Below are positions 1 through 64,000 of a stretch of DNA of 64,000 bases, piece by piece; within the stretch, counting starts at the first letter, position 1; every line of letters begins with the position of its first letter. Source of the stretch: Mobula hypostoma (lineage: Eukaryota); assembly GCF_963921235.1 (NCBI RefSeq), contig NC_086097.1:116748001-116812000 (forward strand), in the 5' to 3' direction. Both the position numbers and the translations under genes were made by a program. The notes beneath the pieces were generated by a model. It did no database searches. It saw only the letters and a program-made list of their open reading frames with translations, and was not told the origin of the DNA.

Positions 1-374
1 TATCCACTGGCCAATGATAACTGACCAGATGTCACTGGTAAGTGAGCGGTAATTTCACAGAATGGAGCACGTCTAGGTCAAAGAATTATTCAGCAGGAAA
101 GGAGATGAAAGCAGAATCCAAGAAGTCTGTTACATGAAAATTAAAATAGATATTGAAAAGGGGTAAAAACATGGGAACAGCATAGGGAAATGAGGTTAAG
201 CAGATAACTGCTTCAAAATTTTGTGCAATTCTGTTAACTTGTGGAGCTCCATGGCACTAATATTGCACAGTTATGATAGATCAAGTACATTTTGTACTGC
301 TGTTATTACTCTATTACCTTTCTGTTCTTTTTACACACAATTAATTACACTTGTTGTAGCTTGATTATTATATG

Positions 375-1995
375 CAGTGGCATGCAAATGTTTGGGCACC
401 CTGATCAAAATGTATTTTACTGTGAATAGTTAAGTGAGTAGAAGATGAACTGATCTCCAAAAGTCATAAAGTTAAAGATGAAACATTCTTTTCAACATTT
501 TAAGCAAGATTAGTGTATTATTTTTGTTTTGTACAATTTTAGAGTGAAAAAAAGGAAAGGAGCACCATGCAAAAGTTTGGGCACCCCAAGAGATTTGAGC
601 TCTCAGATAACTTTTACCAAGGTCTCAGACCTTAATTAGCTTGTTAGGGTTATGGCTTGTTCACAGTCATCATTGGGAAAGGCCAGGTGATGCAAATTTC
701 AAATCTTTATAAATACCCAGACTCCTCAAACCTTGTCCCCACAATCAGCAGCCATGGGCTCCTCTAAGCAGCTGCCTAGCACTCTAAAAATTAAAATAGA
801 TGATGCCCACAAAGCAGGAGAAGGCTATAAAAAGATAGCAAAGCATTTCCAGGTAGCCATTTCCTCAGTTCATAATGTAATTAAGAAAAGGCAGTTAACA
901 GCAACTGTTGAGGTCAAGTTGAGGTCTGGAGGGCCAAGAAAAATTTCCGAGAGAACTACTCGTAGGATTGCTAGATAGGCAAATCAAAACCCCTGTTTGA
1001 CTACAAAAGACTTTCAGGAAGATTTAGCAGACTCTGGAGTGGTGGTGCACTGTTCTACTATGCAGCGACACCTGTACAAATATGACCTTCATGGAAGAGT
1101 CATCAGAAGAAAACCTTTCCTGCATCCTCATCACAAAATTCAGCTTCAGAAGTTTGCAAAGGAACATCTAAACAAGGCTGATGCATTTTGGAAACAAGTC
1201 CTGCAGACTGATGAAGTTAAAATACAACTTCCTGGCCGCAATGAGCGAAGGTATGTTTGGTGAAAGGAGGGTGCAGAATTTCATGAAAAGAACAACTTTT
1301 CAGCTGTTAAGCACGGGGGTGGATCGATCATGCTTCAGGCTTGTGTGGCAGCCAGTGGCATGGGGAACATTTCACTGGTAGAGGGAAGAATGAATTCAAT
1401 TAAATACCAGCAAATTCTGGAAGCAAACATCACACCGTCTGTAAAAAAAGCTGGAGATGAAAAGAGGATGGCTTCAACAACAGGATAATGATCCTAAACA
1501 CACCTCAAAATCCACAATGGACTACCTCAAGAGGTGCAAGCTGAAGGTTTTGCCATGGCCCTCACAGTCCCCAGACCTAAACATCATTTAAAATCTGTGG
1601 ATAGACCTCAAAAGAGCAGTGCATGCAAGACGGCCCAAGAATCTCACAAACTAGAAGCCTTTTGCAAGTAAGAATGGGTAAAAATCTCCCAAACAAGAAT
1701 TGAAAGACTCTTAGCTGGCTACAGAAAGCGTTTACAAGCTGTGATACTTGCCAAAGGGGGTGTTACTAAGTATTGACCATGCAGGGTACCCAAACATTTG
1801 CTTCGGGCCCTTTTCCTTTTCTGTTATTTTGAAACTGTAGAAGATGGAAATAAAAAAGTCATCTTGATTAAGATATTAAAGAAATATGTCATCTTTAACT
1901 TTATGCCTTTTGGAAATCAATTCATCTTTTACTCGCTTAGCTATTCGCAGTAACAGAAATTTTGACCGGGGTGCCCAAACTTTTGCATACCACTG
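375..1995 (+). mobile_element. Tc1/mariner DNA transposon with long IR/DR-type inverted repeats
   Basis: Ends CAGTGGCATGCAAATGTTTGGGCACCC and GGGTGCCCAAACTTTTGCATACCACTG, the latter followed by TA. Imperfect TIRs of ~210 bp with an inner copy of the terminal motif (~566-587, ~1781-1801). Contains a transposase remnant. Confidence 0.95.
754..1776 (+). pseudogene. Tc1 transposase (DD34E type), disrupted
   Basis: N-terminal HTH (GEGYKKIAK), [29 protein letters not shown]-terminal GGVTKY*. In-frame stops at 976 and 1261, frameshifts near 1445 and 1650. Confidence 0.93.
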
Positions 1996-2534
1996 TACAT
2001 TATATGCAATACTTGGTTATATCAATTAACTGATTTTGACTTTGATATTGCTTTTTCTTGTACATAGCTGAATTAATATTTCCTCTGTTGAATCAGAATA
2101 AGGTTTCATATCACTGGCACATGTCACGAAATTTGTTGTTATTTGTCTTCATTCCTAAAACTTGTCGTGACTGACTGATGTGAAGTTGTTGGTCATCTTC
2201 CGACTTGCAGGTAATTGATGGCTATGTTAGATTCCTCAGGTTAGGTCTTGCTGCATGGGAGCAGAATACATGGCATTGGCTGCATTGTTGAAACCTGATT
2301 GTCTGCGACATTAACCTCTATTGCTAATTTGGCTTCTGAAGCTGTTTTTTTCTACACCTCATGTACATTCTCAACACATTATTCCTAGCCATGCCAATTA
2401 GAGCAATATTATCTGTCTTTCATAGGTGGTACTTGGTACTTTGAGCATTCTGTGATCTCACACTACCACTTAATTCTCCCATTTTTTTCACCTTAGGCAG
2501 TGACCTGAGGGTGTGCAGTAGTATACCATGACAG

Positions 2535-2880
2535 CACAGTGGCATTGTGGGTAGTGCAGTTGCTTTATAGTACCAATGATCATCGATTGTGGTTCGATCC
2601 CCATCGCACCTGTAAGGTATTCATATATATTCTCCCTAGGACCACGTGAATTTCCTCTGGGTACGCCATTTTTCTCCCACATTCCAAAGGCATGAGGGTT
2701 AGGGCTAGTGAGCTATTGACATGCTTTGTTGACACTGGAAGAGTGGCGACACTTGTGGGCTGCCCTAGCACAATTCTTGGACTGTGTTGGTCGTTGACAC
2801 AGAATAATGCATTTTGCTGCGTGTTTCGGTGTTTTGACGCACATGTGGCAAATAAAGCTAGTTATCAGGATCTTTATCTT
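2535..2880 (+). mobile_element. SINE (tRNA-derived), degenerate
   Basis: B-box-like GGTTCGATCCC, central TTTCCTCTGGGT...TTCTCCCACATTCCAAAG core, AATAAA and short-repeat tail. Confidence 0.55.
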
Positions 2881-3074
2881 TGAAGTCTTTTTTTTGCTTC
2901 TAAGAACATAACAAAATAGGGACAGAGTTGGTGATTTTGCCCCTCAAATTTATCCCATCATTCATTGTTGGTCTCAATTCCTCCACTCTGTCAATTCCAC
3001 AACACCCACAGTTTCCATCTGAGCCCTTCTTATGGAGGTGGGGTTCACTGTCCCAGTTTCCTTGATTACGCATG

Positions 3075-3560
3075 GAGTCATAGCACAGATACAGGCCCAA
3101 CCAGTCCATGCTGTCTATGGTGCCCACCCTGCTAGTCCCAATTTTCTGCGTTCAGCTCATTTCCCTTGAAGCCCCGCCCCTCCATGTACCTATCCAAAAT
3201 GCTCCTTAAATGATATTGTTATACCCATGTCATCCTTGGCAGCTCATTCCACATAGTCAACTCACTCTGTATGAACACGCTAATCCCTTCCCACCCCCCA
3301 CGTCCCTTTTAAATCCTTCCTCCCTCACCATAATTCTATGGTCCCTAGTTATGGACTGCCCTACCCTGGGGGAATAACTATTACAATTTACCTTATCTAT
3401 GCCTTTAATAACTTTAAACTCTAATAATTGGACTTCTCTACCTTGGGGAAAAAAAACTATTACTCTTTACCTTATCTATGCCTCTATAATAATAATTTCA
3501 GATTACCTCTTATTCTCCTCTGTTCCATGGGATAAACACTTAGCTGGCCAACCTCTCTAT
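3075..3560 (-). mobile_element. CR1 LINE 3' fragment
   Basis: Reverse-strand similarity to other CR1 3' ends in the window (e.g. 52445-52850). Confidence 0.55.
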
Positions 3561-3561
3561 A

Positions 3562-4122
3562 CAGTCAGTGGCCACTTTATTAGGTACCTCCTGTACCTAT
3601 TAAAGTGGCCATTACTTGTGTGTTCCTGGTCTTCTGCTGTAGCCCATTCACTTCAACGTTCAACGTGTTGTGCATTTAGAGATGCTCTTCTGCACACACT
3701 GCTGTAACACGTGGTTATTTGAGTTACTCTCACCTTCCTGTCAGCTTGAATCAGTCTGGCCATTCTCTTCTGATTTCTGTCATTAACAAGCCGATTTTGC
3801 TTACAGAATTGCCACTTACTAGATATTTTCTTTTTGTTTTCCACACAATTGAACTCAAAAGAATATTGCGCGTGAAATTCTCAGGAGATCATCAGTTTCT
3901 GAGATAATCAAACCATTTCATGCGATAGTCTGGCACCAATAATCATCTCAGAGTCAAAGTCACTTGGACCATATTTCGTCCCTGTTCTGATGTTTGGTCT
4001 GAACAACAGCTGAATTTCTTGACCATGTCTGAATGCTTTTATGAATTGAGTTGCTGCCACATGCTTAGATGACTGAGTTAACAAGCGTGTGTACAGGTGT
4101 AGCTAATAAAATGGTCACAGAG
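3562..4122. mobile_element. Non-autonomous Tc1-type MITE
   Basis: TA then CAGTCAGTGGCCACTTTATTAGGTAC; inverted end GTAGCTAATAAAATGGTCACAGAG. Partial homologues at ~17460-17605 and ~36765-37010. Confidence 0.75.
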
Positions 4123-4149
4123 CTGAGTTCACATTGCACTCATTCTCTG

Positions 4150-5434
4150 GCTGGAGGTTGAGAGACTTCCATGGTGATCAGTTTCAATATCTGTCACTTT
4201 GACCAGGCTGAGATGAGACATTTCACCACCAATCTGTACAGTGGAGGGCACAGACCTTCTGTGAGGTCAACAAAGTTCTTGTGAAGTTGCTTGGATCAAC
4301 AGCTTGTGGGCTACTGAATCAAAAGTTTTTGCAGATTCACAAAGATTATTGTTAGTTCTTTGCGTTTGCATTTTACCCAATTCATGATGTTTTGAAGATG
4401 GTAATATTCTTGTGACAACATAGGATGGCCACCACAAAACCTCTTCACCAACTCCATTCTGGTTTAGTATTAACTGTTGTATGAGTACCCCTGCCATGAT
4501 TTTATTGAAAAGTCTCAACCTAATTGTTATTGGTCTCCTGTTACCCATTACCTTCAATATATTGGAAAATCAGGACTATTGTGCTCACTTTAAGTGCACA
4601 CTGAGTAAGGCACGCTGAGAGGGTAAGGCTGTATGGGTGTTGTAAATTTTCCTTTCATTAAGAGGTTCAGGATTCTTTGGCAAAGGTCCAGGAAAGGTTC
4701 ACAAGAATGACCTTGGGATTGAAAGGGTTGATGTACGTAAGAGGAGTATTTGATGACTTTGGGCCTGTACTTGCTGGGGTTTGGGGGGGAGGTGGTTTCA
4801 TTGAAATCAATCAAATATTGAAAGGCCTAAATGAAGTGGATGTGGAGAGGATGTTTCCTGTAGTGGGGAAGACTTGGACCAGAGGGCATAGACTCAGAAG
4901 AGAAGGGTGTTCCTTTAGAACAGATGAGGAGGAACTTCTTCAGCCACAGTGTGGAATTCATTGACACAGACAATTGTGAAGACCAAGTCATTGCGACTAT
5001 TTAAAGCAGAGGTCGGTAGGTTCTTGATTAGATGGGGCATCGAAGGTCATGTAGGAAGGCAGGAGAATGGGGTTGTGAGGGACATAAAATAAGCCATGAT
5101 TGAATGTGAAGCAAATTCAAAGGGCCAAATGGCCTAATTCTGCTCCTATGTGTTTTGGTCTTCTGGTCTTAAAGATGCTGATCTTGATTTCACCTTGCCC
5201 TGGCACATGTTCTTTCTTTACTCCTTTCAAAGCCTTTGAAATCTCCTCTTTTTTCAGTTGACTTTATGGAATCATGAATTTCTACATGACCTGTCTACTC
5301 AGCCATCTTGTTGATGCATATCATGCCATTAACAGTACCTATTTCCTTCTTGTCAAGACAGTACTTTGGCTTACCTGACACTCAACTATCTGACGAGTAA
5401 TGTTCCCTGAAACTTCTCTGGTGGTCAAAGCAGC
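4150..5434 (-). pseudogene. Highly decayed non-LTR reverse transcriptase, R2/NeSL-like, interrupted by a CR1 copy
   Basis: Colinear minus-strand motifs across frameshifts: EEISKALKGVKKEHVPGQGEI (~5190-5250), QRILNLLMKGK, LKVSTIVLIF, GNRRPITI..RLFNKIMAG, RGFV, ELTIIFVNL/AKTFDSVAHKLL (~4300-4360). Confidence 0.6.
4682..5170 (+). mobile_element. CR1 LINE 3' fragment
   Basis: KVQERFTRM...KTWTRGHRLR C-terminal ORF2 motifs; 3' UTR GGCCTAATTCTGCTCCTATG. Confidence 0.85.
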
Positions 5435-5436
5435 TA

Positions 5437-6942
5437 GAGTGCCTATAAAGAGTACTCTCCCCCCTTGGGATTTTTTCATGTTTTATTGCTTTACAACATT
5501 GAATCACAGTGGATTTAATTTGGCTTTTTTGACACTGATCAACAGGAAAAGACTCTTTCCTGTTCCCGCGAAAATAGATCTCTACAAGTAAACTAAATTA
5601 ATTACAAATATAAAACACAAAATAATTCATTGCATAAGTATTCACTACCCCCCCCCCCCACCTTTAATATGGCACACCAAATCATCACTGGTGCAGCCAA
5701 TTGGATTTAGAAGTCACATAATCAGTTAAATTGAGATCTGTTTTAGGAGACCTGTGTGCAGTCAAGGTGTTTCAATTGACTGAAGCAAAAATACACCTGC
5801 ATCTGGAAGGTCCAACCACTGGTGAGTCATTATCCTGGCTAAAACTACACCAGAAAAAAGGACACTCTAAGCAACTCCTTGAAAAGGTTATTGAAAAGCC
5901 CAAGTCAGGAGATGGATACAAGAAAACTTCCAAGTCACTGAATATTCCTTTGAATACAATGAAGTCAATCAAAAAATGGAAAGAATATGGCACAGCTGTA
6001 AATAAGCCAAGAGAAAACCGTCCTCAAAAGCTGAGCGACCGTGACTGTTTCCTGGGTGCTTCACCAGTCACAGATTTATGGGAGATTGGGAAGAGAAAGC
6101 CACTGTTGAAAAAAAAAACTGACATGAAGTCTCAGCTAGAGTTTGCCAGAAGGCATATGGGGGACTCTGAAGTCAGCTGGAAGAAAGTTCTATTGTCCGA
6201 TGAAACCAAAATTGAGCTTTTTTTGGCCATCAAACTAAACACTGCACATTATCAAAAACACACCATTCCTACTGTGAAGCGTGGTGGTGGCTGCATCATA
6301 CTGAGTTGCTCCGGCAGGCCCTGGAAGATTTGTGAAGATACAGGGTAAAATGAATGCAATAAAAGACAGGGAAATCCCAGAGGAAAACCTGATGCAAGAG
6401 AACAGTGACTTGGAAGAAGGTTTGTTTTCAAGCAAGACAATGACCCCAAGCATAAAGCCAAAGCTACACAGGATTGGCTTAAAACCAACAAAATTAATGT
6501 CCTGGAGTGGCCAAGTCAGAGTCCACACCTCAATCCAATTGAGAATTTGTGGCTGAACTTGATAAAGGGCTGTTCACTCATGATCCCCATGCAATCTGAC
6601 AGAGCTTGAGCAGTTTGATAAAGAATGGGGCAAAGATTGCACTGTCTAGATGTGCAAAGAGACCTCTCCCCACAGACTCAAGGCTGCAATTGCTGCCAAA
6701 AGTGCATCTACTAAATGCTGACTTGAAGGGGGTGAATACTTATGCAATCAGTTATTTTGCATTTTATATTTGTAATTAATTTAGATCACTTTGTAGAGAT
6801 CTGTTTTCACTTTAACACAAAAGAGTCTTTTTCGGTTGATCGGTGTCAAAAAAGCTAAATTAAATCCACTGTGATTCAATGTTGTAAAACAATAAAACAT
6901 GAAAACTTCCAAGGGAAGGATGAATACTTTCTATAGACACTG
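5437..6942 (+). mobile_element. Second Tc1 transposon (different family), decayed transposase
   Basis: TA-flanked ~210-bp TIRs (GAGTGCCTATAAAGAGTA ... TACTTTCTATAGACACTG). Motifs [48 protein letters not shown], with deletions and frameshifts. Confidence 0.92.
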
Positions 6943-7486
6943 TATATGTTCATGTACCACTTTTCGGCCTCTCACCTGTACTGTATATAAAGTTTTCTTT
7001 GCTTTTTGTGAGTTGTTCTTAGTCTTAAGTTTGCTCCCATATGGAGATAACTCTGAAATGTATCTTTGAGAATTAGTTAAGTTAGCATGGGTACTCTGTG
7101 TATTTTGAATACCTCATTGTTTAGAAGGGTTTTCAATCTGACTGCATTTCAGTTCTGAGCCATATTTTGCATATTTTCATCAGGTCAAGTCCTAAGTCTT
7201 GCCTCTAAACAGCTTTATGAACAGTTGCTTCTTCTTGGGGTTTCCTACATTTGGAGTTGCATCTTTCAGTCTCAGACTCTGATATTTGTGTGCTTTCTGT
7301 GCTCTTGTCATCATTGGTTTGATCTACCTCTTTTTCTGCCTCAGTGTGCTTCTGGAATACTGCCATATTACCTGATGATGGCCAGTTCATGTTTTGCCCA
7401 AGAACAGGTTTTTTGATTTTGATTGCAGGGTGTTACAATTCTCAGGTTCAAATGTTAACTGCTGTGCATGATTTTCCTTAAACTCT

Positions 7487-7710
7487 TTAGATCAGAGATG
7501 AGGAGGAATCTCTTGAGCCAGAGAGTGAAATTCGATGCCACGAATGGCTGTGGAGGCCAAATCGTTGGATACTGTACACTTAAAGCAGAGTTTGATTGGT
7601 TCTGGAATAGTCAGGGCGTGAAAAGTTATGGAGAGAAGGCAAGAGAATGGGGCTGGGAGGGGATAATGCATCAGCCATTTAGCCATGATGGAATGATGGA
7701 GCAGACTCAA
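7487..7710 (+). mobile_element. CR1 LINE 3' end
   Basis: RSEMRRNLLSQRV motif and CR1 3' UTR. Confidence 0.75.
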
Positions 7711-7842
7711 AGTTCAAAGTTCAAAGTACATTTATTATTAAAGTACATGCATGTCACCATATACAACCCCGAGATTCATTTTCTTGCAGGCATTTACAGT
7801 AAATACAAAGAAACAACAAAACAAAGAAATAAATAACAATCA

Positions 7843-9180
7843 ACAGAAATTCTGCAGATGCTGGAAATTCAAGTAACACACATAAAAGTTGCTGGTGAAT
7901 GCAGCAGGCCTGGCAGCATCTCTAGGAAGAGGTGCAGTCGACGTTTCAGGCCGAGACCCTTCGTCAGGACTAACTGAAGGAAGAGTGAGTAAGGGATTTG
8001 AAAGTTGGAGGGGGAGGGGGAGATCCAAAATGATAGGAGAAGACAGGAGGGGGAGGGATAGAGCCGAGAGCTGTACAGGTGATAGGCAAAAGGGATACGA
8101 GAGGATCATGGGACAGGAGGTCCAGGAAGAAAGACAAGGGGGGGGGGTACCCAGAGGATGGGCAAGGGGTATATTCAGAGGGACAGAGGGAGAAAAAGGA
8201 GAGTGAGAGAAAGAATGTGTGTATAAAAATAAGTAACAGATGGGGTACGAGGGGGAGGTGGGGCATTAGCGGAAGTTAGAGAAGTCGATGTTCATGCCAT
8301 CAGGTTGGAGGCTACCCAGACAGAATATAAGGTGTTGTTCCTCCAACCTGAGTGTGGCTTCATCTTTACAGTAGAGGAGGCCGTGGATAGACATGTCAGA
8401 ATGGGAATGGGATGTGGAATTAAAATGTGTGGCCACTGGGAGATCCTGCTTTCTCTGGCGGACAGAGCGTAGATGTTCAGCAAAGCTGTCTCCCAGTCTG
8501 CGTTGGGTCTCGCCAATATATAAGAGGCCACATCGGGAGCACCGGACGCAGTATATCACCCCAGCCGACTCACAGGTGAAGTGTTGCCTCACCTGGAAGG
8601 ACTGTTTGGGGCCCTGAATGGTGGTAAGGGAGGAAGTGTAAGGGCATGTGTAGCACTTGTTCCGCTTACACGGATAAGTGCCAGGAGGGAGATCAGTGGG
8701 GTGGGATGGGGGGACGAATGGACAAGGGAGTTGCGTAGGGAGCGATCCCTGCGAAATGCAGGGTGGGGGGGGGGGAAAAAGATGTGCTTCGTGGTGGGAT
8801 CCCGTTGGAGGTGGCGGAAGTTACGGAGAATAACATGTTGGACCCGGAGGCTGGTGGGGTGGTAGGTGAGGACCAGGGGAACCCTATTCCTAGTGGGGTG
8901 GCGGGAGGATGGAGTGAGAGCAGATGTACGTGAAATGGGGGAGATGCGTTTAAGAGCAGAGTTGATAGTGGAGGAAGGGAAGCCCCTTTCTTTAAAAAAG
9001 GAAGACATCTCCCTCGTCCTAGAATGAAAAGCCTCATCCTGAGAGCAGATGCGGCGGAGACGGAGGAATTGCGAGAAGGGGATGGCGTTTTTGAACAATC
9101 TATGTTCCGTGCCTATTCTGGTATCTGTCCCCCACTTTTCCTTCGCTACATCGACGACTGCATTGGCGCTGCTTCCTGCT
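7843..9180 (-). mobile_element. Penelope-like element: GIY-YIG endonuclease, RT thumb and 3' terminus, with an inverted RT segment
   Basis: VIYCVRCSRCGLLYIGETQRRL..FAEH (GIY-YIG, 8266-8592); AIPFSQFLRLRRICS, RVPLVLTYHP; plus-strand LRYIDD at ~9141-9158. Confidence 0.92.
7936..7971 (-). ncRNA. Minimal type I hammerhead ribozyme motif in the Penelope terminus
   Basis: Minus strand AGUC-CUGACGA-AGG-gucucgg-CCU-GAAA-C-GUC-GACU: full core, helix I AGUC/GACU, helix II AGG/CCU, palindromic ACGU as helix III. Confidence 0.75.
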
Positions 9181-9767
9181 GTATTCCCAGCAGGAATGCT
9201 TATGACAGTAAGGAACCCAAGAATTCGCACCAGGTTCACAGACACAGCAGGACTATCAGTAATTATCTCTTTGCGTATAATGCTATATTCAGCTTTATGT
9301 TCAATTTATGCAGTATATCACTGCTTGCAGTTCTTTCAGGTGTTGCTGTCTGTCTGGGCTTGTCCAATTTGCTTGTGAGTGGGGTTACACCACCCTCCAT
9401 TGTATATCCCTCAGAAAAAAACGGTCAGCTCGGTAAAACCATGCAGAAACGCAATCTTCCCGACAGGGCTCGATCTAGATATGACTCCCATACTGCTGCA
9501 TTTCCTTCATAAATTTCAGCTTTAGGATCTGAATGTTGCTGGCAAAGCCTGCAATTATCTCTTGTCTCTATTAGCCTTGCTAAGCTCATAGCAAAGGACC
9601 CTCTTGAAACATTATAATCCTTCAGCTGAAGGCTTCCTGACGGGGCTGTGGACAGAAAGGTTCGTAGAGTGGGGACAGGCTCTTCAGGCCAGCTAGCCAA
9701 TACTCACCAAGAAGCTTATCTCCTCCAGTCCAGTTGGCCTGCCTTTGACTCATATCTGCCTAAAACC

Positions 9768-11160
9768 TTCACTGCAGTGGTTGGGAAGATGTTAGAGTCA
9801 ATTGTTATGGATGAGGTTTTGGAGTACTTGGTGACAGTGGACGAGATAGTACAAAGTCAGCATGGTTGCCTTCATGAAAAATCCTGCCTGATGAACCTGT
9901 TGGAATTCTTTGAGGAGATTACAAGTAGGCTAGATAAAGGTGATGCAGTGGACATTATATATTTGGACTTTCAGAAAGCCTTTGACAAGGTGCCACACAT
10001 GAGGCTGCTTACCAAGTTAAGAGCCCATGGTATTATAGGAAAGTTGCTAACATGGTTAGAGCATTAGCTGATTGGTAGGAGGCAGTGAGTGGGAATAAAA
10101 GAATACTTTACTGGTTGGCTGACAGTGACTAGTGGTGTTCCGCAGGGGTCGGTGTTGGGACCACTTCTTTTTATGCCGTATATAAATGATTTAGATGGTG
10201 GAATAGATGGCTTTGTTGGTCAAGTTTGCAGATGATACAAAGATTGGTGAAGGGGCGGGTAATGTTGAGGAAACAGGTAGATTGCAGAAGGACTTAGACA
10301 GATTAAGAGAATGAGTAAGGAAGTGGCAAATGAGATACAAAATAAGATATGGAAAATGCATGATCATACAGTTTGGTAGAAGAAATAAATGTATAGACTA
10401 ATTTCTAAATGGGGAGAAAATCCAAAATCTGAGACACAAAGGGACTTGGGAGTTCTTGTGCACAACACCCTAAAGGTTAACTTGCTGGTTGAGTTGATGG
10501 TGAGGAAGGAAAATTTTAGCATTCATTTCAAGAGGTCTAGAATACAAGAGCAGGGATGTGATGTTGAGGCATAATAAGGCACTGGTGAGGCCTCACCTTG
10601 AGTATTGTGAACAGTTTTGGCCCCTTCATCTTAGAAAAGATGTGCTGGCATTAGAGAGGGTCCAGAGGAGGCTCACAAGTTTGATTCCAGGAATGAAAGG
10701 GTTATCATATGAGGAACGTTTGATGGTGCTGGGTCTCTACTCACTGGAATCCAGAAGGATGCTGTGGGATTCCAGTGAAACCTTTTGAATATTGAAAGTT
10801 CTCGACAGAGTAGATGTGGAAAGGATGTTTCCCATGGTGGGGAGTCCAGGACAAGAGGGCACAGCCTCAGGATAGAGGGGCGCTCTTTCAAAACAGAGAT
10901 GCAGAGAAATTTCTTTAGCCAGAGGGTGGTAAATTTGTGGAATTTGTTACCACATGCAGCAGTGGAGGCCAAGTCATTGGGTGTATTTAAGGCAGAGATT
11001 GATAGATTCTTGATTGGACATGGCATCAAAGGTTACGGGGAGAAGGCTGGGAACTGGCATTGAGGAGGAGAAAAGAAAGGATCAGCCATTATTGAATGGC
11101 AGAGCAGACTCAATGGGCCAGATAGCCTAATTCTGCTCCTATGTCCTATGATCTTATGGT
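9768..11160 (+). mobile_element. CR1 LINE, 5'-truncated (RT and 3' UTR)
   Basis: [48 protein letters not shown]; (TATGATCT)-like tail. Confidence 0.93.
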
Positions 11161-11164
11161 CTTG

Positions 11165-11480
11165 CACATGTTCACTATCCAAATGTTCCTTCCCTCCGCT
11201 AACCCTTGGACAAGGTGCAGCACCTGCTTAGGCTTCCAATCTGGGTTAGGTGAAGCCATTCGAGTGGGTGTTGGATGCTTGTATGAGCAGCTGGTATGTA
11301 AGACAAGTCCTAGGTATGTGACCACAGGCGCCAGGCAGACAATCTCTGAACATTATTGATAATGGCTGGAGTCGCCCATCGTACAGGGATACTACCCAAA
11401 AGGAGGTAATGGCAAACGCTTCTGTAGAAAAATTTGCCAAGAGTAATCATGGTCGTGGACCATGAGCGATAGCCCATGTC
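11165..11480 (+). mobile_element. SINE/RTE-related short repeat, degenerate
   Basis: Discrete non-coding block between LINE fragments with a retroposon-like 3' end; family uncertain. Confidence 0.35.
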
Positions 11481-11724
11481 ATGAGCCCATGGCAAGTAAT
11501 AAGGTTGATGAATTGTACCCACCTCTACTGGTTCCTTTGGCAGCCCATTCCACAAACCCACCACACAATGTGTGGAAAAATCTGTCCTCAAATCCAACTT
11601 AAAACTTTCCCTTCTAATCCAAAACTTTTGCCTTCTATTTTTTAATCTTCCCTACACTTGGAAAAATATCATGACTATCTACATTACCCATGGCACAAGA
11701 GTTTTTGCAACTGCTGGATATTTT

Positions 11725-12125
11725 GAGCAACACACACAAAATGCTGGAGGAACTCAGCAAGTCGGGCAGCATCTTCAAATAGTTCAAGGTTTGGGCCAAG
11801 ACTCTTCATTCGGAGTGGAAAGGAAGGGGGAAGAACCCAGAATAAGCTGGGCTAGAGGAAGGAGTACAAGCTGGCAGGTGATGGGTGAAAGCAGATGAGG
11901 GTGGACAGGTGGGTGGGGAGAGAGGAGATGAAGTGAGAAGATGGGAGGTGATAGTTGGAAAAGGTAAAAGGCTGAAGAGGAAGGACTCTGGTGGTAGAGG
12001 AGAGTGGGCCATGGAAGAAGAGGGAGGCAACAGGCAGGTGAAGAGAAAAGGTAAGCGGGAGCCAGAGTGTGGAATAGTAAAAGAGGGGAGGGGAAGAAGT
12101 TACCAGAAGTTAGAGAAATCAATGT
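11725..12125 (-). mobile_element. Penelope-derived 3' fragment
   Basis: Homologous to 7843-8290 (AAATGCTGGAGGAACTCAGCA, purine-rich tract, GAAGTTAGAGAAATC). Confidence 0.8.
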
Positions 12126-12154
12126 TTATGCAGAGACCCATCACAGATAGAGAG

Positions 12155-14580
12155 GGCAACACACAATACGCTGGAGGAACTCAGCAGGCCAGGCAGGATC
12201 GATGGAAAAGAGTAAACAGTCAACGTTTTGGGCCGAGACCCTTCATTAAGACTGGGAAAAAATAGGTGAGAATGTAGTGCAAGAAATTGGGGGAGAGGAG
12301 AAAGAAGTACAAGGTGGTAGGTGATAGGTGAAACTGGGAAAGGGGGAAGGGGAAGGGGGAGAGCTGGGAAGTTGATTGGGGAACAGATAAAGGGCAGGTG
12401 AAGGCGGAATCTGATAAGAGAGGCAGAAGGCCATGGAAGAAAGAAAAGGGGGAGGAGCACCAGAGGGAGGTGATGGGCAGGTATGGAGGTAAGATGAGAG
12501 AGGGAAAAGGGAGTGGAGAATGGTGAAGGAGTGGGGGCAATTACCAGAAGTTTGAGAAATCGATATTCATGCCGTCTGTTTGGAGGCTACCCAGATTGAA
12601 TGTAAGGTAATGCTCCTCCAACCTCATTGTGGCCTCATTGCGACAGTAGAGGAGGTCACGGACTGACATGTTGGAATGGGAATTGGAAGTAGATTAAAAT
12701 GGGTGGCTATTGGGAGATCCCACATTTTCTACCAGAGCATTGGTGCTCAGTAAAGCAGTCTCCCAATCTATGTCAGGTCTCATTGATATACAGGGGGCCA
12801 CAATGGGAGCACTGGATACAGTAGATGACACCAACAGACTCACATGTGAAGTGTTGCCTCACCTGCTAGTACTGTTAAGGGCCCTGAATGGTAGTGAGGG
12901 AGGAGGTGTAGGGGCAGGTGTGGCACGTGTTCCACTTGCAAGAATAAGTACCGGGCGGGATATCAGTGGGGAGAGACGAATGGACAAGGGAGTCGCATAG
13001 GGATTCATCCCTGCGGAAAGCAGAAAGTTGGGGAAGAGAAAGATGTGCTTGGTGGTGGGATCCCATTGAAGATGGCGGAAGTTATGTGCTGGATGCGGAG
13101 ACTAGTGGGATGGTAGGTGAGGACAAGAGGAGCTCTATCTCTGGTGGGGTGGTGGGAGGACGGGGTAAGGGCAGACCTGTGCGAAATGGAAGAGATGCGG
13201 GTGAGGGCAACATTGATGGTGGAGGAAGGAAAGCCTACTCCTTTGAAGAAGGAGTTTCTCATTAGTTCTGGAATGAAAAGACTCATCCTGAGAGTAGATG
13301 CGGCAGAGACGGAGGAGAAGTCATTTTTATTAGTGACAGGGCGGGAAGAGGTATAGTCTAGGTAGCTGTGAGAATCAGTGGGTTTATAAAAGATATCAGT
13401 AGATAAACTGTCTCCTGAGATAGAGACAGAGAGACTGAGAAAGGGGAGGGAGGTATCAGAAATGGACCAGGTAAATTTGAGGGCAGGGTGGAAGTTAGAG
13501 GTAAAATTGATGAAGCCGATGAGCTCAGTATGGGTGCAGGAAGCAGCACCAATGCAGTCGTTGATGTAGCGTCGGAAAAGTTGGGGAAGTGATACCCCTG
13601 TAAGATTAGAATGTAGACTGTTTCACATGGCTGACAAAAGGCAGGCATGGCTGGAAGTCATGCGAGTGCCTATGGTTACACCTTTAGTTTTGCAGAAAGT
13701 GGGAGGAGCTGAAGAGAAATTATTGAGAGTGAGGACCAGTTCCACCAGACAGAGGAGAGTGGTGGTGGAGGGGAACAGATGGGGTCTGTTGTTTAGAAAG
13801 AAGCAGTGATCTTTAAGGGCCTCCTCATGGGGGATGGAGGTGCATAGGGACCGAACGTTCATGGTGAAAGTTGGATGATCGGGAACTTGAAGTCGTTGAA
13901 AAGATCCAGAACAAATGTCATGGATGTGGGTAGGAAGGAACGAAACTAAGGTGAATAAAACAGAGTCAAGGTATACAGACACAAGTTCAGTAGGGCAGGA
14001 GCATGCAGAAACAATGGGTCTACCCTGGACAAGCTGGTTTATGGATCTTGCGTAGGTGGTAGAAACGGGAGTTACTGGGTTAGGGATCTATGAGTTTGGT
14101 GGCAATGAAAGGGAGATGCCCAGTGTTAATAAGGTCAGTGATGGCGCGGGTAACAATGGCCTGGTGCTCCTTAGTGGGGTCCTGTTCGAGGGATAAGTAA
14201 GAGGAAGTGTCTGAGAGTTGTCTCTGGCCTCAGCAAGTTGGAGGTCAGTCTGCCAGACTACTACAGCCTCCCTCTTATCTGCAGGTTTGATGGTGAGGTT
14301 GGGATTAGTGCGGAATAGAAAGGTTCATCAAGAGAACAGGGATGGAAGAACTGAGAGAAGGGAATAGAACCCTTAAAAGTGACAGGACGGGAAGAGGTAT
14401 AGTCAAGGTAGCTGTGGGAATCAGTGCATTTGTAGAAGATGTTGGTAGCCAATCCATTTTGAGAAGGAGGCAAAGCGATTAAGAAAGGGGAGAGATGTGT
14501 CAGAGAAGAACCAAATCAATTTGAGGGTAGGATGGAAGTTGGTGGCGCTGTTGAAGAAATTGACAAGCTCTACGTGAATA
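12155..14580 (-). mobile_element. Penelope-like element, decayed RT and GIY-YIG, plus an adjacent second fragment
   Basis: VELVLTLNNFS, KGVTIGTRM, RYINDCIGAASC-like segment, APLVLTYHP and a GIY-YIG remnant at ~12560-12850; second piece DSHSYLDYTSS/SIPFSQF at 14290-14580. Confidence 0.85.
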
Positions 14581-14869
14581 AGACAAGTTTAAACAAAGAA
14601 TGCACTTGCTATTGAATGCAGCAGCCATACCCATGTTAATGAAACTGCAGCTCAAATTGTGAACTTGCAAATACCAGAAATCGAAGCAGGAGAATATGAC
14701 AAGGCTCTTCAAAACTGCTTAGATCATTGCTGGACCTGCTCACTCTCCTACGCAATCGCCATATCCCTGACCCCTTTAAAATTCAAGCATGTATGAAACT
14801 TAATCTTCATACATTCTCTGAGGCATCAAATTCTGAAATATGTAAAGCATTCTTTTCTTGATATCAGAC

Positions 14870-15722
14870 TTCAGAGACAGAGTCAGGTTTATTATCACGG
14901 ACATGTAGCGTGATATTTATTGTTTTGTGGCAGCGGTACAGGGCAATGCAAAAAGAGAATTGCTGTGTTATAATGAGAAATATATAGAGAGATCGTGAAA
15001 AAGGAGAACAAGCTGCTGAGCTCAGTACTCAGAAATCTGATGGTGGAGAGGAAGAAGCCGTTCCTAAAACATTGAGAGCATGGTTTAAGCTCTTGTACCT
15101 CCTCCCATATGGTAGTAATGAGAAGAGAGCTTGTCTGGGATGGTGGGGATCCTTAATGATGGATGCCACCTTCTTGAGGCATCACCTTGTGAAGATGTCC
15201 TTGATGGTGTGGACTGTTGTGCCCAAATGGATTTGGCCGAATCTACATGCCTTCGTGACCTCTTCCATTCCTGTGCATTACAATCTGCATGCTGTACCAG
15301 GTGATGATGCCACCAATCAGGATGCTCTCCCAGGTATGTTTGTAAATATTTGCTATCGTCTTTGGTGGCACACCGAATCTTCTCAAATTCCTAATGAAGC
15401 ATTGCCCCTGGCATGACTTATTTGTAATTGCATCAATATGTTGGGTCTAGGATAGATCTTCAGAGATGTTGACACTCTTGAACCTCACCCTTTCCACTGC
15501 CGATCCCTTGATGAGGACTGGTGTGATTTCCCCTGACTTCCCCTTCCTGAAGTCCACAATCAATTCTTGCTGATGTTGTTATGGTGACACCATTCAAGCT
15601 ACTGATCAAACTACAATCTCATTCCTGGAAGCCTCCCTGTCACCATATGAAATTCTGCCAACAACATGTGTGTCATCAGCATATTTATAGATGGCATTTG
15701 AGCTGTGCCTAGCTACAGAGTC
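14870..15722 (-). mobile_element. Rex1/Babar-type LINE 3' fragment
   Basis: Reverse-strand IIKDPHHP..LFSLLP motif, homologous to the other Rex1 copies in the window. Confidence 0.7.
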
Positions 15723-17460
15723 AATCGTCTTTCATGAGGTAAAGCCTCACAAGGAGTCAGGTCCTGATGGTGTAGCTGGTAGGGCACTGAAAACCTGTGC
15801 CAACCAGCTAGTGGGAGTATTCAAGGACATCTTCAATCTCTCACTGCTGCAATCGAAAGTTCTCATCTGCTTCAAAAGTGCCCAAGAGGGGCAGAGTGAT
15901 CTCCCTCAACAACTGTCACCCAGATGTACTCACATCTACTGTGATGAAGTGTTTTTAGAGGCCAGAATCAACTCCTGCCTAAGCAAGGACCTGGACCCAC
16001 TGGAATGTGCCTATAGGTCTATAGCTGATGCAGATTCACTGTCTTTCTACTCGACCTTGGATCACCTAGACAATAGTGATACTTATGTCTGGCTGTTGTT
16101 TATTGATTACAGCTCAATGTTAACACCATCATACCTTCAGCTCCAAAACCTGGCATCTGTACCTCCCTCTGCAACTGGATCCTTGACTTCCTCACCGGAA
16201 GACCACAGTCAGTGTGGATTGGAAGCCCCCTCTCCTCCTTATTGACATTTCACACTGAGGCTTCTCCAGGATATGTGCTCAGACCACTGCTCAACTCTCC
16301 CTATACCCACTTTAAATGCTTTCTATAAATTTGCTGATGACAACATAACCATTGTTGGCAAAATTTCTGATGGTAACGAGAAGGAATAAAGGAATGAGAT
16401 AGATCAGCTGGTTGATCTTGCACACAATATCAGTAAGACCAAGGAATCGATTTTGGAGTTCAGGTAGAGGAAGTCAAGCGAACACACATCATTCCTTAGT
16501 GAGGGATCAGCAGTTGAAAACGCAACAAGTTTCAAGTTCTTGGTTTTCAATATCTCTGAAGATCTATCCTGGGCCAAACATACAGTTGCAATTACAAAAT
16601 AGGCTTGACAGCAGCTCCGTTGAGAGGGAGAAGCATAAGTCACACGTATCAGCATCACAAAGGAATAGGAGGAATTACAGCAGCATGAGAATGGAGCTTG
16701 CCCAGGTGAATTGGAGGAGGATGCTGGCAGGGATGACGGCAGAGCAGAGATGGCTGAAGTTTCTGGGAATAGTTCACAAGGCACAGGATAGATATGTCGC
16801 AAAGAATAAATTGTTCCCAAATGGCAGGGATGGGCAACTGTGGTTGACAAGGGAAGTTAAGGACTGCATAAAAGCCAAGGAAGGTAGCAAAAGTGAATGG
16901 GAAATTGAATAAATTGGGAAGCTTTAAAATCAAACAAAAGGCAACTAAAAAAGCTATACCAAGGGTAAAGATGGAATATGAGGGCAAACTAGCCAACAAT
17001 ATAAAGCAGGATACTAAAAGTTTTTTCTCAGTTCTGTAAATTGTAAAAGGGAGGTGAAAGATTATATTGGACCACTGGAAAATAATGCTAGTGAGGTTGT
17101 AATGGGGGACAAAGAGTTGCCTCAAAAAGATGGTATCCATCACTGAGGACCCCAGTAACCCAGGACATGCCCTCTTCTCACCGCTATTACCAAGGAGGAG
17201 GTACAGGGGCCTGATACACACTCAACATTTTAGGAACAGCTTCTTCCCGTCTGCCATCAGATCTCTGATAACACTACCTCACTATTTTTTTTGCTCTCTC
17301 TTTGCACTACTCATTTAAGTTATTTAATTTAAATTTTTATTTGAACATTTCTTATCGTAATTTATAGATCTTTATTACGTATTGCAATGTACTGCTGCTA
17401 CAAAGCAACAAATTTTAAGACATGTGCCAGAGATAATCAAACCTGACTCTCATTCTCATG
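15723..17460 (+). mobile_element. Rex1/Babar-type LINE with an internal CR1 ORF2 fragment (~16620-17112)
   Basis: [61 protein letters not shown]. Insert has CR1-like NYSSMRMELAQVNW..WLTREVKDCIK. Confidence 0.8.
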
Positions 17461-18324
17461 TAGATCACATTTCTTCCCCATTCTGATGTTTGGTCTGAAC
17501 AACAACTAAACTTCGTGACCATGTCTGCATGCTTTTATACATTGATTTGCTGATTCGAATTTGCACTAATGAGCAGGGGTACCTAATAAAGTGGCCACTA
17601 TGTGTATATTTAATACCTACAGTATTTATTTATTCACAATAATCTCACCAGCTTCTGCTTTCAAGGGATCCATGATTACTTTTCCACTTTTGTTACTTTT
17701 TGCAGCTGTTAGCTCGAGTTCTGCATTTATATTTACTGCTAATTTTCTCTCCAATTCCATTTACTTCCCCTTCAGTCGTTTCTTGATTAGCCTATGATTC
17801 TCGCAGCCTGTTCCCCTTTGAGGACCATGGTTGCAATTGTGATTAAGTGTGCTGATAGGGATTTAATTTCCAATAGAAATCCTTGTGGATTGGAAGTTAA
17901 TCCGAGTGGACAACACCACAGTAGGGATGCCCTATTAGGAAGGGTGTTTGAGTAAATTACATCCATAAAAAGTTTGTGATGGTCGATTTTCACAACTGTT
18001 GGTGAGGTTGACGTGGGGTGCACAGGCTTTGAAAACTGCCAGAGACGGCTTGCTGTGAGCACAGCTGCTGATCAGCTGCCAGGAGGATCTGACAATGAAT
18101 ATTACAGCTTCACGGCTGCTGTCTTCAATAACTCTGTGAAAAACTTTCTTCACAGGGGTTTTGTTGGTTTTTCTAGTAGTCAGCAAGAGCGGATTTGAGC
18201 TAAAGTTATGAACAGTTTGGGATTTCCTCGTTGGCTTAACACTATTAACAGTTTTCCACCAAGTCGTCACAAATAAAGTCTTGAAAGGATCTGTTTGTAC
18301 AAATTTAATCTGCCGTAAAGGCAT

Positions 18325-19440
18325 GGAGTCAGAATCATGGAAACAGGCCCTTTGGCACACCGAATATCAAACACCCATTTTCACTGACCCTACACTGGTC
18401 ATATTTTATTTATTCTCCCCATAGTCCTTTCAACTCTGCCTGGGTTCTGCTACTCAGAGTCATAGAGCAATACAGAACTGGTACAGGCCCTTCTGCCAAA
18501 CCAGTTCATGCCGACAAACAGTTAGTGCCAATTTCTTGCATTCAGCCCATATCCCTCTAAGCCCCAACTCTGCATTTACCTATTAAGTGCTTCTTCAATA
18601 AAACTATTGAACCTGCCTCAACCATTTCCTTTGGAAGCTTGTTTCATACCGTCACCACCCTTTGCATGAAAATGTTGTCCTACAAGTCTCCTTTAAGCCT
18701 TTCCTCTCTAAATTTAAGTCTATAACCTGGGGAAAGGACTGCTACCATCCACCTTATCTATAATTCTGTCAGTTCACCCTTCATTCTCCTACATTCCACA
18801 GTCTGAAGGCCTGGCCAACCTCTCCATATAACTCAGCTGTCTAGTCCTGGCAACGTCCTTGTAAATCTTTTCTACACTATCTTCAATTTAACTATGACTT
18901 TTCTGTAACAGGGTGATTAAAACTGTACACAGTACTTCAAGTGCCTCCTCACTACTGATTTATACAATTGTGAAATAATGTCTCAAGTGCTCTAACCAGT
19001 GTTAAAGGCAAACATGTCAAATGCCTTTTTCGCCACCATGTCTACCTGTGATTCTGTTTTCAATGAGCTATGCACTTGTCTGTCTATGTCCCTATGTTTA
19101 ATTACACTCCTTGCTGCCCTACACCGTTCGTTGTATGTCCTGTGCTGGTTTAACTTTCCAAATTACATCCCTTCACACTTCACTGTTTTGAAAATCCATT
19201 TACTACTCCTCAGCCCACCTCCCTAATTGATCAACACCCCTGTAAATGACAAGAGCACTAAGGGAAATTTACAGTAACCAACTAACTCACTATCCCACCA
19301 GTGTTTGGGAGGTGGGACGAAAGTGAACAGTGAGAGGAAGCGGACGTAATCACAGGGCAAATGAGCAAAACTCCACACAGACGGCACCTGAGGTCACATG
19401 GAATTTGAGTTGCTGTAACAGCTCTGCTAGCTGGCAATCA
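18325..19440 (-). mobile_element. Cluster of decayed CR1 3' fragments and a SINE
   Basis: Reverse-strand CR1 3' UTR and VRP.LEYCVQF-like sequence; SINE-like AAACTCCACACAGAC motif. Confidence 0.55.
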
Positions 19441-20374
19441 TGCCTCGAAAGACGCTCAGATGGTACCCAGTTCAGATGAATGAGCGTGGCTTGATGAGGA
19501 AAAAGTTCTGACAGTGGTAACTGTCAGACCATCAGCTCCTGATTTACAACAGGCATGCATAAGGTCCTGCTAATGACATTAAGGTCCATCTCCTTTATTG
19601 ACGTTACCCAGCAGATGGGTGGAGGGTTATCCCTCATTCCTTGCCTCTCCCTGGTGTTCCATACTGTGTTTTCCAAGAATTGATGTTGCAGGAACTGGAT
19701 TGATAAGTGAATAAATGGCAGGGTGGATGGATTCAAGATGGTTTATTGTCATTTCCTGTGCGCAAGTGTGAAGGAGAATGAAATAAATGTTACTCCAGGT
19801 CCAAATGCAGCACAAAAAGCACAAAAGAGAAAGAACACAATAATAATATGAAAAAAAAACAACCAATATAAACACGGGAAAGTCTACAGATGCTGGAAAT
19901 CCAATGCAAGACATACAAAATGCTGGAGGAACTCGGCAGGTCAGGCAGAATCTATGGAAACAAATAGATAGTCGGCATTTCGTGCCAAGTCCCTTCTTCA
20001 GGACTGAGAAGGAAGGGGGAAGATGCCAGAATAGATAAGGTTGGGGGAGAAGAAGAAAGTTGGCTGGAAAGTGATAAGTAAATACAAATATACAAATATA
20101 AATGCTTATATACATAGATTGATTGTACGTCCATAAACTAATGCTAGTCTGTACATCAGGTGACTGACAGAAAATAATACAACAGTGGTGGGGTAGTGGG
20201 TGACGTGTTGATCAGCCTTACAGATTGAGGAGAGTCGCTTTTCTTGAGTCTGATTGTCCCGATGAGGTTGCTACTCTTCCTGATGGGAGTGGGACAAACA
20301 GTCCGTGAGCAGGGTGGATGGATAAATGTATTGGTAGATGAGGAATATTTGTTGAAGGTGACTGTAAGACAGAA

Positions 20375-20558
20375 TAAACTCTTCTAGGGCTTCCAGCCGG
20401 ACACAGGTGTTGATTATAACCAACGTTTTGGTGCATCATCCTGAAGGAGCTGGCAGAGTTTGGCATCAAAATGTCAGTGATAATCAATGCTTGTACCCGG
20501 CTGGAAGCCCGAGAAGAGTTTACATGCCATATACGCCAGGAAAACACTAGATCCTTTT
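20375..20558. mobile_element. Short palindromic insertion, probably Penelope-derived, with TSD
   Basis: ~55-bp imperfect inverted repeat spanning 20376-20521, flanked by TGTAAGACAGAA and TGTAAGACGGAA. Confidence 0.6.
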
Positions 20559-21799
20559 TGTAAGACGGAACTTTGCTGTTTTACAAATACAATTTTGAAT
20601 GTTGCATTGGATGGCAAAAAAGGGAGGTAAACAGAAAGGTACGATGGTTTGAAATAACTAGATTAACAGGCACATAAGAATGAGGGTGAAGGTGATTCTA
20701 TGCTCATTTTTCTGACCTATTGAGGTGATTAAACTGCCTGTGCTATTGGATATCATTGCCGACCTCTGCATTATTTGGAAAAGATTTTTTCTTGGCATTT
20801 ATAGACCCCGGCAATGACATGTGGTGATGTTTCAGTGACTCGGGCCCAGTTATGCATCTGTTTTCTGGTTCTTCGCCCTTTCATGAAGTTCAGGTGTCTG
20901 TGGAATCCATTGTTTTTGACAGGGTTTTAAGTGGCGGAACTGGAACTGAATGCCATGTGTCACCACTGCTGCTCAGCCATTTGTTTGCAAATAAAGGAGG
21001 AGATGATATTTAAGTGGAGTGTCTGAGCCATTGTGACTTCTGACAACCTCCTTCCAAAAACATTGGATTCACTGTTCACTAGCCAGCTCCAGCCGTCCCA
21101 AGCCAGAAAAGCAAATGTGTCCCTTTGTGTGTACTGAGTCAGGGCAAAAGATCATTGGCTAACTGAGCAATGGGATGCCAGTGCCTTACTTTTAAATCCC
21201 TTCAATATTAGCTGCTCCTATTTCAGATATAATGGTAGCTCATATGCCTATGATGAAAAAAATTCTCCAAAATGCACAATATTCTGTAATCTGGTTTTGT
21301 CCTCCAAGTCAATGCTAACTTCAGTACAAAATAAACCATAATAAAAAGAGAAGATACGGAGAAACTCTGTGATATATGCAGAAAGAGGAACAGTGAATGT
21401 ATCGACTGCAGATGTGAATCATTGACTGTTTCTTTTTCCACATATGCTGCTAAACCTGCTGAGTATTTCCTGTATTATCTGCTTTTATTCCTGATTTCAA
21501 GCACCTGCAGCATTTAATTTTATTTCCGTTTATTCTAGTTTTATTGTTAAAGTGTTCTACAGATTTAACTACTATTAGCTTAGAGGAAGAAACTACACTC
21601 AGAGACATACATGGAACGAATACATCAGCATCTCTGATATTAGTGGCACATATCTTCTACATGAAAGCCCAAAAGGCTGCAGACCGAAGTTGACAAGTCC
21701 AAAGGTAGAGGTCTGAAAGTCAAATCTTTCATTCCGGTCCAGAGACTATGGATTGGAGGCCCAGTGGCTGAGAGTCTGGGGCTAAGGACTGGAGGCCCA

Positions 21800-21802
<3 letters not shown>

Positions 21803-21831
<29 letters not shown>
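21803..21831. repeat. (GT)n microsatellite
   Basis: Direct reading. Confidence 0.95.
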
Positions 21832-21833
<2 letters not shown>

Positions 21834-22599
21834 GTATTGGGAAGTTGGAGTTGGCGGGTGGGAAATTGGAAAGGGGGCTTGGTTTTCTCTTGTTGTCTTG
21901 TGTTGCTCTGTTGCTGTTGTTCTGCATTGTGTGTTGTGTTGAACATTGTGGGCATGCTAGGTTGGCATCAGAATGTGTGATGGTACCTGCAGGCTGCCCT
22001 CAGCACATCCTTGGGTGCATTAGTTATTAATGCAACAATACGTTTCATTGCATGTTTCAATGCTCATGTGCTGAATACGTTTGAATCTAGTGTTTGCCTC
22101 CACTACTAATCAGGTTTTAGACATGTCTAAATGCAGGAATACTAGCTGATCTTCAATGATTTCCTCATTCTAGTCTATCATTGGACTCAACATTGAGTCC
22201 ATTAGTGTAGTGTGATCCATAGATGACCCAATAGTTATTCCGGAAGTTCTACCCACTGAACTTTTGCAAAGTTAGACCCATTGAGTCCATTAGCCTAGTG
22301 CAATCCATAGATGGCCCAGTAGTTATGCTGAACCTCTGGCAAGGTGCTCCTGGTGCAAGTACAGTGATCCTATCTATTTAATTGAAGAGGAAAGGTTATA
22401 TGAGTGAATGGTAGGTCAAAGGTACTCTATATCTTAAATGAGTTGAAAAGCCTACAAAAAGTGATGGATACTATTATCTATTTAATAATTCAGTACTTTC
22501 TGAGTGATATTACATATATTATTTGATTAAGCATTCTTTGTTTGTTTAAATAATTAATTCTGTGTTATTTGTAAAAATACCTGAATAGCAGATGTCATT

Positions 22600-25303
22600 A
22601 TGGGATGTGCTCTGTCATCTACATGGAGAGGACATTAATGGACTGACAGACTACATGACAGGGTACATCAACTTCTGTGTAGATAATACTGTACACTGTA
22701 TTAGTGTACAACTGGGGCTGTATTAGTCTACAACCAGGATTGTATTAGTCTACAACTAGGACTGTACACTCTTTCCCAAACAATAAGCCTTGGGTCACCA
22801 AAGACATCAAAGCCATACCAAACAGGAAGAAGAGGGCATTCAGAGATGGAAATAGGGAGGGGATGAGGCTGGTTCAGAAGGGACTGAGGGAGAAGATTGC
22901 CTAGGGCAAGGATTGCTACAGGAGGATGCTGGAGAGGAAACTGCAGCAGAACAACACAAAGGATGTGTGGAGTGGTATGAAAACAATCGCTGTACAAAAA
23001 GACCAGAGAGCAGATGATTGAAGGGCACTTGGACAGACCCAACAAGTTAAACTGCTTTTTCAACAGGTTTGATGAGGAGGCTTTTGTTCACCGCTTTACA
23101 ACCCCTCTGCTCTAGCTCCTCTGCTCTTATCCCTCACTCTCTGTCGCTCTCCAAGGGCACCGGATAGCCAACGACCACAGACACACGGACTGTCACTGCT
23201 CAGCAGGTGAGGGGAGAGCTCATCAGGCTTCACCCAGGCAAGGCTGTGGGACTGGACGCATCAGCCCAAGATGTGTGCTACTCAGCTGGGTGCAGTCTTT
23301 CAATACATCTTTAAACTGAGCCTGAGCCTGGAGAGGTCCCTGTGTTGTGGAGTACATCCTGCCTAGGTTCAGTACCCAAGAAGACATGTCCCACCACTTC
23401 CTATGACCACAGTCCAGTGGCACTGACCTCACTTTTTATGAAATCATTAGAAAGACTGGTCCTGATACACCTTCAGACCACTGTAAATCCATCACTGGAC
23501 CCCGCAGTTTGCTTACCAACCACATATTGGAGTCAAGGACGCTATTATCTTCCTGCTTCAGTGGGCTCACTCCCATCTGGATGAGCTAGACAGTACTATC
23601 AGAGTCATTTTCTTTGACTTCTCCAGTGCTTTTAATACCATACGACCTGCTTTACTAGGGAGTAAGCTCACGGAGATGCAGGTGGATATTCCACTAGTGT
23701 CCTGGATTACAGACTACCTATCCAGACGGCCACAGTATGTGAGACTGCAGAACTGGTTATCAGATTCTGTGGTTTTCAGTGCAGGAGCACCTCAGGGGAC
23801 TGTCCTGCCCCCCTTCCTGTTCACCTGGGACTTCAGATACAACTCACAGACCTACCACCTGCAGAGGTTTTCGGGCAACTTGGCAGCTGTGAGCTGTATC
23901 GGCCAGGGACTAGAGGCTGAGTACAGAAGAGTGGTGGACAACTTTATTGAGTGCTGTGGGCTGAATCACCTGCAGTTCAACATCACTAAGTCAAAGGCGT
24001 TGGTAGTGGACTTCATGAAGGTGAAAACACCCTGCATTCCCATCTCCCATCAAAGGAATAGATGTCGAAATCGTCCAGGACTACAAATACCTGGGGACTC
24101 ACCTGGACAATAAACTGAACTGGGCTAAAGTACAGAGGCTCTGTACAAGAAGGGACAGAGCTGACTACTTCCTGAGGAGGATCCGGTGATTCAACGTCTG
24201 CAGAACTATGCTGCAGATGTTCTACGACTTAGTGGTGGCCAGCATTCTATTCTACACTGTAGTCTGTGGGACAACAGGGTGAGAGCAGCTGACACCAAGA
24301 AGATCGATAAGCTCCTCAGGAAGGCTGGTTCTGCTCTGGGGGTGGAACTGGATTCCCTGGTGGTTGTGTCTGAGAGGATGATGCTGCAGAAGCTACGGAG
24401 CATTATGGACAATCCCTCTCAACCACTCCATGGCATTGTGCTCGTCCATTGTCAACATCGATGAGGACCTCGACACCATTATGATGGAGTCGAGACTAAC
24501 ACGTGATTTGGATTTAAGTAAGGGAGAGTTGCGCAGTGTCTGCCTCACTATCTCTTCCCAATTCCCATCTGGATCCAGTGGCAAGACAAGAGTTGAGACG
24601 GCTGGAGATGGGACTAGGCGCAGTGGATAACCAGGATGTCTTCTGTGTCTTGTCCTGTTCTACGTGTTCCATGACGCTTGCAGAAACTGCCTTCTTGACT
24701 GTTGGACCTTCCATTGGTCTCGTACGTTCAGTCCGCCGGAGTCTGTCTTCTCATGCTGAGATAGACAACTCCCTATCTCACCGAGGGTTTGAGACCCGTC
24801 GGCTACCCTCACCTGGTTTGGCCGGCTTGTCAAAGCCGTTGCCCAGGGTGTGGCCGCTGTCACATGCAAACAGCTACGGGGAGCCACAGGTGAGAGCTGA
24901 GTGCCAGGTGGGGACCAAAGGTGGACTAACCTTTGAAAAGGACGTGACATGTTCCCCCACCAGAGGTGCTACCCCTCCCTGACACCTCAAACACCCCATG
25001 ACATACTGGACAAACACAGGAACACCTTTAGTAATAGACTGATTCCACCAAGGTGCACCACTGAACGTCACAGCAGATCCTCTCTCCCTGTGGCTATATG
25101 ACTGCACAACTCCTCCTCCTTAAGTATATAAGTATACGGTTTCATTGCACATGTGTATTTTACACTATTACTGTTTAATGTACATTTTGTATTCTTTTTC
25201 ATACCTCAGTGCTTATATTTTGCATTTCAAAGTATATATTCTGACTGAGCAACCTTACAACAATAATTTCCTTCGAGATAAATAAAGTTTTATCTTATCT
25301 TAT
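22600..25303 (+). mobile_element. Rex1/Babar-type LINE (~2.2 kb) interrupted by a ~550-bp insertion
   Basis: TGYINFC, FPNNKPWVTKDIK, PVALTSLFMKSLERLV, FFDFSSAFNTI, GAPQGTVLPPFLF, YKYLG; AATAAA plus (ATCTT)n tail. Confidence 0.88.
24440..24995 (-). mobile_element. RTE-related short element (5'-UTR-like) nested in Rex1
   Basis: GC-richer block that splits the Rex1 C-terminal sequence, which resumes at ~24998. Possible degenerate TSD CCATGGCAT/CCATGACAT. Confidence 0.5.
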
Positions 25304-25526
25304 CATATTACACCACCATGTCATAAATGTATGTCTCATTAAAAGTAAAAATGAACAATACACATTTCCTGGTCTCCTCGTGTTTTTCTTGTGGTGAGGA
25401 GGAAGCTTTAAATGAACCCGAGACAGCTATTCACGTGTTGGAGTGCAGCAAGACGTTTGAGTTTAAAAAAAGGCAAAACGTGGACAAGTTCATGGGTTCA
25501 TAAACAGTGAGTACCAGGTAGTAGTA

Positions 25527-25561
<35 letters not shown>

Positions 25562-26260
25562 GAATGAAAAAATGGCTGGCTACATCGGAAAGATAGACGT
25601 GTTTGTTTGCACAAGAGATAACTGGAATATGTATACTCTGCAAATTGAGCAGTATTTTAAAGAAAATGGAAAAACCAATGACAAACAAGTGCCAGTTTTG
25701 CTGATTGCTATTGGTGGAAGAGCATACAGTTTGCTTAGAAGTTTGACTGCTCCAACCAAACTAGCTGAAATGAGTTTTGCTGTTATCATGAAAGTAATGC
25801 AGGAACACTTAGAACTGAAACCATTGTTAATTACAGAGCACTTTAGGTTTCATAAGTGGAATCAAAAGGAAGGAGAGTACATTTTACTGTATGTTCCTGA
25901 ATTGAAGGTGAAGGAATTCTTTCCAAGGACCAGTGAAACCCATGGGCAACACCAGTGGTCCAAGTAGCCACAAAGGATGTTCTGTTAGAATCTGGGGTGA
26001 TTTAAAGTTCACCATTAACCCAATACTGCAAGAAAATTAATGCCTTCTACCCAGGATAGAGGATTTCTTTGCAAACCTTTCTAGAGGAAAACACTTAAGC
26101 AGAGTGCACGTAGCTGAGGCCTGCATACAGATGGAGGTGGAAGAAGAGTCCAAAGGGTTTCTCACCATAAGCACTCACCGAGGGCTTTATCACTATGATA
26201 TGCTTGTACCTGGAGTAGCAGCTGCATGTGCACTGCGGCAAAAAGGTATGATCCAGGTTG
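25304..26260 (+). mobile_element. Decayed Mag-like Gypsy element: LTR remnant, PBS, gag, deleted pol
   Basis: PBS-like TGGTGAGGAGGA at ~25392; gag MAGYIGKID..IEQYFKEN..IGGRAYSLLRSLTAP..FRFHKWNQKEGE (25572-25967); RT remnant GTPVV..VRIWGDLKFTINP. Confidence 0.8.
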
Positions 26261-26876
26261 ACAAAACTGGAAGTGCGAGTTAGCCAGTTGTCAAAGCATT
26301 GCTTTTGGCCATGGCTTGTGATAAACTTCTGGAAGGCCCAACACAACACCCATTCTCACAAATCATGTGGGAACTGGCTCCTTTCGAGAATCTTGTGCAG
26401 GGGCCCAGCCAACACTACTCTCATCCTTTGTGCAGGGGGAGTGTGGAAGCTTCCAGTGAGCTCAGGCGAGACCTGTATAGTACAAGATCCAGACCATTAC
26501 TTTAAAGATAGACTTCACACAAAGCAAAATCTGTGTTCCAAGAAATTTCACAAGTTTCAGAATGTATCAATCTGATTTTAGTTAAGTTATCAAGTACTTT
26601 AGTTAGCAGTGACTGTAACTTCAAAACATTAAACTAATTCAAAGGAAGACATGGGAGTCTGGGAATGCGGGTCTAACTTCGAGTTTACTTTAAGCAAGGC
26701 ATGCCTGCATCATATAGTAGTGTGATGACACATGCAACAATGGTAACCCAATTTGTTTGTCCAGGCTGGTTTCTCTATTAGTTTGCAAGTATATGAATAT
26801 TTATTGCATTGACAAACATAAAGAGGCTACTAAATGAAGTGTGTTGTGTGTTAGTTTTATGATTAAAATGCAAAAT

Positions 26877-28233
26877 TGTCATAAAGCGGTGGCTGGAGAT
26901 GGACCCAAGTGCAAGACACAGACACTGAAGTACTAGGGACAGGACTAGGATACAGGACGATGGCAAGGACATGGACAGGAAAACCAGGAACCTGGAACAG
27001 GACCGAACAAGAGCGCTAGGAGCCCGGACTTGGACTCCGAGCCAGAGACTGGACAAGGACCCATTACCTGGGTCTTGCCTCTGGCTCGGACCCCAGAATT
27101 AGGCAAGGACGAGGCTTGGCAGGCAGGCCAGATGAGGCTGGAGTCTTCAGGCTTGAGGCTAGAGACTAGAGGCAAGGCTTGGCAGGAGGCAGGAGGCTGG
27201 AGTCTTCAGGCTTGAGGCTAGAAGCTAGAGACTTGGCTTGGCTTGGCAAGAGGCTAGAGACTTGGCTTGGCTTGGCAGGAGGCTGGATTCTTCAGGCTTG
27301 AGGCTAGGCAGGAGGCTGGAGTCTTCAGGATTGAGGCTAGGCCGGAGGCTGGAGTCTTTAGGCTTGAGACTAGAAGCTAGAGACTTGGCTTGGCTTGGCA
27401 AGAGGCTAGAGGCTAGAGACTTGGCTTGGCTTGGCAAGAGGCTAAAGACTTGGTTTGGCTTGGCAGGATGCTGGATTCTTCAGGCTTGAGGCTAGGCAGG
27501 AGGCTGGAGTCTTCAGGCTTGAGGCTAGGCTGGAGGCTGGAGTCTTCAGGCTTGAGACTAGGCAGGAGGCTGGAGTCTTCAGGCTAGAGGCTAGGCAGGA
27601 GGCTGGAGTCTTCAGGCTTGAGGCTAGGCAGGAGGCTGGAGTCTTCAAGCTAGAGGCTTGAGGCTAGGCAGGAGGCTGGAGTCTTCAAGCTAGAGGCTTG
27701 AGGCTAGGCAGGAGGCTGGAGTCTTCAGGCTTGAGGCTAGGCAGGAGGATGGAGTCTTCAGGCTAGAGGCTTGAGGCTAGGCAGGAGGCTGGAGTCTTCA
27801 GGCGTGAGGTTAGGCAGGAGGCTGGAGTCTTCAGGTGTGAGGCTGAGCAGGCTCCTCCTGGGCAGGGCGCGGTTCACCTGGGCAGGGTGCGGATCACCAC
27901 CCGACAGAGGCAATGGACAGGAAGGGAGCTAGGTACAAGGTGGCTCCAGGACAAGACTGCAGGCGAGACGAGGCGAGAGTTACCAGCAAGACAAGGCAGG
28001 GCTTCAGGCGAGGAAACAGAAGGCAGAGGAAGGGATACAAGGAGTAAGGACAAGAACAATCCAGCAGCCACGCCCTGGTCTCTGAAGGTATTTATGCAGC
28101 CAGCCCCAACTAGCATCAGCTGCCTCAATTAACTCAACAAGAACAGAAACAGGGTAGGTAGGAAAACCTGCAGCAAGGGTCGATGGACCAGACCATGAAC
28201 CAGAATACGGACTTCACAGACTGGACCATGACA
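26877..28233. mobile_element. Solo LTR (Gypsy-type) with internal tandem repeats
   Basis: TGTCAT...ATGACA termini; 5-bp TSD AAAAT (26872-26876, 28234-28238). Confidence 0.85.
27105..27850. repeat. ~33-bp minisatellite inside the LTR
   Basis: GGCTAGGCAGGAGGCTGGAGTCTTCAGGCTTGA units with GGCTT sub-repeats. Confidence 0.9.
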
Positions 28234-28249
28234 AAAATATATTAAGTAA

Positions 28250-28760
28250 ACTCATCAAGGTTCAGTGCAAATTTATTAAAGTACGTATAGGTTAGCATAG
28301 ATTACCCTGAAATTAGTTTTCTTTCAGGCATTCACAGGGAAGCAAAGAAATAAACAAAATTATTGAAAAGCTACACACAAAGACTGACAAACAATCAATA
28401 TCCAAAAGACAAACTATGCAAATACCAAGAAAAGGAAAAGAAAAGTGAATAAATAATACAGGCAGCATGGATTGTAGAGTATCTGAAAGTGAGTCCATAG
28501 GTTATGGAATCTATTCAGTATTGAGTGAAGTCATCCATGTTGGTTCAGGTGCTGACAGTTGAAGGTTAATAACTGTTCCTTAACCTAATGGTGTAGGGCT
28601 TAAGGCTCCTGCACCTCTTTCCTGATGGCAGCAGTGAGAAGTGACAATGGCCTGGATGGTGGGGTTCCTTGATGATGGATGCTGCTTTCTTGTGGCAGTG
28701 CTCCTTGCAGATGTGCTCAGTGGTAGGGAGAGTTCTTTAGACTGGACTGTATCTGTTAGG
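28250..28760 (-). mobile_element. Rex1-type LINE 3' fragment
   Basis: Reverse-strand KAASIIKEPHHPGH..LLPSGKR motif. Confidence 0.7.
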
Positions 28761-29238
28761 TTTTGTAATTGAAAAACACAACACAATTTTAAAAAACAGT
28801 GGGGAGACCGGGAGAATGTTTAAACTTTGTTTTTAATTTTAGCAAGAGGCCTACTTATGACATAGTGGCATAACGATGTATGTCATTCATGTACTTATAC
28901 ATAAAACCTACAATAAACCCAATGAACTCAGCAAAATGGGTCCTTGTTTCTCATTGGTTATTTCATTTGCTTCAAAATATTGTTATGTCAGCTCACTATA
29001 CATGAGCCAGTTATCCATTGAGCAAACATCTCAATCTTACTGATGTAGCCAGCAATTTCCGTTCTTTTTTATGAATATTGTCACCCAGTACCTACTTTTT
29101 ATGAACCCATGAATTCTTCTATTTACTGCCTTCATAAAAAAAAACCTCTATCATGTTTTTTTTTAAGTTCAATCATCACGCTGCATTTCAACAGGTTGTA
29201 GCCATCTCAGGTTCATTTTAAGAATTCCTCATCACCAT

Positions 29239-29480
29239 TGTTATATTTTGTAACTTCAAAACATTAACCTAATTCAAAGGAAGGCACAGGAGTCTAGGAG
29301 TGTGGACTTAACTTCATGTTGACTTTAAGCGAGGTGCACCCATATCATATGGGTGATGATGCATGTAATTCACGTTTTTATTCATAGAAGTCGTAATAAA
29401 TCCTTTAAATGAACAAGAATGCTTAATTAACCAGTATATATACAAGATTACTCAAGTATTATTGAATTATTAAATACACA
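29239..29480 (-). mobile_element. Solo LTR related to the Mag-like Gypsy LTR
   Basis: TG...CA ends; reverse-complement similarity to 22475-22600 plus 25304-25390; partial copies at ~26610-26740 and ~28850-28920. Confidence 0.55.
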
Positions 29481-31014
29481 ATAGTGACATCTTTTTACAA
29501 GATTGTAGAAGAAAATAGATCATAGAAAGTAGTAAAACATGCAAGATTGAGTAGATGGAACCAAATTGTATCTTCCAGTACCTGGCCTTGAAATTCAATC
29601 TCTTTTGTTGGCTTTGAATTTGCTTTTGTCTGCTTGTTATAAAACTTGCAGATGTATAATCTCTGACTACTTGCAAATGAGTGTGTATCAAACACAAATA
29701 AAAATTCATACTCAGGCCTAGAAGTTGCCCCAAGCTGTGTTGTTGCTTAAACAATATTTCATTCTGGATTTTCCTCCTGTTGCTCTTGGAAGTCACATAA
29801 AAACATCAATAGTGAGATTCGCAGAACAGTGATTTTTTTTTAATGCATGTTCCTATTGATGTGAATGTGCCCGATTCAGTATGGCATTCTATGTTGATAT
29901 ATTGCAAGCTGATGTAGGGGTTAGTGAATAACTCAGCAAGCAACTTTACAGTCAACTCTCAAATGACTTGAGGAGCCAGGCAAAGGGACATGCGTGACGT
30001 TTTTCTTGAAGCCTCATTGAGGAGAAGGATGCTAGTTGGGTGTCAGCCTTTTAAATTCAAGAGTTTTAGAGGAAACAAATGGTTTAGAGGAATTCAAATG
30101 GTTTCATTAAGATCCACATGTATCTTTCTAAACTGCAGCGAGTATACTCCCAGAGCCATCAAACACAAATTCCTTAAAAATTCCTTCCATGTTCATTTTT
30201 CATTCAGCAGCAAGAGGTATCCACAAACAAATGAGACACTATATGTACATTAAAGGTAACAAAAACTACTTTATTATGATATAAAAAACTACTTAATATC
30301 CTCTTCAATAAACTACAGTAGGATAGAACACAAAGAATACTTATGAACCACTCATTGGACTGATGCTTGCAGTGCCAAAAGAAATCCCAGATGTCGAACA
30401 AGTGATTCTACTGTTCTCTCCTTCTCTCTCTCATTTTGTAGCCTAGGGAAAATACACGCACAGGACAACAAATACTTCTATGGGCCTTTAATTCCTTTAT
30501 CTGTTTTACCACGGGAGTGACTGACCTGTTCTTCATCACTACCATAAAATATTTTGTATATTGTACTTCTGTCCTGGTACCAAATTTTGTAGCCTGGGGA
30601 AAAACACACACGCAGGAGAACAAATTTTTTGGGGGATTTTAATTCCTTTATCTGTTTTAGATGTTTTAATGCAGAAAGAGGGTATCAAAATAAAAACGAC
30701 AAAATGAGTTGACCAAAGTGAAGCACCTTCAATTACTCCAAAAAACTGAGGTTTGGTAAAAATACTGAAAGGCTTTTATTCGCTGTACAATACGACCTCC
30801 ACAGTGAGTGTCTGCCCCCGGACTGAGGGGGAGGAGCAAGGCGAACACCTTTATACAGGACTCTGTGGGAGGAGCCACAGGGGCAGTCAGCAGAGGTGTG
30901 TGTCCAGACAGGTAACCGAGTTACAACATATATACATGGTTTACCACATTCACTCCTTTTTTTAAAAAGAGTCCCGCGGGGTGAAGTGACTGACAATATT
31001 TACAAGAAGTATAT

Positions 31015-33246
31015 TTACAGGTTAAGTCTATCAGGCGGTCGAGTCCGTCGCTGTGATCTACGTAGCACCGGCGATGGTGGTTGTGTTGGCTCCGGCCTGA
31101 CTTCAGGTGCCAGCACGTTAGGCATCGGTAATCCCTCGTACGTGTGCGTCGCACCCGGTATGGGAGTGTCGTGTGGTGTCTGTATAGGGTTTGGGGTGCA
31201 CGGTGTCTCGTAGGTACATACATTGGTGGGTACGGGGTCAATAGTCACCACGGAGTGTTCAGGGTGGGGGCCTGGAGCTCCTGCGGGCGCCAGGTCGTGG
31301 ATGGAGACCGTGTCCTCCCGCCCATCAGGTAAAACCACGTAGGCATACTGGGGGTTCGCATGAAGTAAGTGAACACTCTCGAATATCGGGGGGTATTTAT
31401 TGCTCCTCGCATGTTTCCGGAGCAGCACTGGCCCCGGGGACATCAGCCAAGATGGTAGGGTGGTTCCAGTGGTCGATTTTCTGGGAAAAGAAAAGAGCCG
31501 CTCATGAGGGGTGGCATTGGTGGCTGTGCATAACAGGGAGCGGATGGAGTGGAGTGCCTCGGGAAGGACCTCATGCCAGCGGGAGACCGGCAGTCCCTTT
31601 GACCTGAGGGCTAAGAGTGTGGCTTTCCACACTGTGCCATTCTCCTCCTCTACCTGTCCATTCCCCCGGGGATTATAGCTCGTGGTCCTACTGGTTGCAA
31701 TCCCCCTAGCCAGTAGATATTGGCACAGCTCGTCACTCATAAACGAGGACCCTCTGTCACTGTGGATATAGCATGGGTATCCGAACAGAGTGAAGAGCTT
31801 GCACAGGGCTTTTATAACTGACGTGGTAGTGGTGTCGGGGCAGGGGATGGCGAAGGGGAACCACGAGTACTCGTCAATTACGTTAAGAAAGTACACATTG
31901 TGGTCGGTGGAGGGAAGGGGGCCCTTAAAGTCAACACTCAGTCGCTCAAAGGGGCGGGTGGCCTTGATGAGTGGTGCCTTTTCGGGTCGGTAGAAGTGCG
32001 GTTTGCACTCTGCGCAGACTTGGCAGTCCCTGGTCATCATCCTGATCTCCTCAAGGGAGTAAGGCAGGTTCCGGGCTTTCACGAAGTGGAAAAGCCGGGT
32101 GACTCCCGGGTGGCAAAGGTCTACATGTAGGGCGTATAACTGGTCGATCTGCGCGCTGGCGCGCATTTCCCGGGATAGGACATCGGAGGGCTCGTTGAGC
32201 TTCCCAGGCCTGTACATGATATCATTGTTGTAGGTGGAGAGTTCGATTCTCCACCTCAGAATTTTATCATTTTTGATTTTGCTCCGCTGCTGATTATTAA
32301 ACATGAACGCAACTGAGCGCTGGTCAGTTAGCAGGGTGAACCTTTTGCCGGCAAGATAGTGCCTCCAGTGCCTTATAGCTTCCACTATGGCCTGGGCCTC
32401 TTTCTCTACTGCAGAGTGCCGAATTTCAGGGCCTTGAAGGGTACGGGAGAAGAACGCCACTGGTCTTCCTGCCTGGTTGAGGGTAGCAGCCAGCGCAAAG
32501 TCGGAGGCGTCACTCTCTACTTGGAAGGGAATGGCCTCATCCGCCGCCTGCATTGCTGCTTTGGCAATGTCCCCTTTTATGTGGTTGAAGGCCACGCGGG
32601 CCTCGGCAGAGAGGGGGAATGTGGTGGACTTGACCAGGGGGCGGGCCTTGTCTGCATAGTTAGAGACCCATTGGGCGTAATATGAAAAGAAGCCCAGGCA
32701 CCTTTTGAGGGCTCTGAGGGTATTGGGAAGAGGGAGTTCCAACAGGGGGCACATACGGTCGGGGTCAGAGCCAATGACTCCATTCTCCACGACACACCCA
32801 AGGATAGCAAGTCGGGTGGCCCCAAATACACACTTGTCCTTGTTATAGGTGACTTTGAAAGATTTGGCCGCTTGGAGAAATTTTTGGAGGTTGTTGTCAT
32901 GATCCTGCTGGTCGTGACCGCAGATGGTCATGTTATCCAGATATGGGAACGTGGCCTTCAGTTGGCACTGGTCCACCATCCGGTCCATTGCCCTCTGGAA
33001 GACAGATACACCATTCGTAACACCAAAGGGGACGCGCAGGAATTGATAAAGCCTGCCGTCCGCCTTGAAGGCAGTGTAAGGGCGGTCCTCCCGGCGGATG
33101 AGGAGCTGGTGATAAGTGGATTTTAGGTCTATGGTCGAGTACACCTTGTACTGTGCTATCTGATTGACCATATCCGCGATGCGGGGTAGAGGGTACGCGT
33201 CGAGCTGCGTGAACCTATTGATGGTCTGGCTATAGTCCACGACCAT
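31015..33246 (-). CDS. Gypsy pol: RT, RNase H and integrase; open for 743 aa but frameshifted from the upstream part
   Basis: DAYPLPRI, PFGVTNG, YLDN, VESDASD, TDQRS, HHCC (HVDLCHPG..CQVC), SVDFKG, HSDRG, GNGQVE; C-terminal RRSQRRTRPPDRLNL; no chromodomain. Confidence 0.93.
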   Translation of the reverse strand: MVVDYSQTINRFTQLDAYPLPRIADMVNQIAQYKVYSTIDLKSTYHQLLIRREDRPYTAFKADGRLYQFLRVPFGVTNGVSVFQRAMDRMVDQCQLKATFPYLDNMTICGHDQQDHDNNLQKFLQAAKSFKVTYNKDKCVFGATRLAILGCVVENGVIGSDPDRMCPLLELPLPNTLRALKRCLGFFSYYAQWVSNYADKARPLVKSTTFPLSAEARVAFNHIKGDIAKAAMQAADEAIPFQVESDASDFALAATLNQAGRPVAFFSRTLQGPEIRHSAVEKEAQAIVEAIRHWRHYLAGKRFTLLTDQRSVAFMFNNQQRSKIKNDKILRWRIELSTYNNDIMYRPGKLNEPSDVLSREMRASAQIDQLYALHVDLCHPGVTRLFHFVKARNLPYSLEEIRMMTRDCQVCAECKPHFYRPEKAPLIKATRPFERLSVDFKGPLPSTDHNVYFLNVIDEYSWFPFAIPCPDTTTTSVIKALCKLFTLFGYPCYIHSDRGSSFMSDELCQYLLARGIATSRTTSYNPRGNGQVEEENGTVWKATLLALRSKGLPVSRWHEVLPEALHSIRSLLCTATNATPHERLFSFPRKSTTGTTLPSWLMSPGPVLLRKHARSNKYPPIFESVHLLHANPQYAYVVLPDGREDTVSIHDLAPAGAPGPHPEHSVVTIDPVPTNVCTYETPCTPNPIQTPHDTPIPGATHTYEGLPMPNVLAPEVRPEPTQPPSPVLRRSQRRTRPPDRLNL

Positions 33247-35106
33247 CTATTCTTCTCCCTGTTCCGAACAACGACCACCTGCGCCCTCCAAGGACTTCTG
33301 CTTGCTTCAATGATCCCCTCCCTAAGCAGCCAGTGCACCTCCGACTTAATGAAAGCTCTGTCCCCCGCGCTGTACCTCCTGCTTTTAGTTGCCACGGGTT
33401 TACAGTCGGGGGTCAGGTTGGTGAACAGCGGTGGGAGAGGGATCCTGAGGGTGGAGAGGCCGCAAGTGGTGTCGGTAGTGTGGCAGTTGGCATGATGTTG
33501 GGTGGGATACGCGGGTCGGTGTGGGTGTGTGGTCAGTAGCGGGGTACATGACATATCTCTACAAAACAGGGGATTTATGACAGTAATTGGCGGGAGGGGC
33601 CCATCATACTCCATTGTCACGCTTTTCAGGTGGCTCTGGAAGTCCAACCCCAACAACACAGGGGCACACAGTTGAGGCAAGACCAGTAACGTAAAGTCCC
33701 GATATTCTGTGCCCTGCACCACTAGTGTCGCTACAGAACCCCCCCGGATGTCTGTTGTATGTGACCTGGAGGCCATGGTGACCCTCCGACTTACCGGCCG
33801 TATCATGAGTCCACAATGCTGCACCGTGGATAAAACTCTCCATGCTGCCCATGTCAAACAGGCAGCTTGTCCTGTGCCCCTCCACCAGGATGTCCATCAT
33901 TGACCTTGCGAGCTGGTGGGGAGCGCTTTGGTCGAGGATCACGGAAGCCAGGGTGGGGTCGCTGTCTTGGTCCGGCGTCATGGGATGCCCCATGAGCACC
34001 CATTGGTCGTAGGCGGTGGGAGGTGGTGCCGACCAAGATGGCCGCCCCCATGTCTCGCACGTGGTGGTGGCGTGCAGGGAAGATGGCGGCAGGCAAGATG
34101 GCGACCCCCACGTCTCGCACGTGGTGGCAGTGTGCAGGGAAGATGGCGGCCCCATGTCTCACACGTGGTGGTGGCGTGCAGGGAAGATGGCGGCAGGCAA
34201 GATGGCGACCCCCACGTCTCACACATGGTGGCAGTGTGCAGGGAAGATGGCGGCAGGGAAGATGGCGGCCCCCATGTCTCGCACGTGGTGGTGGCGTGCA
34301 GGGAAGATGGCGGCAGGGAAGATGGCGAACCCCACGTCTCGCACACGGCGCTGCTCGATCCCGCTCGCGGTTTTGACTTACAGACCTTGGAGAAGTGGCC
34401 CTTCTTTCCGCAGCTGGAACAGGTAGCTTGTCGAGCCGCGCAGTGTTTCTGAGGGTGCTTCTCCAGTCTGCAGAAGTAGCACTTCGCGGACTCACGACTG
34501 GCTGCAGCCGATGTCGATTCGCCGGCGGGTTGCGGGGTCTGCGGTGCCCACGAGGCCATCGGGGGATCGCGTGCCTGGAGAGCCTCGGAGTTATGCAGAG
34601 TGGCCTCCAACGTATCAGCCAGCTCGATCGCTGAACTTAGGGTAAGATCGGCTTTTTCCAGCAGCCGCTGGCGCACGTACACTGACCTGGTCCCCATAAT
34701 GAAGGCGTCTCTCACTAGGAGTTCTGCATGCTGCGCCGCCGTCAGCTCCTGGCAATTGCAGGCTCGCACGAGCGTCTGTAGGGCCCGGACAAACTCAGCA
34801 CTCGATTCCCCAGACCGTTGTTGCCGTGTCGCTAAGCGATGCCGAGCATAGACGCTGTTTATCGGCCGCAGGTATTGTCTTTTGAGTGCGTTCATCGCGC
34901 CGTCGTAGTTCGGCTGGTCTCTGATCAGCGAATAAACCCGTGGACTGGCCCTGGAGAGTAGAACTCTGCGCTTCGCTACGGGGTCGGTCGCTTTAATCTC
35001 CTCTAGATACGCTTTGAAGCAGGCCAGCCAGAGTTCGAAAGCGTTTCCAGCGTCAGGCATTTGTGGATCGAGGTCTAATTTGTCTGGTCTCAGGGACCTG
35101 TTCCAT
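33247..35106 (-). pseudogene. Gypsy gag and protease, frameshifted
   Basis: ATG at 35106 followed by a 1-bp frameshift (MEQV/LRPDKL); two CCHC knuckles CYFCRLEKHPQKHC and CSSCGKKGHFSKVC; protease LFDMGS (DTG-like), VLLGLDF, SPWRAQVVVV. Confidence 0.88.
34030..34345. repeat. 60-bp tandem repeat in the gag-protease linker (~5 copies)
   Basis: CETWG(S/P)PS(S/C)LPPSSLH(A/T)TTT units. Confidence 0.9.
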
Positions 35107-36764
35107 GTTTTAAAATGTACAGCAAATAAAATTGAAGCACCTTCAATTACTCCAAAAGACTGAGATCTGGTAAAATACTGAAAGACTTTTATTCGCTGTA
35201 CAATACGACCTCCACAGTGAGTGTCTGCCCCCGGACTGAGGGAGAGGGGCAAGACGAACACCTTTATACAGGACTCTGTGGGAGGAGCCACAGGGGCAGT
35301 CAGCAGAGGGGTGTGTCCAGACAGCTAACCGAGTTACAACATATATACATGGTTTACCACACAAAGGCAGTTCCCGCTGTTACAATCTCAGTTTAATTTC
35401 GGACCACACCCTTGTTACGCATGCAGTATGAAAATAACTAAAATAAAACATACAAGATCAATACGGTAGTGGCATTTCTTTAAAAAATACAAACAACATT
35501 AGAATCCCACCAACCCTGTACCTTATATATATCATGAAAATAGAATAAATACATCTCCTCTTAACTAAGAGATATACTCACATTTGCACACACATGCTTA
35601 ACTTCCAAACACATATAAACTAGACCTTGAAACAAGTTCTCCACGCTCACACAACGTGAACATAAATTAACACATTCACATTACTCCATTATATTCACAT
35701 TTGATCATGAAACAATGAAGAAAGAAAAATAAACCTTTACAAGAACTTGTGCAATATATTGCCTTGTAGTTGAATTACTAAAAAGTAATTACTACCTTGT
35801 AGGCCGATAAAGAACGTCACCCAATCACACAATCCAGCGCTGATCAATTTACTCGTAAAAATCTAAAGTATCCACATGTAAAGCATATCAAATTACCGAT
35901 ATTCCAGATTTACAAACAAGTATAAATGAATTTATATGGATATTATCAAATATTATTCACTTTTCCTCACCAAACCTGGGAAAAGCACTCAAACACCATT
36001 CTCTGTAGAACATTGCAACTCTTTGTTCTACTCCATCCACATAAAATGACGTCACCGTTTTCTCTCAAAGGCACGGGCAGCTATTTTAGCATTATCAAGG
36101 TGAATATATGTGTCCTTTAACAATTAAAAAGTGATACTCAACGGTCACCTAATTACACTCACTCTCGCTCTCTGTCACCCTCCCCCTCTCACATTCTCTC
36201 TCACTCCCTCCCTCTCTCTCTCGCTCTCTCCCTTTGTAACACTGCACCCTATGTCTCATCGTGACTTCAGTGAGTGTATACCTGTCCCTTGTTATACCCT
36301 TAAATTCCCTTATCCCAGTACTTTTCCAAGGTACCAGGTGGTACCTTCTTATCTCTTATGATCTATTGGTTTAAACAGAATTTAAGTCCTGATGAAGAGT
36401 CTCTGTCCAAAATGTCGACTGTTTATTCACCTCAATAGATGCTGCCTTACCTTTTGAGTTCCTCTAGCAATTTGTGTATGTTGCTTAAAAACAGTCACAG
36501 CACATTTTACAGTAAAGTACGTTTTCCACGGCTATCAGTTATCCAATTTGTCCCTCAGATTATGCATAGCAGGGCAGGGGACAGGGGACAGGGAAGAAAA
36601 ATGTCACAGTGCAGTGTAAAACTGACCAATTATTTAAAATTCAGCTGGAACAAGTAGATATAGCAATCCATTTCAGAAGCTATTTTAATATTTACACTTT
36701 TGCACATAAAGGAAGAATTGATTATCACTTCAAGAAAATTGAATTCTGTCCTTACAGCTTCTCA

Positions 36765-37010
36765 TACACTCAGTGGCCACTGTGTTAGGTACATCCTGTA
36801 CCTTATAAAGCGGCCACTGAGTGAATGTTTGTGGTTTTCTGCTTCTGTAGCCCGTCCACTTCAAGGTTCAACATGTTGTGTATTCAGAGGTGCTCTTCTG
36901 CACACTGAGGTTGTAATGTGTGGTTGTTTGTGTTAGTGTCACCTTCCTGTCAGCTTGAACCAGTTTGGTCATTCTCCTCTGACCTTTCTCATTAACAAAA
37001 CTTTTTCTCA
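36765..37010. mobile_element. Partial Tc1-type MITE
   Basis: Homologous to 3562-3790. Confidence 0.75.
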
Positions 37011-50329: not shown

Positions 50330-51565
50330 CATACAATGTGTCTCCAAAGGTCTCTGGACTGATTATACCAAAGGACACAAAGGAAATTGGGAATGTATAA
50401 GTTTGTTCTGCTTGACAGGAATATATAAGAAGCAGAATATAACTTATAAGCTATAGACTAATAAATGTTGATTTTCAGAGAGATCTGGTAGCTCACAGAC
50501 AAGCAGCATAAAGGATTACTACGCAGCCATGATTAGACTATTAGGCAGAACTCCAGAATGGATGGAATACAAGAACAAGTTGTTGAAATTGTATAGGGTT
50601 TTGCTGAAGCCACACCCTGGACTCAGTGCCCTGGTTGGACCTCCATGTCTAAGGAAATGGAGGTAATGGATAGGTGGTTCACTCACTGAATCTTGGGTAA
50701 GTAGATTGCCTAAGGAAGGATTAAACAGAATGGGACTATACTTCCCAGAAATTAGAAGTGTCATGGTGTACGCTCACAGGACTGGACCCAATTGCAGAGG
50801 AATGACAGACTCTCTCAGTCATGGTGTCACTAGCACCGGCTCAACCCAGGTGTGGTGGACGGGAGGCTCACGGCTCGACCCAGGAGTAGAGGAATGGCAG
50901 AAACACCATGAAGAGATAGAAGCAAGAGGTTCGGCATAGGAATACCAACTCAGCCTCAGAAAGACGACTGGACAACACTGCGAAAAAAAATCATTCTCTA
51001 TAACACAGTAGGAGCCCACTAGAGAGCTATCTAGAGACCCCTCTATGTAATCATAGATTGCAGGAACACATGCCAGTCATAATTAACTTGAGAAGATTAA
51101 ACCGAAAGCACAAGGGCTTCATGGTTCTAGTTAAGATAATGATTAGTAAATACAAGTGCTCGAGAAACCTAGATGATCGATGTCTATGGCAAGCTGCAGA
51201 GGCCTGCAGGGCTCATGACAAGAAGAATGGGAGGTGATTTCTTGAATCATATATCCTGAAGAGATTTGTTGAGCGGATGCTTCCAACTGATCCTGTAGGA
51301 CTTGGGAACATTGATTCATTGATTCAGGTAAGGATCAGCCACTCAATATTGACGTGAGAAATTAATTCCCTTCGTAGGTTGGAATATCTGAAACTCTTCT
51401 GCCCAGTGAGCGGTCGACGGTAAAAGCTGTGATATATTTAGGACTATAGGTCATCAAAAATTGAGGGGATTGAGCACAAAATAGAGTTGAGAGTAAAGAT
51501 TAGATCAGTCATGATCTGACTGGCATGAGAGGTCATTCGAATTAATTCTAGCCTTACTTCTTATG
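50330..51565 (+). mobile_element. Old CR1 fragment interrupted by a solo LTR
   Basis: LYRVLLKPH and LGLY-like motifs on either side of the LTR. Confidence 0.55.
50759..51220. mobile_element. Solo LTR
   Basis: TGTCATG...CATGACA termini; 5-bp TSD AGAAG on both sides. Confidence 0.88.
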
Positions 51566-52444
51566 ATGTTCATTCCCGGAACTCACCTCCATTATTTTGT
51601 CCTCAATCCCTCTCAATATCATATCCCTTCTCAAACAACTCCCCATTGTTTCCTCAGTTATTTTTGATTATTTTCTCAACTGTGACTCTGTGCAGTTCTC
51701 TTGTTTCCGCAGTTACCCATAGTGTCTATCCAGCATGAGATCCACCCAAACCCTCCCAAACTAATGTGTACACCTACTCAGCTCCCCTACTGCCCCATTC
51801 ACCCCCCAACAGTAAGAATTAACACGTGCATATCATATGACCTTCTAACTACTTCATTAGTGTGATTTTGCTTTCTGTTGACAAATTGCACTTGCTAAGC
51901 CAACTATTTCAAGACAATGCAAATATTGAAGAAACAGAAACCACCAGTACAATCTTATAATGCTTGTACTGGACTACATCACCCTTTGCTCAATGGCTAT
52001 TCCCTCAGAGTCAGGAAGTTGCGGGTTCAAACAAACTCATCAGGAAACCAGGAAGGCTAAAAGAGACCATAAAATGTCACTAGTGAGTAAGGTTAGGGAG
52101 CCTACCATGGCACTTCATGCATACCCTTAGCAAGCAGGACCACTCAAATAGTAAGGAGAGAACTTAAGCCTGGAGCCTGAGGAATTGTGTAAGGTACTAA
52201 ACGATTACTTTGCATTTGAATTCATAGATTAACCTTTTCATCCTGACTTTCTATTTTTCCTAATTTAGTCAATCCTATGAACATATTAATAGACAGTATT
52301 ATGCCCTTTGTATTGCAGCAGGCTTTCATTAAGTGCTTTATTAAATGGTTTTTGGACATCCAAGTTCACCAGATCCACTGATTCCAGTTTGTCCACCCTG
52401 TTCACCCCACAGAAACATAACAAATAGTTATACAGTCCTGGGGT

Positions 52445-53410
52445 CACAGAAAAGTACAGCACAAAACAGGCCCTTCAGCCCATCTAGTCTGTGCCAAACC
52501 ATTTAAACTACCTACTCCCATCGACCTGCATTGGGACCATAGTCCTCCATACTCCTACCATCCATGTACCTATCCAAACTTTTCTTAAACATTGAAATCG
52601 AGCTCGCATGCACCACTTGTGTTGGCAGCTCATCCCACACTCTCATGACCCTCTGACTGAAGAAGTTTTTCCTCATGTTTCCCCTAAACTTTTCACCTTT
52701 CACCCTTATCCCATGACTTCTAGTTGTAGTTCCACCGAACTTCAGTGGAAAAAGCCGGCTTGTGTTTATTTTGTATACAACTACCATGTCACCCCTCAGT
52801 CTTCTACATTCCAAGGATTAAAGTCCTAAACCTATTCAGTCTTTCCTTATGTTCGTACCTGATGGCATGAACATTGATTTCTCTAACTTCCGCTAATGCC
52901 CCACCTCCCCCTCATACCCCATCCGTTATTTATATACACACATTCTTGCTCTCGCTCTCTCTTTTTTTCTCCATCTGTCCCTCTGACTATACCGCTTGCC
53001 CATCCTCTGGGCTTTTCCCCCCCTCCCCCTTTTCCTTCTCCCCGGGCCTCCTGTCCCATGATCCTCTCATATCCCCTTTGCCAATCACCTGTCCAGCTCT
53101 TGGCTCCATCCCTCCCCCTCCTGTCTTCTCCTATCATTTTGGATCTCCCCCTCCCCCTCCCACTTTCAAATCTCTTACTAGCTCTTTCTTCATTTAGTCC
53201 TGACGAAGAGTCTCGGCCTGAAACATCAGCTGTACCTCTTCCTAGAGATGCTGCCTGGCCTGCTGCGTTCACCAGCAACTTTGATGTGTGTTGCTTGAAT
53301 TTCCAGCATCTGCAGAATTCCTCGTGTTTGCGTTCTTTCCTTATAACCCAAGTCCTCCTGACCTGGCAACGTCCTTGTACATTTTCTCTGTTCTCTTTCA
53401 GATAGCAACA
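52445..53410 (-). mobile_element. CR1 3' fragment interrupted by a Penelope fragment (duplicated at 56853-57818)
   Basis: RRLRGDM..TRSHG..NFFSQRV motif. Confidence 0.85.
52851..53333 (+). mobile_element. Penelope 3' fragment with 11-bp TSD (duplicated at 57259-57741)
   Basis: PDGMNIDFSNFR*; TSD TCTTTCCTTAT at 52840-52850 and 53334-53344. Confidence 0.88.
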
Positions 53411-53856
53411 GTGGTCCATCTGGCCTTTCTCGACTGCTCTGCCATTTAATGTAATCATGCCTAATCTTCTAAATCCAGTAGCCTGTTCCAGTTTTCTCCC
53501 CAAATCCCTTGATCCTTGCAGCCCTATGAATTTTATCACGCTTGTCAAGCACAGTTTTCTTTTCATTAAAACCACATTGATTTTGAATGTGATATAATTT
53601 TCTGAAAATCAGTTGCAGCTTCCCTATTAATAGATTGAAGAGTTTTCCCCACATGTTAAGTTCGGCTAGGTGACTGGTAACTATTTTCAATTACCATTAT
53701 GACTACAACTGTTACTACAGTTACTGCTGTCACTGCTATTACTCTGCAATCTCTTGAGCCGGGTACGATGTTCACCTAAAAGGTCGCCTATTAGTGCTCC
53801 TCAGGAAGCTGAAGAGGACAATCCGAGATATTCATATTTTGGTGCAGTGTGGAAAG

Positions 53857-56036
53857 ACTCGGTGGTGGCTGTGGTTCGTGGACAACACTCGGTGGTGGCT
53901 GTGGTTCGTGGACAACACTCGGTGGCTGTGGTTCGTGGACAACACTCGGTGGCTGTGGTTCACGGACAACACTCGGTGGTGGCTGTGGTTCGTGGACAAC
54001 ACTCGGTAGCTGTGGTTCGTGGACAACACTCGGTGGTGGCTGTGGTTCGTGGACAACACTCGGTGGTGGCTGTGGTTCACGGACAACACTCGGTGGCTGT
54101 GGTTCGTGGACAACACTCGGTGGTGGCTGTGGTTCGTGGACAACACTCGGTGGTGGCTGTGGTTCACGGACAACACTCGGTGGCTGTAGTTCGTGGACAA
54201 CACTCGGTGGTGGCTGTGGTTCGTGGACAACACTCGGTAGTGGCTGTGGTTCGTGGACAAAACTCGGTGGCTGTGGTTCGTGGACAACACTCGGTGGTGG
54301 CTGTGGTTCACGGACAACACTCGGTGGTGGCTGTGGTCCATGGACAACACTCAGTGGTGGCTGTGGTTCACGGACAACACTCGGTAGTGGCTGTGGTTCA
54401 TGGACAACACTCGGTGGCTGTGCTTTCAGGACAACACTCGGTGGTGACTGTGGTTCATGGACAACACTCAGTGGCTGTGGTTCGTGGACAACACTCGGTG
54501 GTGGCTGTGGTTCGTGGACAACACTCGGTGGTGGCTGTGGTTCATGGACAACACTCGGTAGTGGCTGTGGTTCACGGACAACACTCGGTGGCTGTGGTTC
54601 GTGGACAACACTCAGTGGTGGCTGTGGTTCACGGACAACACTCGGTGGTGGCTGTGGTTCATGGACAACACTCAGTGGTGGCTGTGGTTCACGGACAACA
54701 CTCGGTGGTGGCTGCGGTTCACGGACAACACTCGGTGGTGGCTGCGGTTCACGGACAACACTCGGTGGTGGCTGTGGTTCACGGACAACACTCGGTGGCT
54801 GTGGTTCGTGGACAACACTCGGTGGTGGCTGTGGTTCATGGACAACACTCAGTGGTGGCTGTGGTTCGTGGACAACACTCGGTGGTGGCTGTGGTTCATG
54901 GACAATACTCGGTGGCTGTGGTTCGTGGACAACACTCGGTGGTGGCTGTGGTTCATGGACAACACTCAGTGGTGGCTGTGGTTCACGGACAACACTCGGT
55001 GGCTGTGGTTCGTGGACAAAACTCGGTGGCTGTGGTTCGTGGACAACACTCGGTGGTGGCTGTGGTTCACAGACAACACTCGGTGGTGGCTGTGGTCCAT
55101 GGACAACACTCGGTGGCGGCTGTGGTTCACGGACAACACTCGGTGGTGGCTGTGGTCCATGGACAACACTCGGTGGTGGCTGTGGTTCACGGACAACACT
55201 CGGTAGTGGCTGTGGTTCACGGACAACACTCGGTGGCTGTGGTTTCTGGACAACACTAGGTGGTGACTGTGGTTCGTGGACAACACTCAGTGGTGGCTGT
55301 GGTTCGTGGACAACACTCGGTGGCGGCTGTGGTTCATGGACAATACTCGGTGGCTGTGGTTCGTGGACAACACTCTGTGGTGGCTGTGGTTCACGGACAA
55401 CACTCGGTGGTGGCTGTGGTTCATGGACAATACTCGGTGGCTGTGGTTCATGGACAACACTCTGTGGTGGCTGTGGTTCGTGGACAACACTCAGTGGTGG
55501 CTGTGGTTCACGGACAACACTCGGTGGTGGCTGTGGTTCACGGACAACACTCGGTGGTGGCTGTGGTTCATGGACAACACTAGGTGGTGACTGTGGTTCG
55601 TGGACAACACTCAGTGGTGGCTGTGGTTCGTGGACAACACTCGGTGGCGGCTGTGGTTCATGGACAATACTCGGTGGCTGTGGTTCGTGGACAACACTCT
55701 GTGGTGGTTGTGGTTCGTGGACAACACTCGGTAGTGGCTGTGGTTCACGGACAACACTCGGTAGTGGCTGTGGTTCACGGACAACACTCGGTGGCTGTGG
55801 TTCGTGGACAACACTCGGCGGTGGCTGTGGTTCACGGACAACACTCGGTGGTGGCTGTGGTTCATGGACAACACTCAGTGGTGGCTGTGGTTCACGGACA
55901 ACACTCGGTGGCTGTGGTTCGTGGACAAAACTCGGTGGCTGTGGTTCGTGGACAACACTCGGTGGTGGCTGTGGTTCACGGACAACACTCGGTGGTGGCT
56001 GTGGTCCATGGACAACACTCGGTGGCCAACACTCGG
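53857..56036. repeat. 27/30-bp minisatellite, array 1
   Basis: GGACAACACTCGGTG(GTG)GCTGTGGTTC(GT/AC/AT) units. Confidence 0.97.
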
Positions 56037-58159
56037 TCTCAAACAACTCCCCATTGTTTCCTCAGTTATTTTTGATTATTTTCTCAACTGTGACTCTGTG
56101 CAGTTCTCTTGTTTCCGCAGTTACCCATAGTGTCTATCCAGCATGAGATCCACCCAAACCCTCCCAAACTAATGTGTACACCTACTCAGCTCCCCTACTG
56201 CCCCATTCACCCCCCAACAGTAAGAATTAACACGTGCATATCATATGACCTTCTAACTACTTCATTAGTGTGATTTTGCTTTCTGTTGACAAATTGCACT
56301 TGCTAAGCCAACTATTTCAAGACAATGCAAATATTGAAGAAACAGAAACCACCAGTACAATCTTATAATGCTTGTACTGGACTACATCACCCTTTGCTCA
56401 ATGGCTATTCCCTCAGAGTCAGGAAGTTGCGGGTTCAAACAAACTCATCAGGAAACCAGGAAGGCTAAAAGAGACCATAAAATGTCACTAGTGAGTAAGG
56501 TTAGGGAGCCTACCATGGCACTTCATGCATACCCTTAGCAAGCAGGACCACTCAAATAGTAAGGAGAGAACTTAAGCCTGGAGCCTGAGGAATTGTGTAA
56601 GGTACTAAACGATTACTTTGCATTTGAATTCATAGATTAACCTTTTCATCCTGACTTTCTATTTTTCCTAATTTAGTCAATCCTATGAACATATTAATAG
56701 ACAGTATTATGCCCTTTGTATTGCAGCAGGCTTTCATTAAGTGCTTTATTAAATGGTTTTTGGACATCCAAGTTCACCAGATCCACTGATTCCAGTTTGT
56801 CCACCCTGTTCACCCCACAGAAACATAACAAATAGTTATACAGTCCTGGGGTCACAGAAAAGTACAGCACAAAACAGGCCCTTCAGCCCATCTAGTCTGT
56901 GCCAAACCATTTAAACTACCTACTCCCATCGACCTGCATTGGGACCATAGTCCTCCATACTCCTACCATCCATGTACCTATCCAAACTTTTCTTAAACAT
57001 TGAAATCGAGCTCGCATGCACCACTTGTGTTGGCAGCTCATCCCACACTCTCATGACCCTCTGACTGAAGAAGTTTTTCCTCATGTTTCCCCTAAACTTT
57101 TCACCTTTCACCCTTATCCCATGACTTCTAGTTGTAGTTCCACCGAACTTCAGTGGAAAAAGCCGGCTTGTGTTTATTTTGTATACAACTACCATGTCAC
57201 CCCTCAGTCTTCTACATTCCAAGGATTAAAGTCCTAAACCTATTCAGTCTTTCCTTATGTTCGTACCTGATGGCATGAACATTGATTTCTCTAACTTCCG
57301 CTAATGCCCCACCTCCCCCTCATACCCCATCCGTTATTTATATACACACATTCTTGCTCTCGCTCTCTCTTTTTTTCTCCATCTGTCCCTCTGACTATAC
57401 CGCTTGCCCATCCTCTGGGCTTTTCCCCCCCTCCCCCTTTTCCTTCTCCCCGGGCCTCCTGTCCCATGATCCTCTCATATCCCCTTTGCCAATCACCTGT
57501 CCAGCTCTTGGCTCCATCCCTCCCCCTCCTGTCTTCTCCTATCATTTTGGATCTCCCCCTCCCCCTCCCACTTTCAAATCTCTTACTAGCTCTTTCTTCA
57601 TTTAGTCCTGACGAAGAGTCTCGGCCTGAAACATCAGCTGTACCTCTTCCTAGAGATGCTGCCTGGCCTGCTGCGTTCACCAGCAACTTTGATGTGTGTT
57701 GCTTGAATTTCCAGCATCTGCAGAATTCCTCGTGTTTGCGTTCTTTCCTTATAACCCAAGTCCTCCTGACCTGGCAACGTCCTTGTACATTTTCTCTGTT
57801 CTCTTTCAGATAGCAACAGTGGTCCATCTGGCCTTTCTCGACTGCTCTGCCATTTAATGTAATCATGCCTAATCTTCTAAATCCAGTAGCCTGTTCCAGT
57901 TTTCTCCCCAAATCCCTTGATCCTTGCAGCCCTATGAATTTTATCACGCTTGTCAAGCACAGTTTTCTTTTCATTAAAACCACATTGATTTTGAATGTGA
58001 TATAATTTTCTGAAAATCAGTTGCAGCTTCCCTATTAATAGATTGAAGAGTTTTCCCCACATGTTAAGTTCGGCTAGGTGACTGGTAACTATTTTCAATT
58101 ACCATTATGACTACAACTGTTACTACAGTTACTGCTGTCACTGCTATTACTCTGCAATC

Positions 58160-61100
58160 TCTTGAGCCGGGTACGATGTTCACCTAAAAGGTCGCCTATT
58201 AGTGCTCCTCAGGAAGCTGAAGAGGACAATCCGAGATATTCATATTTTGGTGCAGTGTGGAAAGACTCGGTGGTGGCTGTGGTTCGTGGACAACACTCGG
58301 TGGTGGCTGTGGTTCGTGGACAACACTCGGTGGCTGTGGTTCGTGGACAACACTCGGTGGCTGTGGTTCACGGACAACACTCGGTGGTGGCTGTGGTTCG
58401 TGGACAACACTCGGTAGCTGTGGTTCGTGGACAACACTCGGTGGTGGCTGTGGTTCGTGGACAACACTCGGTGGTGGCTGTGGTTCACGGACAACACTCG
58501 GTGGCTGTGGTTCGTGGACAACACTCGGTGGTGGCTGTGGTTCGTGGACAACACTCGGTGGTGGCTGTGGTTCACGGACAACACTCGGTGGCTGTAGTTC
58601 GTGGACAACACTCGGTGGTGGCTGTGGTTCGTGGACAACACTCGGTAGTGGCTGTGGTTCGTGGACAAAACTCGGTGGCTGTGGTTCGTGGACAACACTC
58701 GGTGGTGGCTGTGGTTCACGGACAACACTCGGTGGTGGCTGTGGTCCATGGACAACACTCAGTGGTGGCTGTGGTTCACGGACAACACTCGGTAGTGGCT
58801 GTGGTTCATGGACAACACTCGGTGGCTGTGCTTTCAGGACAACACTCGGTGGTGACTGTGGTTCATGGACAACACTCAGTGGCTGTGGTTCGTGGACAAC
58901 ACTCGGTGGTGGCTGTGGTTCGTGGACAACACTCGGTGGTGGCTGTGGTTCATGGACAACACTCGGTAGTGGCTGTGGTTCACGGACAACACTCGGTGGC
59001 TGTGGTTCGTGGACAACACTCAGTGGTGGCTGTGGTTCACGGACAACACTCGGTGGTGGCTGTGGTTCATGGACAACACTCAGTGGTGGCTGTGGTTCAC
59101 GGACAACACTCGGTGGTGGCTGCGGTTCACGGACAACACTCGGTGGTGGCTGCGGTTCACGGACAACACTCGGTGGTGGCTGTGGTTCACGGACAACACT
59201 CGGTGGCTGTGGTTCGTGGACAACACTCGGTGGTGGCTGTGGTTCATGGACAACACTCAGTGGTGGCTGTGGTTCGTGGACAACACTCGGTGGTGGCTGT
59301 GGTTCATGGACAATACTCGGTGGCTGTGGTTCGTGGACAACACTCGGTGTTGGCTGTGGTTCATGGACAACACTCAGTGGTGGCTGTGGTTCACGGACAA
59401 CACTCGGTGGCTGTGGTTCGTGGACAAAACTCGGTGGCTGTGGTTCGTGGACAACACTCGGTGGTGGCTGTGGTTCACGGACAACACTCGGTGGTGGCTG
59501 TGGTCCATGGACAACACTCGGTGGCGGCTGTGGTTCACGGACAACACTCGGTGGTGGCTGTGGTCCATGGACAACACTCGGTGGTGGCTGTGGTTCACGG
59601 ACAACACTCGGTAGTGGCTGTGGTTCACGGACAACACTCGGTGGCTGTGGTTTCTGGACAACACTAGGTGGTGACTGTGGTTCGTGGACAACACTCAGTG
59701 GTGGCTGTGGTTCGTGGACAACACTCGGTGGCGGCTGTGGTTCATGGACAATACTCGGTGGCTGTGGTTCGTGGACAACACTCTGTGGTGGCTGTGGTTC
59801 ACGGACAACACTCGGTGGTGGCTGTGGTTCATGGACAATACTCGGTGGCTGTGGTTCATGGACAACACTCTGTGGTGGCTGTGGTTCGTGGACAACACTC
59901 AGTGGTGGCTGTGGTTCACGGACAACACTCGGTGGTGGCTGTGGTTCACGGACAACACTCGGTGGTGGCTGTGGTTCATGGACAACACTAGGTGGTGACT
60001 GTGGTTCGTGGACAACACTCAGTGGTGGCTGTGGTTCGTGGACAACACTCGGTGGCGGCTGTGGTTCATGGACAATACTCGGTGGCTGTGGTTCGTGGAC
60101 AACACTCTGTGGTGGTTGTGGTTCGTGGACAACACTCGGTAGTGGCTGTGGTTCACGGACAACACTCGGTAGTGGCTGTGGTTCACGGACAACACTCGGT
60201 GGCTGTGGTTCGTGGACAACACTCGGCGGTGGCTGTGGTTCACGGACAACACTCGGTGGTGGCTGTGGTTCATGGACAACACTCAGTGGTGGCTGTGGTT
60301 CACGGACAACACTCGGTGGCTGTGGTTCGTGGACAAAACTCGGTGGCTGTGGTTCGTGGACAACACTCGGTGGTGGCTGTGGTTCACGGACAACACTCGG
60401 TGGTGGCTGTGGTCCATGGACAACACTCGGTGGCGGCTGTGGTTCACGGACAACACTCGGTGGTGGCTGTGGTCCATGGACAACACTCGGTGGTGGCTGT
60501 GGTTCACGGACAACACTCGGTAGTGGCTGTGGTTCATGGACAACACTCGGTGGCTGTGGTTTCTGGACAACACTAGGTGGTGACTGTGGTTCGTGGACAA
60601 CACTCAGTGGTGGCTGTGGTTCGTGGACAACACTCGGTGGCGGCTGTGGTTCATGGACAATACTCGGTGGCTGTGGTTCGTGGACAACACTCTGTGGTGG
60701 CTGTGGTTCACGGACAACACTCGGTGGTGGCTGTGGTTCATGGACAATACTCGGTGGCTGTGGTTCATGAACAACACTCTGTGGTGGCTGTGGTTCACGG
60801 ACAACACTCGGTGGTGGCTGTGGTTCACGGACAACACTCGGTGGTGGCTGTGGTTCATGGACAACACTAGGTGGTGACTGTGGTTCGTGGACAACACTCA
60901 GTGGTGGCTGTGGTTCGTGGACAACACTCGGTGGCGGCTGTGGTTCATGGACAACACTCGGTGGCTGTGGTTCGTGGACAACACTCGGCGGTGGCTGTGG
61001 TTCACGGACAACACTCGGTGGTGGCTGTGGTTCACGGACAACACTCGGTGGTGGCTGTGGTTTCTGGACAACACTAGGTGGTGGCTGTGGTTTCTGGACA

Positions 61101-63422
61101 ACACTCAGTGGTGGCTGTGGTTCGTGGACAACACTCGGTGGTGGCTGTGGTTTGTGGACAACACTCGGTGGTGGCTGTGGTTCACGGACAACACTCGGTG
61201 GTGGCTGTGGTTCATGGACAATACTCGGTGGCTGTGGTTCGTGGACAACACTCTGTGGTGGTTGTGGTTCGTGGACAACACTCGGTAGTGGCTGTGGTTC
61301 ACGGACAACACTCGGTGGCTGTGGTTCGTGGACAACACTCGGCGGTGGCTGTGGTTCACGGACAACACTCGGTGGTGGCTGTAGTTCACGGACAACACTC
61401 GGTGGCGGCTGTGGTTCATGGACAACACTAGGTGGTGGCTGTGGTTCACGGACAACACTCGGTAGTGGCTGTGGTTCACGGACAACACTCGGTGGCTGTG
61501 GTTTCTGGACAACACTAGGTGGTGACTGTGGTTCGTGGACAACACTCAGTGGTGGCTGTGGTTCGTGGACAACACTCGGTGGCGGCTGTGGTTCATGGAC
61601 AATACTCGGTGGCTGTGGTTCGTGGACAACACTCTGTGGTGGCTGTGGTTCACGGACAACACTCGGTGGTGGCTGTGGTTCATGGACAATACTCGGTGGC
61701 TGTGGTTCATGAACAACACTCTGTGGTGGCTGTGGTTCACGGACAACACTCGGTGGTGGCTGTGGTTCACGGACAACACTCGGTGGTGGCTGTGGTTCAT
61801 GGACAACACTAGGTGGTGACTGTGGTTCGTGGACAACACTCAGTGGTGGCTGTGGTTCGTGGACAACACTCGGTGGCGGCTGTGGTTCATGGACAACACT
61901 CGGTGGCTGTGGTTCGTGGACAACACTCGGCGGTGGCTGTGGTTCACGGACAACACTCGGTGGTGGCTGTGGTTCACGGACAACACTCGGTGGTGGCTGT
62001 GGTTTCTGGACAACACTAGGTGGTGGCTGTGGTTTCTGGACAACACTCAGTGGTGGCTGTGGTTCGTGGACAACACTCGGTGGTGGCTGTGGTTTGTGGA
62101 CAACACTCGGTGGTGGCTGTGGTTCACGGACAACACTCGGTGGTGGCTGTGGTTCATGGACAATACTCGGTGGCTGTGGTTCGTGGACAACATTCGGTGG
62201 TGGCTGTGGTTCATGGACAACACTAGGTGGTGACTGTGGTTCATGGACAACACTAGGTGGTGACTGTGGTTCGTGGACAACACTCAGTGGTGGCTGTGGT
62301 TCGTGGACAACACTCGGTGGCGGCTGTGGTTCATGGACAACACTCGGTGGCTGTGGTTCGTGGACAACACTCGGCGGTGGCTGTGGTTCACGGACAACAC
62401 TCGGTGGTGGCTGTGGTTCACGGACAACACTCGGTGGTGGCTGTGGTTTCTGGACAACACTAGGTGGTGGCTGTGGTTTCTGGACAACACTCAGTGGTGG
62501 CTGTGGTTCGTGGACAACACTCGGTGGTGGCTGTGGTTTGTGGACAACACTCGGTGGTGGCTGTGGTTCACGGACAACACTCGGTGGTGGCTGTGGTTCA
62601 TGGACAATACTCAGTGGCTGTGGTTCGTGGACAACACTCTGTGGTGGTTGTGGTTCGTGGACAACACTCGATAGTGGCTGTGGTTCACGGACAACACTCG
62701 GTGGCTGTGGTTCGTGGACAACACTCGGCGGTGGCTGTGGTTCACGGACAACACTCGGTGGTGGCTGTAGTTCACGGACAACACTCGGTGGCGGCTGTGG
62801 TTCATGGACAACACTAGGTGGTGGCTGTGGTTCACGGACAACACTCGGTAGTGGCTGTGGTTCACGGACAACACTCGGTGGCTGTGGTTTCTGGACAACA
62901 CTAGGTGGTGACTGTGGTTCGTGGACAACACTCGGTGGTGGCTGTGGTTTGTGGACAACACTCGGTGGTGGCTGTGGTTCACGGTTGAGTGTTTTGATTG
63001 TTCAATCCTAGTTTGCAGCTGCGAAAGGGCTGGTGAGATTAAGAGATACGGAGAGATAGCTACTGGATTTAGACTACATTGAATGGCAATGCAGAGAGCA
63101 GCTGCCATTTGCTCTCTGTGGCATTATGGAGATCGCTGTCATGTAGCACAGCTCCCTCTTAAGCAGATTTCCTCCAGGTGTATCTATTGACGGCAATGCC
63201 TTCCCAGTTTTTAGATGCAATGTTGAATTTCTTCAGGCTGATTTTGATGATATCTTTAAAGTGTTTCCTCTGCCCACCAAGGAATCGTTGACCTTCCTTC
63301 AACGGGGTGTACAAGATCTGCTTGGGGAGACTTGAGTTGGGCATTCAGATGATATGACCTGTCAATTGGAGTTGGTCTTGTTTTATCGTGGTAGAGTTCA
63401 CATCCTTACATAATCTTGATCT
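58160..63422 (-). mobile_element. RTE-clade LINE 3' fragment hosting the minisatellite
   Basis: QLQLTGHII, MPNSSLPKQILY..GGQRKHFKDIIKISLK..WRK right of the array; [19 protein letters not shown] (C2H2-finger remnant) left of it. Confidence 0.8.
58265..62984. repeat. 27/30-bp minisatellite, array 2, with higher-order structure
   Basis: Same unit as array 1; internal block repeats. Confidence 0.97.
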
Positions 63423-63643
63423 AAAATGCTGGTGGAACACAGTAGGCCAGGCAGCACCTATTGGAAGGCGTATCTTAAATCTCTTACTATTTCTTCTTTC
63501 AGTTAGTCCTGACGAAGGGTCTTGGCCCAAAACGTCGACTGTACCTCTTCCAGTAGATGCTGCCTGGCCTGCTGCATTCCACCAGCATTTTAGGTGCGTT
63601 GCTTGAATTTCCAGCATCTGCAGATTTCTTTGTGTTTGCGGTT
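63423..63643 (+). mobile_element. Short Penelope terminal fragment with an inverted 5' piece and 13-bp TSD
   Basis: TSD ATAATCTTGATCT at 63410-63422 and 63644-63656; degenerate hammerhead at 63505-63540. Confidence 0.8.
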
Positions 63644-64000
63644 ATAATCTTGATCTGTAAGGAAAGAGTTAAATATGAATGCTTCTTGGCGTGTGCTCAA
63701 ATAAAATGGAGGTCTATGAGACAAAATGGTGTTGGCTTGGAAAGGGAATGGAGAAAGTACAAGAGAACCAGCCCACAGCATTGTTCTGAGAAAGTTAAGT
63801 CTGCAGCCATAATAATGGAAAGTGTGAAAAACGTGTTTTTTTTCTGGGAAGATGAGGTCATTGCGTAGCTGCAGGTACAAAATTCTTGTGAATATATGGG
63901 AAAGTCTGAGCATGAGGGGAGGAAGCAAGGGAGAGGAAGGAGGAGCGAAGGAGATGGAGTGGGAGGGGGAGTAAGGGGAGAGGGAAAGGGAGTAAGGGAG

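What the first reader, a model, noticed from the sequence alone, without database searches (positions are those of the whole stretch)
35116..35202. Gypsy element with no tRNA primer site: PBS complementary to its own LTR (candidate self-priming)
Seen: on the sense (minus) strand the 5' LTR ends ...GGTGCTTCA and is followed by ATTTTATTTGCTGTACA, not the TGG expected of a tRNA PBS. The 16-mer at 35116-35131 is the reverse complement of LTR sequence 35187-35202 (TGTACAGCGAATAAAA on the sense strand). The match is 15/16, and the mismatch is a G-U wobble in RNA. A hairpin ATTGAAG-gtg-CTTCAAT also spans the LTR end. Established: Tf1 of fission yeast and the Tf1/sushi group prime from their own transcript. 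Inference: this element has no chromodomain yet may self-prime. The paired segment lies ~60 nt downstream of the TATA-like TATAAAG (~35262-35268) and contains the AATAAA signal, so the duplex could also mask the 5'-LTR poly(A) signal.
Basis: partly seen in the sequence, partly recalled or inferred. Interest (0 to 1): 0.7.

Follow-up and report, generated by a model that had tools for sequence, protein, structure and literature searches.

The report
Self-priming Gypsy retrotransposon clade in animals
This jumping gene has no tRNA landing site; the site instead pairs with a stretch of its own end-repeat, and related families keep the pairing with different letters, so the group likely starts copying itself with its own RNA, a trick likely evolved separately from that of fission-yeast Tf1.

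Summary
Confirmed. A decayed Ty3/Gypsy copy (30719-35361, minus strand; 229/230-bp LTRs, 5-bp target duplication), probably from a ray, has no TGG primer site. Bases +2 to +17 after the 5' LTR pair 16/16 (one G-U) with its own LTR; 2 of 3000 shuffles reach that. In 18 of 19 related families the site pairs 10-21 nt with the family's own LTR, with 19 different sequences and a fixed inner register (cross-family mean 5.9; 0 of 100,000 permutations). Eight of 12 held-out loci repeat it. All 12 Gypsy outgroups carry TGG. The families form one clade (100/100) without a chromodomain. Grouping with fungal chromoviruses is rejected (AU p=0.001), with all chromoviruses not (p=0.08). Best reading: self-priming (0.8), likely of independent origin. 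Poly(A)-signal masking is at most secondary: only 10 of 19 duplexes hold the hexamer. The transcription start is unmapped; here TATA and Inr motifs put it about 35 nt upstream of the duplex, unlike Tf1. No description found in ten literature searches. This scan noted what seems the same clade twice before on other DNA.

The parts
35133..35361 (-). 5' LTR, 229 bp, TG...CA
   Evidence: loose contig ends pile up at 35133 and 35361
30719..30948 (-). 3' LTR, 230 bp, 220/230 identical to the 5' LTR
35362..35366 (-). target-site duplication CTTTG, left copy
30714..30718 (-). target-site duplication CTTTG, right copy
35116..35131 (-). primer-binding site (+2 to +17 after the LTR), no TGG, complementary to its own LTR
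35132..35132 (-). unpaired +1 base between LTR end and PBS (unpaired in 19 of 19 families)
35187..35202 (-). predicted self-primer segment (LTR nt 160-175)
35188..35193 (-). AATAAA hexamer at the 3' end of the paired segment (candidate poly(A) signal)
   Evidence: sequence
35137..35186 (-). predicted long U5 stem starting right after the primer segment (35170-35186 with 35137-35150); many relatives have a short RCC...GGY hairpin here
35262..35268 (-). TATA-like TATAAAG; its first base varies in 28-46% of laid DNA depth
35234..35239 (-). Inr-like TCAGTC, 31 nt after the TATA; predicted start 35237 (motif consensus recalled, start not mapped)
33978..35106 (-). gag with CCHC knuckle, running into 60/44-bp repeats; frame broken
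33156..33896 (-). frame holding the aspartyl protease and the start of RT (out of frame with its neighbours)
31015..33246 (-). RT - RNase H - integrase, 743 aa; no Chromo and no SH3_Tf2-1 hit
30949..30963 (-). polypurine tract ending ...GAA next to the 3' LTR
30774..30789 (-). 3'-LTR copy of the primer segment, identical to the 5' copy

Best explanation
This is a decayed copy of a widespread animal Ty3/Gypsy clade whose primer site pairs with the element's own LTR instead of a tRNA, so it likely primes reverse transcription with its own RNA. Shown: the 12-18 nt after LTR position +1 are complementary to an LTR segment 32-76 nt upstream of the LTR end, family by family, with a fixed inner edge at +2/+3 and a ragged outer edge. 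Inferred: the 5' end of the genomic RNA folds back. The RNA would be cut just 3' of the duplex, at its junction with the adjoining stem (usually ...AAA|RCC), probably by the element's RNase H as in Tf1. The new 3'-OH would be extended across the 1-2 spacer bases into U5. The R sequence left between the cut and the poly(A) site would serve the first strand transfer. In about half of the families the duplex would also bury the 5'-LTR poly(A) signal, while the 3'-LTR copy, with no PBS behind it, stays free. In this family the start is predicted about 35 nt upstream of the duplex, which would make the primer a capped fragment of about 50 nt held by its last 16 bases; the start is unmapped.
For: (1) Window duplex 16/16, 2 of 3000 shuffles; other copies are Watson-Crick at the wobble. 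(2) 19 families: own-LTR run from +3 has mean 13.4 against 5.9 cross-family; at least 10 nt in 18 of 19; own LTR strictly best in 16, tied in 2; 0 of 100,000 permutations. The +3 to +13 words are 19 different sequences, with 2-4 Watson-Crick pair types at each position from +5 to +16. (3) Watson-Crick pairing in 17-19 of 19 families at +2 to +14, falling to background by +19; +1 never pairs. This is the register of a primer site: outgroup TGG starts at +1 to +4, and the fungal-type chromovirus control L150 pairs with its own LTR from +3. (4) 0 of 33 copies have TGG; 12 of 12 outgroup Gypsy elements do. (5) Held-out loci: 8 of 12 give Watson-Crick runs of 12-16 against null means of about 5. 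(6) L071 carries one change in both LTRs and the matching change in the PBS, relative to near-identical L074/L075/L077. (7) A hairpin starts at the first base after the segment in 12 of 19 families (top 10% of LTR positions), as expected of a cleavage junction. (8) Pairing persists without a canonical poly(A) hexamer in 9 of 19. (9) Precedent: Tf1/Tj1 self-priming by RNase H cleavage (PMC4600332, PMC5341516, bioRxiv 10.1101/2022.12.06.519325; passages read).
Against: No RNA end, cleavage product or cDNA intermediate was observed; only contigs were available. Tf1 uses the very 5' end of the RNA, whereas TATA+Inr here point to an upstream start. Inr-like motifs are only weakly enriched upstream in relatives (13 of 19 against 8.9 expected, p=0.037). 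The post-primer hairpin is missing in 7 of 19 by the 26-nt test, the window among them (it has a longer stem). Some mismatches are uncompensated: one family at +15 in 5 of 7 copies, +18 in three copies of another, terminal mismatches in L004 and L072, and the decayed L041 (run of 6). 4 of 12 held-out loci failed the WC-only scan: L062 and L066 duplicate L064, whose 11-bp duplex has a G-U; L033 is a decayed copy; L019 shows no match in the ~105 nt available. In 8 of 19 families the LTR end was placed by eye and in 2 by a contig-end overlap, so the register is independent of the pairing in only 9. One null scan reached 17 in a microsatellite-rich locus (L087).
Confidence: 0.8

Rival explanations
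1. The duplex is a regulatory hairpin that hides the 5'-LTR poly(A) signal (or serves packaging), and priming uses some other, unidentified primer.
For: AATAAA or ATTAAA lies inside the duplex in 10 of 19 families, the window included; the fold is stable.
Against: 9 of 19 families keep the duplex with no canonical hexamer in it, as do held-out L007, L028, L032 and L088. A masking stem has no reason to end at +2/+3 in every family. No other primer site is left, since 0 of 33 copies have TGG.
Confidence: 0.08
2. The primer has this sequence but comes in trans or from the 3' end: the 3'-R copy of the same or a second genomic RNA, or a short transcript from a solo LTR, trimmed at the AAA end.
For: The 3' LTR carries the identical segment, so covariation cannot tell the two copies apart. 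LTR bins are covered far more deeply than internal bins in DNA contigs (not a copy number). Dictyostelium Skipper is suspected of a non-Tf1 self-priming route (PMC5006619, passage).
Against: It needs removal of the downstream R bases and the poly(A) tail. The 5' copy lies 32-76 nt from the LTR end and folds back intramolecularly in 19 of 19 predicted folds.
Confidence: 0.08
3. A host tRNA fragment or other conserved small RNA primes at this site.
For: Half-tRNA priming is known in Copia lineages (PMC6317226, passage). No host tRNA set could be compared (no genome held).
Against: The 19 PBS words all differ, and each matches its own LTR rather than a shared sequence. A mature tRNA end needs TGG, absent in 33 of 33. 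No relevant Rfam match over 34900-35500.
Confidence: 0.03
4. Chance AT-rich complementarity.
For: The Watson-Crick-only run in this copy is 8 nt, reached in 150 of 3000 shuffles.
Against: Family copies pair fully; 0 of 100,000 permutations across families.
Confidence: 0.01

Closest known systems
Tf1/Tf2 (Schizosaccharomyces pombe), Tj1 (S. japonicus) and the Tf1/sushi group of chromoviruses
   Same: Ty3/Gypsy; no tRNA PBS; PBS next to the 5' LTR complementary to the element's own LTR; a neighbouring stem at the predicted cut. A fungal-type chromovirus fetched here (L150) shows a 10-bp own-LTR pairing from +3.
   Different: No Chromo or SH3_Tf2-1 domain; a separate clade in RT-RH and RT-RH-IN trees. 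Duplex 11-22 nt with a ragged outer end rather than an 11-mer (the Tf1 length is recalled). The primer may be internal, not 5'-terminal, and ends in a poly(A)-signal-like hexamer in about half of the families. A third 'pretzel' duplex with the leader was not consistently seen.
Mag lineage of Ty3/Gypsy (A/B/C clades; MolGy3 and MolGy11 group with it per PMC6238403)
   Same: Nearest branch in both trees (96/91 and 98/95); short LTRs, 5-bp duplications, CCHC Gag, single Gag-Pol frame in relatives. The 'Mag-like' label of rows L126, L131, L133 rests on recalled motifs.
   Different: The two Mag-like rows with an LTR pair (L126, L131) have TGG tRNA sites; the self-pairing clade sits on a long stem (1.0-1.7 changes per column) at 23-28% RT-RH identity. 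Whether it equals a named MolGy/PolGy clade was not tested.
TAR (Ty1/copia) and Tcn1 lineages of plants
   Same: Self-priming predicted from PBS-LTR complementarity; shows the trait has arisen more than once (PMC6317226, passages).
   Different: A different superfamily (TAR) or a chromovirus (Tcn1); plant hosts.
Skipper of dictyostelids
   Same: TGG replaced by a pyrimidine-rich site after the LTR; non-canonical priming suspected (PMC5006619, passages).
   Different: Skipper has a chromodomain and no complementary LTR segment; here the complement is present in nearly every family.

Membership tests
Ty3/Gypsy LTR retrotransposons | LTRs with TG...CA ends, target duplication, PPT | tested here: met
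Ty3/Gypsy LTR retrotransposons | domain order Gag-PR-RT-RH-IN | tested here: met
   best solved relative Ty3 Gag-Pol, E 5e-49
Tf1/sushi group (chromoviruses) | chromodomain at the integrase C-terminus | tested here: not met
   no PF00385 in the window Pol, in 4 of 4 relatives scanned or in the precomputed domains of 120 listed homologues; controls L150 and P0121 are positive
Tf1/sushi group (chromoviruses) | GPY/F-type SH3_Tf2-1 module | tested here: not met
Tf1/sushi group (chromoviruses) | RT-RH-IN groups with fungal chromoviruses | tested here: not met
   AU p=0.0013 for the clade plus 3 fungal-type rows; Tf1 and sushi themselves were not available as rows
Chromoviruses as a whole | sister or member of the chromovirus branch | tested here: inconclusive
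   the best trees place it with Mag-like rows, but AU does not reject a join with all chromoviruses: p=0.083 (RT-RH-IN), p=0.14 (RT-RH, 2 plant rows)
Tf1-type self-priming mechanism | PBS next to the LTR complementary to own LTR, no tRNA site | tested here: met
Tf1-type self-priming mechanism | primer is the 5'-terminal bases of the transcript | not testable with these tools
   no raw RNA reads; motifs suggest an upstream start in this family
Tf1-type self-priming mechanism | three-duplex 'pretzel' structure | tested here: inconclusive
   central duplex in 19 of 19 folds; adjoining hairpin in 12 of 19; U5-end or leader stems in some folds only
Tf1-type self-priming mechanism | cleavage by the element's RNase H | not testable with these tools
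   needs biochemistry
Mag lineage | tRNA PBS starting TGG | tested here: not met
   0 of 33 copies; Mag-like rows L126 and L131 have it
Mag lineage | falls inside the Mag A/B/C clades with reference elements | not testable with these tools
   no reference sequences in hand; sister to Mag-like rows only

The most novel reading that the evidence does not exclude
A large animal Gypsy clade, from sea anemones to rays, evolved self-priming independently of Tf1/sushi and does it with an internal primer. The RNA is cut tens of bases from the cap, at a duplex/hairpin junction that often coincides with the poly(A) signal. One fold-back then both makes the primer and silences the 5'-LTR polyadenylation site.
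Probability: 0.35. Interest if true: 0.75.

Novelty: new variant of a known kind. Interest (0 to 1): 0.58.

Why it matters
In the papers read, self-priming among Ty3/Gypsy elements is treated as the mark of the Tf1/sushi chromoviruses. A second, chromodomain-free clade of animal elements with the same signature would show that escape from host tRNA primers arose again and spread widely (1652 proteins at E<=1e-50 among 8000 candidates, a count that may include other clades). It would explain a class of 'no PBS' elements that tRNA-based annotation misses. It also gives natural variants with which to ask whether RNase H can cut out an internal primer, and whether priming and poly(A)-site choice are coupled.

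Tried and rejected
No whole genome is held, so there is no host tRNA comparison and no copy census; ARAGORN found 0 tRNAs in the window. Viral contigs held no relative of the clade. No RNA holder is on record, and laid contigs gave no start sites. A search of the supplements of PMC13524379 for PBS words was uninformative, since the positive-control word also gave 0. The Atlas gave only generic RT-RNase H clusters. A Chromo search of 5 contaminated MAGs rang nowhere, controls included. The profile search of protein representatives failed on size. An '11-nt primer starting AG' idea (G ten bases before the end in 17 of 19 families) was considered. Pairing continues to +14 to +17 in most families, so a fixed 11-mer is not supported, though uncompensated changes at +15 and +18 suggest the functional core is about 13 nt or less. 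L057 was left out of the first tree (short match), and L018 out of the held-out scan (36 nt upstream). The clade could not be matched to a named MolGy/PolGy clade: those papers give no PBS data (0 hits for 'PBS'), the supplements of PMC6238403 were only listed (one slide file unreadable), and bioRxiv supplements are closed.

Full report
OBSERVATION. The finding lies at the 5' end of a Ty3/Gypsy element on the minus strand, 30719-35361. The LTRs are 229 and 230 bp, 220/230 identical, with TG...CA ends, a CTTTG duplication and a purine tract before the 3' LTR. The coding region is broken over several frames and shows Gag with a CCHC knuckle, protease, RT, RNase H and integrase, with no chromodomain. 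The best protein hits are from rays (Mobula hypostoma 92%, Hypanus sabinus 75-82%) and catsharks, then unnamed proteins at 53-69% and a sea anemone, Actinostola. The host is probably a ray (inference). After the LTR come one base and then 16 bases complementary to LTR nt 160-175 (35187-35202): 15 Watson-Crick pairs and one G-U. Of 3000 shuffles, 2 reach 16. Folding gives this duplex plus an inner stem in both MFE and centroid. Contigs of two DNA runs carry a Watson-Crick partner at the wobble position in 96-97% of depth, so the wobble looks particular to this copy. The two guessed-RNA runs show 98% (X10) and 60% (X9, where the rest is a third letter).

RELATIVES. An alignment of 51 proteins fetched 80 of 570 metagenome loci and 8 MAG contigs. 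Of these 88, 32 were scored with the window (33 copies, 19 families), and 12 more were found afterwards by their Gag N-terminus. The other 44 lacked a usable LTR/gag junction. The LTR end was fixed by a second LTR with diverging flank in 9 families, by a contig-end overlap in 2, and by eye in 8. The run of pairs starting at +3 averaged 13.4 against the family's own LTR and 5.9 against other families' LTRs (maximum 13; 3 of 342 at 11 or more). It was at least 10 in 18 of 19; the own LTR was strictly best in 16 and tied in 2; 0 of 100,000 permutations matched. All 19 words at +3 to +13 differ, and each position from +5 to +16 shows 2-4 Watson-Crick pair types. Pairing is 17-19 of 19 at +2 to +14, 16, 14, 11 and 7 at +15 to +18, background from +19, and 0 at +1. 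None of the 33 copies has TGG. Of the 12 held-out loci, 8 gave Watson-Crick runs of 12-16 (null means 4.5-5.0; maxima 7-9, one 17). The other four were two duplicates of L064, a decayed copy (L033) and L019, with no match in about 105 nt.

WITHIN FAMILIES. L071 differs from near-identical L074/L075/L077 by one base in both LTRs and by the complementary base at PBS +8, as expected if the PBS is recopied from the primer or the pair is under strict selection. Mismatches further out persist uncompensated (+15 in 5 of 7 copies of one family; +18 as G-U in 3 of 4 of another), which suggests a functional core of about 13 nt or less. L004 has a change near the primer end in both LTRs but not in the PBS; L072 and L047 have single PBS mismatches. 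These fit last-cycle errors or later decay but are not support.

CONTROLS. Two MAGs holding much host DNA supplied other Gypsy elements. All 12 with a usable LTR pair (11 from those MAGs, 1 nested in L003) have TGG starting at +1 to +4, with Watson-Crick self-runs of only 3-6; one G-U-rich run reached 11. L150, which has Chromo and SH3_Tf2-1 domains and fungal kin, pairs 10 bp from +3 with its own LTR, a positive control for Tf1/sushi geometry.

STRUCTURE AND SIGNALS. The paired LTR segment ends 32-76 nt before the LTR end, in AA at its last-but-one positions in nearly all families, and is followed by RCC in 13 of 19. A hairpin starting at that first base ranks in the top 10% of LTR positions in 12 of 19; the window has a longer stem instead. 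A canonical poly(A) hexamer lies in the duplex in 10 of 19 families. In the window, TATAAA (35268) and an Inr-like TCAGTC 31 nt later predict a start at 35237, 35 nt upstream of the duplex (motif consensus recalled). Loose contig ends show related subfamilies with an Inr-like word at the same spacing and a variant TATA. In the other families no TATA lies upstream, and Inr-like words are weakly enriched (13 of 19 against 8.9, p=0.037). The start is therefore open.

PHYLOGENY. RT-RH (44 rows) puts all self-pairing families in one clade, 100/100, with Mag-like rows as sister (96/91). RT-RH-IN (29 rows) repeats this (100/100; 98/95), with plant and fungal chromoviruses together elsewhere (100/100). 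AU tests reject a join with the fungal rows (p=0.0013) but not with all chromoviruses (p=0.083; p=0.14 on RT-RH with two plant rows). The clade's stem is long, so its sister is uncertain. Clade labels of the outgroups are recalled from motifs and domain order; Tf1 and sushi were not rows. The element is not a member of Tf1/sushi by domain content or tree; independent origin is likely, not shown.

MECHANISM. Shown: family-specific complementarity in primer-site register, absence of a tRNA site, and a frequent adjoining stem. Inferred: fold-back of the 5' RNA, a cut at the duplex/stem junction by RNase H as in Tf1, extension into U5, and strand transfer through the short R left 3' of the cut. 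Masking of the 5' poly(A) signal is a likely secondary role in about half of the families. Confidence 0.8. Rivals: regulatory hairpin with another primer 0.08; the same sequence supplied from the 3' R or in trans 0.08; tRNA fragment 0.03; chance 0.01.

LITERATURE. Ten searches found no description of self-priming in a chromodomain-free animal Gypsy clade. The library lacks most subscription papers, Repbase Reports and GyDB. Passages read: PMC6317226 (self-priming in Tf1/sushi, Tcn1, TAR); bioRxiv 10.1101/2022.12.06.519325 (pretzel, Tf1/sushi as chromoviruses); PMC5341516; PMC4600332; PMC5006619 (Skipper); PMC6238403 and PMC8556966 (MolGy clades, no PBS data); PMC3601003; PMC6934838; PMC2864245; PMC5445492; PMC13524379. 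[quoted passage not shown] Supplements of the MolGy papers were not read and may hold sequences that name this clade.

EARLIER SCAN NOTES. e1-7857539 and e1-8041440 describe what seems the same clade on other DNA. They are not independent evidence; their central claim was retested here on my own loci. My title follows their wording.

VERDICT. A real feature and a strong comparative case for self-priming: a new variant of a known mechanism in a separate lineage. Interest 0.58.

Noticed in passing
window 41896-43558: 59-bp tandem array, 28 copies, 99% identical, open in several frames
   Followed up: no
window 53850-56025 and 58258-62981: 30/27-bp arrays giving long open ([10 protein letters not shown])n frames of up to 1600 aa; the upstream flank recurs at 4408-bp spacing (51629 and 56037), suggesting a tandem duplication or an assembly repeat
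   Followed up: partly
window 34018-34374: 60/44-bp repeats inside the element between the Gag knuckle and the protease
   Followed up: no
window 27108-27851 and 44129-44932: 33-bp minisatellite and an 800-bp TG-rich tract
   Followed up: no
L039 3786-8200: an inverted copy from the L001 family surrounds the matched Pol; its PBS pairs fully with its LTR by eye
   Followed up: partly
G001, G002: bacterial MAGs of 8-12 Mb carry 109 and 150 retrotransposon RNase H matches, i.e. much animal host DNA
   Followed up: partly
L150 4955-5189 and 1-100: an IMG/VR 'virus' contig is a fungal-type chromovirus with a 10-bp self-primer signature
   Followed up: yes
L016 and L087: near-identical LTR ends in two different samples; the primer segment lies only about 24 nt from the LTR end, the shortest seen
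   Followed up: no
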